Shown here: in pieces, positions 1-64,000 of the stretch | Position numbering within the stretch: the stretch's first letter is position 1 | How the letters are laid out: each line of letters begins with the position of its first letter | From: a bacterium | GTDB taxonomy: Bacteria > Bacillota_I > Bacilli_A > RFN20 > CAG-826 | Reading direction: 5' to 3' | Length of the DNA stretch: 64,000 bases | Assembly: GCA_963593015.1 (NCBI GenBank) | Contig: CAVAYV010000015.1 | Coordinates: 5,976-69,975 of the forward strand | Position numbers and translations under genes: made by a program | Notes under the pieces: model-generated | Database searches by the model: none | What the model was told of the DNA's origin: nothing | What the model saw: only the letters and a program-made list of their open reading frames with translations

Positions 1-1
1 T

Positions 2-343
2 GGCAAAGATAAGCCAGAAGACATCATCAAAGACACCAAATTAGGCATCTATGTCACTAATTTCGGTGGCGGTTCGGTTGAACCAACCACTGGCGAATTC
101 AACTTCTCTGCCTCTGAAGCTTATATCATCCGCGATGGCAAGGTCTGCGAGCCAATCAAGGGGTGCACATTAATCGGAAGCGGCAAAGAAGTGCTGATGA
201 ATATTGATCGCGTCGGTAACGACATCGATCTTGGCCAAGGAAACTGCGGCGCTTCTTCTGGCATGGTGCCAGTCAATGTTGGGCAGCCAACAATTCGTAT
301 TTCCGAAATTACCGTCGGAGGAAGAGGAGGCAAACTTGAATGA
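2..343 (+). CDS. tldD: TldD-family U62 metallopeptidase, C-terminal fragment entering from upstream of the window
   Basis: Frame 2 is open from position 2 to TGA at 341-343. The translation (…GGGSVEPTTGEFNFSASEAYIIRDGKV…GMVPVNVGQPTIRISEITVGG) matches the conserved TldD/PmbA C-terminus. There is a 4-bp ATGA overlap with the next gene. Confidence 0.6.
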   Translation, partial: GKDKPEDIIKDTKLGIYVTNFGGGSVEPTTGEFNFSASEAYIIRDGKVCEPIKGCTLIGSGKEVLMNIDRVGNDIDLGQGNCGASSGMVPVNVGQPTIRISEITVGGRGGKLE

Positions 344-1662
344 ACTTCAATAAATTCTTTGAACTTGCTAAGGAAAAAGGCCTAGAAAGCGCCCAACTTC
401 AAGTTTCAAAATCAAAATCAACTTCCGTGACTTTGTATCATCACGAAATCGACAATTATTCCATCAATAGCGCTCAAAGCATCAAAGCATGCGGCGTTTA
501 CAAAGGCAAATTCGGCAGCTGCAAAAGCGAAGAATTCGGAAATAAAACTTTTGAATTCTTAATAGACGGGATTATCGAATCGGCCCTATTGAATGAAAAA
601 GAAGGCAATGCCGAATTGTTCGAAGGATCTGATAAATATCATAAAAAGAATATTTTCAATCCTTCTTTAAATGAAAAGCCAATTGAAGATAAGATCGCCC
701 TTATCAAAGATGTGGAAAACGCCTTATTCGATGCTGATTCAAGGATCAGCGATGTCTCTGACATGACTTATAGCGAATCTGAATCAAGCTCAGAATTCTA
801 TAACTCCTACGGGTTAAAGCTTAAGCAAAAATCCAACCATTTCTTCATATATGGCGGAGTTGTCGCAAAGGCAAATGATGAGGTTAAAACCGGCTTTAAC
901 ATTTTCTTTGGCGATGATTTAAAGAAATTCGACAAAGATGCATTCGTCAAAGAGGCCGTAGACAAAGCCTTAGCTAAATTCGGCGGAACTCAATGCGACA
1001 GCGGAAAATACCCAACCGTCTTAGCTCACGATATCTTTGGCGATTTGATAAACTATTTCTTAAGCAGTGCTTCCGCTGATGAAGTCCAACGTCAAAGCTC
1101 CTTCTTGATTGGCAAATTGAATACGAAGGTAGCCTCTAGCAAACTTACTATCTTAGAAAAGCCATTAGAGAAGAACATCTTCTTCACCTACTTCGATGAT
1201 GAAGGCGTGGCTACTTCAAACAAAGAAATCGTCAAAAACGGCGTCTTAAAACAGTATTTCTACAATAGGGAAACCGCGAAGAAAGATGGCGTTGCTTCTA
1301 CTGGCAATGGACAATGGGCAGGTGGCAAAATCGGAATCGGATATGGAAATATCTTCGTTAAAGGTTCAAAGAAATCTTTTGATGAGATGATTGCTCCAAT
1401 CAAAAAAGGCGTTTATATCACCGAGATTGCTGGCTTAGGCACTGGCATGAATGCCCAAAGCGGCGACTTCTCTTGCCAAGCCGAAGGTTATATGATCGAA
1501 AATGGCAAAGTCACAACCCCATTGAACCTAATCACAATCTCAGGCAACTTATTAAAGATGCTTAGCGATATCAAAGACTTAGACAATTCAGTCAAGATGC
1601 ATTTGAGTTCAATCGCTTGCAGCGATGTCTTGATTAAAAAACTCTCCATCGGAGGAAAATAA
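340..1662 (+). CDS. PmbA/TldE-family U62 metallopeptidase
   Basis: 440 aa. The C-terminal block GLGTGMNAQSGDFSCQAEGYMIENGKV is typical of TldD/PmbA, and it is translationally coupled to an upstream TldD. Confidence 0.6.
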   Translation: MNFNKFFELAKEKGLESAQLQVSKSKSTSVTLYHHEIDNYSINSAQSIKACGVYKGKFGSCKSEEFGNKTFEFLIDGIIESALLNEKEGNAELFEGSDKYHKKNIFNPSLNEKPIEDKIALIKDVENALFDADSRISDVSDMTYSESESSSEFYNSYGLKLKQKSNHFFIYGGVVAKANDEVKTGFNIFFGDDLKKFDKDAFVKEAVDKALAKFGGTQCDSGKYPTVLAHDIFGDLINYFLSSASADEVQRQSSFLIGKLNTKVASSKLTILEKPLEKNIFFTYFDDEGVATSNKEIVKNGVLKQYFYNRETAKKDGVASTGNGQWAGGKIGIGYGNIFVKGSKKSFDEMIAPIKKGVYITEIAGLGTGMNAQSGDFSCQAEGYMIENGKVTTPLNLITISGNLLKMLSDIKDLDNSVKMHLSSIACSDVLIKKLSIGGK

Positions 1663-1676
1663 CATTTAAAAGAATT

Positions 1677-1700
1677 GGCGCTTCGGCGCCTTTTCTTTTT
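1677..1700 (+). terminator. Rho-independent terminator after the pmbA-like gene (GGCGC-ttcg-GCGCC plus T-run)
   Basis: A perfect 5-bp GC stem followed by TTTTCTTTTT, directly downstream of the stop codon. Confidence 0.6.
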
Positions 1701-2403
1701 AAAATCCCGGTAAAAGCTTACAAATAATAAAAATTAGTCATCGGATTCAAATTCTTCAGCTATGTCCATAAACTCTTTAAAACAGGCGAAGCAAATTCCG
1801 TTTCCCCTCTTCTTGAAATAATGATCCTTTTTCGGTCAGATGTTTTTTATAAGTTTGAAGATTGCCATTTATCACATTTAGAAGATTGCAAAGCTCTGCC
1901 TGTTCGTTTTCGTTAGTCCTATTAGAATTTCTTTTTTTCTTTGACGCTTAATCTTTTCAAGCTCAAAGGATGTGGATTCTTAGCTAAATTAAAATCATAA
2001 TCGCCTAACAGCTTTGAAGAATTTCTATGGTCTTTGGGATACAAAGAAGATCAATTAAAAACATTAGAAAATTGTTTTAATCAAAGAAAAGCGGATTAAA
2101 AATAGATTTCGTAATTTCATATGATGGTTATCTGACTTTAGTTGAAACAAAATCTAAAAACGGCAGCGCGAAATCAAACAAAACAGTGATGAAACACCAG
2201 GAACACTATCTCAAAACAAAACTCATTAAAATTGGAGATTATAATATAGGGCAGTAAGAAGACATTCTCACTATCCCCGATTTTCTTGTCTTTATGTTAA
2301 GGAAAAGAATCATGTTTTTTAATCATTCAGTTTTAATAGCTTCTTATAGTTTGTTACATTTTATGTTACCTTTTTACCTTGCTTGTTTTAACATAATAGC
2401 ATC

Positions 2404-3030
2404 ATGAAAAAGAGCTTCTTTTTAAAACTCATCGACAAGATTGGCACAAACACTCTTTTTGATTTAGATAGGGCCTCTAAAGTAGACAAATCTTTGAGCA
2501 AAGACGCTTTGAAAGAAGAGATGTCACGCCTTGCCGACAAAGGGATAGTTTTAAGGATCAGCAACGGCATATATCTAATTCAAGAAGGTCAAATAGATAT
2601 ACAAGAATATCAATATCAATCAATCTTTTATAGATACATCCGTAACGAAAATGATGTTTATGGCTTTCTAGGAGAAGATTCTTTCATAAGAAGTTTGCAA
2701 AACAAAAAACTTCCAAAAAAAGGAATTACTATAATCACAAATAAAGCCACCAGTGGGAAAAAGACAATAAAACTTTTCGATTACAAAGTAATTTTGAAAA
2801 AGTCATTTATGAAAATAGATAAAAAGAACGCTGATTTGCTTTGTTTTTTGACTTACATCAGTCAGGCAGACATTGAGGAAATAATCAAAAACCACGCAAT
2901 TTTAGCTTCTTTCTTAAAAGAACGAAAATTCGCTACATCAGAAACCCTTATCACCCTGAATTCGTTTCCAAACAAAACTGCGAAAAAAATTATCATAAGT
3001 GGGCTTTATAAGTATTTGCTTAAGCATTAG
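2404..3030 (+). CDS. Hypothetical protein with an AbiEi-like N-terminal wHTH (…LSRLADKGIVLRISNGIYLI…)
   Basis: 208-aa ORF. The N-terminal pattern L..L...GIV.RI..GIY.I resembles the AbiEi_4 antitoxin domain. No AbiEii partner gene follows it. Confidence 0.3.
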   Translation: MKKSFFLKLIDKIGTNTLFDLDRASKVDKSLSKDALKEEMSRLADKGIVLRISNGIYLIQEGQIDIQEYQYQSIFYRYIRNENDVYGFLGEDSFIRSLQNKKLPKKGITIITNKATSGKKTIKLFDYKVILKKSFMKIDKKNADLLCFLTYISQADIEEIIKNHAILASFLKERKFATSETLITLNSFPNKTAKKIIISGLYKYLLKH

Positions 3031-3118
3031 TCTTACTGCTTTATTAGAAGGCAATGGCAGAAGAAAACACCGTTAGCGAAATGCTTTTGATATTCTTAAA
3101 ACCAAGTTAAATAACTTT

Positions 3119-4080
3119 TTACCTAAGCCAACGTACCCTGATGTTTTTTTGGTTTTTTAACTTCAGGCGTTGTCTTCCAAATAATAATCTAATATATTCC
3201 TTAAAAAGAGGAAGCACAAAAGAAAGGACACCTCTTCCTTTTTCTACCAAGACGCCTTTGTCGATCAGGCGTTTCCTGTAGGTGTTAAAATGATTAAAAT
3301 CAACGTTGCAACTTTCGAGTATGTCGCGCATCCTTCCGCTTGCGGAATTCGCTATCCCAAACAAAACCTTTTTATCCCCATTGGATAATTCTGACCAAAT
3401 TTTATTGTAGGAATATTCTTCTAAATAAATTCTATAATCATCTAAAGCTTTTTTGTAATCGCCTTCTTTTCTGAACGTAAGGAAGCCTAAAGCTTGAAAC
3501 CCAAACGCATAGCCATTAGTCAGCTTTGCCATGCTTTTCGCATCGTCATCATTAAGATTAAAAACGGATTTATATTTGTTTTTATAGCGGTTATATTAAA
3601 AGGCCCAAGATTGATTCTTGGCGACCTATACAAAAACTTTAAACTTTTTTCATCTTGAAGGTTTCGTATATTTTCATATAGGCCAGTCATTAATAAAAAC
3701 ACAGGCAAATCTTGCCTAACCAATATTTGAAACATACTTGAAAAAACTTTGATATTTTTATTGTTTGTCACTTCATCAACGGCGATCAAAACTTTCTTAT
3801 GCTTTTTCTTTAAGTGTTCAAGAATTTTAATAATCGCAGTTTCTTTATCGGTGATTTTGTTTTCTAAACTCGCACCAACAATAAAAAACATTAAAAATGT
3901 TAAATTCATGTTTATTGATTTTATCAAAGTGCTTGCTTGGCTATTTAGTTTTGTCAGCAAACCTTCTTGCATATCGGTTTCGGAATTCAGCTCGATGACA
4001 ATTCATTCATCCTATTTTTAAATATTTGCAAATCTCCGTCATCTAAATAGTTTTCCGCTGCCTATGATGGAAGTTATAAG
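3119..4080 (-). pseudogene. Frameshifted, N-terminally decayed AAA+ ATPase (ATP-binding protein with C-terminal wHTH)
   Basis: Two ORFs, 3520-3972 and 3119-3532, overlap by 13 bp in different frames and together form a single ATPase (…IAVDEVTNN…LLMTGLYENIRNL…FLYRSPRINLGP… then …SASGRMRDILES…TYRKRLIDKGVL). A Walker-A remnant (IIGSGKT) lies in a third frame at about 4044-4078, and no intact N-terminus exists. Confidence 0.6.
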
Positions 4081-4212
4081 ATAAATTTGTTGATTAATGG
4101 AGTTGTTAATTCGGAGTCTTTGCCAAATATAATTGAGAACGGGTTATTCTTTTGAAATTCTCCTTCGCTTTCAGAATAATGTTTTACTATTCTTTACTAT
4201 TTGAAATTAAAC

Positions 4213-4262
4213 AAAATAAAAGCCACCGCTGCTTCTTTGGGCTTCAGAATAGTGATGGCTTT
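4213..4262 (-). terminator. Putative terminator downstream of the 4271-5551 gene
   Basis: On the minus strand: AAAGCCATCACT…AGCGGTGGCTTT stem (8 of 9 pairs with one GU) followed by TTTTATTTTGTTT. Confidence 0.4.
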
Positions 4263-4270
4263 ATTATTTA

Positions 4271-5551
4271 CTAGTCGTTGGACGCGTCTTTAGAGGTTTC
4301 ACTTTCCAATTGTTTTTCATCAATCGTTTCTACTTTATTGGCGGTCACGACAGTGTCATTAGATGTAATGTTTGAAGATGGTTCTTCTTTCTTTGCTTCT
4401 TCTAATTTGTAGCCATAATCGGATAAATCCCAATCCTTATGAGCTTCTAACACTTTAAGAACAGATGCCTTAAGCAATTTCTTTTCAACGGTCTTCTTTT
4501 CTTTTGGAAGCTTGCGGTAAACGTCGTGGACTTTGTTTAAAGCAGCTTCGGTCTCTCCAAAGGATTCTTCCACCAATCCGTTTGCGAGCAAATAGGCTCT
4601 GAGAGCAGGGGCGCTATTTAAGGCAGCGATATGTTTTTTTGTCTCAACAGGAAGGGCGATGAAATATTTCTTCGCTTCTTCTAGTGGTTTCGTATCGAGG
4701 ATAATCGCAATTTTTTGTGCCTCAGCAACACGATAAACGGAAGAAGAAACTTTCTTTTTGCAAACTAACGTTTTCTCAACGATCTTCAAAGCCTCGTCAA
4801 ATTGTCCTTTGTCTAAGCAATCATATAAAGCAACATCATTGACTGCGGCGGTGAAATCAGTGACTTCGTCATAGACGATATTGGTTTCGCTTTTGATGCC
4901 TCTCGCCAAATTATTTTCGGCAATTAACATTTGATTGTAGGCTTCGACGTTAACTTTATTATTTAAGATAGTCATTAGATATCCATCATTTTTAGAATCA
5001 ATCGCAGCAGGGAAAATATCATAAATCAATACCATTCCAGCAATAGTCATAACGACTTCACTTGCAGGTTTCAGCCAGAACAAGGTTGAATCCCCACCAT
5101 TGAGAGAGCTCATCGCAACAACTAATAAGATGACGCAAATGACGATTTCTAAGAATAAGAACAACAATCCCATGTAGATAATTGGACGCGGATTGCTCTT
5201 CTTAACGTCTTTTGGGGTAACGCTGGTTTCGCCAGTCAAGCCATCAAAGCTTCCGAAATAGGAAACCCATTTGCCGTTGTTCTTTTTCTTGCGTCCAATG
5301 CCAAGAATAACAAATCTTTGAACATCATAATGACCGATTTTGGCACCGACAATATGGCCCGCTTCCAAGAATATGGCAGAAACGATAATCCCAATGATTA
5401 TCGCAATTATCACTAAGCCATAGCTGCTAACCGATATTGAGGAAGCGTAGGTGCTAGAGAAGTCGCTTCTCAAAACGAACATGCCAACGCAGATAGCGAC
5501 CACAAGCATCAGCAAATATGCCAAATACCCTAAAGATTCATTCTTTTTCAT
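4271..5551 (-). CDS. Hypothetical polytopic membrane protein with a C-terminal helical repeat domain (TPR-like)
   Basis: 426 aa. The N-terminal half has several hydrophobic helices, including a degenerate LEAGH motif. The C-terminal half is charged and helical. It sits downstream of a TetR gene. Confidence 0.35.
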   Translation of the reverse strand: MKKNESLGYLAYLLMLVVAICVGMFVLRSDFSSTYASSISVSSYGLVIIAIIIGIIVSAIFLEAGHIVGAKIGHYDVQRFVILGIGRKKKNNGKWVSYFGSFDGLTGETSVTPKDVKKSNPRPIIYMGLLFLFLEIVICVILLVVAMSSLNGGDSTLFWLKPASEVVMTIAGMVLIYDIFPAAIDSKNDGYLMTILNNKVNVEAYNQMLIAENNLARGIKSETNIVYDEVTDFTAAVNDVALYDCLDKGQFDEALKIVEKTLVCKKKVSSSVYRVAEAQKIAIILDTKPLEEAKKYFIALPVETKKHIAALNSAPALRAYLLANGLVEESFGETEAALNKVHDVYRKLPKEKKTVEKKLLKASVLKVLEAHKDWDLSDYGYKLEEAKKEEPSSNITSNDTVVTANKVETIDEKQLESETSKDASND

Positions 5552-5634
5552 AATTAAAACCTCCTTAATTGTTGAAAACAGTTTCTATATATCTCAAAAC
5601 TGCTTTGTATCTAGTGGCTAGGGCATTGACCAAC

Positions 5635-5644
5635 CACACGTGTG
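5635..5644. promoter_or_regulatory. Perfect 10-bp palindrome CACACGTGTG nested in a GGGCA…TGCCC inverted repeat
   Basis: Seen directly in the 5' region of the minus-strand membrane gene, downstream of the TetR gene. It is a candidate operator or RNA hairpin. Confidence 0.3.
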
Positions 5645-5910
5645 CCATTGCCCTTTTATAGATTAACAAAAGCGTTTATGCATTCCCCTAAGCCAAATTA
5701 TTTAAAATCATTGGCGTTCCAATAGATGTTTATTCATCTATCAGATTGGCTCCTATTATAACTTTTTCTAAATAGTTATCACTATTTATATTTGCGCTTT
5801 GTTTCTAATTTTGAAAAGTAAAAATTCTTTAAGTAAGTGATATATCTAAAAATCGCTGCAAATCAATCTAAAAACGCAAAATATTCAGTAGTTTGCATTC
5901 AATGAACCTA

Positions 5911-6471
5911 TTATTTGCGATTACTCTCTAATCCGGACATTTTTATCAAGGCAGGCAAGACGATTTCACACACATTATTAATATATCGTTTCATGACACG
6001 CTCAAAACGAGCAGGAGTGACGCTGACGTTTTTAAACCAATATCCAAACTCGTCTGAAACCATTTTTGAGAAGCGTCTAGCGACTGTTCTATCAACGTCG
6101 TTAGGCTGTGAGGTGTTTCTTTCTTTGGCAAGAACAAAAAGTAATCTAGTTGCCACCTTGCTATAGCAGAACTCATCCACTAAATCGCCGGCCGCGCTAT
6201 TATAAGCGCTTCTTAAAAAGACGAAATTAGTCTTGGCGTATTTTAGCAAGCACAAAAGAATAGAGGAAGGATCATTCGCTCTATTTAACCCCTCTATTTC
6301 TTCATTTAAAAAGATCGCGGCGAGTAAATCATAAATATCTTGGTAATGATAATAGAAGGTTTGGCGATGACACTTGCAAGCCTCGCAAAGGGTTGTGACG
6401 TTAATCTCGCTAAGAGACTGGCTAAGCATCATTTCTTTTAACGTTCTTTTAAATTTGGCTTCAGTCGTCAT
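5911..6471 (-). CDS. TetR/AcrR family transcriptional regulator
   Basis: 186 aa. The N-terminal HTH (…LSEINVTTLCEACKCHRQTFYYHYQDIYDLL…) is typical of the TetR family. Confidence 0.65.
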   Translation of the reverse strand: MTTEAKFKRTLKEMMLSQSLSEINVTTLCEACKCHRQTFYYHYQDIYDLLAAIFLNEEIEGLNRANDPSSILLCLLKYAKTNFVFLRSAYNSAAGDLVDEFCYSKVATRLLFVLAKERNTSQPNDVDRTVARRFSKMVSDEFGYWFKNVSVTPARFERVMKRYINNVCEIVLPALIKMSGLESNRK

Positions 6472-6473
6472 AT

Positions 6474-7376
6474 TTATTTAAGTTTCGCGTACTCCGAAGC
6501 TATCTCTGCGCCTAAGATGGCATTATTGATCACTAAATCTATGTTGGTCTCTAGAGACTTCCCGCCAGTCAATTCAACAACGCGCTTTAATAAGAATGGA
6601 GTGACATCCTTTCCTTTAATCCCTGATTCATCAGCTTCCTTAACGGCCCTATTGATAATGGAGTCGACATATTCATGGGATAAGGCGTTTTCTTTTGGGC
6701 AAGGGTTAGAAATAAGAATTCCGCCAGTTAAATCAAAATCGCGTTTAGCTTTGATGATTTTGGCCGCTTCTTCGGGGGTTTGAAAGGCATAATCGGCTTC
6801 ATAACCGGAATCTTCACAATAGAAGTTTGCAAAATCCTTGGATTTATTCGATAAGACCGTAACGCCTTGCGTTTCGAGCACTTCCAAGGTTTTGGCAATA
6901 TCAAGAATGGCTTTTGCGCCAGCGCAAATGACGGTGACCGGCTCACTAGCGAGTTCGTATAAATCGCGAGAGACATCAAAAGTTGTTTCAGCTCCACGAT
7001 GAACGCCACCAATTCCCCCGGTGACAAAAATTTCTATTCCGGCGGCTTTCGCCATCAAGATTGTGGCACTCACCGTCGTTGCGCCCCACTTTTTTGTGGC
7101 AATGACGATTGGCAAATCGCGCTTGCTTACTTTAGCGATTCCTTTGCGTTTGCCGAATTCTTCGATTTCTTCACGGGACATGCCGACAATCGGCTCGCCT
7201 TCGATAATGCCCATCGTGGCAGGAATGGCGCCATGTTCACGAATGGTTTTTTCAACTAGCATTGCCGTTTCCACGTTTTTTGGATAAGGCATTCCATGCG
7301 AAATGATCGTGCTTTCTAAAGCGACAACAGGTTTTCCTTCTTGTAATGCTTTTTTGACTTCTGGGTTGATTTTCAT
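6474..7376 (-). CDS. psuG: Pseudouridine-5'-phosphate glycosidase (indigoidine synthase A-like)
   Basis: Starts MKINPEVKKALQEGKPVVALESTIISHGMPYP…, the conserved PsuG N-terminus. An RBS (GGAAAGAAGGA) precedes the ATG at 7376. The ORF-track start at 7439 is probably a 5' over-extension. Confidence 0.7.
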   Translation of the reverse strand: MKINPEVKKALQEGKPVVALESTIISHGMPYPKNVETAMLVEKTIREHGAIPATMGIIEGEPIVGMSREEIEEFGKRKGIAKVSKRDLPIVIATKKWGATTVSATILMAKAAGIEIFVTGGIGGVHRGAETTFDVSRDLYELASEPVTVICAGAKAILDIAKTLEVLETQGVTVLSNKSKDFANFYCEDSGYEADYAFQTPEEAAKIIKAKRDFDLTGGILISNPCPKENALSHEYVDSIINRAVKEADESGIKGKDVTPFLLKRVVELTGGKSLETNIDLVINNAILGAEIASEYAKLK

Positions 7377-7377
7377 A

Positions 7378-9855
7378 TTATTCGTCCTTCTTTCCAAAAA
7401 TTTTAATATGCGTAATGCGTTTTCTGACGTAGCAATCAATCAAAACATATACGAAGGCCAAAGCCAAAAATGAGCCAGCCATAAATAAGGCAAGTCTCCA
7501 GGTCATTACTCCATAGTTCAAATCGAGATATAAGCTTGAGACCAAGCCTGTTTCTGAGTTTGTTTTGCCTGGGATTAGATAGTCGGCCAAAAAGCACAGT
7601 CCTCCTAAAACAAATAGTCCCACAGCGACTATGGCTCTATATTTGTCAAAAGGCACGCATATTCTAAATAAGACTAAGTAGCTAACCAAGGTAAAAACGA
7701 TCGTAGAGCAAGTTATTGCCGCCTCTTTTGACATGAAGGAAGGATCAATCAAATAAGCCCCGAAGAAGATTAGGACACATAGAGCTTCCACTAAACCCGA
7801 CGGAACGGAGGTAGCCAAGGTATTTTTCATAAATGACCCACTCAAACGTTCTTTGGAAGGTTGCAAAGCCAAGAAGAACCCAGCCAAGCCGATTGAGCAA
7901 AGTTCCCAAACGAATAGGTTTGTGGTGCTGAATGGATATTTCATTCCGCCGCACCACCCAGAGATTAAGAATACAAAGGATAAAATAACGGCAAAGATGG
8001 TTTTTCCTAAAAACAAAGAGGAACTACGTTGCAAGTTATTGATAACCCTTCTTCCTTCCGCCACAACATCAGGAAGTTTGGAGAAATCATTATCCATGCT
8101 GACCAAATGAGCGACATTCCTTGCCGCAGAAGCCCCAGAAGCCATTGCGATAGAACAATCGGCTTTCTTTAAGGCGATGATATCATTGACGCCGTCTCCA
8201 GTCATCGCGACTTTATGGCCTTCATTTTGAAGAGCTTCGACGATTATGGCTTTTTGTTCTGGTTTTACGCGACCAAAGACACTACAAGTCTTGATTAAAG
8301 CAGGGATGTCTTCGTCCTTCACCTGATCCATTGAGACATAGTTATCGGCGTTTTTAACCCCGACTTCAGCGGCGATCTGCGAGACTGTGACAGGATTATC
8401 ACCAGAGATAATTTTGATATCAACGCCATTCTTTTGGAACCATTCGATATTTGGTTTCGCATCATCTTTAATATGATCGGAGAAGTAAATTAAGCCAATC
8501 AACGTGTTATCTGTGGGGATTTTGCCTTTTTCAATCGATTTATCATTATGGTAAATAGCTAACACCCGATATCCTTCTTTAGAAAGGCTATCAATCTCAT
8601 TATCCATTGAATTAACTGGTTTTTGCGGAATAAATCCAAAAGCGCCCATAATAAATGTACCTTTATTTCCAAAGGAAGCGGCGCTGTATTTGTAATCAGA
8701 ATCAAAAGGAACGACCGCAGTTGCTTCATAACTCCCCTTTGAATAAGCGAGAGTCACCGCTTTCGCTGTGGCGTTTTCGTCTTTTGTGGCATTGACTAAA
8801 CTCGCTAAGACATCACTTATCTCTTCTTTGGAATATTTGTCGCAAGTCAAAATGTCCTTCACTCTAATCGTGCCATCGGTCAAGGTACCTGTCTTATCAA
8901 AGCAAACGACATCAACTCGGGCAAGCATTTCAATACAATAGAGTTCTTGAACGTTCATATGTTTCTTCGTCAAAGCCAAAACGCCTTTCGCTAAAGCCAA
9001 AGAAACCAACAAATATAAGCCACTAGGAATCATAGCGACCATCGATCCACCTAACGACTTAGCGAAATCGTAATAAGAAAGGTCTTCCCCCATTCCAAAC
9101 TTCTCGACTAAATAGGTTATGGTCATGCCTAACCCCAAAACAATTGAGCAAATTCCGGTAATTAAGAATATCTTTAAGCAAGAGCGTTTGAGTTCGCTTT
9201 TAGGACGAGAGAACTCTTTGGCTTTGTTTTGAATATCTTCAGCATAATTCGCGCTGCCAACGCGAATCACTTTCACGTGGGCTTTGCCACTTTTTACATA
9301 AGAGCCGCTTAAAACCTCATCACCAACGCTTTTGCTAATGGCGACAGATTCGCCAGTAAGCAGAGATTCATCTGCTTTCAATTCACCTTCAACAACCACC
9401 GCATCGGCACAAATTTGCTCGCCTGGGCGTAAAATGACAACATCCTCATAAACGATTTCGTTAATGTGTATTTCTTCTTCTTTGCCATTCCGGATGACGT
9501 TAACCCTCGGATCGGTTATAAGCCTTAGCTTATCGACGAGTTTTCTTGCACGAATATCCGTAACTAAGCCAATCGCATCATTTACAAGCAAAATCGCTAA
9601 AAAACCATAATACTTCGGATTATAGACTTTAGCGCTCAGCATGATAATAGCCACGATAAAAAGGAGAATGTTAAAGAAAGAGAAGAAATTGTCTTTGATG
9701 ATCTTCCAATAAGACTTAGTTACCTTTTTGGCAGTGTGATTAACGAGTTCTTCTTTCTTTCTTTGCTCAACTTGCTCAGTGGATAAACCATCAGTGAAAT
9801 CCGGATTGAATTTCTCAGCCTCTTTGAGTTCTTGAAGAAGTTTTTCTTTGTTCAT
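7378..9855 (-). CDS. Cation-translocating P-type ATPase
   Basis: 825 aa with the phosphorylation motif DKTGTLT (…CFDKTGTLTDG…) and the hinge motif TGDGVNDIIALKKAD. It has N- and C-terminal transmembrane blocks. Confidence 0.8.
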   Translation of the reverse strand: MNKEKLLQELKEAEKFNPDFTDGLSTEQVEQRKKEELVNHTAKKVTKSYWKIIKDNFFSFFNILLFIVAIIMLSAKVYNPKYYGFLAILLVNDAIGLVTDIRARKLVDKLRLITDPRVNVIRNGKEEEIHINEIVYEDVVILRPGEQICADAVVVEGELKADESLLTGESVAISKSVGDEVLSGSYVKSGKAHVKVIRVGSANYAEDIQNKAKEFSRPKSELKRSCLKIFLITGICSIVLGLGMTITYLVEKFGMGEDLSYYDFAKSLGGSMVAMIPSGLYLLVSLALAKGVLALTKKHMNVQELYCIEMLARVDVVCFDKTGTLTDGTIRVKDILTCDKYSKEEISDVLASLVNATKDENATAKAVTLAYSKGSYEATAVVPFDSDYKYSAASFGNKGTFIMGAFGFIPQKPVNSMDNEIDSLSKEGYRVLAIYHNDKSIEKGKIPTDNTLIGLIYFSDHIKDDAKPNIEWFQKNGVDIKIISGDNPVTVSQIAAEVGVKNADNYVSMDQVKDEDIPALIKTCSVFGRVKPEQKAIIVEALQNEGHKVAMTGDGVNDIIALKKADCSIAMASGASAARNVAHLVSMDNDFSKLPDVVAEGRRVINNLQRSSSLFLGKTIFAVILSFVFLISGWCGGMKYPFSTTNLFVWELCSIGLAGFFLALQPSKERLSGSFMKNTLATSVPSGLVEALCVLIFFGAYLIDPSFMSKEAAITCSTIVFTLVSYLVLFRICVPFDKYRAIVAVGLFVLGGLCFLADYLIPGKTNSETGLVSSLYLDLNYGVMTWRLALFMAGSFLALAFVYVLIDCYVRKRITHIKIFGKKDE

Positions 9856-9856
9856 G

Positions 9857-12784
9857 CTATTCGCTCCTTAAAGCAATGACGGGGTCTTTTTTCGCGGCGA
9901 TTCGAGCGGGGACTAAGCCTGAAATAAAAGCTAAAGCCACCGCTACGACAACCAAAATCAAGGCATGCCAGGGAGATAAAGATGCAATGGAGTCCAAGCC
10001 ATTTCCAGGATACATCCCATCGATTATCGCGCTGATTGGGAAGCACATAATCCAAGAGAAACCGACCCCTATGATGCCAGCTAATCCGCCGATGATCACG
10101 CATTCTGCCTGGAAAAGTCTTCCAACGTCTTTCTTTCTAGCGCCACACGCTCTCAAAATGCCGATTTCCTTTGTCCTCTCAACCACAGATACATAAGTTA
10201 TAATGCCCGTCATGATTGAGCTAACAACCAAGGAAATGGAAGCGAAAACAATCAAAACAACGCTGATGACTTGAATTAGCACTCCTAAAGATGTTGTAAA
10301 AGTGCTCATAACATCACTATAAGTCACTTGGTCAACGTCAGCTTTGTCACTATTGTAGGCGTCCAAATATTTTGTCAAATCTTCCTTGGTGGTCAAAGAA
10401 GCAGGGAAAATAAGAATAGATGTGATGATGGAAAAATTGTTTTGTAATGCGAGAAAATCTATTAAGCACCAAGAGGTACGAGAAACGTTAGAGATATCGT
10501 TCCAGAAAGACGATGACATCATCTTGGCTAGTAACTTCGCAAGTCCATCGGTGTTGGTAAAACCAGATATTCCAATTTCCGATTCCATCAAATCAGCACC
10601 GACATTCTGGCAATGGGAGAAATAAGAACCATAGTTAGTAAAGCCTGGGGAATAAGAATCGGTCGCTTCGTTATATGTCCCCCAATAATTCCGATAAGTA
10701 AGGCATGAGGCGAGCCCAGAGAAGAAGTTTGTCATAGTCGTAGAAAGGCTGCTAGTATCTTCGCTAGATAAACTATCGCCTCCTTTTAATTTGGCGATGA
10801 TTTCATCAAGTTTCCCTTCTTTGATCGTCTTTTGGACTAATTGATTCAAAAGTTCCAAAGAGTTGCTCTTGCCACTTTCTTTGCTTGAATCGGTAGAATA
10901 ATAAAGCGCGCCTTTGGCAGCTTTCATTAAATTATCATGCGTTTCAATAAGTTTAGCGTCAGTGTCCATTGTGGCACCGTCGTCGGCTAAATAATTCTTC
11001 AACTCAGTGGTGAACCCCAAAGAAGAAGGCATCAAAGAAATGTAGGAATCCTTGCTTGGACGAATGACGCCAACGATTTTAAGTTTCAAAGGATTGTACT
11101 TAGAATCATTGGAATAAACTTCGTTAACACTGAAACCATGCTCAAAATAACCTAGTTTTGCAGTGATTTCCTTTCCTTCAAATTTGAATGTGGATAAATC
11201 AAAATTATTCAAATCCGCGATAGAAGATGGCACATTTGTGGAGATTTCGTAAGTTTGAATCTCTTCTTCTTTGTATTCAACGTTCTTAAAAAGGTCGGAA
11301 TTGCGGTAAACTTTATATGTCTTTCCTTCATTGTTAGAATCTTTATAAACGATATCATCGAAAGAGATGGTTTTCTCTTGGGTGGTCGAGGAAATAATCC
11401 CCAAAGACACCAAAGTGGATTTTTCGACGCGGTTATAACGATCGGTAATCAAAACAATTTCATCCTTACTTTGAGGCATTCTCCCAGCAATGCAATCATA
11501 GCTTTTGCTGGTTTCTTCGTTTGAACCATAAAGCTCATGGAATATCGTTGAAGGTAATCCGGTGACGCTTCCGACAGCGTTAGAGACCGTGCCAGCGCTC
11601 TTATATTGATTGATGGACATTGCATTCCCTGACCCATCAGGATTGGAAGTCATAAGATTAAAGGAAAGGTTTTGGCGATTATAAAGAATAGAGGAGGCCC
11701 AGCCTTTATCGACAGCTTTTTCGATATAAGAAATATAATCCGCGGTAAAACGATTTTGATGGATTGTGCTTGTTTCCGAAGAGGAATCATAAATTTTCAC
11801 TTCTTGGTCGTCTGGAAATTGCTCATAAGAATCATTAGAAAGTTTGTAGGTATAGGTAACCGGGGTAATTGAAATCGGAACCGCTCCCGCTACGGAAGAT
11901 TCGACTTTGCTAACGTAATTGCTGAAACCATTGGAGACGGCCAAAACCAAGGCGACGCCAATGATGCCGATGGAAGAAGCGATCGCTGTCAAGATAGTTC
12001 TTGTTCTTTTGGTTCTGATGTTGCTGAAAGATGATTTTAAGGCGGTCAAAAAACTCATTGAGGTTTTTTTATTGGTCTCTTTGCCTATGTTTTCGCCTTT
12101 TTCTATTTCGACTGGGTTACTGTCACCAATAACAACTCCATCTTTCATTTGAATGATGCGATCAGAATATTCTTTGGCCAAATCCTCATTGTGGGTGACC
12201 ATGATGACCAAGCGGGTCTCACTGACTTCTTTCAATAAATCCATCACTTGTTTGGAGGTAACGCTATCAAGGGCGCCTGTTGGCTCGTCGGCTAAAATAA
12301 TCTTTGGATTATTAACTAGCGCTCTAGCTAAGGCAACGCGTTGCATTTGGCCACCTGAAAGCTGATTAGGCTTTTTCTTTTCGGCGCCTTCCAATCCGAC
12401 TTTTTTCAAAGCCTCGCTCGCTCTTTTGATTCTTTCATTTCTAGAGACGCCGTTAAGCATCAAACCGGTTTCAACGTTCGATAAAACACTTTGGTGAGGA
12501 ATCAAATTGTAAGATTGGAAAACAAAGCCCACCCTTTCGTTACGATAAGCATCCCAATCCGCATCGGAAAAACTCTTCGTTGATTTTTTGTCGATCAATA
12601 AATCGCCAGAGCTATAATGATCTAAGCCCCCGATAATATTTAGCATCGTTGTCTTCCCGCATCCACTAGGGCCGAGAACGGAAACAAAGCCTTTATCCCC
12701 AAAAGCAAGGCTGATGTCTTTTAAGGCAGGAAAAGGCTTCTTGTCAACAAAGTAATCTTTTTTGATATTAATAAGTTCTAACAC
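9857..12784 (-). CDS. Fused ABC transporter ATP-binding/permease protein, MacB-like FtsX type with a large extracytoplasmic domain
   Basis: 975 aa. The N-terminus carries Walker A (GPSGCGKTT), an ABC signature (LSGGQMQRVALARAL) and Walker B (ILADEPTGALD). A roughly 500-aa extracytoplasmic domain follows, then a C-terminal FtsX-like four-helix permease. It has a GTG start and no SD. Confidence 0.8.
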   Translation of the reverse strand: MLELINIKKDYFVDKKPFPALKDISLAFGDKGFVSVLGPSGCGKTTMLNIIGGLDHYSSGDLLIDKKSTKSFSDADWDAYRNERVGFVFQSYNLIPHQSVLSNVETGLMLNGVSRNERIKRASEALKKVGLEGAEKKKPNQLSGGQMQRVALARALVNNPKIILADEPTGALDSVTSKQVMDLLKEVSETRLVIMVTHNEDLAKEYSDRIIQMKDGVVIGDSNPVEIEKGENIGKETNKKTSMSFLTALKSSFSNIRTKRTRTILTAIASSIGIIGVALVLAVSNGFSNYVSKVESSVAGAVPISITPVTYTYKLSNDSYEQFPDDQEVKIYDSSSETSTIHQNRFTADYISYIEKAVDKGWASSILYNRQNLSFNLMTSNPDGSGNAMSINQYKSAGTVSNAVGSVTGLPSTIFHELYGSNEETSKSYDCIAGRMPQSKDEIVLITDRYNRVEKSTLVSLGIISSTTQEKTISFDDIVYKDSNNEGKTYKVYRNSDLFKNVEYKEEEIQTYEISTNVPSSIADLNNFDLSTFKFEGKEITAKLGYFEHGFSVNEVYSNDSKYNPLKLKIVGVIRPSKDSYISLMPSSLGFTTELKNYLADDGATMDTDAKLIETHDNLMKAAKGALYYSTDSSKESGKSNSLELLNQLVQKTIKEGKLDEIIAKLKGGDSLSSEDTSSLSTTMTNFFSGLASCLTYRNYWGTYNEATDSYSPGFTNYGSYFSHCQNVGADLMESEIGISGFTNTDGLAKLLAKMMSSSFWNDISNVSRTSWCLIDFLALQNNFSIITSILIFPASLTTKEDLTKYLDAYNSDKADVDQVTYSDVMSTFTTSLGVLIQVISVVLIVFASISLVVSSIMTGIITYVSVVERTKEIGILRACGARKKDVGRLFQAECVIIGGLAGIIGVGFSWIMCFPISAIIDGMYPGNGLDSIASLSPWHALILVVVAVALAFISGLVPARIAAKKDPVIALRSE

Positions 12785-12864
12785 AAAAAAAGTGTATCAC
12801 AAAAGTCACTGATTATCGAATGAAAAAAGAATTTTTCATACATTATACAAATGTTCAATTTTGA

Positions 12865-13323
12865 CTACCTTCTTTTGCTTTTGAAATATTGTTTTAGTAA
12901 CGTTTCAGCATCTTCTTTCAAAACATCTCGATAAATAAGGATTTCCGAATCTTTACCAATCTTATCAAAAACAAAATAGTTACTAGTTACCGCCCCCTCT
13001 TCTTTGTCAGAAGCGCCATAATAAAGCGATTTAATGCGCGCTTGTTTTATCGCCCCGGCGCACATTAAGCACGGTTCCAAAGTAACGAACATCGAAGCGT
13101 TTTCCAAAGTCCATTTCCCCAAAGATTGCTCCGCTTCGAGAATCGCTTCGATTTCTGCATGGGAATAAATCGCATTTTTCTTTTCGCGATGATTATGTCC
13201 TCTACCGATGATTTCGCCATCCAAAACAACAATGGCGCCGACAGGGACTTCATCTTCTTTATAAGCTTTATTCGCTTCTTCCAAAGCCAAGCGCATGTAA
13301 TCTTTGATTTTTGTTTCTTCCAT
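12865..13323 (-). CDS. tadA: tRNA-specific adenosine deaminase
   Basis: 152 aa with the zinc-binding deaminase motifs HAEIEAI and TLEPCLMCAGAI. Confidence 0.8.
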   Translation of the reverse strand: MEETKIKDYMRLALEEANKAYKEDEVPVGAIVVLDGEIIGRGHNHREKKNAIYSHAEIEAILEAEQSLGKWTLENASMFVTLEPCLMCAGAIKQARIKSLYYGASDKEEGAVTSNYFVFDKIGKDSEILIYRDVLKEDAETLLKQYFKSKRR

Positions 13324-13349
13324 AGATTTATTTTAATTAAAAGCCATAA

Positions 13350-13437
13350 AGAAAACCACCGCACAGGAGGATTTGATTTAAGGCTGCTACATTCCTGTCC
13401 TGACCTGGTTCGTCAATTCGACCTCGCGATGGCGTTC
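13350..13437 (-). ncRNA. ffs: Small SRP RNA (4.5S / scRNA-like)
   Basis: The minus strand reads …CCAGGTCAGGACAGGAATGTAGCAGCC…, matching the universally conserved SRP RNA domain IV (E. coli CCAGGUCAGGUCCGGAAGGAAGCAGCC) with a GGAA tetraloop on an ACA/UGU stem. The 5' end (GCCATCGCGAGG) and 3' end (CCTCCTGTGCGGTGG) pair to close the molecule. A TATAAT lies just upstream on the minus strand. Confidence 0.75.
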
Positions 13438-13453
13438 TTATTATACTAGATTT

Positions 13454-14740
13454 TTATTTTTTCTCGATAGGTTTTAATACGGAAATTCCACCCATGAACG
13501 GACGAAGAACCTCTGGGATGATGACAGAGCCGTCAGCTTGTTGGTTTTGTTCGAGCAAAGCTGGGAAAACACGTGATGTCGCTAAGCCAGAACCGTTCAA
13601 TGTGTGGCAGAAATGCATCTTGCCATCATGGTCCTTATATCTAATCATGCCGCGTCTAGCTTGATAATCACGGGCATTAGAAACGGAGGAGACTTCCTTA
13701 TAGATGTGCATAGAAGGAATCCAAACTTCGATATCATAGGTTCTTGCCATCGAATGAGAGCAATCGCCGGCGGCTAATTTATCCAATTGATAGCAAAGTC
13801 CTAAGCCTTCAAGGAGACGCTTGGCTTTTTCGACCAATTCGTCAAAAGCTTTGTCGGAGCCATCGTCGGTCGTGTATTGAACCATTTCAACTTTATCGAA
13901 TTGGTAGCCACGAATCATGCCTCTTTCTTCAGTGCGGTAAGAGCCTGCCTCTTTGCGATAGCATGGGGTATAAGCAAAATATTTCTTTGGAAGATCATCG
14001 ATAGACAAAACTTCATTACGGTGCAAATTCACAAGCGCGGTTTCAGCGGTTGGAAGGATGAATTTCTTTGGTTCGGAGCCTTCGAGCCAGAAGACATCCT
14101 CTTTGAATTTTGGGAATTGGCCGGCTGTATAGCCTGAATCTTCGTTCAGAATATGCGGAGGGAGAATCATTGTATAGCCATCACCAATATGGGTGCTGAC
14201 GAAATAATTAAGCAAAGCCCATTCTAGTTGAGCGCCTAAACCAGTGTAAATCCAAGTGCCGGAACCAGAGATTTTTGCCGCTCTCTTATAGTCGATCAAG
14301 CCTAAGGATTCCGCTAATTCGACATGATCTTTCGGGGTGAAGCCATCAAATGTCGGCTCTTTGCCAAAATGATAGACTGGGTGGTTGTTTTCCTTTCCGC
14401 CAGAAGCTAAATCAGGGTCAGGCATATTTGGGAGAACTTCGATTTGAGATTTGATATCCGCCTCAACTTTAGCAAGTTCATCTTCTTTGTCTTTATTCAC
14501 TTTGGCGAGTTCTTTGACTTTCGCGAAAATGCTTTGGACATCACCTCCGGCTTTCTTAACGGCCGGAACTTCTTTCGAAAGCTTGTTTTGCTCAGCTTTG
14601 TTGGATTCGACATCCTTTAAAAGAGCTCTTCTTTTTTGGAAAAGGGCAAGCAAGGGGGCAGGATCAAAGTCCCATCCTTTTTTGGCTAAAGCCTCTTTCA
14701 CAAATTCTGGCTTTTCTTCGATTAACTTAGCATCGATCAT
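13454..14740 (-). CDS. serS: Serine--tRNA ligase
   Basis: 428 aa with an N-terminal coiled-coil arm and class II synthetase motifs (…GAGLIGSGTWIYTGLGAQLEWALLNYF…). Confidence 0.9.
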   Translation of the reverse strand: MIDAKLIEEKPEFVKEALAKKGWDFDPAPLLALFQKRRALLKDVESNKAEQNKLSKEVPAVKKAGGDVQSIFAKVKELAKVNKDKEDELAKVEADIKSQIEVLPNMPDPDLASGGKENNHPVYHFGKEPTFDGFTPKDHVELAESLGLIDYKRAAKISGSGTWIYTGLGAQLEWALLNYFVSTHIGDGYTMILPPHILNEDSGYTAGQFPKFKEDVFWLEGSEPKKFILPTAETALVNLHRNEVLSIDDLPKKYFAYTPCYRKEAGSYRTEERGMIRGYQFDKVEMVQYTTDDGSDKAFDELVEKAKRLLEGLGLCYQLDKLAAGDCSHSMARTYDIEVWIPSMHIYKEVSSVSNARDYQARRGMIRYKDHDGKMHFCHTLNGSGLATSRVFPALLEQNQQADGSVIIPEVLRPFMGGISVLKPIEKK

Positions 14741-15750
14741 TGTTTGTTTCCTCCTAATGGATTTAAAACTTTCTCATAAGTGAGCATTAATTTCTCACCA
14801 AGATTCTTCAGCGAATTCTTTTTGGCGAACTCGTACGCCTCGATTATAGTAGCATTGCTTGGCTTTTGGCACTCTTTGGTAAATGTTTCGTTTAATTTAT
14901 CGATGTTTTCAAACACAAAGCCGGTTTGTCCATCGATAGACAAATTGCCAAATCTAAGATTTCGCCATTCATAGACTGGGATTTTGGCACTCATCGCTTC
15001 AAGAGTCGCCATGTGGTTAGGCAAATCCCCAAGGCTCAAATAACCGCTTGCGCCACTTAAGGCGCTTCTATACAAATCATCATTTAATAGATATAAGAAG
15101 GTGATATTCTGACCATATTGTTTCGAAAGTCTCTTGGAATCTCTAGGTGACAATTTTCCTTTTGAATTGCTTCCGACAAAGAAAAACCTGATTTTAGAAT
15201 TAGCTTTTGCAAGATGTCCTAAACGTTTCAATCCTTCAAAATCCTGGTAATCCCCACTTGAAATGAAGTATTTTTCGTTTGTTGAGATTCTAGCATATCG
15301 CGAGAACACGTTTTTTTCTAATTCATCGACAAGCTGAAACCTCGTTAAATTTATCCCAGGAGTCATAATTTCAATTGGGGCTTTTGCCCCTAAAGAAGAC
15401 AAATATTCTTTGGCTTCCTCGCTTGGCACAATGATTAGATCGGAACCCATCAAAGTTAAAGCGCCTAATCTTGTTAAGATAAAGCCATCCTTGTCTTTTT
15501 CAAGGAATTTAGCATCGTAGTCATGGGGAGCAAAGAAGGGAGAGGCAACGATTTTGACATCATTGCTACGGCAGTCGAATATTTGATTGTCTTTCAACGA
15601 ACATATAGTGTGAAAGATGTCAGGGCTTGCCAAAAACGAGGTTACGTATTCGATGTTATTGAGCTCGAGGGCGCCTTTAAGATTTTTTCTTAATCTGATG
15701 CCTTCGAACGGCACATCTCTTTTTTGGTCAAAATAGATAAACGGTCTCAT
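14737..15750 (-). CDS. Glycosyltransferase, GT4-like (family 1 fold)
   Basis: 337 aa. The C-terminal region (…ATLEAMSAKIPVYEW…) resembles the GT1/GT4 sugar-donor binding region. It has 4-bp overlaps with serS and sits immediately after gyrA. Confidence 0.4.
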   Translation of the reverse strand: MRPFIYFDQKRDVPFEGIRLRKNLKGALELNNIEYVTSFLASPDIFHTICSLKDNQIFDCRSNDVKIVASPFFAPHDYDAKFLEKDKDGFILTRLGALTLMGSDLIIVPSEEAKEYLSSLGAKAPIEIMTPGINLTRFQLVDELEKNVFSRYARISTNEKYFISSGDYQDFEGLKRLGHLAKANSKIRFFFVGSNSKGKLSPRDSKRLSKQYGQNITFLYLLNDDLYRSALSGASGYLSLGDLPNHMATLEAMSAKIPVYEWRNLRFGNLSIDGQTGFVFENIDKLNETFTKECQKPSNATIIEAYEFAKKNSLKNLGEKLMLTYEKVLNPLGGNKQ

Positions 15751-15752
15751 TT

Positions 15753-18524
15753 TTATAAATCGGAATCATCATCTTTCGAAGAAGATTCAATATCAGCATC
15801 CAAATCATCAGGGGTGACAACTTTTTCGCTAGTTTCTTCGCTAGCGACCAAAGCTGGATTAATACTTTCTTCTTCGCTAGAGGCTTCGATGGTTTCGCTA
15901 TCCTCACTGTCGCTATCTTCAGCGTGAGGCAAAATAGCGATAGAAGCGACATATTGGCCCTTATCCAAAGACAAGATCTTGACGCCTTGGGTGTTACGAG
16001 CGGCAATCTTGATTTGGGAAATCGGCATTCGAATGACGATGCCTTTGTTGGTGACAACCATCAAATCTTCATTGCCTTTGACAGCCTTCATTGCATAGAG
16101 TTCTCCACCTTTTTCCGTGAGTTTCAAGCTAATGACGCCTTTGGCCCCTCTGGAAGTTAGACGGTAGCCATCATAATGACGGATCGATCCATCTTCTTGA
16201 GTGATGTCAGTATCGGCGGCATAAGACATCTTTCCTTGCCCGTTTTTCGATAAAACGAGAATTCTATCCCCTTCCAAGGAGGAAGTAATGCCGACAATCT
16301 GGCTTCCATCATCAAGATTCATGCCTCTGACGCCGGCGGCATCTCGGCCCATCGCACGAACTTCGGATTCGTAGAAGCTACAAACTTTGCCGTTATTGGA
16401 AGCAAGGGATACGATGCAATTGCCATCGGTGCGTTTGACGTCTAAGAGAACATCGTCGTCTTTTAAGCCTAACGCGCGTTTGCCGTTACTATGAATCGAT
16501 TCAAATAATTTCAAGGAAACGCGTTTGACAACGCCGTTTCTTGTGCAGAAGAATAAATAATTATCTTCTGGGTAATCATCACAAGGAACGATTGCCACGA
16601 TTTTTTCATCTTGGTCGAGATTCAGTAAATTGATGGCAGGAATCCCTTTTCCATCCCTTGCCGCATCAGGAATTTGATATCCACGCAAACGATAGACGGT
16701 TCCATAGCTTGAGAAGAACAAGATATCGGTATGAGTGTGGGCATAAACGGTTAAAGCAACGTGATCGTTGTTGCTTGTGGTGATACCCTTGACGCCGCGT
16801 CCACCTCTATTTTGAGTGCGGAATGTGTCTTCACCCATACGCTTGATGTATCCGTTTTTGGTAAGAAGGACAACGATATTTTCTTTTGGAAGAAGGTCCT
16901 CATTATCGATGTTGGCGGCTTCATCAGAGATGTCGGTAAGACGCTTGTCGCCAAAACGGGCTTTGATTTCCTCTAATTCTTTTATCATTAAATCAACGAT
17001 ATTGTCACGGCTTGATAAAAGACGATTATATTCAGCGATGTTCGCCTGTAATGTGGTGTGTTCGGCTTGGAGTTTGTCTTGCTCCATGCCTTGGAGTTTA
17101 CGAAGGGTCATAGAAAGAATGGCTTGGATTTGAGGATCGGAGAAGCCAAAAGCCTCATTCAAGCGTTTGCTCGATTCTTCATCGGTTTTGGAGTCGCGAA
17201 TGATATGAATGACTTCATCGATGTTATCGTGAGCGGTGATTAAACCGGTGACGATATGATCACGTGCGCTATCACGGGTCAAACGGTAATTGGTTCTGCG
17301 GGTCAAAACATTGACTTGGAAATCGACGTAATTAGTCAACAAGTCGGTAATCGGAAGTACTTTCGGAGCCCCGTCAACCAAACAAAGATTGATGATGCCA
17401 AAATTAATCTGAAGTTGGGTGTGCTTTAGAAGGTTGTTGGCAACAACTTCTGGGACAGCGTCACGTCTGACTTCGATAACGACTCTGATGCCTTCTTTGT
17501 TTGATTCATCGCGAATATCCGTTATGCCATCAAGCACCTTATCACGCACTAAGCCAGCCATCGCGCTGATCATCGCGCTCTTATTGACTTGATAAGGGAT
17601 TTCCGTGACGATGATACGGGATTTGCCGTTCGTTTGCTCTTCGATATGATACTTAGAGCGAATGGTCACGGTTCCGGTTCCGGTTTCGTAAGCCTCAAGG
17701 ATTCCTTGACGGCCTAAAATAGTGCCTCCGGTAGGGAAATCCGGGCCATGCAAATAGTTTTGCATGATCTCAAGAGGGGTCAAACTTGGGTTCTTAGAAA
17801 TAGCGATAACGGCGTTTATGGCTTCGGTAAGGTTATGCGGAGCCATATTGGTGGCCATGCCAACGGCGATACCTTCAGACCCATTAACGATCAAATTCGG
17901 GAAACGACTCGGGAGGACGGCTGGTTCTTTTTCCGTGCCATCATAGTTATCCACGAAATCAACGGTGTTCTCATTGATGTCGCGAACCATTTCGACCGAA
18001 AGTTTGTTCATTCTCGCTTCGGTATAACGCATAGCCGCGGCTTCATCGCCGTCGACGTCACCGAAGTTGCCATGGCCGTCGACTAAGGTATAACGCATGG
18101 AGAATGGCTGAGCCATACGAACTAGAGTTCCATACAAAGCGGCATCGCCATGTGGGTGATACTTACCCATGACGTCACCGACAATACGGGCACTCTTTTT
18201 ATAGGGCTTGCCTGGTTGCATGCCGCTTTCGTCCATGCCATAGATAATACGACGTTGGACAGGTTTCAAACCGTCTCTAACATCTGGAATGGCGCGAGAG
18301 ACGATGACTGACATCGAGTAGCTAAGGAAGGCGGTTTCGACTTCGCTTGTGACTTCGCGGTCCACTAAGCCTGGAACAATTCCAGCTGTAGCGGAGGTGT
18401 CAACTTTATCGTGGTAGCGACTATCAACGGCAGACATTATCTCTTCATCATTGTCATTGCTAGTTTCTTTTTCTTTGATTTCATCTTCTTTGATTTCGTC
18501 AATTTTCTTTTCTTCGTTATCCAT
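15753..18524 (-). CDS. gyrA: DNA gyrase subunit A
   Basis: 923 aa with [23 protein letters not shown], an active-site Tyr region, and an acidic C-terminal tail. Confidence 0.95.
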
Positions 18525-18544
18525 GTCTTTGCCTCCTTATCCGA

Positions 18545-20626
18545 TTAAATATCAAGGTTTTGCACGAATTTTGCATTCTCTTCGATGAATTTCTTGCGTG
18601 GTAACACGTCATCACCCATAAGCTCTGAGAAAGCTCTTTCGGCATTCGCGGCATCATCGACGGTGATACGAATCATCTTACGAACTTTCGGATCCATTGT
18701 GGTTTCCCAAAGCTGTTGGGCGTCCATTTCACCAAGTCCTTTATAGCGTTGGAAGGGGTAGCCAGACTTTAGTTGAAGTTTCTTTTTAAGGACTTCGAGC
18801 TGTTCATCGTTATAGGCGTAGTAGGCTTGCCCTTTATAATCGATTTTATAAAGTGGCGGCTGAGCAATATAAACATACCCGCCATCAATCAACGGGCGCA
18901 TAAAGCGATAGAAGAAGGTCAATAACAAGATTCTGATATGGTCGCCATCAACATCAGCATCGGTCATGATGACGATTTTGTGATAACGAATTTTGGAGAC
19001 ATCAAAGTTTTCTCTGATGCCGCCGCCAATCGCGGTGATCATATTTCCGATTTCGGCGTTTTTGAAAATCCTTTCTTCTCTGGCTTTTTCGACATTAAGA
19101 ATCTTACCTCTTAACGGAAGAATGGCTTGAGTCTCACGGTCACGGCCATTTTTCGCCGAGCCGCCTGCGGAATTACCCTCAACGATATAAAGTTCGCAGA
19201 TATTAGGATCTTTGCTGGAACAATCCGCCAATTTCCCTGGAAGCGTGGTGATATCAAGAGGAGATTTTCTCGTCTTCTCACGAGCAACTTGAGCCGCCAA
19301 ACGGGAACGAGATGCGATTTTGACTTTTTCCAAGATCAATTTGGCTTGCTCAGGATGCTCTAAAAGATATTCTTTGAATTGTTGGCCGACGACCGTTGAA
19401 ACAATTTTACGGACTTCGCTATTTCCGAGTTTTGTCTTTGTTTGCCCTTCATATTGTGGGTTAGGATGTTTGATTGAGATGACGCAGGTCAAGCCTTCGC
19501 GGCAATCATCGGTAGTGAAATTAGGATCTTTCTCATCAAGGAATTTGAATTGGCGGGCGTAATCATTGATTGTGCGATTCAAAGCAAGATTAAACCCTTC
19601 CACATGAGTTCCGCCTTCCTTGGTGGAAATATTGTTACAGAAGGAATAAACGCCATCATTGTTATAAGAATCGCTCCACTGCATAGCCACCTCGGCGTAG
19701 ATTCTTTCACTCGTGCCATCGCTGAAAGTAACTTCTTCGGCGCCCTGAGAATAAATGACTTCATTATTGATTGGGAGTTTCGCGCTATTGATGAAGGTAA
19801 CATATTCTTTGATACCGCCATCATAGCAAAAAACTTCGCTCACGGGCGTTTCTTGACGTAAATCGGTTAAGGTGATTTTGACCCCGCCGTTCAAGAAAGC
19901 CATTTGACGCAAATGGTTTTTGATGGTCTCGTAATTATAATGCGTGGTTTCGGTGAAGATTGTCGGATCAGGAAGGAAGGTTACGCTGGTCCCGTGCTCA
20001 TCCTCTTTGCAGGAATCGATTTTCGTTAAATGTTGGACGATATGTCCGCCGTTTTCAAAACGGACTTTGTAAATGCCGCCGTTTTTATGGACGATGACTT
20101 CGCACCAGCTTGATAAAGCGTTGACGACTGAGGCGCCGACGCCGTGCAAGCCGCCAGAAACCTTATATCCGCCGCCTTCGCCAAACTTACCGCCTGCGTG
20201 AAGAATCGTATAAGCGGTTTCGACGCCAGACAAACCGGATTTCTTGACGATATCAACAGGGATGCCACGTCCGTTGTCGGTGACGGTAATGGACTCATCT
20301 TGATTCACAAACACCTCAATGTGAGTACAATAGCCAGCCAAAGCTTCATCAATGGAGTTATCGACGATTTCCCAGACAAGGTGATGCAACCCCGCTCCTG
20401 CGGTAGTTCCAATGTACATGCCAGGGCGTTTTCTGACCGCTTCAAGGCCTTCAAGGACCTGAATGTTGTCGGCGGTGTATTTGGCGTCCGCTTTTTCTAG
20501 GCCTTTTTCGTTTTCGACATCAAGAGCGGTGTAAGTGTTTTTTTCTTCCTCTTTCATCGATGCTTCGCTGATGCCGGCGTCTTTGGCGGCTTCATCAAAC
20601 GACGATTTCTTTTCTTCATTTTCCAT
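18545..20626 (-). CDS. gyrB: DNA gyrase subunit B
   Basis: [29 protein letters not shown] and a Toprim region. The start is taken as the ATG at 20626, preceded by AGGAGG (MENEEKK…) rather than the ORF-track start at 20677. It overlaps the recF stop. Confidence 0.95.
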
Positions 20627-21698
20627 ATTGGTTCCTCCTGTAGGCTTTATGGTCGGACACCTCGATGTACGAGGCATCCGCTAAATCTGTTTTTACGCTG
20701 GTGATGAACGTTTGCCCTAAGTCTTTAAGCAGCTTTGACAAATTGTCTGCGTGGGTTTTGTCTAACTCGCTATAAACGTCATCGAGAGCTATGATTGGTT
20801 TTTTGTCGTTCTCGCCAACCAAGAAGTAAGGGGATAATTTTAAGGCGATTGCCGTCAAACGGTTTTCTCCTTGGGAGCAATAAAGCCCCACGTCTTTCGC
20901 ATCAAGAAGCAATCTGAAGTCCTCTCGATGCAAGCCGATTGAAGTGCTTTTCCTCGCTAAATCAATTTCCAAGCACTTCTTGTAGGCGTTTTTGCCTTCT
21001 ATCAGGAATTTATCGTCCAAAGGCAAGAAAGGGCGGTAAACGAGCTTAATTCGTCTTTTAGACCCGAATAAGCGTTCGGTGAGCTTAGCAAGCGTCTCTT
21101 CCAGCGCTTTAAGATAATTCATGCGTTTTTCAAGAATCGGCTTGCTTACATCCAATATTTGATCGGTCAAGACATCAAGATGGAGCAAATCAACCTTCTC
21201 TTCCTTTAGCAGGGCGTTTCTTTCAGACAGCAGATGCCTATAAGCCCCTAAGCTAGATAAGTACGCTTCGTCTTTCTTCGAAATAGAGACATCGAGGAAG
21301 TTCCTTCTTTCCGATGGGCTACCTTTCCAAAACGTAGTGTCTTCTGGGATAAAGAGCAATACGTTCAGCACTTTGTACAATTCACTCAGTCGATGAATGC
21401 TTTTGCCATTTATGAGGATCTTTTTCCCGTCTTTAGAAATCCTCACTTCTAGGTCTGTGACTTTTTCACCTTCACGTACGCGTGCGCGCACGCTAGAGTT
21501 TTGACACCCCGTTCTAATCAAAGGGGTGTCAGAGTCTGTTCTCCAAGAACGACCGATGGAAAGATAATACAAAGCCTCCACGATATTGGTCTTGCCTTGT
21601 CCATTCCTCCCGACGATGAGATTTGTTTTTTCATCGAAAGCAATTGAGACTTTCTCGTAAGACCTAAAATCACGAAGTTCAAGGTTTTCAAGGATCAT
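20616..21698 (-). CDS. recF: DNA replication and repair protein RecF
   Basis: 360 aa with Walker [14 protein letters not shown] and typical RecF architecture. It ends in TGA. Confidence 0.9.
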
Positions 21699-21934
21699 TT
21701 GCCCTCGATTAGATACGTTCCTTCTTCGAGTTCGACTTTATCGCCAGGCCGGAGTTTCCTCCCCCGTCGATTGTCTTCCTCTCCATTCACAAGCACTTTG
21801 TGAGTAGCGAGATATTCTTTCGCCATCCCTCCCCACTCAATCACGCGGACAAACTTGATAAGCTGTCCAAGCGTAATGTACTCATCACGCACGGTAACGG
21901 TTTCTACTGTTGTTTCTTTTGCGTTTTTTCCCAT
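21695..21934 (-). CDS. yaaA: S4-domain RNA-binding protein YaaA
   Basis: 79 aa at the conserved dnaN-yaaA-recF position, with the S4 fold motif (…ITLGQLIKFVRVIEWGGMAKEYLATHKVLVNGEED…). Confidence 0.75.
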   Translation of the reverse strand: MGKNAKETTVETVTVRDEYITLGQLIKFVRVIEWGGMAKEYLATHKVLVNGEEDNRRGRKLRPGDKVELEEGTYLIEGK

Positions 21935-21965
21935 GCAAACATTTTACTACATAGTAGTAAAAAAA

Positions 21966-21990
21966 GGAATGCGCTTTTTGCATTCCTTTT
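21966..21990. terminator. Bidirectional hairpin terminator between dnaN and yaaA (GGAATGC-gcttttt-GCATTCC)
   Basis: A perfect 7-bp stem flanked by an A-run and a T-run. A second small hairpin (ACTACatAGTAGT) lies just upstream. Confidence 0.5.
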
Positions 21991-22016
21991 CATGGTTTTA
22001 TTTTGGCTCCAGGAGC

Positions 22017-23135
22017 TTATCTAGTGCGCATTGGGGTGATCAATTCAACCACGGAGTTATCTTTCGGGTTTTTGATGACGAAAGGCTTCATTTCGCCATT
22101 GAAGGACATTTGAACATCCTCGCATCCGAGAGCTTTTACGGCATCGCTGACGAATTGAGCGTTGAAAGCGATTTCCAAATTCTCCCCTTCGTAATTGAAA
22201 ATGCTTAATTTTTCAGATCCAAATCCCGTTTGTTGATTTGCGGTTGACACCTCGACACTCTCATCCCTCATCGAAAGTTTGACAACAGGGGCGATTCCTT
22301 GGAAAAGGATGCTAACGCGGTCAATTGCTGAAAGAAGTTGTTGCGAATTGACTTCCAAGCGGTAATTGAAGCTAGTCGGGACAATCGATCCGGAAACAGG
22401 GTAGGTTTCGCCGATAAGACGGCTGGAAACGACGGTATTTCCGAAAGTGAAGGTGATTTTCTCAGGGGACGAGGAAATCTCAACATCGGCGCCAGGGTCG
22501 AGCAATTTGATAACATCGGCCAAGGTTTTTGCCGGAACGTTTGAGTTGAAGCGGAGATCAGCATCAACTTCCACGCTCTTTTTGGACAAGCGGGCACTGT
22601 CGGTAGCCGTGGCAGTCAGCAAACCACTTTCGGCCTTAAGATTAATCGCGGTTAAAACCGGCCTGGTTTCCTTGTTCAACGCGGCAAAAGATGTTTGCTC
22701 AACTAGTTGAATCAAATCAGTGCAGCGAATCGAGAAAGGTGTGCTGATTTGCTCAAAAGAAATATTCGGATATTCATCGCCATCCATACAAACCAAGTTA
22801 ACCGACAACTTGCCAACGCTGATTCTGGCCGTATTATCGATTACTTCGATCGTTAATTCATCGCCTTCTCCTTTTCGGGTGAATTCGGTAAGAGTGTAAG
22901 CGTTGATCAAAACGGATCCCGGAATCAGATTTCTCAAAATTTCCTTGTCGCCTTTCATCGAAGGGATGACGGTCCAAATGGCGATGTCGCTATTTGATCC
23001 GGTGATTTCCAAACCTTTGTTAGTGATTTCAAGTTTGAAGCACAAAAGAGCCGGGTTGGTGGATTTGCTCCCAATAGCCTTGCTGGCACTGTTTAATCCT
23101 TTTAAAAATTCATTTCTATCAATTGTGAAGCGCAT
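22017..23135 (-). CDS. dnaN: DNA polymerase III beta sliding clamp
   Basis: 372 aa with three-domain clamp architecture (MRFTIDRNEFLKGL…). Confidence 0.9.
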   Translation of the reverse strand: MRFTIDRNEFLKGLNSASKAIGSKSTNPALLCFKLEITNKGLEITGSNSDIAIWTVIPSMKGDKEILRNLIPGSVLINAYTLTEFTRKGEGDELTIEVIDNTARISVGKLSVNLVCMDGDEYPNISFEQISTPFSIRCTDLIQLVEQTSFAALNKETRPVLTAINLKAESGLLTATATDSARLSKKSVEVDADLRFNSNVPAKTLADVIKLLDPGADVEISSSPEKITFTFGNTVVSSRLIGETYPVSGSIVPTSFNYRLEVNSQQLLSAIDRVSILFQGIAPVVKLSMRDESVEVSTANQQTGFGSEKLSIFNYEGENLEIAFNAQFVSDAVKALGCEDVQMSFNGEMKPFVIKNPKDNSVVELITPMRTR

Positions 23136-23285
23136 GAGTTATCTCTCCCTTTGTTTTTTTAATTATTTTTAATAGTAATAATAAGGTGGTGTGAATTTGT
23201 GGATAACTTTCGTATTTTAAGAAATTTATCGTACTTATTTACTTATTATATCATCCATCACTCATCTAATAAATTAGATGTTATC
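23136..23285. promoter_or_regulatory. dnaA-dnaN intergenic oriC segment: AT-rich putative unwinding region with a perfect DnaA box TGTGGATAA at 23198-23206
   Basis: A 150-bp AT-rich spacer containing a perfect 9-mer box. Firmicutes origins are typically bipartite, with the DNA unwinding element between dnaA and dnaN. Confidence 0.6.
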
Positions 23286-24674
23286 TTATTTTAACCTCTT
23301 TTTTATCTCCGACATGGCCTTTTTTGAATCAGGGTCTGTTTTCAACATTTTCTCCACTTTTGAGATGGCACTCATCACCGTTGCGTGATCCTTCCCGCCA
23401 AAAGCTTCACCGATTTTTGTATATTGGGCGTCGAGCAAGTCGCGGCAAAGATACATTGCTGTGTGCCTGGCTAATGCGATTTGGGCCGTTCTTATTTTTC
23501 CAGTCAATTGCGTTGGCGATAAATTGTAATAATCAGCGACGACATTGATTATTTTAGCTATGGACAAAGAATCTTCGTCTTTTTTCACGTCGATTAATCC
23601 GCTGACTGAGTCTATTGCCGTTTGCAGATTGATATGGCTGGCTTGAGCGATTTCCGTCGCGTAGAAAAGAAGCCTATTCAAAGCGCCTTCCAACTCACGA
23701 ACGTTCGTGGAAAATTTTGTCGCAAAGTAAGATATGACTTCCGGATCGAATTGGTTGATGTCTAGCCCATTTGCTTGAATTCTTAATTTTAAAATGGCTT
23801 CGCATGTCTCTTTGTCCGGCGGGTTGATGGATAAAGGCAGCCCCTGAGAAAAGCGGCTTTTTAATCTTTCGTCTAGTCCGTTTAACTTCGATGGGTGCTG
23901 ATCAGATGTTATAACTATCTGCTTTCCCGCTTGGTAAAGGGTTTGGAAAACGCTAAAGAACATCTCTTCGGTTGATTGTTTGCCTACTAGGAATTGGATA
24001 TCGTCCACAAGTAGCACATCCACGGAATTTTTGAAGAAATCTTTAAGATTTTGATCTTCTTTGTTTCCTTTTACGAAGGCAACGTATTCTTCGAAGAAGT
24101 CCTGAGTGGTGACATACAAAACTTTCGTGGATGGGGAGTTTGCTTTTATCGCGTTCCCGATTGCGTGCAGAAGATGAGTTTTGCCTAATCCGGAATCACT
24201 ATATATAAGCAAAGGATTATATAATTTGCCGGGCGCTTTGCTTATAACTAAAGATGCTTGATAAGCTTCTCGGTTTGATGCGCCAACGACGAAATTTTGA
24301 AAGGTGTAAGACTGATTCAAAACGCTGTTGGAAAAGAATGAAGGTTTTTTCTTTTCGCCCATTACCTTGCTTTGTATGTCGGATTCTGTCACGAATTTAA
24401 TTACAAAGTCGCTCTCGGTGACATCCCTAACGATTCCTTCGACCAAATCTAACAAAGTAGTCTTTAGATAATGAGCCGCAACCGCAGAATCCGCGACCAC
24501 TATCATTTCATTTCCGCGAATTTCATAAACGTAAGTCGAGCTAAAAAAAGAATTAAAAACGTCATCCTGCCCCTTGGAAGAGAGTTGCACTTTGATTCTG
24601 TCTAGAACCCTATTCCACAAAGCAGAGATTTCGCTTACTGATTTATCCATAAAAATACTTTGAAAATTTACCAC
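23286..24674 (-). CDS. dnaA: Chromosomal replication initiator DnaA
   Basis: Walker A GLGKTHLLHAIGN, AAA+ domain, and a C-terminal DNA-binding domain. The ORF-track start is GTG at 24674. An in-frame ATG at 24650 (MDKSVSEISALW…) is an equally plausible start. Confidence 0.9.
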   Translation of the reverse strand: MVNFQSIFMDKSVSEISALWNRVLDRIKVQLSSKGQDDVFNSFFSSTYVYEIRGNEMIVVADSAVAAHYLKTTLLDLVEGIVRDVTESDFVIKFVTESDIQSKVMGEKKKPSFFSNSVLNQSYTFQNFVVGASNREAYQASLVISKAPGKLYNPLLIYSDSGLGKTHLLHAIGNAIKANSPSTKVLYVTTQDFFEEYVAFVKGNKEDQNLKDFFKNSVDVLLVDDIQFLVGKQSTEEMFFSVFQTLYQAGKQIVITSDQHPSKLNGLDERLKSRFSQGLPLSINPPDKETCEAILKLRIQANGLDINQFDPEVISYFATKFSTNVRELEGALNRLLFYATEIAQASHINLQTAIDSVSGLIDVKKDEDSLSIAKIINVVADYYNLSPTQLTGKIRTAQIALARHTAMYLCRDLLDAQYTKIGEAFGGKDHATVMSAISKVEKMLKTDPDSKKAMSEIKKRLK

Positions 24675-25040
24675 GTTTCCACAAGAAAATACATAGCAAA
24701 ATTGTAAAAATTAAGTTTTCCACAATTAAAACAACAAAAAGACTAGTTTTAGTGCCAAATAATAACTTTTAAACAAAAATTAATTGTGGAAAACGTGTGG
24801 ATAACTAATTTAATGTTTTAAAATGTGGGAAACTATAAAATGTAAGCGCATTCATAACAGTTACAATTTGCACAAATAATAGACAATATCGAAAGAAATA
24901 AAACTTAATAACAAAATGTGGATAAATTATAAACAACGCATTTTTCGATGAATAAGCTATTTTTTGTATATGCTTATTGGTTGGAAAACCTGTCTTTAAG
25001 AATTTTGGCTATCTTCAGTATATTTGAGCGTTTTTTGGTT
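24675..25040. promoter_or_regulatory. oriC DnaA-box cluster upstream of dnaA
   Basis: Perfect TGTGGATAA boxes at 24796-24804 and 24917-24925. One-mismatch boxes at 24785-24793 (TGTGGAAAA) and 24716-24724 (TTTTCCACA). Weaker boxes at 24825-24833 and 24675-24683. The region is AT-rich. Confidence 0.7.
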
Positions 25041-25067
25041 GCTTTAGAGGGCCTAAATCAATATAAT
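25039..25067 (+). promoter_or_regulatory. rpmH promoter (TTGCTT-17 bp-TATAAT)
   Basis: The -35 element is at 25039-25044 and the -10 at 25062-25067. An RBS (GGAGGAAAG) precedes the ATG at 25103. Confidence 0.5.
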
Positions 25068-25102
25068 CTTCACGCACGCACGTAAAACTCGGAGGAAAGC
25101 GT

Positions 25103-25237
25103 ATGAAAAAAACTTATCAACCATCTAAGGTCAAGCACAGCAACAAAGCTGGCTTCCGCGCTAGAATGGCTACCCACAACGGCCGTAAGGTTCTCAGCCG
25201 TCGTAGAGCTAAAGGCCGCGCTAAAATCGCTGACTAA
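25103..25237 (+). CDS. rpmH: 50S ribosomal protein L34
   Basis: 44 aa, [44 protein letters not shown]. It is below the ORF-track length cutoff and was found by reading the sequence. Confidence 0.9.
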
Positions 25238-25278
25238 GGTCCTGTTCGTCAGGCCTTTTTCCGTTATATAGGAGTTCT

Positions 25279-25632
25279 ATGAAGCGCGTAAATCGTGTAA
25301 GAAAACATCAAGAATTTTCTTCCATTATTCATGAGTCTCGGTCTGTCAAAAGCAAGCACTTCTCAATTTATTACCACGTTAAAGAAGAACCTTTGACTAG
25401 AATCGGCATCTCCGTTTCAAAGAAAAACGGGGGAGCTACCATCAGAACCCTTATTAAACGGCAAGTTCGCGCTATGATCGGGGCGAACTATAACCTCAAC
25501 CTCCCTTACGATATTGTCATTATCGTTCGGACAAATTATCAAACCGATGAGTTTGCTTCTAATACGAAGGAACTTATTGAAAACCTAGGGAAGATCGGAG
25601 AACAAGGCAGTGAAAAAAACAAACAAAATTAA
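25279..25632 (+). CDS. rnpA: Ribonuclease P protein component
   Basis: 117 aa, basic, at the conserved rpmH-rnpA position. Confidence 0.85.
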   Translation: MKRVNRVRKHQEFSSIIHESRSVKSKHFSIYYHVKEEPLTRIGISVSKKNGGATIRTLIKRQVRAMIGANYNLNLPYDIVIIVRTNYQTDEFASNTKELIENLGKIGEQGSEKNKQN

Positions 25633-27208
25633 GCTGTTTGGCGCAATCGCTATTGGCGGTGCGGCTTTAATGCTGACTGGCTGCACCCAAACTTTTTGCT
25701 CGAGCACCGATTTGGCCAACATTGCTTACCCTTATGAACAAGGGGTAACCGTTTATTGCGACAAGACGGATATTCCTAATGATTATAAAGATGTCGCTTT
25801 TAAGGTTTTTGATGACAATGATACTCTTTATGCCTATATCCCGGTGGATAAGGACGGAAACTTCACTTCGAAAAAGAGCACATATTTGGTTAACTCGATA
25901 ATCAACGTCGCCAAAGGCTCTAACTACAATTACACAATCCCATCTCAACTATTCTTTGAAAAGATTGACCAAAAAGTTTTAGAGAAAGCGATTTCTACCG
26001 CTGTCAGCGAAAAATACGAAGTCAACGGAAAAACCGTTACCGGTACCGCGAATTTAACTGCGAAAGATATCAATGCCTTCACCGTAAACGACAGTGATGG
26101 CGAGTCTAATAGCGATGCCGAAATCAACCTTGGCATTCTAAGAGAATATGGGTATGTCAAATTCTTGGGTGAAAACGAACAGGGGCAACGAGTTTTTTGG
26201 ACCAATTGGAATACTTGGCTATCTGAAATCCGCGCCGAAATCGGTTATGAGCTTTGCCCAACAACTGAATTCGTCAACTTCTATCAATCAACCGTTTACA
26301 CCAAAATTTCCTCTTTCAGAACTTGTGTAGCTACCAGAGATGGGAAATACGGACATTTTGGTAGTCAAAGCAACTGGGAAGTCAATATTCAAGCCAAATC
26401 CTATGGCGATGCTTGGGGCAAAGGCTTCTTAGAAGGACTTCTTGTTTACCCAGTCGCCTGGATGGTTGATACCTTTGCTTATGGAATCGATCCAGCTTTG
26501 AGTGGCTTTGGCCAGATTATCTCTATTATTTGTGTCACTTTGATTGTTCGTGTTGCCTTGACTTTATTAACGCTTAAGGGAACGCTTGATCAGCAAAAGA
26601 TGCAAGCCCTTCAGCCTGAATTAGCCAAGATTCAAGCTAAATATCCAAATAGCAACACCAACGCTAGTCAAAGAAGCCGTATGACTCAAGAGCAATCGGC
26701 ATTATATAAAAGGAATAAGATCAACCCATTTTCATCGATCGTCATTCTTATTATTCAGTTCCCTGTCTTCATCTCCGTTTGGAGCGCTTTGTCTGGTTCT
26801 AGTGCCTTATCGTCTGGAAGCTTCTTGAATCTTCGTTTATCAGACACAATCAAAGACGTTGTGTTCAACTTCTCCGGTGCCTGGTGGACTAATGAGACCG
26901 GTTGGTGGACTGCAGTCGTGTTGTTCTTGCTGATGGTCCTCTTCCAAACCATGTCAATGTTGCTTCCACAAATGATTAACAAACGTCGGCAAAAGAATAT
27001 GCCTAAGTTAAATAAGAATCCTGCTCAAGACAAAATGAGCAAGCAGATGAAATACATCAGCTGGGGCATGTTAATCTTCACAATTATCATGGGCTTCTTG
27101 TTACCATCTGCGATGGGTGTCTATTGGGGAATCGGTGCTTTGATCTCAATGTGCCAAACTATCATCACTCAAGCCGTTATGGCTAAAAAGACTAAAAAAG
27201 CAAAATAG
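25610..27208 (+). CDS. yidC: Membrane protein insertase YidC/Oxa1 family, lipoprotein type with a large N-terminal extracytoplasmic domain
   Basis: GTG start. Lipobox LMLTGC. About 300 aa of extracytoplasmic domain precedes the conserved five-helix YidC core (…PELAKIQAKYPN…NPFSSIVILIIQFPVF…). At 532 aa it is roughly twice the usual Firmicutes YidC length. Confidence 0.8.
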   Translation: MKKTNKIKLFGAIAIGGAALMLTGCTQTFCSSTDLANIAYPYEQGVTVYCDKTDIPNDYKDVAFKVFDDNDTLYAYIPVDKDGNFTSKKSTYLVNSIINVAKGSNYNYTIPSQLFFEKIDQKVLEKAISTAVSEKYEVNGKTVTGTANLTAKDINAFTVNDSDGESNSDAEINLGILREYGYVKFLGENEQGQRVFWTNWNTWLSEIRAEIGYELCPTTEFVNFYQSTVYTKISSFRTCVATRDGKYGHFGSQSNWEVNIQAKSYGDAWGKGFLEGLLVYPVAWMVDTFAYGIDPALSGFGQIISIICVTLIVRVALTLLTLKGTLDQQKMQALQPELAKIQAKYPNSNTNASQRSRMTQEQSALYKRNKINPFSSIVILIIQFPVFISVWSALSGSSALSSGSFLNLRLSDTIKDVVFNFSGAWWTNETGWWTAVVLFLLMVLFQTMSMLLPQMINKRRQKNMPKLNKNPAQDKMSKQMKYISWGMLIFTIIMGFLLPSAMGVYWGIGALISMCQTIITQAVMAKKTKKAK

Positions 27209-27220
27209 AGGAGCATTAAT

Positions 27221-27820
27221 ATGAAAGAATACACTGGAAAAAGCGTAGAGGAATGCTTAAACGAAGCAAGCTTAGAATTAGGCGTTCCCGCTGAACAAAT
27301 CGTTTATAAAGTCGTCGAAGAGAAAAAAGGACTGTTCTCTAAAAAAGTCTCTATCGAAATCTCGACTATTGATGATGCTGCCGAATATGCAAAATCATAT
27401 TTGATTGAGATTTTGAAAACCATGGGTATTGAAGCTTCTGCGGAGGCTAGAATTGAAGACGGGATCATTCATATCTCCCTTGATAGCCCACGCAATCCTG
27501 TTCTTATTGGGAAAAGCGGGCGCACTCTTCAAGCTTTGAATGAACTTGATCGCTTGGCTGTTTCAAATCATTTCCGCCATCGTTATAGAATTCTTCTTGA
27601 TGTCGGAGGATATAAAGAAGACAAATATTCCCGTTTGGCTTATTTGGCAAAACGCACTGCAAACCAAGTCTTAAAGAGTCACATCGATGTCCAATTGGAT
27701 CCTATGACTCCTGACGAGAGACGCGTGGTCCATAATGCTTTAAATGGCATGGAGCACATCAAAACCGAAAGCAATGGCGAAGGTCAAAACCGCGCTGTCG
27801 CGATTAAGTACATTGACTAA
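27221..27820 (+). CDS. jag: Jag/KhpB RNA-binding protein (Jag_N, KH, R3H)
   Basis: 199 aa at the conserved position after yidC, with a C-terminal R3H-like region. Confidence 0.75.
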   Translation: MKEYTGKSVEECLNEASLELGVPAEQIVYKVVEEKKGLFSKKVSIEISTIDDAAEYAKSYLIEILKTMGIEASAEARIEDGIIHISLDSPRNPVLIGKSGRTLQALNELDRLAVSNHFRHRYRILLDVGGYKEDKYSRLAYLAKRTANQVLKSHIDVQLDPMTPDERRVVHNALNGMEHIKTESNGEGQNRAVAIKYID

Positions 27821-27831
27821 CAATCGATTAA

Positions 27832-27858
27832 GGCGTTAGTGAAACTAGCGCCTTTTCC
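27832..27858 (+). terminator. Terminator after jag (GGCGTTAGT-gaa-ACTAGCGCC plus TTTT)
   Basis: A 9-bp stem with one GU pair and a T-run. Confidence 0.55.
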
Positions 27859-28155
27859 TTATATATAATATATGTATTCAATAAATGGGGATTGTCGTTC
27901 TTTTTCTTTTTATAAAAAACAATCATTTTTATAGCCACAACCATTTTAAAAAAATACTTAACTTTTTAGATATTTGGAAAACATTAGCTATTATCAAATA
28001 AAAAAAGTACAGGTTAATTAACCACAATCAAGAAAGAATAATTCTTAGCCTTAAAAAATAGTTAAATTGTCTATACCTATTTTTTATTAAAACGCTTATA
28101 CTTACAAGGTGTTTAGCAGATAGAGTTTTAGCTCTAATGCTATTAGGAGGATTTT

Positions 28156-29433
28156 ATGAAAAAAAGCCGTTATGTTCTCTCACTTGTATTGAACATACTC
28201 GTAATTGCTGCGGTTGGCTTCGCTGTTAGCAATTATTTGATGCAATATCTTGCATTCACCCCAACTTACAAAGCCCAAGATTTAATTTTTGAATTTGGTG
28301 TGTTGTCCGCTGGATTTGTAGCCATCGTCGCCTTGATCAGCGTCATCAGCAACGTTGTTTGCTTAAGCTCTAATAAGCAAACATGCAAATTTGTTGGTGT
28401 CTTAAAATTGATCTCTGTTACTGTCGCCATCACTGCCGCCCTTAATTACTGGGTCGTTGATTTATTTGTTCTCCCTTATTTTGGATGGGGAAGCGCTTCT
28501 GATGTTTCTACTCTCACAAACTTCATGCTTGATTGGCATGCTCCACTTTTTATCACCATCGTTGCTCCAGCTTTAGTAGTCGTCGATTACTTCTTCTTTC
28601 AATTACAACCAAAAATGGGTCTTACCAATACTTTCTGGGCTTTAGTTCCAGCCGGACTTTATTTTGGTTTCTTCGGAATTAATTGTGTCATCTCGGAATG
28701 GACCTTACCTAACCATTATTTCTATGACATTCTTAAATTCAGCTCAATGGGTTGGTTAAAGATTGTTGATATCATCCTTTCTGGTGTTGTCGGAATGATG
28801 GTCATCACCTTGTTCGCTTTAGCAATCAGAAATGCCGTTCGTAAAGTTCACGTCAAAGATGGAATTGCTCCGGTTGCTGAAGAAGTTACTGAAGAAAAGA
28901 GCGAAACTTCTGAAGACGCTAACGGTGAAGAGATTGTTGCTCCGGCCGCTGAAGAAGCCGTCGAGACCAAAGAAGAGACTCCAGCAGCCGTTGAGACCAC
29001 GACCGTCGCCCCAGTCGCTGAAGAAGCCGTCGAGACCAAAGAAGAGACTCCAACCGCTGTTGAGACCACAACCGTCGCTTCTAATACCACAACCACCGTC
29101 GCTCCTGCCGCTAAGACGAGCACTGCTCCAAAGAAAACCGGTAAGAGGGTTATTATTGTGAAGAGCCCAGAAGATAAGATTCGTTCTGAAGGACTCGGAG
29201 TCCGCAAAGACTACGACACCGACGCCAAATCTGCCTATAAGTCAGTTTCTAGAGTCTACCACATCTCCAAACAAGCTTCAGGCAAATGGCAAGTTAAATT
29301 AGCCACCGGTGAAAGAGCTATAAAATTGTTCGACACTCAATTACAAGCTATCAATTACGCCAAAGCATTAGTGAGAACCCAAGGCGGAAGCATCCGCATT
29401 CACTCTGTTTCTGGCAAAATGAGAAAGGAATAA
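28156..29433 (+). CDS. Polytopic membrane protein fused, through an acidic Thr/Pro/Glu repeat linker, to a C-terminal DUF2188-like domain
   Basis: Strong RBS AGGAGG. Residues 1-230 carry seven or eight hydrophobic helices, followed by 23-aa tandem repeats. The C-terminus (…YHISKQASGKWQVKLATGERAIKLFDTQLQAINYAKALVRTQGGSIRIHSVSGKMRK) matches the DUF2188 pattern, which normally occurs in small standalone proteins. Confidence 0.5.
   Translation: MKKSRYVLSLVLNILVIAAVGFAVSNYLMQYLAFTPTYKAQDLIFEFGVLSAGFVAIVALISVISNVVCLSSNKQTCKFVGVLKLISVTVAITAALNYWVVDLFVLPYFGWGSASDVSTLTNFMLDWHAPLFITIVAPALVVVDYFFFQLQPKMGLTNTFWALVPAGLYFGFFGINCVISEWTLPNHYFYDILKFSSMGWLKIVDIILSGVVGMMVITLFALAIRNAVRKVHVKDGIAPVAEEVTEEKSETSEDANGEEIVAPAAEEAVETKEETPAAVETTTVAPVAEEAVETKEETPTAVETTTVASNTTTTVAPAAKTSTAPKKTGKRVIIVKSPEDKIRSEGLGVRKDYDTDAKSAYKSVSRVYHISKQASGKWQVKLATGERAIKLFDTQLQAINYAKALVRTQGGSIRIHSVSGKMRKE
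28870..29100 (+). repeat. In-frame 69-bp tandem repeat: two near-identical copies (28948-29016, 29017-29085) plus a degenerate upstream copy
   Basis: gctgaagaagccgtcgagaccaaagaagagactcca.c.gc.gttgagaccac.accgtcgc repeated with 4 mismatches per 69 bp. It encodes the 23-aa unit (A/V)AEEAVETKEETP(A/T)AVETTTVA(P/S). Confidence 0.85.
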
Positions 29434-29443
29434 GTTTCTCCGT

Positions 29444-30772
29444 ATGGGGAATACTATCGTTGCGCTTGCAACCGCTCCTCTTAAAGCCGCTCTCCACCTT
29501 ATTCGTATAAGCGGAGATGACGCCTTTAAGATTACCGACGAAATATTCACTCATGAGATTTCGGGCCTCCAAAAGAGGTCCGTTTTCCTTGGTAATATCG
29601 TCGATGGTGCCGAAATCATCGATAACGTTGTTTTAATTGCCTACCCAGGTCCAAAAACCATGACCGGAGAAGATGTCGTTGAAATTTCTTGCCATGGATC
29701 AATGATCATCGCAAATCAAATTATTTCCGCTTATTTGGCTAGAGGGGCGAGATATGCTACGCGCGGAGAATTTTCAATGCGCGCCTTTTATAACGGCAAG
29801 ATGGATTTGATTGAAGCGGAAGCTGTCAATGACATGATTAACGCCACAACAAAAGAAGCCAAAAATCTTTCTTTGATGAGTCTATTAGGGAAAACAAGCT
29901 CTCTTATTGCTCCTTTGAAAAAATCTCTGGCGGATCTATTGGCCTTAGTCGAAGTAAATATCGATTATCCTGAATACACGGATATCGAAGAGGCTAACGT
30001 TGAAACAATATCAAATGCCATAAAGCCAATCCGTGAGGAAGTCAAAAAACTTATCAAAGATGGGGAAGAAGGTATCATCATTCGCCAAGGAATTAAGGTT
30101 GCGATTGTCGGTGAGCCTAATGTTGGGAAATCATCATTGCTAAACGCTTTGTTGCATGAAGATAAAGCTATTGTAAGCGATATACCGGGGACTACAAGGG
30201 ATGTAGTCGAAGGGGATATCAATCTTAAAGGCATTACCTTGCATTTGCTTGATACCGCCGGAATTAGGAATGAAGGGGATTCGTTAGAGAATCTTGGCAT
30301 TAAGAAAAGCGAAAAGATGATTGAGGAAGCGGATTTGGTCATCATGGTTTTAGATTCTACAAAAGAAATGAGCGAAAATGATAAACGTATCCTTTCCTTA
30401 ACTGAAAATAAGAAAACCATCATTGTTTATAATAAAGCGGATTTATTGACTGAAAAAGATGATAAAAAGCTTTATATCTCCGCAAAAGACGAAGATATTG
30501 ACGGATTATTGAATAAAATCTTTGAAGTTTTAGGTGTTTCTAGCGATGCTTATTCAAACCCTTCTTTATCGAATGTCCGTGAACTTGGACTTTTAAGAAA
30601 AATCGATAACTACCTTGAAGAAGCTGAAAACGATTGCGCGAACAATTTGCCAATCGATTTGATTTCCGTCAATTTAAGTGCCTCATATAACGCCGCCAGA
30701 GAATTATTAGGAGAAGAAGCCACTACCGATTTAACCGATGAGATCTTTAGCCGCTTCTGCGTTGGAAAATAA
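29444..30772 (+). CDS. mnmE: tRNA modification GTPase MnmE (TrmE)
   Basis: 442 aa with an N-terminal THF-binding domain, G domain (GEPNVGKSSLLNAL, DTAGIR) and the C-terminal CxGK motif (…FCVGK). Confidence 0.9.
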   Translation: MGNTIVALATAPLKAALHLIRISGDDAFKITDEIFTHEISGLQKRSVFLGNIVDGAEIIDNVVLIAYPGPKTMTGEDVVEISCHGSMIIANQIISAYLARGARYATRGEFSMRAFYNGKMDLIEAEAVNDMINATTKEAKNLSLMSLLGKTSSLIAPLKKSLADLLALVEVNIDYPEYTDIEEANVETISNAIKPIREEVKKLIKDGEEGIIIRQGIKVAIVGEPNVGKSSLLNALLHEDKAIVSDIPGTTRDVVEGDINLKGITLHLLDTAGIRNEGDSLENLGIKKSEKMIEEADLVIMVLDSTKEMSENDKRILSLTENKKTIIVYNKADLLTEKDDKKLYISAKDEDIDGLLNKIFEVLGVSSDAYSNPSLSNVRELGLLRKIDNYLEEAENDCANNLPIDLISVNLSASYNAARELLGEEATTDLTDEIFSRFCVGK

Positions 30773-31555
30773 ATGATAATCGATTCCCATTGCCATCTGA
30801 ATGACGAGAGAATATACCCAAAAAGAGAAGAACTCGTCAAAGACGCTGTCTCGAAGGGCGTATCTTTTATTTTGGTTCCTGGGTGGGATTTGGAGAGTTC
30901 TCGTTTAGCGGTAAAAATCGCTCACGAATTTTCCGAATGCTTTGCTTTTGTCGGATTTCATCCAGAGAATCTTGATTTTATCAATGATGAAAAATTAAAA
31001 GAGATTGCAGATCTTGCCAAAGACAGCAAAGTCATCGGCATTGGTGAAATTGGCTTGGATTACCATTGGTTCAAAGATATAAAAGATCACGAAAAACAAA
31101 AAGAATGGTTTATCCGGCAAATTGATTTGGCGAATGAATTAAATTTGCCTATTTCCATTCACGCCAGAGATGCCTCAGAAGATACATTAAATCTTTTGAA
31201 AAATCACCCAATAAAAAGAGGCGCAGTGCTTCATTGCTACAGCGGTTCTTCTGAGCTGTTGAAAGAATTTTCTAAGTTAGGCTACTACTTCGGCTTTGAT
31301 GGCCCCGTCACCTATAAAAATTCGATTACCCCAAAAGAAAACGCCAAAATTTGCCCGATAGATCGAATACTGATTGAAACTGATTCGCCATATCTTTCCC
31401 CAATTCCTTATCGAGGCAAAGATAATTGCCCTGGCTATGTTGTAGAGATAGCAAAAGCAATCGCTGAATTAAGAGGGATGGAACTCAAAGATTTGCTTGA
31501 AATTACGAGCGAAAACACAAAGAGATTATTTCACGTGGAACAAAAATATGAATAA
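30773..31555 (+). CDS. tatD: TatD family metal-dependent DNase/hydrolase
   Basis: MIIDSHCHLND…, 260 aa. Confidence 0.8.
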   Translation: MIIDSHCHLNDERIYPKREELVKDAVSKGVSFILVPGWDLESSRLAVKIAHEFSECFAFVGFHPENLDFINDEKLKEIADLAKDSKVIGIGEIGLDYHWFKDIKDHEKQKEWFIRQIDLANELNLPISIHARDASEDTLNLLKNHPIKRGAVLHCYSGSSELLKEFSKLGYYFGFDGPVTYKNSITPKENAKICPIDRILIETDSPYLSPIPYRGKDNCPGYVVEIAKAIAELRGMELKDLLEITSENTKRLFHVEQKYE

Positions 31556-32087
31556 ATATCCAGCAGTCATTGTAGTAGAAGGTAAAAGCGATCGAGACTT
31601 AATCGAATCTTTTATGGATGCGGATATAGTAATGACCAATGGCTCTGCTGTTTCACGTGAAACAATAAACTACATAAAAGAGATTAAAAAAGTGCGTGAT
31701 GTCGTTGTTTTGACAGATCCTGATGCCCCTGGAAAAAGAATCAGAGATGTTTTAGATGCCAACATCAACGGACTGCTTCATGCCTATGTTCCTAAAGAAA
31801 AATGCATTAAACACCATAAAGTCGGCGTCGCGGAGTCAAACAAAGATGTAATTTTAGAAGCTTTGTCTCATTTAATACCTTCTAGCAATGTTAAAGAACC
31901 TCAAATAACCGTTTCCGATTTATATGATTTGGGTCTTATTTCTGGTGATGAAGCCAAAAAGAAACGCGAAATATTAAATAAAAAATTGCATCTAGGATAC
32001 ACAAACGGGAAATCGCTTCTAAAAAGAGCAAACGCCTTGGGATTAACGAGGAAAGATTTGGAGGGCGCTTTAAATGGAACAAAGTAA
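31548..32087 (+). CDS. rnmV: Ribonuclease M5 (Toprim domain)
   Basis: Start taken at MNKYPAVIVVEGKSDRDL…, which overlaps the tatD stop by 8 bp. It contains a Toprim motif. Confidence 0.75.
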   Translation: MNKYPAVIVVEGKSDRDLIESFMDADIVMTNGSAVSRETINYIKEIKKVRDVVVLTDPDAPGKRIRDVLDANINGLLHAYVPKEKCIKHHKVGVAESNKDVILEALSHLIPSSNVKEPQITVSDLYDLGLISGDEAKKKREILNKKLHLGYTNGKSLLKRANALGLTRKDLEGALNGTK

Positions 32088-32889
32088 ATATTTTGAAAAA
32101 ATCGCTGAATATAAGCTTTTAGCCAAGCATGAAGTCGGACAAAATTTTTTGATCGACCCTTCTAGCTGCAGCAAAATCGTTGATGCCTTAGATCTTTCAG
32201 AAAACGATAAGGTTTTGGAAATCGGTTCTGGGGCAGGGTCTCTTTCCTATTTTTTGATGAAAAAGGAAGCTGATGCCACCCTGCTTGATATTGACGAAGG
32301 GCTAGTCACCAAACTGAAGGAGGATTTTGCCTCTTGCCCAAATATGAAACCTATCCAAGCCAATGCTTTAAAATACGATATGAAAGGATTTACCAAAATC
32401 CTTGGTAATTTGCCTTACTATATAACTTCTTCTCTGATAGAGGTTATTTTACTAAAAGGATGCGATGCTTCTAAAGCTGTTCTTATGGTTCAAAAAGAGG
32501 TTTATCCTCGTTTGGCGGCCTCCCCCAAAAGCGAAGGATATGGGCCTTTATCAATCTTGATTAGCTACCGCGCTTCAATCAAACGTGAATTCAATGTTCC
32601 AAGAACCTCTTTTGCTCCAATGCCCCATGTTGATTCTTTGGTTTTTTCATTGACGTTTAAAGACGAGGCCGATATTGAAAAGGCCTCAAAACTTTATTCT
32701 TTGTTGAACGCTTTGTTCTTACATCGAAGAAAAACAATCTACAACAATCTTTCTTTGTATTTAAAAGACGATGAAAAAGCTTCGCAGGTTTTAGAAAAAA
32801 CTCATATCTTAAAAAACAAAAGGCCAGAGGAATTAACATTAAATGACTATTTGGCATTGCTAGATTGTTGCGAAGAAATCAGAAACTAG
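32074..32889 (+). CDS. rsmA: 16S rRNA (adenine1518/1519-N6)-dimethyltransferase
   Basis: Contains QNFLIDP, GSGAGSLS and NLPYYIT motifs. Confidence 0.9.
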   Translation: MEQSKYFEKIAEYKLLAKHEVGQNFLIDPSSCSKIVDALDLSENDKVLEIGSGAGSLSYFLMKKEADATLLDIDEGLVTKLKEDFASCPNMKPIQANALKYDMKGFTKILGNLPYYITSSLIEVILLKGCDASKAVLMVQKEVYPRLAASPKSEGYGPLSILISYRASIKREFNVPRTSFAPMPHVDSLVFSLTFKDEADIEKASKLYSLLNALFLHRRKTIYNNLSLYLKDDEKASQVLEKTHILKNKRPEELTLNDYLALLDCCEEIRN

Positions 32890-32910
32890 TAGAATTGTTT
32901 CGTATAAAGT

Positions 32911-33798
32911 ATGTTTTTCTTTCATCGTTCCACCGAAATTCTTAAATCGTATGCAAAAATCAATGTGTCTTTGCATCTATTAGGAAAATTAGACAATGGC
33001 TACCACGAACTTGATATGGTCTTTTTACCGATTGACCTCCATGATTCCATTGAATTGTCTTTTTTGCCCAACAGTTATGATTCTTTCATTACTTGTGATG
33101 ATATAGGTTTGGCCAATAACCGCCACAACCTTTGCATGAAAGCCTTGAATGCGATGCGCGAGGAGTTTCATTTCAAAGAACAATTTAACATAGTCATTCA
33201 CAAAAACATCCCTTATGCTGCCGGGCTTGGTGGTGGCAGTTCGAATGCGGCTGCAATAATCCTTGCCCTCAATCGCGTTTTGCATTTAAATGCCTCAAAA
33301 GAACAACTTGAAAAGATTGCTTTATCGATCGGCGCCGATGTTCCATTTTTCTTTTATAACAAGCCTGCTAACGTCAAAGGCGTTGGTGAAATCATCGAAC
33401 CATTTCCTCTTGAACAAAGTTATCATGTTCTCATAGTTAAACCAAGCAAAGGCTTAAGCACTAAAGCGATTTATGAAGCTTCGGATGATTTTGTGTTCGC
33501 TCATGATAACAATCAAAGCACCGAGAAAGTCATAAAAGCCTTGCAAGAAGGAAATTTAGACGAACTTTCTAAGACCATGTCCAATGATTTGTATGAGCCG
33601 GCCAAAAAGATTCTCCCAGACGTTGAATTTGTTGTTAACGAAATGAAAAAAATGGGTTTGCCTGCTTCAATGATGACAGGATCAGGCAGCGCCTGCTTCG
33701 CCTTGAATCAGAACTTAAAAGCCATAAAAGAAGCCGCAAAATTCTTTGAGGGGAAAGGATACGCCACTTTTGTTACGCATACTCTTTCCTCAAAATAG
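32911..33798 (+). CDS. ispE: 4-diphosphocytidyl-2-C-methyl-D-erythritol kinase
   Basis: KINVSLHLLGK..DGYHELD plus the GHMP kinase motif PYAAGLGGGSSNAAA. Confidence 0.85.
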   Translation: MFFFHRSTEILKSYAKINVSLHLLGKLDNGYHELDMVFLPIDLHDSIELSFLPNSYDSFITCDDIGLANNRHNLCMKALNAMREEFHFKEQFNIVIHKNIPYAAGLGGGSSNAAAIILALNRVLHLNASKEQLEKIALSIGADVPFFFYNKPANVKGVGEIIEPFPLEQSYHVLIVKPSKGLSTKAIYEASDDFVFAHDNNQSTEKVIKALQEGNLDELSKTMSNDLYEPAKKILPDVEFVVNEMKKMGLPASMMTGSGSACFALNQNLKAIKEAAKFFEGKGYATFVTHTLSSK

Positions 33799-33843
33799 GC
33801 TTAATATTTGCTAAAGTCATCCAAACTTAGGATAATTATTTTT

Positions 33844-34122
33844 ATGGATGCCTCCTTTTTGTTCGGTCAAGATGTATTTATCGATAATAGCCGTGTTGGC
33901 TATGTTGGCAAAAATCACGCAGATAATGCGCCTATTTATTTTGGTGGATCAAAATTAGGGTCTTTGTCTAAAGATGGATCGATTGAAATCAAAGGGACAA
34001 TCATCGGATTTATTGACGATAATCTCTCTATTTTTATAAAAGGTAGAAAGGTTGGCGAGGTAAAAAACAAAGACATTCATTTTGATATGAAATCTTTAAC
34101 TAGATCTTTGTCGGAGGATTAA
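33844..34122 (+). CDS. Hypothetical small protein
   Basis: ORF with an ATG at 33844 preceded by AGGATAA. The ORF-track start at 33808 is a TTG. No recognisable motifs. Confidence 0.3.
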   Translation: MDASFLFGQDVFIDNSRVGYVGKNHADNAPIYFGGSKLGSLSKDGSIEIKGTIIGFIDDNLSIFIKGRKVGEVKNKDIHFDMKSLTRSLSED

Positions 34123-34126
34123 TAGC

Positions 34127-34459
34127 ATGGAAGACTCAATAAAAACTTTGGAAAAAGAAATCTCTGAATTTAGCCAAGAGAGAGATTGGGACAAATTTCA
34201 CACTCCAGCGAATTTAGCCAAAAGCATATCGATTGAAGCGGGTGAACTTTTGGAGTGCTTCCAATGGAATGATGATGATTTTAATATCGACAATGTCAAA
34301 GAAGAGCTTGCCGATGTGCTCAATTATTCGATTCAATTGGCTATTTCTCTTAACTTGGACATAAAGACGATAATTGAAGAGAAAATGAAAAAGAACGCAG
34401 CTAAATACCCTATTGAAAAATGCAAAGGAAAAGCTGATAAATATACATCTTACAAATAA
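34127..34459 (+). CDS. MazG-like nucleotide pyrophosphohydrolase
   Basis: 110 aa with the EAGEL…ELADVL all-alpha NTP-PPase signature (…IEAGELLECFQW…EELADVLNYSIQLA…). Confidence 0.7.
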   Translation: MEDSIKTLEKEISEFSQERDWDKFHTPANLAKSISIEAGELLECFQWNDDDFNIDNVKEELADVLNYSIQLAISLNLDIKTIIEEKMKKNAAKYPIEKCKGKADKYTSYK

Positions 34460-34473
34460 AATCTCCGCAAAAA

Positions 34474-34537
34474 AAGCTCTATCGCACCGATAAAGCTTTT
34501 TATTTATAAAAAAAGAGACATCCCGAAGAATGTCTCT
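34474..34537. terminator. Pair of bidirectional terminator hairpins between the MazG-like gene (+) and ppdK (-)
   Basis: GCTCTATCG-cac-CGATAAAGC followed by TTTTATTT, and a perfect AGAGACAT-cccgaaga-ATGTCTCT hairpin at 34514-34537 flanked by A- and T-runs. Confidence 0.6.
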
Positions 34538-34551
34538 AATTTTTAAGGAAT

Positions 34552-37212
34552 TTACTTGTTTCCTTTGGCTCTTTCGTGAAGGATGTTCGCTTGGGCAGCG
34601 GCAAGTCTTGCGAGAGGGACACGGAATGGTGAGCAGGAAACGTAGTCGAGACCGACTTCATCATAGAAGATGATGGAAGCTGGATCGCCACCGGTTTCAC
34701 CGCAGACACCAACAAGAAGATCTGGGCGGGTTGCACGTCCACGTTGGAAGGCAATCTTAACGAGTTCGCCAACACCTTCGACATCGATGGTTTGGAATGG
34801 ATCGAATTCGTAGATCTTTCTATCGTAATAATATGGGAGGAATTGCCCGCTATCATCACGGCTGAAGCCCATGGTTAATTGGGTTAAGTCGTTGGTGCCA
34901 AAGCTGAAGAATTCGGCTTCTTTGGCAAGATCCCCAGCACGTAAGGCGCCTCTTGGGATTTCGATCATCGTACCGACATGGTAGACGAGTTTTTTGCCTT
35001 CTTTGGCCATTTCATCTTCGACAGCCTTGACGACGACGTCTTTAGCAAACTTGTATTCTTTGAGTTCGCCAGCGAGAGGAATCATGATTTCTGGCTCAAC
35101 GTCTTTGCCTAAGTCTTTGCTGGCTTTGATCGCGGCTTGCGCAATAGCGCGGGCGAGCATCGCATAGATTTCTGGATAGGCAACGCAAAGTCTGACGCCA
35201 CGGAAGCCCATCATTGGGTTGGCTTGGTGCAATTGGTTGATACGCTCTTTGACTTTGGTCTCAGTGACACCGAGTTTAGCGGCGATATCTTTGATATTGG
35301 CTTCATCGGTGATTTCTGGTAAGAATTCGTGGAGAGGCGGATCTAATAAACGAATGTTGACTAAGCTGTCTGGGTTAGCCATATACATATCGTAGAAGTC
35401 ACCCATTAAGAATGGACGGATTCTCTCTAATGCAGCTTCTCTTTGTTCGGTGGTATCGGAAAGAATCATCGAACGCATATTAAGAATTCTTTCTGGGGCA
35501 AAGAACATACGCTCAGTGCGGCAGAGGCCGATGCCTTCAGCGCCAAATTTTTGGGCGTTATGAGCATCTTCTGGAGTGTTGCAGTTCGCACGGACTTTGA
35601 GACGACGATATTTGTCGGCCCAGCCCATCAAGCGACCGAAGTCACCACCTAAGTCTGCTGGAACCATCTTGATGGCGCCTTCATAGACTAAACCAGTGGT
35701 GCCGTTAACGGAGAGAACATCACCTTCGTGATAGACCTTATCGCCAACTTTAACGGTTTTCGCTTCCTCGTTGACAATGATATCGGTGGCGCCGGCAACG
35801 CAGCATTTACCCATAGAACGGGCAACGACAGCGGCGTGGCTGGTCATACCTCCGCGAGCGGTTAAGATAGCTTCGGAGTTGACCATACCGATGATATCTT
35901 CTGGAGAGGTTTCGGCACGGACAAGGACGACTTTCTTGCCATCATCATGCCATTTTTTGCAAGTATCAGCGTCAAAGACGATGGCACCAGTGCCAGCGCC
36001 TGGAGAGGCTGGAAGTCCTTTGATGACAGCGTCATGAGCTTTCAAATCAGCTGGATCGAAGGTTGGGTGGAGAAGATCATTTAATTGCTTTGGTTCAACA
36101 CGCAAGCAAGCTTCTCTTTCGTCGATTAAACCTTCGTCAACGAGGTCAACGGCGATCTTAAGAGCAGCACGAGCGGTTCTCTTGCCATTACGGGTTTGTA
36201 AGAAATAGAGTTTGCCTTTTTCGATGGTGTACTCCATGTCTTGCATGTCTTTGAAGTAGTGTTCCATGTTTTTGATGGTTTTCATGAACTCTTCATAGAC
36301 TTCTGGCATTCTCTTTTGCAATTCGTCGATGTGCAATGGGGTTCTAACGCCAGCAACGACGTCTTCGCCTTGGGCGTTTGGTAAGAATTCAGCGTAGATT
36401 TCTTTGGTTCCATCGCTTGGAGAGCGGGAGAAGGCAACGCCAGTGCCGGAGTCTTCACCCATGTTACCGAAGACCATGGTTTGAACGTTAACGGCGGTTC
36501 CCCATTCATATGGGATGCCGTTCATTTGACGATAAACGTTGGCGCGTGGGTTATCCCAGCTACGGAAGACTGCGGAAACAGCTTCTCTTAATTGCTCGTA
36601 TGGATCGGTTGGGAAGTCTTCGTGGAAGACATTCTTGTAATAAGCTTTGTAAGCTTTGACGAGTTCCTTTAATTGCGGAACGGTGACTTCGGTGTCAAGT
36701 TTGTAGCCGTTGTCTTCTTTAATCTTATCAAGCATGGCATCCATCTCAGTTCTTGGATGTCCTTTGGCGATGTTGGTGAACATCAACATGAAACGGCGAT
36801 AGCTGTCCCAAGCAAAACGTTCATTTCCAGTCGCATCGATAAGTTCTTGAACGGTGGTATCATTCAAACCAAGGTTTAAGATGGTATCCATCATGCCTGG
36901 CATTGATTGACGAGCGCCAGAACGAACGGAAACGAGTAACGGCATTCCTTTGCCGCCACCGAAGGATTTACCAACGGTTTTTTCAACATCGTGAACATGA
37001 GCAACGATGTCATCCCAAACATACGCTGGAATAGTTTTTCCAGAATCGTAGTAGAGATTGCAAGCTTCAGTGGAGATGGTAAAACCAGCTGGGATATTGA
37101 TGCCAGCAGCAGTCATCTCGGCTAAACCAAAGCCTTTTCCACCAAGGATGTCCTTGCCTAAATGGCCTTTGTGGGCTTCCTTGAAGGAGTAAACGTACTT
37201 CTTTTCTGCCAT
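34552..37212 (-). CDS. ppdK: Pyruvate, phosphate dikinase
   Basis: 886 aa with an N-terminal ATP-grasp domain, the central phospho-histidine region (…GGMTSHAAVVARSMGKCCVAG…) and a C-terminal PEP-utilizing TIM-barrel domain (…NDLTQLTMGFSRDD…). Confidence 0.9.
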   Translation of the reverse strand: MAEKKYVYSFKEAHKGHLGKDILGGKGFGLAEMTAAGINIPAGFTISTEACNLYYDSGKTIPAYVWDDIVAHVHDVEKTVGKSFGGGKGMPLLVSVRSGARQSMPGMMDTILNLGLNDTTVQELIDATGNERFAWDSYRRFMLMFTNIAKGHPRTEMDAMLDKIKEDNGYKLDTEVTVPQLKELVKAYKAYYKNVFHEDFPTDPYEQLREAVSAVFRSWDNPRANVYRQMNGIPYEWGTAVNVQTMVFGNMGEDSGTGVAFSRSPSDGTKEIYAEFLPNAQGEDVVAGVRTPLHIDELQKRMPEVYEEFMKTIKNMEHYFKDMQDMEYTIEKGKLYFLQTRNGKRTARAALKIAVDLVDEGLIDEREACLRVEPKQLNDLLHPTFDPADLKAHDAVIKGLPASPGAGTGAIVFDADTCKKWHDDGKKVVLVRAETSPEDIIGMVNSEAILTARGGMTSHAAVVARSMGKCCVAGATDIIVNEEAKTVKVGDKVYHEGDVLSVNGTTGLVYEGAIKMVPADLGGDFGRLMGWADKYRRLKVRANCNTPEDAHNAQKFGAEGIGLCRTERMFFAPERILNMRSMILSDTTEQREAALERIRPFLMGDFYDMYMANPDSLVNIRLLDPPLHEFLPEITDEANIKDIAAKLGVTETKVKERINQLHQANPMMGFRGVRLCVAYPEIYAMLARAIAQAAIKASKDLGKDVEPEIMIPLAGELKEYKFAKDVVVKAVEDEMAKEGKKLVYHVGTMIEIPRGALRAGDLAKEAEFFSFGTNDLTQLTMGFSRDDSGQFLPYYYDRKIYEFDPFQTIDVEGVGELVKIAFQRGRATRPDLLVGVCGETGGDPASIIFYDEVGLDYVSCSPFRVPLARLAAAQANILHERAKGNK

Positions 37213-37557
37213 ATTGTCCTCCTAATGACAATGTAATAGACGCCTAAGCGTCATGACTTCTAAATATTAACACGCATGATTTCTTCTTAAAAGAAGAAAC
37301 CAAAATAGTATCTAAGAAACATTGTAATCTTTAAATGATGCAACTTTGGATAATTAATATTTACTCGATTTTAATAGCGGAATCTCTCTGCAAGTTAATG
37401 TTTACGTCGTGAGCGTAAGTATATTTTGATATAACTGTCTGAGCATATTCGTTGCCGTCTTTCTCGTTTTTGGTATTCTTAGATTAACGATATCATTTAA
37501 TGATTACGATGAATCTATGGCCATAATCCTTTATCGAAAGATATGCCGGAGAAAAAC

Positions 37558-37782
37558 ATGAAACTGCAGGAAGAAATTTGGGACAATGAGAAACATTGGT
37601 TTAAATGGAAGGTAAGATTCGCTTTTCTTTTTCTTGGTTTGGCCTTACATGCGTCTTGCCTCTTAGCCGCTTATTTCACGAATGGAGAAAATATTGTTAT
37701 CCCATTGGTTCTAGGGTCTTTTGGATTCACTTTTTATTTATTGTTTTTGGGGCCGGTAATCATTGAAGCTTTATATATGTGA
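37558..37782 (+). CDS. Hypothetical small two-helix membrane peptide
   Basis: 74 aa from the ATG at 37558, preceded by GGAGAAAAAC. It has two hydrophobic helices and no recognisable family. Confidence 0.25.
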   Translation: MKLQEEIWDNEKHWFKWKVRFAFLFLGLALHASCLLAAYFTNGENIVIPLVLGSFGFTFYLLFLGPVIIEALYM

Positions 37783-37994
37783 TTATTTATAGCGAAAAAT
37801 AAAGCGTCTTAATGCTGTTAGCTCAACTTTTGTAATTATCGCATCTCTTGGATCAAGCTATCAATTCAACAAAGATCTATAATGAAAATGAGTTTATATC
37901 ATTGCTGTGATTTTATTTGGGCAATTAATATAGGGTTAAATCGACAAGTTTTTTAATTGGAAAGAGTGGTAGAATATTCTCACGGAAGAATTAT

Positions 37995-39575
37995 ATGAAT
38001 AATAACGATAACTATATATTAACCATGGACTTCGGAACCCAAAGTGTTCGTGTTGCGATCTTTGACAAAAAAGGGAATACATTGGCTTTGGAAAAAGAAA
38101 AATATACGCCAGCTTATTTTTCCAGTTTGCCAACCTATGCTGAGCAAGATCCTAATTACTATTATGAGTGTTTGTGCGCTTGCACGAAAAGGCTTGCAAA
38201 ATCATATCCGGCGCTTATAAAAAAAGTTAAAGGCATCACGCTTACTTGTTTCCGTGATAGCGCTGTTTTGCTTGATAAGGATAAAAGGATAATCAGGCCG
38301 ATGATCCTTTGGCTAGATCAAAGAAACGCGGAATGCAAAGATCCGCTTCCTTGGACTTCGAGATTTATTTTTAGACTCGTTGGCAAAAGCGACACGATTG
38401 TTTATAACCGCAAAAGATCTGTTTTGAATTGGATTAAAGAAAACGAACCGGAAAATTATGCCAAAATCGATATGGTTTTGCCTCTTGCTACGTATTTTAT
38501 CTATCGTTTGTCTGGCGAAACCAAAGATAGTGCCTCCAATATGGCAGGACATTACCCAATAAATTTTAAAAAGAAATGCTGGTATAGGAATCCAGAACGC
38601 CATTTCCAAGCCCAAATCTTTGGGATTAAAGGAGTTTGGCTTCCCACTATCGTTGAAGAAGGAAGCAAAATTGGGTCGATTAATAAAACCGCAAGCGAAG
38701 AGACAGAGTTGCCAGAAGGGCTTGCTATTTATGCTGCCGGGAGCGACAAATCTTGTGAGACTTTGGGATTAGGGGTAATAGACGATAAGATTGCCGCTAT
38801 TTCTTATGGGACTGCTTCGACAGTAGAGACGACAAGAAAACATTACACTGAGTCAGAGCCGTTTTTGCCAGGCTATGCTTCTGTTTTGCCAGGCTATTAC
38901 AACATGGATATCCAAATATATCGTGGATATTGGATGATTAATTGGTTCTTGAAAGAATTTGGTGGGCAACAAATCGCAGATATGACCGATGTCGGTTCTT
39001 TGCTAAATAAATTTAATGAAGATTTAGATTTAGTGGAACCAGGATGCGAAGGTTTGATTTTGCAACCTTATTGGGGCCCAGGTTTAGCTAGGCCATTGGC
39101 AAAAGGGGCGATCGTTGGCTTTAGCGATGCTATAACAAACGAGCATGTTTATCGTGCAATTATTGAAGGAATAGCCTACGCCTTAAGAGAAGGGTTAGAG
39201 CATTTCGAACGCAAGATTCACCACAAAATCCCCGCAATCCGTATCGCTGGAGGCGGTTCTCAAAGTGATAAAATCTGTCAAATTACCGCGGATATACTTG
39301 GAAAACCGGTTACTAGGGTTCAAACATTCGAAACTTCTTCTTTAGGAGCCGCTATTGCAGGATTTATTGCAATCAACGAATACAAAAAGCCCGATGAGGC
39401 GATTGATAACATGGTGAGGGCGAAAGACACTTTTTACCCAAAGAAAGACAATCAAGAAAAATACGATTACCTTTTCCGGTATTGCTACAAAAAGATGTAT
39501 CCTCGCTTAAAAGGCATTTATTCTTCAATAAAAAGGTATAATCATTATTTAGAAAAAGCAAAAAGAAGGTTTTAA
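37995..39575 (+). CDS. FGGY-family carbohydrate kinase
   Basis: 526 aa with the N-terminal FGGY signature (…LTMDFGTQSVRVAIFD…) and a C-terminal domain (…AGGGSQSD…). Confidence 0.7.
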   Translation: MNNNDNYILTMDFGTQSVRVAIFDKKGNTLALEKEKYTPAYFSSLPTYAEQDPNYYYECLCACTKRLAKSYPALIKKVKGITLTCFRDSAVLLDKDKRIIRPMILWLDQRNAECKDPLPWTSRFIFRLVGKSDTIVYNRKRSVLNWIKENEPENYAKIDMVLPLATYFIYRLSGETKDSASNMAGHYPINFKKKCWYRNPERHFQAQIFGIKGVWLPTIVEEGSKIGSINKTASEETELPEGLAIYAAGSDKSCETLGLGVIDDKIAAISYGTASTVETTRKHYTESEPFLPGYASVLPGYYNMDIQIYRGYWMINWFLKEFGGQQIADMTDVGSLLNKFNEDLDLVEPGCEGLILQPYWGPGLARPLAKGAIVGFSDAITNEHVYRAIIEGIAYALREGLEHFERKIHHKIPAIRIAGGGSQSDKICQITADILGKPVTRVQTFETSSLGAAIAGFIAINEYKKPDEAIDNMVRAKDTFYPKKDNQEKYDYLFRYCYKKMYPRLKGIYSSIKRYNHYLEKAKRRF

Positions 39576-39591
39576 TTTCTTTAAGAAAAAA

Positions 39592-39621
39592 ACGGTCCTC
39601 CGAGGATCGTTTTTGTTTTTG
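39592..39621. terminator. Bidirectional terminator (ACGGTCCTC-cga-GGATCGT plus TTTTTGTTTTTG)
   Basis: Hairpin flanked by A-rich and T-rich runs between convergent genes. Confidence 0.55.
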
Positions 39622-40848
39622 CTATATTTCGTAGCTATAAGTCAATGCATCATCTTCGAAGAAAGTGACAGTAATTGTCTTTTTATTGCAATTGGCGACG
39701 GTTTGCCAAACGGAGAGCCATTCTTTACCCTCGTTTTTTAACTGCTCAACACTCTTGGCTCTTTCAGGGGCTTTCATCTTTTCCATTATTGCCAAGATTT
39801 GATCTTTGTATTTTCCGCTCCGGCACATATCCAAGGTGATGGCTCCGCCAAAATCTTCGTACCCTTTGCCGAATCCGCATATTTCGCTGCATGGGTCAAA
39901 TAGGGAATTGTATGGATCCATCATTTGAGTGTACCTGACCTTTTTCATTAAGCTTTGCATATCCGATTCACTATTGACGGAGCCGATACTTTTTTCCAAT
40001 AAGTCGTATCTTCCTAAACCTGCCCCATTTGTGGCTTTGTCTTTATATTCTTCGTTTATGTAAAAATTGCATTGACAGTTCGCATAGTCAGACCAGATGA
40101 GTTTGTTGTCAACAAGCTCGAGAACGCCATAATGCCCGCTTTGATCAGCCATGAAATAGCCGCCACCCCAAGCTTGTGTCTCGGTAATCATCCCGTAAAC
40201 ATTTAAGGTGTTCGCCATCTCTATTGCTTCCGTCACTGTGGCGCATCTTTCACCAAGATATCTGACCAAAGCGGGGAAAGAGAGACTTACTTTTGCGTCA
40301 GGGTTTGTGCAAGTCGATGGTTTGATCCCTGTTGATTCTTGTTGTTCGGGTCGCATGTTGGCCTCGATATAAAGGCCTTTTTCATTCATAACATCCTCTG
40401 TAAAGAACAAAAGAGTCAAGAGCTCATCTTGAGTAACGCCTTTTTCCTTGATTTCGCTGAATGGTTTCCCATCGAATGTGTTATAAGATAATCCGACTGT
40501 TTTGTAAAACCCTTCAACGTTTGTTTTGATGATGTAAGCGGGATTATTGCTGTAATAAAGGTCAAAAGAGCGACCAACGACCATATCACCGCTAGAAAGC
40601 ACTTTTCCAATTCCCGAACAGCCGAATTTTCCAAACATTTCTTTGTTTTTCTTTAGACCTGCTTCGTAATCGATATTGGTGATTGTTGGTAGCTCGACTA
40701 CATAATCGCCGATGACTTTGACTTGCAAATTATTGTTTGACAGACTTGAAGTTGAACTATTTTGATTTGAACTACACCCCATGATTGACGCCATTAAGAT
40801 TGGGCCTACGAGTAAGAATTTTAGTAGTTTCGAAGATTTTTTATTCAT
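39622..40848 (-). CDS. Lipoprotein of the Ntn-hydrolase family (choloylglycine hydrolase / linear amide C-N hydrolase-like)
   Basis: Start taken at MNKKSSKLL…MGCSS, a lipobox, downstream of a TTTACA-16-TAAAAT promoter. An internal FGCSGIG…VVGRSFDL matches the Cys…GRxxD catalytic signature of peptidase C59. Confidence 0.45.
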   Translation of the reverse strand: MNKKSSKLLKFLLVGPILMASIMGCSSNQNSSTSSLSNNNLQVKVIGDYVVELPTITNIDYEAGLKKNKEMFGKFGCSGIGKVLSSGDMVVGRSFDLYYSNNPAYIIKTNVEGFYKTVGLSYNTFDGKPFSEIKEKGVTQDELLTLLFFTEDVMNEKGLYIEANMRPEQQESTGIKPSTCTNPDAKVSLSFPALVRYLGERCATVTEAIEMANTLNVYGMITETQAWGGGYFMADQSGHYGVLELVDNKLIWSDYANCQCNFYINEEYKDKATNGAGLGRYDLLEKSIGSVNSESDMQSLMKKVRYTQMMDPYNSLFDPCSEICGFGKGYEDFGGAITLDMCRSGKYKDQILAIMEKMKAPERAKSVEQLKNEGKEWLSVWQTVANCNKKTITVTFFEDDALTYSYEI

Positions 40849-40924
40849 TTTCAAATTCCTTTTTTCCTGTCGGTATTTTAGTGATTTCATTCAATATGTA
40901 AACATCTCTTACTTGTTTTGGAGT

Positions 40925-40947
40925 AAAAAAAAGAACCGTAACGGTTC
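40925..40947 (-). terminator. Terminator after the TetR gene (GAACCGT-a-ACGGTTC plus T8 on the minus strand)
   Basis: Perfect 7-bp inverted repeat followed by a run of eight T on the coding strand. Confidence 0.6.
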
Positions 40948-40958
40948 TAATTATATTA

Positions 40959-41540
40959 TTAGAAAACCCTTTTAAGGGCTTCTAGCTTTATTGACTTTAT
41001 CCCCATGTTCACTCGGCGATTTAATCCGCCGGCGACGATGTAATAGCATAGACGGGCGACTTCATCTGGATCCCCGTCTCTGACATCCCCATCTTTCATG
41101 CCTTCAGCAATTAGGTCGCGGAATATGTTTTTGTTTTTTGGGCCATAGAAAGCGCTTGGCACGCGAGTCAATTCAAAGTCATTTTGCGCCAAAGTTGCGT
41201 AATAAAGCAAAACATCGTCTTCGCCGTTGTCGATTATTGAAAATATCCTGAAGAATTCATCTAACCCTTTTTTGCCACCAAGTGTTTTCAAATAATTGAA
41301 ATCAATCAAATATTTGCCATTGTCACGAGTAAGGATATCCTGCTCTATTTGCAAGAATATATCTTTTTGGTCTTTGAAATAGTGATAAAAAAGACCATGC
41401 GAGCAATTAGCTTCGCGAGTTATATCATCGACTGCCACGTCTTTAAAGCCGTGCAAGGCAAAAAGCCTTAAAGCAGCCTTGCAGACTTTCTTCTTCCTCT
41501 GCTCTTTGATTATCTCGTTTTGTTCTTTTGTCCTCGGCAT
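40959..41540 (-). CDS. TetR/AcrR family transcriptional regulator
   Basis: N-terminal HTH (…ALRLFALHGFKDVAVDDITREANCSHGLFYHYFKDQKDIF…). Confidence 0.7.
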   Translation of the reverse strand: MPRTKEQNEIIKEQRKKKVCKAALRLFALHGFKDVAVDDITREANCSHGLFYHYFKDQKDIFLQIEQDILTRDNGKYLIDFNYLKTLGGKKGLDEFFRIFSIIDNGEDDVLLYYATLAQNDFELTRVPSAFYGPKNKNIFRDLIAEGMKDGDVRDGDPDEVARLCYYIVAGGLNRRVNMGIKSIKLEALKRVF

Positions 41541-41664
41541 ATTAAAGTTACCCCCAACTTTCGGGTTATTTTAGCACAAGATAATGTCTTAGCAATTACT
41601 ATGAATTTGTCAATTAAACGCGTCTGTATAAAATTATTAATGTAATTAAATATTACAGTATATT

Positions 41665-42627
41665 TTATTCATTTTCTTTGGTTTTATCGGTTTTCTTTAC
41701 TAAAATCCAAACCAAAATAGCTACGACTACAAAGAGAATGCCACCGACAATAAATTGCCATGTCCAATTGTTTGAATTGTCAGCGTATGTCGAACACATA
41801 TCATTGTTTACAAACATTGAGACAACCGACCCCATAACGAAGCCTAGAACAACTTCAAACGTCTTTTGGCGGTGATTTGCCAACAAAGTTTTCATCGCTT
41901 TAGAAACGGCTAAAAACCCAATGATAATTCCGATTAATAAGACAAGAACCAATAAGAGCCTTGCCCCTAAATTGGTGTGATCTTGGATGATTGATGAATA
42001 AAGAATATTTCCGTTTGCGTCTCTTTGAGAAATGAAAATACCAACGATAGGATTATATAATCCGAATATAAATAGCACCATTGAGCCAGATATGCCTGGA
42101 ATTAAGCATGCCACAGCGGCCAAGAACCCTCCTAGTAGCGTCACCGGGTAAACCCATGCCGCTGCAAAAGGATCCATAAAAGCCGAATTAAAATCGAAGA
42201 CATTCCAATTGAAATATGCGCTTAAAAAAGAGAAAACGCCTATTGATGCGGCAATCGCAAAACCAATTACTACTCTTGGATAGCTGAATTTGGTGAACTC
42301 CTCTGATTTAATCTCTTTCAAGATAATAGGGAGGCTACCGACGATAAAACCAGCCAGAACGCTGATAATAATGAATGGAAAATAAGGTCTAGCGACTTTT
42401 TGCCAAAAAATAAGAAGTGCCAAAGCGGTAATCAAACATCCTAAAGCAATTGGCAACAAAACCAAGAACGACTTTTTGAAATTCTTGCGAAGCCCGTCAA
42501 TAGAAACAATGAGCTTGTCGTAAATATCGACAATAATGCCAACCGTGCCAACGCTGACACCAGGGAGTATCCCGAGTCCTAAGCTCGCGCCCCTTCCAAA
42601 ATCTTTAAACCAATCTTTTGCTTTCAT
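41665..42627 (-). CDS. DUF368-family polytopic membrane protein
   Basis: 320 aa with two repeats containing the PG(I/V)S.G motif (GILPGVSVGT…, LIPGISGSMV…). Confidence 0.45.
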   Translation of the reverse strand: MKAKDWFKDFGRGASLGLGILPGVSVGTVGIIVDIYDKLIVSIDGLRKNFKKSFLVLLPIALGCLITALALLIFWQKVARPYFPFIIISVLAGFIVGSLPIILKEIKSEEFTKFSYPRVVIGFAIAASIGVFSFLSAYFNWNVFDFNSAFMDPFAAAWVYPVTLLGGFLAAVACLIPGISGSMVLFIFGLYNPIVGIFISQRDANGNILYSSIIQDHTNLGARLLLVLVLLIGIIIGFLAVSKAMKTLLANHRQKTFEVVLGFVMGSVVSMFVNNDMCSTYADNSNNWTWQFIVGGILFVVVAILVWILVKKTDKTKENE

Positions 42628-42737
42628 AATTACAAATTATATATGGACGCTTTGGCTGTTAGAACAAAAACGTTTCATTGACCATCGGCGATTTCTATTT
42701 TCTAGAAAACAAACATACTTTTGTCTATACTAGGCTG

Positions 42738-43727
42738 ATGAATATTATTTTGCTTTCAGGTGGATCGGGAAGAAGACTTTGGCCATTATCTCATGATGCG
42801 AGAGCCAAACAATTTGTCCCGTTCTTTAAAGATAGGGATGGCCGTTACGAATCAATGATCCAAAGAATGTATCGTTCTTTGAAAAAAATCAGTCCAGACG
42901 CTAATATCGTCATCGCTTCTGGAGTTGACCAGGTTCCGCTGCTAAAAGAACAACTTGGTGAAAATATCGATATTTCAATCGAACCATCTAGGAAGGATAC
43001 CTACCCTGCGATAGTTTTGGCTTGCGCATATTTAAGGGATGTTTTAAAGGTCGACCAAAACGAAACCGTCATTGTTTGCCCTGTTGATCCTTACGTTGAA
43101 GATTCTTATTTTAAAGCCATCAAAGAGCTCAGCGAAATCATCGAAAAAGATGAAGCGAAGATTTCTCTAATCGGGGTAAAACCGACTGAGCCTACTTCCA
43201 AATATGGCTATATTATGCCAAAAGACGAAAAGAAGATTAGCAAAGTCATTGGCTTTAGAGAGAAACCAGATTTCGATAAGGCCAAAGAATATATTCGTCA
43301 AGGTGGATTATGGAATACTGCAATTATGGGATTCCGTTTAAATTACTTGCTTGATAAAGCTGAGAAAAAACTCAATTTCAAAGATTATGATTCGTTTCTG
43401 CAAGGATATTCATTGCTAAACAAATCAAATATTTCTTATGACTTGCTAGAAAAGGAAGAAGATATTCAGGTTTTGACATTTGAAGGCATATGGGATGATT
43501 TGGGGTCTTGGGACACTTTTATTAAATTGATGGATGAAGATACTTATGGACAAGGCGTTATCCGTAATTCCTACAATACAAAAGTCGTTAACGAAACCGA
43601 TATTCCTGTAGTGGTGAATTACATCGACAATGCGAACATAATCATTTCAAAAAATGGAATTTATATCACGCGAAACGATAAATCGGATGACATAAAAGAA
43701 ATTCTTTCTTCTTTAGAAAAGAAATAA
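42738..43727 (+). CDS. Sugar-phosphate nucleotidyltransferase (mannose-1-phosphate guanylyltransferase-like)
   Basis: Start taken at MNIILLSGGSGRRLWPLS…, the nucleotidyltransferase G-loop. The ORF-track start at 42678 adds 20 residues of unlikely leader. Confidence 0.6.
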   Translation: MNIILLSGGSGRRLWPLSHDARAKQFVPFFKDRDGRYESMIQRMYRSLKKISPDANIVIASGVDQVPLLKEQLGENIDISIEPSRKDTYPAIVLACAYLRDVLKVDQNETVIVCPVDPYVEDSYFKAIKELSEIIEKDEAKISLIGVKPTEPTSKYGYIMPKDEKKISKVIGFREKPDFDKAKEYIRQGGLWNTAIMGFRLNYLLDKAEKKLNFKDYDSFLQGYSLLNKSNISYDLLEKEEDIQVLTFEGIWDDLGSWDTFIKLMDEDTYGQGVIRNSYNTKVVNETDIPVVVNYIDNANIIISKNGIYITRNDKSDDIKEILSSLEKK

Positions 43728-43802
43728 AAAATATTTCCAAAGCCAGCGACTTTGAACCTTGCTTCTTTTATTAATAAAAGAATTTGTTAAGATTATTTCA
43801 TT

Positions 43803-44363
43803 ATGAAAAAAGTATTGGTTTTATACACAAGCAACACCGGATCTACCGAAACATACGCCAACGATATTGCTCATGGAGTCGATGGCGATGTCATGCCATT
43901 AAAAAAATTCAGATGGAAGAATATCGATGACTATCAAATAGTGGTCTATGGCGGCTGGGTCAATAACGGCGCCATTCAAGGCATCAATGATTTTTTATAT
44001 GATTATGAAAATCGTTTAGCAAACAAAGATGTTTTGATTTTTAGCTGCGGTATGTCTTTTCCTACTGAAAATGGCCGCAAAGAATTAATCGACAGAAACT
44101 ATTTGAGCCCATACCATGTCCGCTTTTATCAAGTTCGCGGAAGCTTTGATTTCAAGAAACTCAACATCTTTCAAAAAATGATTATGAAATCATCAATCAA
44201 GATGATTGCCAATTCAGCGGATGCTACGCCCGAACAAAAAATGCTTACCACAGTTCTGGATGCTCCTCTTGAATACTATGATAGAGAAAAAGTGGAACGT
44301 ATTCTGACAGTCATTAGAAAACTACAGGATGAGCCTATCGAAACTGAGGTTAGCGAGAAATGA
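43803..44363 (+). CDS. Flavodoxin-family protein
   Basis: MKKVLVLYTSNTGSTE… flavodoxin-like phosphate-binding loop. Confidence 0.55.
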   Translation: MKKVLVLYTSNTGSTETYANDIAHGVDGDVMPLKKFRWKNIDDYQIVVYGGWVNNGAIQGINDFLYDYENRLANKDVLIFSCGMSFPTENGRKELIDRNYLSPYHVRFYQVRGSFDFKKLNIFQKMIMKSSIKMIANSADATPEQKMLTTVLDAPLEYYDREKVERILTVIRKLQDEPIETEVSEK

Positions 44364-44947
44364 AACTATTCGTTGGTTTAGGCAATCCAGGCAAAGAATA
44401 CGAAGGAACCCGGCATAATATGGGCTTTTTAACCTTGGATAAGTTTGCCGATATGGTTGGAGCTAGTTTTGATAGAAGCGGATTCAAAGCGGAATACGGG
44501 GTTGTTAAAAACCCGATTTTCAGAGAACCTATCATCATTGCAAAGCCTCAAACATTTATGAATCTTTCAGGCGAGGCCGTTAAGCCGCTTGCTGATTATT
44601 TTAAAATCGAAGAAAAGGATATAGTCGTTGTCTATGATGAGATGGCCTTAGATCCTGGCACAATCAGATTGAGAAAGAATGGTTCTCACGCTGGTCATAA
44701 TGGCATCAAAAATATCATTGCCCAATTCGGTAATGAGAATATTGCCCGAATCCGCGTAGGCATTGGTGAGCCTCCTTTTAAAAATTCAGTGGATTTTGTT
44801 TTAGGAAAGCCGAAAGGCGAGGAACTTATAGCATTGGAAGATGCCACCGACTTAGCGGCAAAAGCTTTAAGAGATATTGTTTTGCGTGACTTTGATTATG
44901 CAATGAGCATATATAATGGCGCAAAAGGAAAAGGAGAGAAACACTAA
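44360..44947 (+). CDS. pth: Peptidyl-tRNA hydrolase
   Basis: MKLFVGLGNPGKEYEGTRHNMGF… Its ATGA start overlaps the flavodoxin stop. Confidence 0.9.
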   Translation: MKLFVGLGNPGKEYEGTRHNMGFLTLDKFADMVGASFDRSGFKAEYGVVKNPIFREPIIIAKPQTFMNLSGEAVKPLADYFKIEEKDIVVVYDEMALDPGTIRLRKNGSHAGHNGIKNIIAQFGNENIARIRVGIGEPPFKNSVDFVLGKPKGEELIALEDATDLAAKALRDIVLRDFDYAMSIYNGAKGKGEKH

Positions 44948-44979
44948 CGAATAATTTCTTCGACCTATTAAAAGATTAT

Positions 44980-47900
44980 TTGCCTACTCCCCCTCTCCAT
45001 GACAAGAAGGGTCCTTTTGTTACTAATGACACAATCGGAACTGCCTTGCTTGTTGGAGGACTTTTTGCCCAAAAAAAAGACAACTACGCAATTGTCGCGA
45101 ATAATCTTTATAGCGCTCAAAAAATCTATGAGTTTTTGTTGAATTTCTTTTCAGAAGAAGAAGTCGTTTTTTTCCCAGTTGACGAATTGCTTAGAGCGGA
45201 GGCCATCTCATCTAGCAGAGACCTATTGAGCCAACGCCTTTATGCGATGGGCCAATTGTTAAATGATAGCAAGAAGATTTTAGTGACTCATCCTGGTGCT
45301 TTGCTCCGTTATTTGCCAAACCCGAAAATCTTTAAAAAGAGCATTATAAAAATAGAAAAAGGCTGCAAAACCGACTTAGAAAATCTTAAATTTCAGTTAA
45401 CAGAACTCGGATATCGCAGAGTTAATAAGATTGATCAATCTCTGCAATTCGCTTCTAGAGGCGATATTTTAGATATTTATTCTGTTTCAAGCTTAAAACC
45501 TTATCGTGTGGAGTTTTTTGATGATGAAATCGAATCAATTAGAGAATTCGACATTGCCTCTCAAAGCAGTGAGAAAGAAGTGGATTCGATCACGGTTTTG
45601 CCCGCTTCCGACTTCTTGCTTACCGATGGTGAGCTTTCTAGTTTTGTGAATAGAATCAAAGAGCAGATAGAAGAAGAAAAGGCAAAACTCAATTCTACAA
45701 ACGGGGATCTGCTTGAGCAAAATGTTCTGATCGATGTCGAGAACATCGTTTCAAAAAATATAAAGCCAAACCTATATAAATATTATTCTTACGCTTTGAA
45801 CGAGGCGCATTCGATTGTTGAATATTTCAACCCTGTCGATATATTCATTGCCTGCAAAGACGACTTTAGTAACGCGGTTGCTACTTTGAAAGACGAATCT
45901 TATAGATTCTTTAAAGAGCTAGAAGACAATCATCAAATCATCCATGGGCTTTCTAGTTATATGAATGTGGAAGACGCCTTGCCAAATAATAAAATCGTTT
46001 CTTATGGGCAAAAGTTTTTAACAGATTCTAAAGAATTCCAATTAAATGTTTTACCAATCGTTCCTTCTGGGAATGGAATTTCTTCGATTCTTCCGACGCT
46101 TGTTAGTTACTTTAACACCTGCGATAAAGTCATCATTGCTTTAGGGGAGCCTCACCAAAGGGAAACAATCAAAAACATTCTCAAAGATGCAAATTATGAA
46201 TTTGAAGAAATTGAAGGATATTCTTTGCCTAAAGGGAAAATAGGCATTTCCAACGCTTCTTTGAATTTAGGATTTGAAATTCCACTGGCTAAGATTGCTT
46301 ATGTTTCGACTTCGGAATTGTTTGGTAAGCGGGTCAGCGGGTCTCGCTATACGGCAAGATTCAAAAATGCCACAATATTAAAAACTTACGAAGAGCTAAA
46401 GCCTGGTGATTATGTTGTTCACGAATATAATGGGATTGGTCAATTTTTAGGGATAAAGACCTTAGAAAACGATGGGGCTCATCGAGACTATTTGCATATT
46501 GCTTACGCTGGTAATCAGACTCTTTATGTTCCTTTGGAACAATTCCGCTTGGTTAGAAAATATTCCGGAAGAGAAGGAATTGCCCCTCGTCTTTCTAGAC
46601 TTTCTGGAAACGATTGGAAAAAGAAAAAGGCTCATATCGAAGAAAGAGTCAACGAATTGGCGGACCGTTTAATCACTCTTTATGGAACAAGGGCCAAAAT
46701 CCAAGGGTATGCTTTTCCGCCTGATGATGAATTCCAAGAAAAGTTCGAAAATGAGTTCCCCCACGAATTGACCAATGATCAAGCCAAAGCCGTTGCTGAA
46801 GTTAAGGCCGATATGGAAAAGCCTGAAATTATGGACAGGCTTTTATGCGGCGATGTTGGATTCGGCAAAACCGAGGTAGCTTTTAGGGCTTGCTTTAAGG
46901 CTATTAATTCTGGCAAACAAGCCGCGATTTTGTGCCCAACCACCTTATTGGCAAGGCAACATTATGAAGTGGCGTTAGAACGCTTTTCGTCATTTGGCAT
47001 CAGAATTGCATTGTTTTCGCGCTTGGTTCCTGAATCAATTCAAAAAGTAAAGATGAAAGAAGTGAAAGACGGAACAACAAATTTAATCATTGGCACGCAC
47101 CGCCTTTTATCAAAAGAAATCGAATTTAACGATCTTGGGTTACTTGTGATCGACGAAGAGCAACGCTTTGGCGTTGAACAAAAAGAAAGAATTAAAGAAA
47201 TCAAAAATAGCGTTGATGTTCTTTCTTTATCGGCGACCCCGATTCCTCGAACCCTGCAAATGTCATTGGTGGGAATTCGTCCATTAAGTGAAATTAACAG
47301 TGCCCCATCTACGAGAATGCCTATCCAAACCTATGTCACGCCGTATAATTCATCATCAATCTATGAATTAATTTATCGAGAGCTTTCGAGAGAAGGGCAG
47401 GTTTTCTATATCCACAATCACATCGACTCCATTTACCAAAAAGCCGAAGATATCGCTTCTAATATCAAAGAAGCCAAAGTTGGTGTCGTGCATGGAAAAA
47501 TGGAAAAATCCGATATCGAAGAAACAATGGAACGCTTCTACAACAATGAATTAAATGTTTTAGTGGCGACTTCTATTATCGAAAACGGAATCGATGTCCC
47601 TAATGCGAACATGATTATCGTTGAAGATGCCGATCATTTTGGGCTATCGCAACTTTATCAAATCAAAGGAAGAGTCGGTCGTGGCGATAGAATCGCGTAT
47701 GCATATTTGACTTACAAGCCAAATAAAAATATGAATGAAGACGCCCAAAAGCGTCTAGAAGCCATCCAGGAATTCACTGAACTTGGCAGCGGCTATAAGA
47801 TTGCTCAAAGGGATTTGCTGATTCGTGGGGCTGGGGATATGCTAGGTCCTGAGCAAGCTGGTTTTATTGATACGATTGGCCTAGATTTGTATTTGAAGCT

Positions 47901-48414
47901 TTTGAATGAAGCCATCGAAGAAAAGAAAACAGGCGTCAAAAAAGAAGCCCCTAAAGCTAAATCTTTGTTCTCAATCGATGCCTATATACCTTCAAATTAT
48001 GCGATAAATTCCGATAAAATCAGTTTGTACCAAGAACTAGAAGATGCCGATAGCGAAGCAGATGTAAAACTTATCGCTAAGCATATGAAAGATGTGTACG
48101 GGAAGCCTCCAAAGGAAGTCTTGCTTCTTATTCAAAAAAAGAGAATTGACATTGTTGTGGAGAATGAAGAATTTACTTATGTTCGCCAAGAAGGCAATTA
48201 TATAGATATTCTTCTTTCAGAATCATTTTCAAGAATCGATGGTGTCGGAATCGAATTATTCAATGCCTTAACGCCGTTTTTAAAAGAAATATCGGTAAAT
48301 TTCTTAGAGAAAAAACTTCGCATCCGTTTAAAGAAAAACGATGGTTGGATTGATAATTTGGAAAAAATAACCAAAACGATTCACGCGATCGCTTTAAGAC
48401 ACAGTCAGAACTAA
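44980..48414 (+). CDS. mfd: Transcription-repair coupling factor
   Basis: 1144 aa with a UvrB-homology N-terminus, RNAP-interaction domain, superfamily-2 helicase motifs (GDVGFGKTEVA, DEEQRFG) and a TRG motif. The start is the first in-frame start codon, TTG at 44980. The true start is uncertain. Confidence 0.9.
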   Translation: MPTPPLHDKKGPFVTNDTIGTALLVGGLFAQKKDNYAIVANNLYSAQKIYEFLLNFFSEEEVVFFPVDELLRAEAISSSRDLLSQRLYAMGQLLNDSKKILVTHPGALLRYLPNPKIFKKSIIKIEKGCKTDLENLKFQLTELGYRRVNKIDQSLQFASRGDILDIYSVSSLKPYRVEFFDDEIESIREFDIASQSSEKEVDSITVLPASDFLLTDGELSSFVNRIKEQIEEEKAKLNSTNGDLLEQNVLIDVENIVSKNIKPNLYKYYSYALNEAHSIVEYFNPVDIFIACKDDFSNAVATLKDESYRFFKELEDNHQIIHGLSSYMNVEDALPNNKIVSYGQKFLTDSKEFQLNVLPIVPSGNGISSILPTLVSYFNTCDKVIIALGEPHQRETIKNILKDANYEFEEIEGYSLPKGKIGISNASLNLGFEIPLAKIAYVSTSELFGKRVSGSRYTARFKNATILKTYEELKPGDYVVHEYNGIGQFLGIKTLENDGAHRDYLHIAYAGNQTLYVPLEQFRLVRKYSGREGIAPRLSRLSGNDWKKKKAHIEERVNELADRLITLYGTRAKIQGYAFPPDDEFQEKFENEFPHELTNDQAKAVAEVKADMEKPEIMDRLLCGDVGFGKTEVAFRACFKAINSGKQAAILCPTTLLARQHYEVALERFSSFGIRIALFSRLVPESIQKVKMKEVKDGTTNLIIGTHRLLSKEIEFNDLGLLVIDEEQRFGVEQKERIKEIKNSVDVLSLSATPIPRTLQMSLVGIRPLSEINSAPSTRMPIQTYVTPYNSSSIYELIYRELSREGQVFYIHNHIDSIYQKAEDIASNIKEAKVGVVHGKMEKSDIEETMERFYNNELNVLVATSIIENGIDVPNANMIIVEDADHFGLSQLYQIKGRVGRGDRIAYAYLTYKPNKNMNEDAQKRLEAIQEFTELGSGYKIAQRDLLIRGAGDMLGPEQAGFIDTIGLDLYLKLLNEAIEEKKTGVKKEAPKAKSLFSIDAYIPSNYAINSDKISLYQELEDADSEADVKLIAKHMKDVYGKPPKEVLLLIQKKRIDIVVENEEFTYVRQEGNYIDILLSESFSRIDGVGIELFNALTPFLKEISVNFLEKKLRIRLKKNDGWIDNLEKITKTIHAIALRHSQN

Positions 48415-48425
48415 AGGAGTGGAAA

Positions 48426-48695
48426 ATGAGAATTGATAAGTTTTTAAAAGTGTCACGCTTGATCAAAAGAAGGGAGACCGCCAAAGAGCTTTGCGATGAT
48501 GGCGATGTTTTGATTAATGGCAAGATTGCTAAGCCGATGGCTGAAATAAAAGAAGGCGACATCGTCACGTTGATTTTGGGAAAGAAAATCATCAAAGTCA
48601 AAATCAATGAAGTGAGGCCATTTGCCAAAAAAGAGCAAGCTTCTTTGATGACCGAGATCATAGAAGAGGGGTTTGCTAAGGATTCCGAAGAATAG
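48426..48695 (+). CDS. rqcP: S4-domain RNA-binding protein (YabO/Hsp15-like, RqcP)
   Basis: 89 aa, MRIDKFLKVSRLIKRRETAKELCDDGDVLINGKIAKP…, at the conserved position after mfd. Confidence 0.7.
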   Translation: MRIDKFLKVSRLIKRRETAKELCDDGDVLINGKIAKPMAEIKEGDIVTLILGKKIIKVKINEVRPFAKKEQASLMTEIIEEGFAKDSEE

Positions 48696-48802
48696 AATCT
48701 TAGTTACTAGACGATTTAAGCAAATCAATGCCAAAAAGAAATATTCGATAAATAAACGAAAATTAAGCAAATTTAATCTTTCTAGAATGAAGCTAGGAAT
48801 CT

Positions 48803-48829
48803 ATAATTGTAACACCCCTTAAGGGGTGT
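48803..48829 (+). promoter_or_regulatory. TATAAT followed by an 18-bp perfect palindrome ACACCCCTTAAGGGGTGT upstream of ftsH
   Basis: The -10-like hexamer is at 48803-48808. The palindrome spans 48812-48829, and 22 bp with one mismatch if the GTAAC flanks are included. Confidence 0.4.
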
Positions 48830-48902
48830 AACTAACTAAGACCAATAAAAGAAAACCCTGGATTGTTAATAGAGCAGTCACGAAATCGAAGGAGGGGAAA
48901 AT

Positions 48903-51215
48903 ATGGATGATAATAACAACAAAAACAATGGGCAGAATCGTCGCAATTTCTTAAGCTATATCATTCCTTACGTTTTAATCGCCGGAATCATTATTCTTAT
49001 AATCACTTTTTTCTTGCGTAATGTCATAAATAGCCAAACTCTTTGGACCAAAAGCCAATTGAACGCCTATTTACGTACAGATGAAACCTCTTTAAATAGC
49101 GATAACAAAAATGGCGTTTATTTAAAAAGCGTCGAGGTTTCGCAAGGATATCGCGCAACCACTGTTACTGGCGTTGCTCGCAATGCCTCCACCAGCAATG
49201 AATATCGTTATAAAGTTTTGATTGAAAACGATGATTGGAGCAAGAACAAATTTGACGCTCAAATGTTTACTGGTACGACCACTGCCGAAACAGATGGCAA
49301 AACGACAATCATTGCCCAATACACGACAAAGTCCGTTACTTGGAGTGAGGTTTTCTTTAACCGTATTCAAGAAACCAATGATTTAAAAATCTTATCTGGA
49401 AATCAAATCGCTTATTATCAAGTCACTGATGCTTTTGCCGTCAGCTGGTGGGATACATGGGGTCCAACTATCATCATGCTTGTCGGCACAATGATCCTTG
49501 TGCTTTTCATCTTTGGCAGAATGAGTGGCTCAATGGGTGGCGGACGCCAAGCTCTTGATTTCAATAAGTCTCCAGCTCGTCGAGAAACAAGCAAAGTCCG
49601 TTTTGCTGATGTCGCTGGATGCGATGAAGAAAAAGCGGAAATGGTTGAGCTTGTCGAATATTTGAAGAATCCAAAGAAATATTCTAAGTTCGGCGCTCGT
49701 TTGCCAAAAGGCGTTCTTTTATGCGGCAATCCAGGAACTGGTAAAACCTTGATGGCAAAAGCCGTTGCAGGCGAAGCCGGCGTGCCTTTCTATAGCATCT
49801 CTGGTTCCGATTTCGTTGAGATGTTCGTCGGCGTCGGTGCTGGACGTGTCCGTGATTTGTTCAAACGTGCCAAGCAAAGCGCTCCTTGCATTATCTTCAT
49901 TGATGAAATCGACGCTGTCGGCCGTCAAAGAGGAGCTGGCTTAGGCGGAGGCAACGATGAACGTGAACAAACCCTTAACCAACTTTTGGTTGAAATGGAT
50001 GGTTTTGAATACAATGCTGGCATCTTAGTTATCGCTGCCACTAACCGCGACGATGTACTTGACCCAGCCTTATTACGCCCGGGACGTTTTGATAGAATCA
50101 TTACCGTTTCCTTGCCAGACTGCAAAGGAAGAGAAGCAATCTTTAAGGTTCATTCAAGAAATAAACGCATCGATCCTTCTGTCGATTTCCACGCTCTTGC
50201 TAAGCGCACCGTCGGATTCTCTGGCGCCGATATTGATAACATTTTAAACGAAGCTGCCATCTTGGCGGTTCGCTTCAATAAAGAGACTATCACCATGGCG
50301 GAAATCGATGAAGCTATCGATCGCCGTATTGCCGGCCCAGCCAAATCTGGCAAAGGCATGAACGAGCAAGAGAAACGTGTTGATGCCTACCATGAGGCTG
50401 GCCATGCCGTAATCGGCTTAGTCTTGCCTCATTCTAACAAAGTCCAAAAGATCACTATTATTCCAAGAGGACAAACGGGCGGTCACGTTCTTATGACTCC
50501 AGAGGATGACCGTTTCTTATTAACCAAGAAAGAATTATTAGCGGAAATCACCGGATTCTTAGGCGGCAGAACCAGCGAAGAAATCTTCTTTGACGATGTT
50601 AGTACCGGCGCTTCTAACGATATCCAACAAGCCACTCGCATCGCTCGTATGATGGTCACGCAATGGGGCATGAGCGATCTAGGCCCGATCCAATACGAAC
50701 AAGACCAAGGAAGCGTGTTCTTGGGCAGAGACTATAATAACGTCTCGAAAAACTTCTCAGGCGAAGTCGCTTATCAAATCGATAAAGCCGTTCGCGAAAT
50801 TGTTGAAGAATGTCACAAGCAAGCTAAAGAAATCATTGTAGCTCATAAAAACGAAGTCATTCTCATTGCTGAAACCTTGCTTGAGAAAGAAACAATCACC
50901 GCCGAAGAGATTGATGAACTTATCAAAAATGGCTCTTTGACTGAGAAAAAGACTGAGACCGTCAACCAGGTTAATGTCTCAGAAGAGGACAAAGCCAATG
51001 CAGCTAAAATCGCCAAAGCCTCTAATTTGACTACGCAACTTCCTGCAAAGGAAACTAAAAAAGAAGAAGCCAAAGAAGTTGAAGCGGTCGCCAAAAAATC
51101 TCCAAAAGATGAAAAGGCCACCGAAGATACTCCTAAGGTAAGTAAACCAAGACGCATTCGCAAAAAGAAAAACGAATCCCTTGATGAGCCTGATGACACC
51201 ATTCATCTCAAATGA
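48903..51215 (+). CDS. ftsH: ATP-dependent zinc metalloprotease FtsH
   Basis: 770 aa with an extended extracytoplasmic N-domain between two TM helices, AAA module ([25 protein letters not shown]), SRH, the HEAGHA zinc site, and a long charged C-tail. Confidence 0.95.
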
Positions 51216-51222
51216 TTAAGCT

Positions 51223-51252
51223 AAAGCCATTCATTTACGAGTGGCTTTTTCT
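51223..51252 (+). terminator. Terminator after ftsH (AAAGCCA…TGGCTTT plus T-run)
   Basis: A 7-bp stem with a 12-nt loop followed by TTTTTCT. Confidence 0.5.
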
Positions 51253-51309
51253 ATTGATCATTAGGATTTTCTCTAGGCTTTCAGAATCTTTTTCGCTAGA
51301 ATTCTAACG

Positions 51310-52284
51310 ATGAAAAAAGAAATGATTCCTTTAAAAGGCAAAGTTATTTTAGGACCTATGGCTGGCGTTACTACTTTGGCTTATCGTGAATTTAATAAGC
51401 CTTTCGGCGTCGCTTTATCTTATAGCGAGATGATCAGCGATTGCGGTCTTGCCTATGGTAACAAACGCACATATGAATATTTTGCAACCTCCAAAGAAGA
51501 TAGGCCTGTGGGATTACAATTATTCGGTAGCGATATCGCAATATCCACCAAAGCGGTTGAGATACTTGAGAAATACGCGGATTATGACATTTTGGATTTG
51601 AATTTAGGCTGCCCTGTTAATAAGGTTACAAAGACTGGCGCCGGCTCAGCGATGCTTAAATCACCTGATACCTTATATAAATACGTGCGCGCGATAGTAA
51701 ATGTTTCTTCTAAACCTGTCACCGCGAAAATAAGGCTTGGTTTTGACGATGATCATATCAATGTTTTTGAAGTCGCAAAGTTATTGGAAGACGCAGGCGT
51801 AGCGATGTTCACGGTTCACGCTAGAACCGCCAAACAAATGTATATGGGCACGGCGCATTATGATCTTATGGCTAATTTGAATGAACATGTGAATATTCCT
51901 TTCGCTATAAGCGGTGACATTTTTTCTCCTGAGGCCGCCAAAAAAGCCATGAGCATTACTGGCGCAAGTTATGTCATGGTGGCGAGGGGTTCTTTAGGAA
52001 AGCCTAATTTGATCAGAGATATTAATGATTATTTAGAGACTGGTAAATACGGGCCAGCTCCAACTGTTTTAGAACAAGTCGCTTGGGCGGAAGATTTCTC
52101 AAAGAGACTTATCAACCAAATCGGCGAAAGAGTCGCGATTATGCAATTAAGAGGAATAGTTCCTCACTTTTTCAATGGATATCCAGGATATAAAAGGATT
52201 AGACAAGCGATCTCTGAGAACGCCAAAAGTTACGAAGATTTAGAAAAGATCTTCAATAGTATTAGGAAAAGAGGGGCACTTTAA
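51310..52284 (+). CDS. dusB: tRNA-dihydrouridine synthase
   Basis: The …GPMAGVTTLAYREF… TIM-barrel FMN site and a conserved Cys region (LNLGCPVNKV). Confidence 0.85.
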   Translation: MKKEMIPLKGKVILGPMAGVTTLAYREFNKPFGVALSYSEMISDCGLAYGNKRTYEYFATSKEDRPVGLQLFGSDIAISTKAVEILEKYADYDILDLNLGCPVNKVTKTGAGSAMLKSPDTLYKYVRAIVNVSSKPVTAKIRLGFDDDHINVFEVAKLLEDAGVAMFTVHARTAKQMYMGTAHYDLMANLNEHVNIPFAISGDIFSPEAAKKAMSITGASYVMVARGSLGKPNLIRDINDYLETGKYGPAPTVLEQVAWAEDFSKRLINQIGERVAIMQLRGIVPHFFNGYPGYKRIRQAISENAKSYEDLEKIFNSIRKRGAL

Positions 52285-52324
52285 TCGGTCTATTCAAAAT
52301 CTTTAAAGAAATACCAAAAATATC

Positions 52325-52371
52325 TTGACCATTTTTAACTTATAACTATAATCGTTCGTTGCCGAACGAAC
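52325..52371 (+). promoter_or_regulatory. marR promoter (TTGACC-16 bp-TATAAT) with a downstream inverted repeat GTTCGTT-gccg-AACGAAC abutting the start codon
   Basis: The -35 is at 52325-52330, the -10 at 52347-52352, and the inverted repeat at 52354-52371. The ATG is at 52373 with no SD. Confidence 0.55.
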
Positions 52372-52372
52372 T

Positions 52373-52828
52373 ATGGAAAAGAATGTCACGGAAATCGGAT
52401 CAGAATTAAGAATCACAAACCACGATGTCAAGGTGTTTGTGGATCGCGCTGTAGCGGCAAGTCTTCCTAGATACTTAACCGGTATTGAAGGAGTGCTTGT
52501 GAACTACATTTTTGAGCATGAGCAGATAACCGCTTGCGATTGTATGCGTGATTTCAATCTTTCTAAAGCCACGGTAAGCGAGACTTTTCGGAAACTGATC
52601 GATCGTGATTTTATTAAGGAAATCACCGATGAGCATGACAAAAGAAGAAAAATCATCACGCTTACCGCGAAGGGAAAAGAAGCGCACTTCACTTTCCAAA
52701 GACTTTATGACTCACTTGTGCCAATTATCGAGGAAGGCATCAGTGAAGAGGAGAAAGAGACATTCTTAAAAGTGTGCGTTAAGATTCGAAAAAACGTAGG
52801 AGGGATTTATGAGCAAAATCAAGAATAA
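52373..52828 (+). CDS. MarR family transcriptional regulator
   Basis: 151 aa with a wHTH region (…ITACDCMRDFNLSKATVSETFRKLIDRDFIKEITDEHDKRRKIITLTAKG…). Confidence 0.75.
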   Translation: MEKNVTEIGSELRITNHDVKVFVDRAVAASLPRYLTGIEGVLVNYIFEHEQITACDCMRDFNLSKATVSETFRKLIDRDFIKEITDEHDKRRKIITLTAKGKEAHFTFQRLYDSLVPIIEEGISEEEKETFLKVCVKIRKNVGGIYEQNQE

Positions 52829-54599
52829 AAAAGAAGAATTAGTTTCGACCGGCTCTGCTTTCAAAAAGGTTCTCCTTTATATTGGCGAATATAAAAAAGA
52901 CACCTTTTTTGCGTGGATTTACGTTATTTTAGAGAGCATTTGTGAGGCTTTAGTGGCCTTTATGATGCAATATTTGGTTACGGCGATTAACCAAAAAGAC
53001 GTAAATGGCATTTACTTATATTGCGGAGTTATCGCTGCCTTAGTAATCGTGGCTTGCTTTACTGGCATTATGTCAGGATATTGGGCTGCAAGCGCTTCAT
53101 CCGGCTTAGGCAAGAACTTAAGAAGAAGCATGTACGAGAAGGTTCAAAAATATTCCTTTAAGAATATTGATAAATTCTCAACCGCTTCAATCGTCACCCG
53201 CTTGACTACTGACGTCACTAACGTCCAAAATGCTTTCCAAATGGCCATCCGTGCCGTTGTCAGAGCCCCGTTATTATTGATCATCTCTTTAATCATGTGC
53301 TTCATCACCGAATGGAAAGTCGCTTGGGTTTTCGCCGTTATTGTTCCACTTATTTTATTCTTGTTGTTATTTATCGCGAAATTCGTTCACCCAACCTTTG
53401 TTGAAGTCTTCAACAAATACGATGAATTGAATGAGTCGGTTCAAGAAGACGTGGACGGAATTCGCGTTGTCAAAGCCTTTAATCGTGAGGATTTGCAAAC
53501 AAAGAAATTCAATGGCGTCTCGGAATTCATTTATAAGAAATTCACTTTTGCCGAAAGAATTTTGGCTTTCAATAACCCAATCATGAATGTTGCCGTTTAT
53601 GGCGCATTAATCTTATTGGCATATTTCGGTTCGGTGCTGATCGTCAATAGCGGCGGTACTGAAATGGGAACGGCCCAATTGACCAGCTTATTCACCTATG
53701 TCTTCATGATCTTCAATAGCCTTATGATGCTCTCGATGGTTTACACCATGATTACTATTGCCCGCAATAGCGTTGAGCGTATTAACGAAGTCATTGAAGA
53801 AGTTCCGGATATCCAATCTCCAGAGAACGCTTTGACGGAAGTTTCGAGTGGCGATATCGAATTCAAAAATGTTAATTTCGCCTACGTTAAAGATAAGAAT
53901 GTGTTACATGACATCAATCTCCATATCCCTTCTGGCTCAACCCTAGGAATCATCGGTTCCACAGGTTCCTCTAAAACTACATTAATCTCGCTTATCGCCC
54001 GTTTATATGATGTGAAGAACGGGGAGGTCGATGTCGCTGGGCATAATGTCAAAGAATATTCCCTTGTTTCTTTGCGTGATGCGGTCGCGGTTGTATTACA
54101 AAAGAATTTGCTTTTCACTGGCACGATTCGCGATAACTTAAAATGGGGCAATAAGGATGCCACGGATGAAGAAATCTGGAAGGCTTGCGATCTAGCTCAA
54201 GCGACAAGTTTCTTGAAATCATTCCCAAAAGGACTTGATACAATGCTAGACGAAGGCGGTACCAATGTTTCCGGTGGCCAAAAGCAACGCCTTTGCATCG
54301 CTAGAGCTCTTCTAAAGAACCCTCGTATCTTGATTTTGGATGACTCCACTAGCGCATGCGATACCCATACTGACGCTTTAATTAGAAAAGGTTTAGCGAG
54401 CACTCGCAAGGATGTCACTAAAATCATCATCGCTCAACGTGTCTTATCCATCAAAGACTGCGATAACATCATTGTTCTTGATCAAGGAAAGATAATTGGT
54501 CAAGGCAATAACGATCAATTGATGGAAAACTGCGAGATTTATAAGAGCCTCTATGAATCTCAATTAGGTGGAGGAGGTGACTTCGATGAAAGGTCCTAA
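52809..54599 (+). CDS. ABC exporter subunit, fused transmembrane domain and ATPase (half-transporter)
   Basis: A six-helix TMD, then Walker A GSTGSSKTT, signature VSGGQKQRLCIARAL and Walker B ILILDD. Confidence 0.85.
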   Translation: MSKIKNKKEELVSTGSAFKKVLLYIGEYKKDTFFAWIYVILESICEALVAFMMQYLVTAINQKDVNGIYLYCGVIAALVIVACFTGIMSGYWAASASSGLGKNLRRSMYEKVQKYSFKNIDKFSTASIVTRLTTDVTNVQNAFQMAIRAVVRAPLLLIISLIMCFITEWKVAWVFAVIVPLILFLLLFIAKFVHPTFVEVFNKYDELNESVQEDVDGIRVVKAFNREDLQTKKFNGVSEFIYKKFTFAERILAFNNPIMNVAVYGALILLAYFGSVLIVNSGGTEMGTAQLTSLFTYVFMIFNSLMMLSMVYTMITIARNSVERINEVIEEVPDIQSPENALTEVSSGDIEFKNVNFAYVKDKNVLHDINLHIPSGSTLGIIGSTGSSKTTLISLIARLYDVKNGEVDVAGHNVKEYSLVSLRDAVAVVLQKNLLFTGTIRDNLKWGNKDATDEEIWKACDLAQATSFLKSFPKGLDTMLDEGGTNVSGGQKQRLCIARALLKNPRILILDDSTSACDTHTDALIRKGLASTRKDVTKIIIAQRVLSIKDCDNIIVLDQGKIIGQGNNDQLMENCEIYKSLYESQLGGGGDFDERS

Positions 54600-56541
54600 G
54601 AATATGGCTGTTGTCAGCAAAAAGGCTAAATTCAAATCACTTGGACGTTTGTTGACTTACGTCTTCAAATATTATCCTGCTCAATTCTTCCTCGTGGCGT
54701 TATTCGTTCTTCTTAGTACTGGCGCTAGCGCGGTTGGAAGCTATTTCATCGGCAATATCGTTGTTGGCCAGTATTTGACTACGGATGGCACTAATCTGCG
54801 CACTTTTGATGACTTCTGGAGCACCACCTATTTCGGAATGAACTTCGGAACAATCTTAGGGGTCATGTGCGGAATTTACCTAGTTGGCATTATCTCCACT
54901 TACTTCTACAACTATTTTATGTCCATGATTGGACAAGGCGTTCAAAAGAAGATTCGTGATGAGCTTTTTGCCCACATGCAAAAACTCCCTGTCTCTTATT
55001 TTGACACAAGAACGCATGGCGATATCATGAGCGTTTACACTAACGACGTCGATGCCTTGCGTGAGATGCTCAGCCGTTGCCTTCCAATGATGATATCTTG
55101 CTTTGTTAGCATGATTGTTTATTTGGTCATCATGCTTCTTACAGACGTCTATCTCACCCTTGTGGTTATTGGCTTTGCGATTCTTATCTTCTTTGTTTCA
55201 AAATACTATGCCAAAATGTCGGCGCATTATTTCGTGGAACAGCAAACCGCTTTGGGAAAAGCGAATGGCTATATCGAAGAGCTTACCAATGGTCAAAAAG
55301 TCGTCAAGGTCTTCAATTACGAAGATAGAAATATCGAAGGCTTCAATAAATTGAACGACAGTTTGTTCACCTTTGCAACGAAAGCTAATCGTTTTGGCAA
55401 CGTTTTGATGCCAACGGTTAACCAACTCGGTAACTTGCAATATGTCATCATTGGATTAGTCGGCGGCTTATGGGTCATCAACGGATTTAATTCTATTAGC
55501 CTATTTGGGGCCTACGCCGTTGGCGTTGGCACCATCATTAGCTTCTTAAGCTATTCCAAAAACTTTGTCCAACCTATCGGCCAAATCTCCCAACAATTCA
55601 ATATCGTCGCGCTTGCTTTGGCGGGTTCCACCCGTATCTTTGAAATGATCGATACGCCAGAAGAAGATGATGAAGGGTATGTTGAACTAGTCAATGCCAA
55701 AGAAGATGAAAACGGCAATCCCCTCGAAACAAAGGAAAAGACTGGGAAGTGGGCGTGGAGACATAGACATGGCGATGGCAGCGTTACTTATGTTTGGCTC
55801 AAAGGCAGAATCACCATGGATGGAGTTGATTTCGGCTACAATAGCGAAAAGATCGTTTTGCATGACATTACCTTATATGCCGAACCAGGTCAAAAGATCG
55901 CTTTTGTCGGCCCTACTGGCGCAGGCAAAACTACAATCACTAACTTAATCAACCGCTTCTATGATATTGAAGATGGCAAGGTCCGCTATGACGGCATTAA
56001 CATCAACAAAATCAAAAAAGCTGATTTGAGAAGATCACTTGGCATGGTCTTGCAAGACACCAAGTTATTCACCGGTACCGTCAGGGAAAACATCAGATTC
56101 GGTAATCTTGACGCCACGGATGAACAAATAGAAAGAGCAGCCAAATTGGCAAACGCTGATTCATTTATCCGATTGCTTCCAAATGGCTATGATACCATTC
56201 TCCATAATGGTGGCGCGGCTCTTTCTCAAGGGCAAAGGCAGCTTATCGCCATTGCGCGTGCCGCTGTTGCAGATCCGCCAGCTATGATTCTTGATGAAGC
56301 TACTAGCTCCATTGATAGCTATACTGAAAAAATGGTTCAAGAAGGCATGGATGCGATTATGAAAGGCAGAACCGTCTTTGTTATCGCTCACCGTCTTAGC
56401 ACCGTTCAAAATAGCGATGTCATCATGGTCTTAGACCAGGGAAGAATCATCGAAAGAGGTTCTCATGATGATCTTATGGCCAAGGGTGGCAAATACTATC
56501 AGCTTTACACTGGTTCTAGCAAACAGTTGCAAGGTAACTAA
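54586..56541 (+). CDS. ABC exporter subunit, fused transmembrane domain and ATPase (partner half-transporter)
   Basis: Start taken at MKGPKNMAVV… after GGTGGAGGAGGTGA, overlapping the upstream gene by 14 nt. It has Walker A GPTGAGKTT, signature LSQGQRQLIAIARA and Walker B ILDEATS. Confidence 0.85.
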   Translation: MKGPKNMAVVSKKAKFKSLGRLLTYVFKYYPAQFFLVALFVLLSTGASAVGSYFIGNIVVGQYLTTDGTNLRTFDDFWSTTYFGMNFGTILGVMCGIYLVGIISTYFYNYFMSMIGQGVQKKIRDELFAHMQKLPVSYFDTRTHGDIMSVYTNDVDALREMLSRCLPMMISCFVSMIVYLVIMLLTDVYLTLVVIGFAILIFFVSKYYAKMSAHYFVEQQTALGKANGYIEELTNGQKVVKVFNYEDRNIEGFNKLNDSLFTFATKANRFGNVLMPTVNQLGNLQYVIIGLVGGLWVINGFNSISLFGAYAVGVGTIISFLSYSKNFVQPIGQISQQFNIVALALAGSTRIFEMIDTPEEDDEGYVELVNAKEDENGNPLETKEKTGKWAWRHRHGDGSVTYVWLKGRITMDGVDFGYNSEKIVLHDITLYAEPGQKIAFVGPTGAGKTTITNLINRFYDIEDGKVRYDGININKIKKADLRRSLGMVLQDTKLFTGTVRENIRFGNLDATDEQIERAAKLANADSFIRLLPNGYDTILHNGGAALSQGQRQLIAIARAAVADPPAMILDEATSSIDSYTEKMVQEGMDAIMKGRTVFVIAHRLSTVQNSDVIMVLDQGRIIERGSHDDLMAKGGKYYQLYTGSSKQLQGN

Positions 56542-56549
56542 AATAAAAA

Positions 56550-56580
56550 GTTGGGTTTGATTAATCACCCAACTTTTTTA
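56550..56580 (+). terminator. Terminator after the ABC pair (GTTGGGT-ttgattaatc-ACCCAAC plus TTTTTTA)
   Basis: Perfect 7-bp stem followed by a T-run. Confidence 0.65.
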
Positions 56581-56821
56581 TTTCTCTAATACCATCAATT
56601 TTGATTAAGGAACTAAAATCTTTGTAATAATTGGCTGAATTGTATGAATTGAAACTAAAAAGGACCCTCACTTCCTTTTGAAGCATATTTCAAATGATTT
56701 TGAATTCCGCGTTTTAAGGTGCATTGCGATTCTTTTAAGCAAATAAAGAAGTCACTTCGAATTTCTTCCTTAGGTTGTTGATCATTAGTTCTCGCTTAAG
56801 CTCTTTTTAACATTTTATCTG

Positions 56822-58000
56822 TCATTGAGTAACAAATTGTTGGCTCTTTAAATAAAACTCTATTCCTTTTTTAAGCCTATTGAGCCCATCTTCCAAGATG
56901 TTTCTAGGGCAAGCCAGATTCATTCTTAAAAAACCATTTCCAGTTTGGCCATAGACATCACCTGAAGAGATATAAAGACCTGTTTTGTTTCTTATGAAAG
57001 TCGCGAGTTCTTTTGAAGACGTGGCGATATTTCTTATATCTAGCCACATTAAATATGTGGCGTCGCCTTTTGCAAATTTCATAGAAGGTATATTGCTTGA
57101 AATATATGCTTCAGCGTAATCGCGGTTCGCAAAAACATATTCGCGCATTTCCTTGAGCCAATCTCTGGAATCGTTTAATGCGGCTTCTGCGACAATATAG
57201 CTGAAAACATTGCCTTCTGCGACTTCATCAGTATTAATTTGGCGATTCACCAAAGCGCGTATTTTTTCATTCGGGATAACTATCGCGGAAGTTTGAATGC
57301 CAGCCACATTGAATGACTTTGTGACTGAAATCGCCGTAAAACCGACTTCTTTATTTGTTTTATTAACTGATAAAAAAGGCGTATATCGTTTGCCAGGACG
57401 GGTGATTTCCCCATGAATTTCATCGCTTAAAACAATCACGTTATATTTTTTGGCGAGTTCCCCTATTTTTGATAGATCCTCTTTGCTCCAAATCTTAGAA
57501 ATTGGGTTGGCAGGATTACAAAGGATGAAAAGCTTAGTCTTCGGATTGCTAAAAGCTTTTTCTAATCCTACAAAATCAATGAAATAGGAATCGTTGTTTT
57601 CTAATAAAGGAACCTCATAAGGAATGCGGGAATTGTTCACAATTGAATTGTAGAAAATGTTATATACAGGCGGAGTTACCACGACGTAATCTCCAATTTC
57701 AGTTAGCTTTCTAACGGAACTAGAGATTGTCGGAACTACCCCAGTAGAAAATAAAAGCCATTCTCTTTTGATTTCAAAATTATGAACATCCTTATAGAAG
57801 TTTATATAGGCATCAGCCCAAGAAGGGTAAGGTTCGGTATAGCCATAGATTGGGTGCTTCGCTCTATCTAGAATCGCTTTTTGAATAGCGGGGGCAACTT
57901 CGAAATCCATATCTGCGACCCACATCGGAAGTTCATTCTCTTTCACTTCCCATTTTGAAGCGCCGGTATTTCTTCTATCGATGATTTTATCGAAACTCAT
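56822..58000 (-). CDS. PLP-dependent aminotransferase class I/II, MalY/PatB-type C-S lyase
   Basis: MSFDKIIDRRNTGASKWEV… is the typical MalY/PatB N-terminus. The internal …SKSFNVAGIQTSAIV… is the PLP-lysine region. Confidence 0.7.
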   Translation of the reverse strand: MSFDKIIDRRNTGASKWEVKENELPMWVADMDFEVAPAIQKAILDRAKHPIYGYTEPYPSWADAYINFYKDVHNFEIKREWLLFSTGVVPTISSSVRKLTEIGDYVVVTPPVYNIFYNSIVNNSRIPYEVPLLENNDSYFIDFVGLEKAFSNPKTKLFILCNPANPISKIWSKEDLSKIGELAKKYNVIVLSDEIHGEITRPGKRYTPFLSVNKTNKEVGFTAISVTKSFNVAGIQTSAIVIPNEKIRALVNRQINTDEVAEGNVFSYIVAEAALNDSRDWLKEMREYVFANRDYAEAYISSNIPSMKFAKGDATYLMWLDIRNIATSSKELATFIRNKTGLYISSGDVYGQTGNGFLRMNLACPRNILEDGLNRLKKGIEFYLKSQQFVTQ

Positions 58001-58851
58001 TTGGCTACCTCGATGATGGTTTTTGATGGATCGATCTTTGGGTCATCAAAAATCAAGTCTCTGACTTCTTTGACTTTTATTTCTCCTGAAAACGGGTTTT
58101 TGATTGAATCAACGGATGTAGTTATTTCGGCATGGATATCGGAACAATATTCGAAGATCAAATCCCCTTCAACCTCACAATTGATGAGAGTGACACCCTT
58201 CATATAACAAAATCCCTGATGAGATTTTACCTTACAGTTTCTGAGAGTGACATTTTCGGCGTTCCAGCCGAAATATTCTCCCTCAATCGTGGAATTCTCC
58301 ACCAAAACGTTTTTGGCGTTCCAAAAGGCATCTTTCGTATGAAGGATACTGTCGCGGATTATAAGATTTTCCACTCCATCAAAAGCGTAGTCTCCGTTTA
58401 ATTCCAAACCGCTGACCAAGATATTTTTTGATTGCATGAATAGATAATTACCGGTTGCTTTGATGTTTTTGAAAGTGACATCATCGCACCACCAAAGGGT
58501 TTCTTCGGCTTTGCTGAAAGTGACATCTTCAATGACTATCCCCTTGCAATGTCTGAATTCCTTTGGGGCGTCGATTTTCAAGTGTTTGAATGACGAATTA
58601 TTCGTGTACCAAATCCCCGCTCTTGCAAGCTCTAAAAATGTCGAATTTTTAACTTCAAAATCCTCGCCATACCAAAGAGGGTATTTATATCCAAAGGTGC
58701 ATCCTTCGATATTCAAAGATTTGCTTTCTTTTAGTGGTGATTCCCCATTGTCGAAAAGACAATTTTTTATTTCGGCATCATTTGTTTTAAATAAGGCTCT
58801 TTCGCCAGTGAAATGTTGGTTCTCTATTAATGTTTTATTCATAATGAACAA
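57997..58851 (-). CDS. DUF3737-like beta-helix repeat protein
   Basis: 284 aa with repetitive (N/D)C.F… beta-helix-like repeats and an N-terminus …FTGERALFKTNDAEIKNCLFDNGESPLKE… It overlaps the patB start by ATGA. Confidence 0.4.
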   Translation of the reverse strand: MFIMNKTLIENQHFTGERALFKTNDAEIKNCLFDNGESPLKESKSLNIEGCTFGYKYPLWYGEDFEVKNSTFLELARAGIWYTNNSSFKHLKIDAPKEFRHCKGIVIEDVTFSKAEETLWWCDDVTFKNIKATGNYLFMQSKNILVSGLELNGDYAFDGVENLIIRDSILHTKDAFWNAKNVLVENSTIEGEYFGWNAENVTLRNCKVKSHQGFCYMKGVTLINCEVEGDLIFEYCSDIHAEITTSVDSIKNPFSGEIKVKEVRDLIFDDPKIDPSKTIIEVAK

Positions 58852-58971
58852 TGATAATGCTTTTTGAGACTTTTGCCATCTTTACGATTACAAATCTTTT
58901 ATTCAAATTCGATGGTTACCAATTGAAAATAAACTTATAATTTTTAATGATTAAAAAGGCTAAGGTGAATT

Positions 58972-59601
58972 ATGAAATTACTAAGAGGTTTGTGGAGAAT
59001 AATATATTCGGTCGTTATTCCGATTGTTTTGATTATTCTGGTTATGACTTTGTTTTCTATTACTGGAACTTATGGAGTTAAAACTACTGTTGAAAGTGGA
59101 GAAGGGGTTATTAATGCCTCAGTTTCTGGCTCTTTGGATTTAACATCTCTTTTATTCAAGGGGTCAGTAATAGGCTTTACTTTGAATACTAAGGTCAACG
59201 TAGATAATGTCACATACGACTCAAAAGGAGACCCAACTTTTGTTTTTGGGCAGTCTAGCGAGAACTTCCAATTCAACGGCTTTGATATGACGTATAACTA
59301 TCTTTGCTTAGTTGCGATACTGATCATTTTGATTGGAATATTCATTACCCTAATTGCATATAATTCCAAAACATTGACTTTAATAGGGACGATTGCTTTG
59401 ATTGTTGCCTCAATTATCATTCTAACAAGAGATGGCGTTTTTGATCCATTTAGGTTTGTTATTCAATCATCAAATGATGAAACAAAATTCCTTACCAATG
59501 TATCGTTTTCAACGTTGTCGACTGGCTTAGCGTTGCTCGTCATCGACGGCTGTTCGTTATTGAATCTCCTTTTTGTCATGACAAAGAGAAAACACGCATA
59601 A
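58972..59601 (+). CDS. Hypothetical membrane protein
   Basis: 209 aa with an N-terminal TM helix, a central soluble region and two C-terminal helices. The RBS is AAGGTGA. Confidence 0.35.
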   Translation: MKLLRGLWRIIYSVVIPIVLIILVMTLFSITGTYGVKTTVESGEGVINASVSGSLDLTSLLFKGSVIGFTLNTKVNVDNVTYDSKGDPTFVFGQSSENFQFNGFDMTYNYLCLVAILIILIGIFITLIAYNSKTLTLIGTIALIVASIIILTRDGVFDPFRFVIQSSNDETKFLTNVSFSTLSTGLALLVIDGCSLLNLLFVMTKRKHA

Positions 59602-59809
59602 TTTTGATTTTGATACCGGTTTTGCGGAGTTTTTATTTTTTGCATTGTTTAAATCTTGTTTTTAAAGCAAAAACTACCTTTGAACTTCAAGGATAACTGG
59701 TCCGCCTTTACATAATTTACTTGTGTTTTTATCCATTTTTTAAACCGGTCAACTCTTTAAAAAGAGTTCGATTTGGCTTAGACTACTAGGGCAAACGAAA
59801 GGTTTTAGT

Positions 59810-61297
59810 ATGGACGAACAATTGAATGACCAAGAGCAAGCCCGTTTTGACAAGCTTGCCAAATACGAAGAATTAGGAGTTGATCCATTTGGGGGCCGCT
59901 ACGAATGGAAAGACCAAATTAAAGATCTTCGCGCTAGCTATGGAAATTTGAACGAAGAAGAACTGGCGGCCAAAAACGTCACCGTTAATGTTGCTGGGCG
60001 TTTAATGGCTATTCGCCGGATGGGCAAGGCTAGTTTTGTTAATATCAAAGACGAATATGGCAATATGCAAGCCTGGATAGGCATGAATGTCATTGGCGAG
60101 CATGACTACAGCGTTTTTAAACTCGCAGATTTAGGTGATATCGTTGGTTTAGAAGGGACTTTGATGCTTACTCGCACTGGTGAATTAACCATTCGCGTAA
60201 GTAAATACACCCACATCACAAAATGTTTAAAACCTTTGCCGGAAAAGTATCATGGCTTAACCGATCTTGAAGATCGTTGCCGTTATCGTTATGTCGATTT
60301 GATTGTTAATGATGAGTCGAGAAGAAACGCTTTATTGCGCCCAGCCGTCATCAAAGGAATTCGTCATTTCTGCGATGAAAAAGGCTTTGTTGAGGTTGAA
60401 ACCCCTGTTTTGTCTCCGATCGCGGGTGGCGCTAGCGCTAGACCCTTCATCACCCACCATAACGCCTTGGACAAAGACTTCTATTTGCGTATCGCTACCG
60501 AGCTTAATTTAAAGAAATGCATGGTCGGGGGAATTGATAGAGTTTATGAAATCGGCCGTATTTTCCGTAATGAAGGCATGGATAATCGTCACAATCCTGA
60601 ATTCACGACGATTGAGCTTTACCAAGCTTATGGCGATTTGCGTTCGATGATGGAATGGGCAGAAGGGCTCTTCCATTACATCGCTAATGAAGTCGTGGGC
60701 AAGACCACATTCCATTGGCATGATCATGATATCGATGTTTCTAAGCCGTTTGCCAATATTTCTATGGCTGAAGCCATCAAAGAAAAGACTGGCGTTGATT
60801 TCACTGAAGATATCCCGTTTGAAAAAGCGGTCGAATTAGCGAAAGAACACCATGTTGCTTTGGAAAAAAGTTGGAATAGCACCGGTTACATCATGCAAGC
60901 TTTCTTTGATGAATTCGTTGAACCAACCTTAATTCAACCAACTTTCATCCACACCTATCCAATTGAAGTCTCCCCGTTGACCAAAAAGACCAGCGATCCA
61001 CGTTTTGTCGATCGTTTCGAACTCTTTATCGGAGGAACTGAATTCGCGAATGCCTATTCTGAATTGAATAACCCGCTTGACCAAAAAGAAAGATTTTTAG
61101 CTCAAATGGCCGCTAGAGATAGGGGTGATGACGAAGCCAATGAGATTGATTACACCTTCCTTGATGCTTTGAATTATGGCATGCCACCTGCAGGCGGCAT
61201 TGGATTAGGCGTTGACCGTTTCTGTATGCTTATGGCGGAAGAAGACACGATTCGTGAAGTTTTGCTCTTCCCAACTATGAAGAACGTCGATAAATAA
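59810..61297 (+). CDS. lysS: Lysine--tRNA ligase, class II
   Basis: 495 aa with an N-terminal OB anticodon-binding domain and class II motifs (…FRNEGMDNRHNPEFTTIELYQAY…, GGIGLGVDR). Confidence 0.95.
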   Translation: MDEQLNDQEQARFDKLAKYEELGVDPFGGRYEWKDQIKDLRASYGNLNEEELAAKNVTVNVAGRLMAIRRMGKASFVNIKDEYGNMQAWIGMNVIGEHDYSVFKLADLGDIVGLEGTLMLTRTGELTIRVSKYTHITKCLKPLPEKYHGLTDLEDRCRYRYVDLIVNDESRRNALLRPAVIKGIRHFCDEKGFVEVETPVLSPIAGGASARPFITHHNALDKDFYLRIATELNLKKCMVGGIDRVYEIGRIFRNEGMDNRHNPEFTTIELYQAYGDLRSMMEWAEGLFHYIANEVVGKTTFHWHDHDIDVSKPFANISMAEAIKEKTGVDFTEDIPFEKAVELAKEHHVALEKSWNSTGYIMQAFFDEFVEPTLIQPTFIHTYPIEVSPLTKKTSDPRFVDRFELFIGGTEFANAYSELNNPLDQKERFLAQMAARDRGDDEANEIDYTFLDALNYGMPPAGGIGLGVDRFCMLMAEEDTIREVLLFPTMKNVDK

Positions 61298-61312
61298 AAA
61301 TAGCAAAAATTA

Positions 61313-61341
61313 AAGGGCGATTTACAATTGCTCTTTTTTTG
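61313..61341 (+). terminator. Terminator after lysS (imperfect hairpin plus T7)
   Basis: AGGGCGATTT-aca-ATTGCTCT followed by TTTTTTT. Confidence 0.45.
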
Positions 61342-61467
61342 ATACGTATATTAAAATCCTTGCAAAAATGAATGATAATTTTAATTAATGTGATGAAATA
61401 GAGAGCATTAGTTTGGAAAATTGATAAGTTTTTTAGAAAAAATTTCCCCCTATGTCTATTTAGTAAC

Positions 61468-61544
61468 GAGGTGGAGGCGAGACCCTTCCTAGGAAGCCTT
61501 AGCCAAATTCCTTTCCACTTGCCTCCTCCTTATGTTTTTATGGG
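61468..61544 (+). ncRNA. Candidate small structured RNA or attenuator: a 9-bp closing helix around a palindromic inner hairpin, followed by a U-tract
   Basis: GGTGGAGGC (61470-61478) pairs with GCCTCCTCC (61521-61529) with one mismatch and encloses CTTCCTAGGAAG. It is followed immediately by TTATGTTTTTAT. No ORF overlaps it. Confidence 0.3.
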
Positions 61545-61589
61545 CCTAATAAATTTCTAGTCTTAATTCTGTGACCAACCATAAAAATA

Positions 61590-61618
61590 TTGTTTTACCC
61601 AATTGCTCATAATATAAT
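61590..61618 (+). promoter_or_regulatory. Putative rpsF operon promoter (TTGTTT-17 bp-TATAAT)
   Basis: The -10 TATAAT is at 61613-61618. A roughly 90-nt leader follows, containing the GCCTTAA-ggaagga-TTAAGGC hairpin at 61627-61647 and an AGGAGG RBS. Confidence 0.4.
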
Positions 61619-61710
61619 TATGAACTGCCTTAAGGAAGGATTAAGGCATACACACTCTTATGGCCACACGAATAGATGTGGTCCAGAGTCCGAAATTAGG
61701 AGGTGCAACT

Positions 61711-61998
61711 ATGAAGAAATACGAGATCATGTACATCCTTAAAGCTGACCTTGAAGAGGCCGCTCGTAAGGAAGAGATCAGTAAGCTCCAAGGTATCCTT
61801 GAAGGATTAAACTCCAAGGTTACCGATACCAAAGAATGGGGCGTCAGAGACTTCGCCTATCCAATCAAAAAGCAAACCAAAGGCTACTACGTTATCATTA
61901 AAGTTAACGCCGATGCCGCTGCGCTTGCTGAGTTTGATCGTTTAGCGAAACTCGATAACAGCGTCATTCGTCATTTGGTCACTGTTGATCAAGACTAA
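61711..61998 (+). CDS. rpsF: 30S ribosomal protein S6
   Basis: Start taken at MKKYEIMYILK…, 7 nt after AGGAGG. The ORF-track start at 61660 is a 5' over-extension. Confidence 0.9.
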   Translation: MKKYEIMYILKADLEEAARKEEISKLQGILEGLNSKVTDTKEWGVRDFAYPIKKQTKGYYVIIKVNADAAALAEFDRLAKLDNSVIRHLVTVDQD

Positions 61999-62024
61999 GA
62001 AACGATTAACGGAGGTCAAAATTT

Positions 62025-62477
62025 ATGCTTAATCGAATTATAATGGTTGGACGTTTAACCCGTGACCCAGAGTTACGGAGAACCGCATCAGGCTTATCAG
62101 TCGCATCCTTCACGATTGCCTGTGATGATTCCCGCAAAGGACCTAATGGCGAAAAGCAAACAGTGTTCATGAATTGCTCTAGCTTCGGTCAACAAGCGGA
62201 TTTCGTCAGCAAATACGCAAGAAAGGGAAACCTTGTCGCTATTTCCGGTCGTCTTACCCAAAGAAAGTATGTTCGCAAAGCCGATAACGTTCAAATGACC
62301 GCTACCGACATTGTCTGCGATGATTTCCAATTGCTTGAGTCCAAAGGCAGCAATGCCGCTAATGACAACGGAGGCTTTGTCTCCGATACAAATAGCAGCG
62401 CCGCCTCATCAAACGAAACTTCCTCAAGCGGAGATTTGGATTCGATTGATGTCGTTGACGACGACTTGCCGTTCTAA
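62025..62477 (+). CDS. ssb: Single-stranded DNA-binding protein
   Basis: An OB fold and the acidic C-terminal tail …DDDLPF. Confidence 0.9.
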   Translation: MLNRIIMVGRLTRDPELRRTASGLSVASFTIACDDSRKGPNGEKQTVFMNCSSFGQQADFVSKYARKGNLVAISGRLTQRKYVRKADNVQMTATDIVCDDFQLLESKGSNAANDNGGFVSDTNSSAASSNETSSSGDLDSIDVVDDDLPF

Positions 62478-62505
62478 CGTAACAATATGAAAGGAATTTG
62501 GAGCA

Positions 62506-62736
62506 ATGGCTTATAAAAAAATGAGACCTAGAAAAAAGGTCTGCTACTTCAAAAAGAACCACATCAAGCACATCGATTACAAGGATGTCGAACTCCTTCA
62601 GAAATTTGTCAATCCTGACGGAAAAATCGCCCCTCGTAGTGCCACTGGTACCTGTGCGAAGTATCAAAGAGAGCTTGCCCGTGCTATCAAGAACGCCCGA
62701 TTCATGGGTCTTCTTCCAGAAGCTGGACAAAAATAA
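62506..62736 (+). CDS. rpsR: 30S ribosomal protein S18
   Basis: …[26 protein letters not shown]…[18 protein letters not shown]…. Confidence 0.9.
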
Positions 62737-62753
62737 AAACCGTATCTCGAATT

Positions 62754-62781
62754 GAGGCCAATCAATCTGGCCTCTTTTTTG
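62754..62781 (+). terminator. Terminator after rpsR (GAGGCCA-atcaatc-TGGCCTC plus TTTTTT)
   Basis: Perfect 7-bp stem followed by a run of six T. Confidence 0.7.
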
Positions 62782-62819
62782 TTCTTTTATAGTCTTATTG
62801 AGACTATAATATTTCTATT

Positions 62820-64000
62820 ATGACAAAGACTTTGAAACATTTGCGCGTATTGATTCTCAGCCTCACGATTGTTGAAACCGCGATCATGGCTGTCATTTTG
62901 CTTTTTTATTCATTTGACTGGTTCTCCTTCAGAAGCTATGTTCCAGCCGGATATTTCATGATTGCTGCGGCCGCTGCCATTGTCCTTGATTTGCTTTTAT
63001 ATTGGTTTTCAATCATCAAAATCAGCCGCATTCGTCAAAAGACTGACGTTGAAGCAGCCTCTTTGATTGGCGCCGATATTCAAGAAGCCTATGATTTCGG
63101 CCTTATTGGCTTAGTCGTTGTCGATGAAAACGGAATTGTCATGTGGAGCAATTCCTTGTTCAGAGAAAGAAATATCGAACTCATTGACATGGATATTTTT
63201 TCCTGGATCCCGTCTTTGAAGGAACTTGTCAATGCGCCAATCAATAAAGTCTTGCACAACGTTGAGATCAAAGGGGCAAATTTTGATGTCAAATATTTAA
63301 ATGAGCCTCGCTTATTCATTTTCAAAGACACCACGAAATATGACAATATCGTCAATTATTCCAAAGAGCAGGCATTGGCTTTGGGCATCATTATGCTTGA
63401 TAACTTCAACGATGTCGCTTCCGAGACTGACGAAGCTGCTGATATGGTTAATAAAGTTCGTAATATCATTATCGATTATTTTCGTGGTTTCGGCGTCTTG
63501 TTGAGACGTGTCCGCAACGACACTTATTTTGCGGTTTGCAATTATGCCTCGCTAGCGAAGTTAGAAAGCGATGGCTTCAGCGTTCTTGAGAAAGTTCGCT
63601 TGGCGGAGAAAGATGAAGAAAACCCCTTGACCTTGTCTTTGGGTTTTGCCCATGACTTCCCTGATGTCTCAAAACTCAACGAAATGGCAACAAGCGCCGT
63701 TGATGTCGCGTTATCTAGAGGTGGCGATCAAGCGGTTGTAAACCAATACGGCAAAGAATTAAAGTTTTTCGGTGGCAAAACCGCCGCATTTGAAACCACT
63801 AGCAAAGTTAAGGTCCGCTCTATTGCCGACTCCTTGATTTCTTTGATCAAGAGTTCCTCTAATGTCTATATCATGGGCCACACCGACATGGACATGGATG
63901 CTTTAGGCTCTTGTTTAGGGGTTATGGCTATTTGCGATTATTGCAAAAAACGCTCCAGAATCATCTACAACCCAAAACAAGCAGAAAAGAAAACGCGTAC
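62820..64000 (+). CDS. gdpP: Cyclic-di-AMP phosphodiesterase GdpP, N-terminal portion that continues past the window end
   Basis: The frame is open from the ATG at 62820 to the window end. It has two N-terminal TM helices, a PAS-like region, a degenerate GGDEF region (…LSRGGDQAV…) and the start of the DHH domain (…IMGHTDMDMDALGS…), at the conserved rpsF-ssb-rpsR-gdpP position. It is absent from the ORF track because no stop lies inside the window. Confidence 0.75.
   Translation, partial: MTKTLKHLRVLILSLTIVETAIMAVILLFYSFDWFSFRSYVPAGYFMIAAAAAIVLDLLLYWFSIIKISRIRQKTDVEAASLIGADIQEAYDFGLIGLVVVDENGIVMWSNSLFRERNIELIDMDIFSWIPSLKELVNAPINKVLHNVEIKGANFDVKYLNEPRLFIFKDTTKYDNIVNYSKEQALALGIIMLDNFNDVASETDEAADMVNKVRNIIIDYFRGFGVLLRRVRNDTYFAVCNYASLAKLESDGFSVLEKVRLAEKDEENPLTLSLGFAHDFPDVSKLNEMATSAVDVALSRGGDQAVVNQYGKELKFFGGKTAAFETTSKVKVRSIADSLISLIKSSSNVYIMGHTDMDMDALGSCLGVMAICDYCKKRSRIIYNPKQAEKKTR

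Follow-up and report, generated by a model that had tools for sequence, protein, structure and literature searches.

A six-helix membrane protein with a C-terminal DUF2188 domain occupies a conserved slot between jag and mnmE in uncultured gut Bacilli

The gene between jag and mnmE in the 64,000-nucleotide stretch of bacterial DNA analysed here (the window) encodes a six-helix membrane domain joined through an acidic, disordered linker to a C-terminal DUF2188 domain. Both halves belong to families without an established bacterial function, and the protein joins these two known, uncharacterised families in a new way but is not a new kind of system. Judged by synteny, the gene is an old, conserved and uncharacterised core gene of an uncultured gut Bacilli group. 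The function that we consider plausible, though somewhat short of probable, is tethering: a conserved cytoplasmic ligand would be held at the membrane through the basic DUF2188 domain on its acidic linker. We favour the tether reading because the protein combines a near-invariant basic C-terminal module, an acidic tether without a fixed sequence, and a fast-evolving TM domain that has repeatedly lost residues of catalytic type. An earlier sequence-only reading of this DNA had proposed a membrane-tethered binding module built from a polytopic domain, a disordered linker of variable length and DUF2188. These three parts stand, tethering is still their best reading, and a bound ligand is something that we infer. 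The features discussed below are collected in Table 1, where X denotes the gene.

Table 1 Positions of the gene X, its parts and its flanking features in the window
Feature	Position	Strand	Basis or properties
CDS of X: Pr6Pr-like six-TM domain, acidic linker, DUF2188	28156..29433	+	ORF, Pfam, homologues
Six-TM domain, residues 1-232	28156..28851	+	Pr6Pr family, putative AIG1/TMEM164 (ATGY)-like fold; Thr to Gly48 (TM2), His to Thr134 (TM4)
Disordered Glu/Thr/Ala/Val/Pro-rich tether, residues 233-365	28852..29250	+	pI 4.5, charge -12
Tandem repeat of 69 bp (23 residues) within the linker, 1.9 copies	28947..29078	+	TRF score 236, 93% matches
DUF2188 (PF09954), residues 368-425	29257..29430	+	pI 10.8, net charge +9; predicted beta-beta-beta-alpha-beta fold
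Ribosome-binding site AGGAGG	28145..28150	+	5 nt upstream of the ATG, read directly
AT-rich jag-X spacer (335 bp)	27821..28155	+	GC 0.268, against 40% for the window
Terminator-like hairpin and T-run right after jag	27830..27854	+	11-bp stem
mnmE	29444..30772	+	Starts 10 nt past the X stop codon; tatD, rnmV and rsmA then follow without gaps

The open reading frame is uninterrupted over 425 residues, the first of which are MKKSRY, and it is preceded by the ribosome-binding site of its own that had been noted earlier. Public data hold an identical protein (P0001) and one with 92% identity (P0002). An artefactual fusion of two genes was ruled out by the unbroken frame and by the recurrence of the full architecture in about 100 clusters. 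Between P0002 and the window protein, the TM domain is 98%, the linker 77% and the DUF2188 domain 100% identical. The mean identity of the DUF2188 domain is 78% (19 syntenic loci), as against 52-69% for the housekeeping neighbours and 32% for the TM domain of the same protein. By this measure DUF2188 is the most conserved segment in the neighbourhood. Since it is better conserved than DnaA or MnmE, we suggest that the domain has a universal macromolecular partner.

The C-terminal segment matches the Pfam DUF2188 HMM with E=2.6e-12 (47.1 bits, cutoff 22; HMM positions 1-59 of 62 are covered), which bears out the assignment made earlier from its sequence pattern. The AlphaFold model of the domain has a pLDDT of 82, and Y368, H369, T394, Q395, G411, S412, H416, R423 and K424 are invariant. 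DUF2188 is widespread: it is retained in the minimal genome JCVI-syn3.0 (MMSYN1_0080), has a solved member in RPA3313 (PDB 5JN6) and recurs in candidate phage-defence operons. MMSYN1_0080 has a three-stranded sheet and a helix, with further strands added, which agrees with the fold predicted for the window domain. The paper on the RPA3313 structure reportedly describes an association with the ribosome, and Burroughs and Aravind are said to have linked DUF2188 to defence in 2020. The best structural match of our DUF2188 model was DUF1508 (YegP-type). The window protein does not match the HMM of that family (PF07411, UPF0339). DUF1508 dimers have been compared with the single-stranded nucleic-acid-binding PC4/Whirly folds. 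Searches of the PDB sequences with the DUF2188 sequence and profile yielded no meaningful match; NTPase P4 came up alone, at E~0.6. DUF2188 had been taken to occur only as small standalone proteins; it is also found on other anchors, such as DUF4234, and in tandem arrays. Standalone paralogues of 69-115 residues and pI ~10 do occur at eight of the loci that we compared (L034, L035, L037, L038, L040, L046, L047, L050), and their Lys/Ala/Pro-rich N-terminal tails (AKK/PKK) are reminiscent of histone H1-like DNA-binding tails. Four metagenome-assembled genomes (MAGs; DAISHV01, DAIQMS01, JAIKYF01 and CAMYXQ01) hold both a standalone paralogue and the membrane-anchored form.

The linker ends in a basic segment, KKTGKRVIIVK. 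The acidity, disorder, tandem repeat and variable length ascribed to it from sequence hold, but it is about 133 residues long, not about 70, with one 23-residue repeat in two copies. In 96 fused homologues the linker measures 41-262 residues (median 103), and it is net negative in 92% of them.

Hydropathy places six helices in the N-terminal half (residues 7-25, 52-70, 79-97, 130-148, 162-180 and 206-224), and six long helices make up this part of the AlphaFold model (pLDDT 92.9), instead of the seven or eight counted in the sequence-only reading. That reading had also left the orientation of the protein to be predicted. There are ten Lys/Arg residues on the cytoplasmic segments and three on the external loops; by the positive-inside rule, and because six helices that start from an inside N-terminus lead back to the same side, the DUF2188 end is predicted to be cytoplasmic. 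The fusion would place DUF2188 at the cytoplasmic face of the membrane.

Although this half had been regarded as a generic anchor, it belongs to the Pr6Pr family and appears to be an AIG1/TMEM164-like six-TM domain, without the Thr/His pair. The homology, which had been proposed for checking with residues 1-230, is transitive, through relatives and a profile. The window protein itself scores below the cutoff of the Pr6Pr HMM NF038065 (10.4 bits against 30, E=0.52), but the HMM matches 9 of 30 relatives (best E=5e-9, in fused relatives), and a profile built from the fused N-domains picks out unfused proteins of ~220 residues that are named Pr6Pr by NCBI. The six-TM layout and residues N13, P138 and Y169 are common to the window protein and Pr6Pr. 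In contrast, the window protein lacks the Thr of KYFT.(D/Q)SN, the His of H...P and the DWYGF motif, and adds the linker and DUF2188. It reads EFGVLSAG (TM2), LFITIVAP (TM4) and FYDILKF (at DWYGF) in the corresponding positions, where the Pro alone is kept. The Thr/His pair is found in 14 of 14 aligned unfused Pr6Pr proteins and in 37 of 126 fused relatives; both residues are missing from the window protein and from most clades with the gene in the jag-mnmE slot.

The ATGY superfamily (AIG1/ADTRP, TMEM164, GPC1, YwaF, YpjA) comprises six-TM lipid acyl hydrolases and transferases, in which a Thr, Ser or Cys nucleophile in TM2 lies opposite an invariant His in TM4 (Reed et al.). Within this AIG1/TMEM164 lipid-enzyme superfamily, Pr6Pr seems to form a bacterial branch. 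The window protein differs in having Gly48 and Thr134 at the dyad positions, and thereby resembles the hypothetical ATGY branch with a "divergent or missing active site" (Reed et al.). As both catalytic-type residues are lost in the clade of the window, its TM domain is most likely a folded anchor or a lipid-binding pseudoenzyme, and not an acyl hydrolase or transferase. Pfam gave no ATGY-superfamily or other consistent match for 30 N-domains. Foldseek found no significant match for the TM domain in the PDB, and did not recover TMEM164; profiles of the domain matched only K+ channels among the PDB sequences, at chance level. The Thr/His-bearing and Thr/His-lost versions of this one six-TM fold form a natural series for asking whether Pr6Pr proteins have enzymatic activity. 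A 737-residue protein (P0214) matches the six-TM domain alone (query residues 1-300) and continues into a long C-terminal region without DUF2188 or a Pfam match, and the Pr6Pr-like domain thus seems to pair with other cytoplasmic modules as well.

To assess how far the architecture is spread, we used two protein searches. A word-indexed search returned 98 clusters at 90% identity, and almost all of them have 310-470 residues and the same layout. An exhaustive phmmer search of 1.84 billion representatives returned 537 relatives at E<=1e-3, 28 of them at E<=1e-30, and most of the best 150 representatives at 50% identity were fusions of 320-460 residues. The architecture had been supposed to be new, but it is not, since about 100 protein clusters have a membrane domain, a linker and DUF2188. 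The databases label the fusions only "DUF2188 domain-containing protein", and the papers mentioning DUF2188 that we consulted give no description of a membrane-anchored DUF2188 fusion.

The gene lies between jag and mnmE, as first read. On its upstream side the block of rpmH (25103-25237), rnpA, yidC and jag (27221-27820, with Jag_N, KH and R3H domains) is present, and dnaA and dnaN are divergent. On the downstream side mnmE is followed by tatD, rnmV, rsmA and ispE, and the reported absence of mnmG, rsmG, noc and parAB from this side was confirmed. None of these genes was found in the 64-kb window in searches with simple motifs, which are a weak test. The ORFs of the tatD-rnmV-rsmA-ispE block (30773-33798, plus strand) overlap or abut, and the block replaces mnmG-rsmG-noc-parAB; we take it to be situated elsewhere in B. 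subtilis. We compared 51 loci encoding a relative, with each GTDB species represented by a single genome. Every one of them is from a MAG recovered from human gut, rumen or faeces, and the labels read Bacilli, "Bacillales UBA" or Erysipelotrichaceae, apart from a few implausible ones such as Roseburia or Bacteroidaceae. The gene occupies the same slot in 22 of these 51 species-level loci, in the order dnaN-dnaA / rnpA-yidC-jag-X-mnmE-tatD-rnmV-rsmA-ispE, and all 22 share the layout downstream of mnmE. Their neighbour proteins have diverged to ~50% identity, and the GC content of the gene (0.41-0.49) is like that of its neighbours. The absence of mnmG, rsmG, noc and parAB after mnmE, too, is a lineage trait, and the Firmicute origin cluster has a stable alternative layout, rnpA-yidC-jag-X-mnmE-tatD-rnmV-rsmA, in a lineage known only from MAGs. 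The sequence-only reading had named, as evidence against itself, relatives that share the gene as a common neighbour with an assigned function; the relatives do have it as a conserved neighbour, without an assigned function. In another locus, a 24%-identical homologue lies between dnaN and dnaA. Fourteen other fused homologues are found in different settings, among unrelated housekeeping genes (MgsA/RarA, ABC transporter, choloylglycine hydrolase, AsnA, PHP, methyltransferase), and in three other loci the gene on the upstream side is MgsA/RarA. A relaxed search found no dnaA or dnaN within 6 kb of the 14 non-syntenic fused homologues, which indicates that linkage to the origin is not universal.

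The AT-rich region noted upstream of the gene is the jag-X spacer itself, which probably serves an X-mnmE sub-operon as promoter and 5'UTR. The hairpin after jag has an equivalent in four near relatives (L001, L002, L004, L005), and these also share a -10-like hexamer TATACT (28097-28102, ~55 nt upstream of the ATG) and a palindrome, AAGAATAATTCTT, at 28034-28046. A further short hairpin in the 5'UTR, just 5' of the ribosome-binding site (~28110-28140), varies in sequence between genomes with its pairing apparently kept. The palindrome, the TATACT box and the 5'UTR hairpin may serve as operator, promoter and 5' stabiliser, respectively. No Rfam family was found in the spacer at Rfam gathering thresholds, and the window gave only a bacterial small SRP RNA (13345-13440, minus strand; RF00169, 57.9 bits, E=4e-10). 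In most of the syntenic loci, which are more distant, jag and X are 54-97 bp apart, and the long AT-rich spacer is peculiar to the near clade of the window. An origin of replication in the spacer was ruled out, as it holds one DnaA box only, with one mismatch (28018), and the boxes cluster elsewhere. Six boxes, three of them perfect TTATCCACA, lie at 24643-24925 in the dnaA-rpmH spacer (26% GC) and at 23198-23206 in the dnaA-dnaN spacer, and together they are likely a bipartite oriC. The tight junction of X and mnmE is kept in the syntenic loci, and we infer that X, mnmE, tatD, rnmV and rsmA are co-transcribed.

As a tether, X would be a core membrane protein, inherited vertically and expressed constitutively, in an uncultured gut and rumen lineage of Bacilli. 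The six-helix domain, which is without catalytic-type residues, would anchor the protein in the membrane, and the acidic tether, variable in sequence and 133 residues long here, would carry DUF2188 into the cytoplasm. DUF2188 would be the functional core, which binds a conserved cytoplasmic partner and keeps that partner at the membrane, and the ligand may face electrostatic competition from the acidic tether. The probable ligand would be RNA, DNA or a ribonucleoprotein, for example the ribosome; we favour these because of the charge of the domain, the tails of its paralogues, the fold resemblance and the RNA-centred operon. The gene would head, or lie within, an operon for RNA processing and membrane insertion that runs from rnpA through yidC, jag, X, mnmE, tatD and rnmV to rsmA. 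A bolder version, which we regard as rather improbable, holds that a dead lipid-enzyme fold was recruited as the anchor of a dedicated membrane tether to a central nucleic-acid machine. This would be either a receptor for ribosomes or RNA that works with YidC and Jag, during RNA processing or co-translational insertion, or an origin-proximal link to the nucleoid in place of Noc/ParAB. If true, either version of the tether would be the first physiological function for DUF2188.

The two halves could have the opposite roles, with the six-TM Pr6Pr/ATGY domain as the core that remodels or hydrolyses a membrane lipid and DUF2188 as its cytoplasmic on/off regulator or sensor. The family-wide Thr/His pair and the likeness to the TMEM164 fold do suggest that many fused members are catalytic, purifying selection acts on the TM domain (the near-identity to P0002 and the conserved N13, P138 and Y169), and the existence of unfused Pr6Pr proteins makes DUF2188 appear as an add-on. 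We nevertheless consider a regulated lipid enzyme unlikely, since DUF2188 is almost unchanged where the dyad is missing, shows much stronger conservation than the domain supposed to be catalytic, and is also joined to non-enzymatic anchors. The position of the gene next to the likely oriC, with its DnaA boxes, is conserved, and suggests instead that the basic DUF2188 could bind origin-near DNA and link the chromosome to the membrane, as a stand-in for the Noc/ParB-type genes usual at this locus. The homologue between dnaN and dnaA, the MgsA/RarA genes upstream in three other loci, the H1-like Lys-rich tails of the paralogues and the absence of noc and parAB are all in keeping with such a role. 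However, many homologues lie far from the origin, a gene near oriC need not act there, and the absence of noc and parAB refers to 64 kb searched with simple motifs; a chromosome tether is therefore improbable in our view.

DUF2188 genes have been found in operons controlled by CapH/CapP and within a Thoeris island, and a minimal RNase H-like fold, a small beta-sheet plus helix like the HicB N-terminal domain, has been proposed for the family (PMC13621843). The window protein could belong to a defence or toxin-antitoxin system, with DUF2188 as a HicB-like antitoxin or as the sensor of a membrane-disrupting effector. Two PADLOC component models of the candidate system PDC-S16 (PDLC04941, a DUF2188 model, E=1.5e-11; PDLC04942, E=4.8e-10) matched the protein, over residues 368-424 only. 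PDC-S16 is itself only a candidate system, and the context of a defence island is absent from the window and the 22 syntenic loci, where rnpA, yidC, jag, mnmE, tatD, rnmV and rsmA flank the gene. Unlike hicAB systems, the gene has no adjacent hicA, and its product is membrane-anchored and encoded in a housekeeping operon. There is no HicA-like or other toxin or defence gene nearby, and no small toxin-like gene was seen in the window neighbourhood or the other, likewise housekeeping, contexts examined. Pfam found no C-terminal HTH or RHH domain of the HicB type, and the protein ends one residue after the DUF2188 match. Vertical conservation across deep divergence and native GC are also unlike defence islands, and we regard this role as very improbable. 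The sequence-only reading had described the gene as inserted into the jag-mnmE cluster. Its own ribosome-binding site, the terminator after jag and the long AT-rich spacer would fit a recent insertion or horizontal acquisition. This is hardly credible, however, because the same slot is filled in 22 diverged loci and the GC content is native, so that recent insertion is effectively excluded by synteny. There are no flanking repeats, tRNA or mobile genes, the gap after jag is short in most relatives, and horizontal acquisition was ruled out by composition, as the GC of the gene matches its surroundings.

The neighbouring YidC (25610-27208, plus strand) is unusually long at 532 residues, with the 60KD_IMP domain confined to residues 304-521. 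Its N-terminus has a lipoprotein-type signal (…LTGC) and an extra domain of ~280 residues without a Pfam match.

In two loci, the gene directly 3' of the six-TM DUF2188 gene (L006:4989-6497 and L008:7062-8510, both on the plus strand) encodes a multi-TM protein with a Pro/Glu-rich acidic linker and three DUF1508 domains (Pfam E=6.5e-29). Small beta-beta-beta-alpha domains tethered to the membrane may thus recur as a theme in these genomes. Six loci (L001, L002, L012, L014, L041 and L047) have close homologues and Bacilli-type origin synteny, yet the labels of their MAGs read Roseburia hominis, Lachnospiraceae, Bacteroidaceae or Coriobacteriaceae, and the bins were probably assigned to the wrong taxa.

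Follow-up and report, generated by a model that had tools for sequence, protein, structure and literature searches.

The perfect palindrome at the ftsH promoter of this uncultured lineage of the Bacilli is best read as a GC-rich RNA stem-loop that was inherited from the overlap of a terminator with a promoter and that now probably lies close to the 5' end of the ftsH mRNA, a reading that we hold with even confidence. A conserved repressor operator at this site is not supported. FtsH is an essential protease of membrane quality control and, to our knowledge, its regulation in Firmicutes beyond B. subtilis is poorly known. The DNA analyzed, referred to below as the window, is the whole stretch of 64,000 nucleotides.

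The palindrome and the ftsH locus

The genes around ftsH all lie on the forward strand, in the order flavodoxin, pth, mfd (44980-48414), S4-domain gene, ftsH, dus, marR-type gene, and ABC exporter. The elements of the locus that are used below are the following.

48426-48695, forward strand: S4-domain gene (yabO/rqcP-like), with which the upstream mfd operon ends; in relatives it is separated from ftsH by tilS
48779-48784, forward strand: weak -35 candidate TTTCTA (3/6), 17 nt 5' of TATAAT and under the promoter-scan threshold
48802-48807, forward strand: perfect TATAAT, candidate current -10 of ftsH, specific to the lineage of the window and locus L001; the predicted +1 is A48814
48807-48812, forward strand: TTGTAA, the counterpart of the relatives' conserved -35 (TTGnnn) in the anchored alignment
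48809-48832, forward strand: extended imperfect dyad GTAACACCCCTTAAGGGGTGTAAC of 24 bp, with the single mismatched pair A48811/A48830
48812-48829, forward strand: stem-loop ACACCCC-UUAA-GGGGUGU, with a 7-bp stem, 5 G-C pairs, and the loop TTAA in DNA
48829-48834, forward strand: TAACTA, the degenerate counterpart of the conserved -10 (TAWNNT) in the anchored alignment, without the T at -7
48842-48850, forward strand: CCAATAAAA, first conserved leader block, at a fixed spacing to the second block in relatives
48865-48870, forward strand: GTTAAT, second conserved leader block; AAY-N17/18-GTT, a putative ECF-type promoter or hairpin loop
48890-48897, forward strand: ftsH Shine-Dalgarno sequence AGGAGGGG, complementary to CCCU (48857-48860) and to the 5' arm CCCCUU
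48903-51215, forward strand: ftsH, 770 aa, with AAA and Peptidase_M41 domains
51223-51248, forward strand: canonical intrinsic terminator of ftsH with a 10-bp stem and a T-rich tail, which exemplifies the terminators of this genome

Reading of the sequence and a pattern search confirmed the perfect 18-bp palindrome that an earlier note had reported at the ftsH promoter, namely ACACCCCTTAAGGGGTGT at 48812-48829 of the forward strand, in the local context ...GGAATCTATAATTGTAACACCCCTTAAGGGGTGTAACTAACTAAG.... The gap of 4 bp to TATAAT given there is correct (TGTA), whereas the hexamer itself had been placed one base too far downstream (48803-48808), and the extension with one mismatch reaches 24 bp rather than 22 bp. 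In a predicted RNA fold, the outer positions G48809-C48832 and U48810-A48831 of this dyad are paired. The predicted energy of the RNA hairpin is -11.3 to -12.3 kcal/mol, or about -11 to -13 kcal/mol overall. A pattern search that allowed up to 3 mismatches found no second copy in the 64-kb window. A search of Rfam 15 gave no match at the palindrome at gathering score and, at E up to 10, chance-level matches alone in 48600-48960.

The length of the palindrome is not by itself significant and is not evidence of function, because perfect palindromes with arms of at least 9 occurred in 71 of 200 (approximately 35%) first-order Markov shuffles of the window. A perfect AT-rich palindrome of 20 bp, TTCTTTTATTAATAAAAGAA, also lies at 43763-43782, between a nucleotidyl-transferase gene (42678-43727) and the flavodoxin gene (43803-44363). 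What places the ftsH hairpin beyond chance is its recurrence on the same GGGTG block in 15 of 26 distinct orthologous upstream regions.

The TATAAT of the window is absent from the corresponding position in L002, L003, and L167. Together with its weak -35, it resembles the promoter of the SRP RNA gene in the same window (Rfam RF00169, 57.9 bits; 13345-13440, reverse strand), which is likewise preceded by TATAAT with a weak -35. The SRP RNA promoter shows that strong genes here can depend on a perfect -10 alone.

Promoter and hairpin in the relatives

Orthologous ftsH loci were collected via exact protein look-ups and a metagenome scan. An FtsH identical to that of the window was not found in the protein collection, and the closest was 98% identical (P0001; locus L001). 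In every relative but L001, the S4 gene and ftsH are separated by tilS (PF01171), which is absent from the ftsH locus in the window and in L001. Neither tblastn nor blastn detected a TilS homologue in the whole 64 kb or a significant tilS trace in 48696-48811; the string GAAGCTAG(G)AAT, which had been likened to the end of tilS in L003, was unsupported as a tilS remnant. The mfd, S4, ftsH, and dus genes of the window use 23 AUA codons. Since AUA is in use and the 64 kb hold no TilS homologue, either tilS lies elsewhere in the genome or another tRNA reads AUA. Compared with the window, L001 carries approximately 1.8 kb more between dus and the marR-type gene (5429-7135 of L001 versus 52285-52372 of the window), which contains a minus-strand XRE/HTH_3 gene as well as three small ORFs, none of them present in the window.

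The 26 distinct ftsH upstream regions were aligned with the GTG-TA junction as the anchor. As the sequences were chosen by a GTGTA-type anchor, the invariance of the GTGTA block is partly circular; the TTG, the T at -7, and the downstream blocks were not part of the anchor selection. The alignment revealed a conserved block, TTGnnn-N17-TAWNNT, upstream of ftsH. TTG stands exactly 17 nt upstream in 17 of the 26 sequences, at 16 nt in four including the window, and at 18 nt in one; it is absent in the remaining four. T occupies the sixth -10 position (-7) in 24 of the 26 and is missing only from the window and L001, which read TAACTA; these two are also the only ones of the 26 with a TATAAT 22 nt further upstream. 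Judged by a -35 TTG, a spacer of 17 +/- 1 nt, and a -10 of the form TAnnnT, a sigma-70-type promoter is present in 22 of the 26. The counterpart in the window, with its 16-nt spacer and its TAACTA lacking the -7 T, falls short of this pattern.

In relatives the conserved promoter sits just 3' of the tilS stop codon, and more distant relatives carry an unambiguous TTTACA-N17-TATCAT at the same place. We read the block, from its sequence pattern, as a putative ancestral sigma-70-type promoter of ftsH in the short gap after tilS. The GGGTG of the 3' arm of the palindrome corresponds to the final five bases of the spacer of this promoter. The claim that the palindrome lies in ftsH promoter DNA thus holds in two ways: it fills the spacer of the relatives' promoter, and in the window it follows a perfect TATAAT. 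Among the more distant loci (L125, L129-L131, L134, L136, L139-L141, L143, L144, L148, L149, L151, L155, and L156), a clear ftsH promoter, TTTACA-N17-TATCAT/TACTAT, lies approximately 55-75 nt upstream. Its spacer holds a dyad, CAAAAC-N5-GTTTTG, in which arms and spacing stay constant and the centre is free to vary, and this dyad looks more operator-like than the palindrome of the window.

A hairpin of -7 kcal/mol or lower folds onto GGGTG(TA) in 15 of the 26 sequences, and the 5' arm is absent in the other 11. For most of the 15, shuffles of the 5' part give far less stable hairpins. L001 carries ACACCCC-GTAA-GGGGTGT, in which the stem is unchanged relative to the window and the loop differs by T to G, and in L002 the tilS stop is followed within a few bases by (T)ACCCCC-TTAT-GGGGGT(G); L172 to L174 share the stem of L002 with the loop ATAA. 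The core CCCC-N4-GGGG is thus constant in the window, L001, L002, L172, and L174, and its centre varies (TTAA, GTAA, TTAT, ATAA). In L003 and L176 there is only a weak pairing of CACCT with GGGTG, and the hairpin is missing from L167, L168, L169, L171, L175, and L087/088 (FtsH 74-79% identical) despite the same gene order. The window hairpin is the most stable of the 26, L001 and L002 aside. Between the window and L001, 7 of 207 intergenic positions differ; the 14 stem bases show no change against 0.5 expected, which is not significant.

Base pairs were tabulated from individual folds, since the loop lengths differ (3, 4, 5, 7, or 8 nt over all hairpins). Among hairpin-bearing relatives that keep both blocks, the distance from CACCC to GGGTG is 3, 4, 5, or 6 nt. 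Six sequences contain G.U pairs, a C-G, U-A, or G-C pair stands at position -6, and L115/L118 have ACGGG...CCCGT, a flip of three GGG/CCC pairs on both arms. True double-sided covariation comes down to few independent events, since the 3' arm is under a constraint of a different kind. Where the loop is longer, the -35 and the 5' arm stand closer together, which keeps the promoter spacer at its fixed 17 nt. Variable spacing with pairing kept is the pattern of a selected stem-loop, and it does not fit a dimer site, which needs a constant half-site spacing.

The position and the tail of the hairpin also differ among lineages. It lies within approximately 4-25 nt of the tilS stop in relatives and 117 nt past the S4 stop in the window. 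The 10 nt of the tail contain 7-8 U in L096, L106, and L099, where the U-tract of a canonical terminator doubles as an A/T-rich -10, and 3-5 elsewhere; the window has 2 (AACUAACUAA) and L001 has 1.

The stem-loop and its rival readings

The stem-loop reading can be put as a sequence of steps. In about half of the lineages, the spacer bases before GGGTG(TA) have become complementary to it, which places a hairpin directly 3' of the upstream operon. Since the -10 of the relatives comes after the hairpin, transcripts of that promoter do not contain it, and it could act only on read-through from mfd-S4-tilS. On such RNA it may serve as a terminator, an insulator, or a 3'-end hairpin, and the pattern among relatives suggests weak termination, insulation, or 3'-end protection. 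In the lineage of the window, tilS has been lost from the site, the old -10 has decayed to TAACTA, the U-containing tail has disappeared, and a perfect TATAAT stands 4 nt 5' of the stem. ftsH would now be transcribed from this TATAAT with a start near A48814, and the inherited hairpin would form the extreme 5' end of the mRNA. There it could shield the ftsH mRNA from decay that depends on the 5' end and still impede read-through from mfd-S4.

The resemblance to an intrinsic terminator that overlaps the next promoter lies in the GC-rich stem of 5-8 bp with a short loop right after the upstream stop codon in relatives, and in the identical 18-mer, which forms a terminator hairpin flanked by an A-run and a T-run in many unrelated genomes. 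The window site differs in its tail and in its distance from the S4 stop: a stable GC-rich stem-loop follows the stop codon, but no U-rich tract lies directly 3' of it. The canonical terminators of this genome carry T-runs, whereas the tail here has 2 U in 10 nt, so that a terminator role in the window is doubtful and weak at best. A terminator scan did not call the site.

In a review, 5' stem-loops are described as established mRNA stabilizers (PMC3997798, citing Emory 1992 and Hambraeus 2002). Like the leaders of E. coli ompA and B. subtilis aprE, the predicted TATAAT transcript would have a stable hairpin at or near its 5' end, followed by a long leader and a strong Shine-Dalgarno sequence. 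Unlike those cases, the hairpin lies outside the ftsH mRNA in relatives with an intact downstream -10, and the start in the window is predicted. The hairpin forms in predicted folds when the RNA starts at 48800 or further upstream, which includes both the read-through and the TATAAT-proximal contexts. RNA that starts at 48814 retains 5 bp of the stem, and its minimum free energy fold favors pairing of CCCCUU with the Shine-Dalgarno sequence. The second proposal of the earlier note, a 5'-terminal stabilizer hairpin, agrees with the geometry, as the predicted +1, A48814, falls inside the 5' arm.

The marR-type gene of the same window (52373-52828) provides an internal control. It is preceded by TTGACC-16-TATAAT (hexamer at 52347-52352), followed directly by the 18-bp dyad TCGTTCG-TTGC-CGAACGA (feature span 52347-52369). 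The core GTTCG-N4-CGAAC (52354-52367) has identical half-sites and spacing in the window, L001, L003, L167, L168, L171, and L174, and its centre varies, so this dyad is probably an autoregulatory operator. The marR-type mRNA would be nearly leaderless and without a Shine-Dalgarno sequence. Both dyads are perfect, of similar size (7+4+7), and placed right after TATAAT. In the marR dyad, half-sites and N4 are kept in all relatives, in contrast to the ftsH dyad, whose spacing and arms vary and which many relatives lack. The window contains six intergenic hairpins of this class, three of them with U-rich tails, and the other U-less intergenic dyad beside a promoter is the probable marR operator.

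One rival proposal is that the palindrome is the operator of a lineage-specific dimeric repressor, with a homodimer on the dyad that would occlude RNA polymerase; we consider it unlikely. The geometry suits it, as the dyad overlaps the core promoter, lying at the TATAAT start directly after a perfect -10 in the window and filling the -35/-10 spacer in the L002 group. Within the subclade of the window and L002 the CCCC-N4-GGGG core is constant around a variable centre, as in operators, and the dyad lacks a U-tract, a feature shared with the probable marR operator. Beyond that subclade the likeness ends, since half-sites and centre-to-centre spacing are not conserved at orthologous promoters as they are for marR: the spacing of 3 to 6 nt differs across lineages, G.T pairs break the symmetry, and the dyad is weak in L003 and missing from the close relatives listed above. 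A second site was found neither in the 64 kb (up to 3 mismatches) nor in 164 kb of DNA from the window plus close relatives, where the ftsH site is the sole intergenic CCCC-N3-6-GGGG or CACCC-N3-8-GGGTG. No candidate regulator gene is linked to ftsH, and the dyad that belongs to the MarR-type gene nearby is a different one. The earlier suggestion of a dimeric repressor operator with a regulon is unsupported on these grounds. It is quite improbable that the palindrome is a functionless relic, that is, a former tilS terminator overlapping the ftsH promoter that survives because too little time has passed since tilS was lost. The decay of the U-tail and of the old -10 in the lineage of the window, the non-significant stem conservation between the window and L001, and the repeated loss of the hairpin in relatives agree with such a relic. 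However, the stem has the high stability noted above and is intact in the window and L001 though their flanks have diverged strongly from L002, and the repeated presence of the hairpin in distant lineages argues for selection on it.

Two further proposals start from known or imagined control of ftsH. In one source, the B. subtilis TilS-HprT complex is described as binding two inverted repeats at the ftsH promoter and activating it (PMC8152036, citing Lin, Hu and Shaw 2014); these repeats, IR-I and IR-II, are reported there to lie upstream of the promoter and to have no consensus common to both. A related site here is very unlikely. The palindrome resembles IR-I/IR-II as an inverted repeat at an ftsH promoter in Bacilli with an ancestral tilS-ftsH linkage, adjoining tilS in relatives, but it lies within or after the core promoter, in a comparison made at the level of description. 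Membership of a TilS-HprT system is not supported, because hprT lies between tilS and ftsH in no relative and the lineage with the best palindrome is exactly the one without tilS next to ftsH or elsewhere in the 64 kb. A translational switch or thermometer, in which CCCCUU as an anti-Shine-Dalgarno mimic pairs with the GAGGGG of the Shine-Dalgarno sequence and the 3' arm pairs with ACCCU (48856-48860), thereby tuning the translation of a heat-shock protease, is extremely unlikely. For a start at A48814, the minimum free energy fold does pair CCCCUU with the Shine-Dalgarno sequence and GGGGU with ACCCU, and in longer transcripts CCCU pairs with the Shine-Dalgarno sequence. Yet the z-score of the fold, -0.96, is not significant, the CCCU block is not conserved (it is absent in L002, L172, and L168), and the hairpin cannot participate in relatives whose -10 is intact, where transcription would start downstream of it.

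Known regulatory motifs did not account for the palindrome. CIRCE/HrcA and CtsR operators are comparable as regulatory dyads or repeats at promoters of stress proteases and chaperones in Firmicutes, but the ftsH palindrome has no sequence match to them. CIRCE (TTAGCACTC-N9-GAGTGCTAA) was not found in the window at up to 3 mismatches, and the CtsR box (a GGTCAAA direct repeat) gave matches at chance level in the window and none at the palindrome; we agree with the earlier note that the palindrome is neither. Several further consensus sequences were compared and rejected on sequence grounds. For the SigB-type GTTTAA-N12-15-GGGTAT the spacing is inconsistent, for the SigI-type ACCCCC/CGAA the C-run covaries with the G-run, and the Sigma-32 pattern CCCTTGAA/CCCCAT lacks its -10 partner and belongs to the wrong phylum. 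The NrdR box agrees in the outer ACAC/GTGT alone, and the TnrA site does not match.

When 185,579 species genomes were scanned for ACACCCCKTAAGGGGTGT, 82 matching stretches were obtained in unrelated taxa, none of which adjoins ftsH or comes from the lineage of the window. Most have an A-run on one side and a T-run on the other, as in ordinary terminators, and at least 13 species of Paenibacillus share one conserved locus. At an apparently single locus in many Paenibacillus (L012, L014, L018, L025, L032, L038, L045, L064, L071, L078, L079, and L086), ACACCCCGTAAGGGGTGT followed by TTTTCTTGA is kept, and this hairpin with TTTTCTTGAMA resembles a terminator that directly adjoins a -35. The exact ACACCCCTTAAGGGGTGT is found in Alphaproteobacteria, and in some other Proteobacteria, as the centre of a longer symmetric element, with short repeats of the GGGAC/GTCCC type (or GTGAC, GTCGC) on both sides (L006, L007, L017, L024, L040, L041, L053, L054, L067, L069, L070, L072, L076, L081, L082, and L085).

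Leader blocks and the map of ftsH control

Downstream of the palindrome, the blocks CCAAYAAAA and (C/A/G)GTTAAT lie 13-14 nt apart across relatives whose FtsH is 60-83% identical (L003, L087, L093-L105, and L167-L171). Their conservation extends to relatives that lack the hairpin and the sigma-70-like block. Going by sequence alone, they may be either an ECF-sigma-type promoter (AAC-N17-CGT/GTT) or a leader hairpin with a GUUAAUA loop. For the leader hairpin, stem covariation is seen in L003 and L168, but L093 and L094 have a different register. One published list places B. subtilis ftsH under SigM (PMC8767453). A Pfam scan of ten small window proteins found no ECF sigma gene among them.

It is doubtful that the dyad is the operator of an uncharacterized ftsH regulator peculiar to this uncultured lineage of Bacilli, or part of a temperature-dependent switch between anti-Shine-Dalgarno and Shine-Dalgarno sequences. 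If this were true, the repeated spacer dyads (CACCC/GGGTG, CGGGG/CCCG, and the distant CAAAAC-N5-GTTTTG) would represent a so far undescribed control of ftsH.

With the palindrome read as an evolutionarily labile hairpin, its value is mainly cautionary. A perfect dyad beside TATAAT is insufficient to call an operator, and the marR dyad shows what the conservation of a real one looks like. The comparison also yields a usable map of the ftsH control region for an uncultured clade, with a sigma-70-type promoter whose spacer ends in GGGTG and an AAC-N17-GTT block, and this map shows promoter turnover linked to the loss of tilS from the locus.
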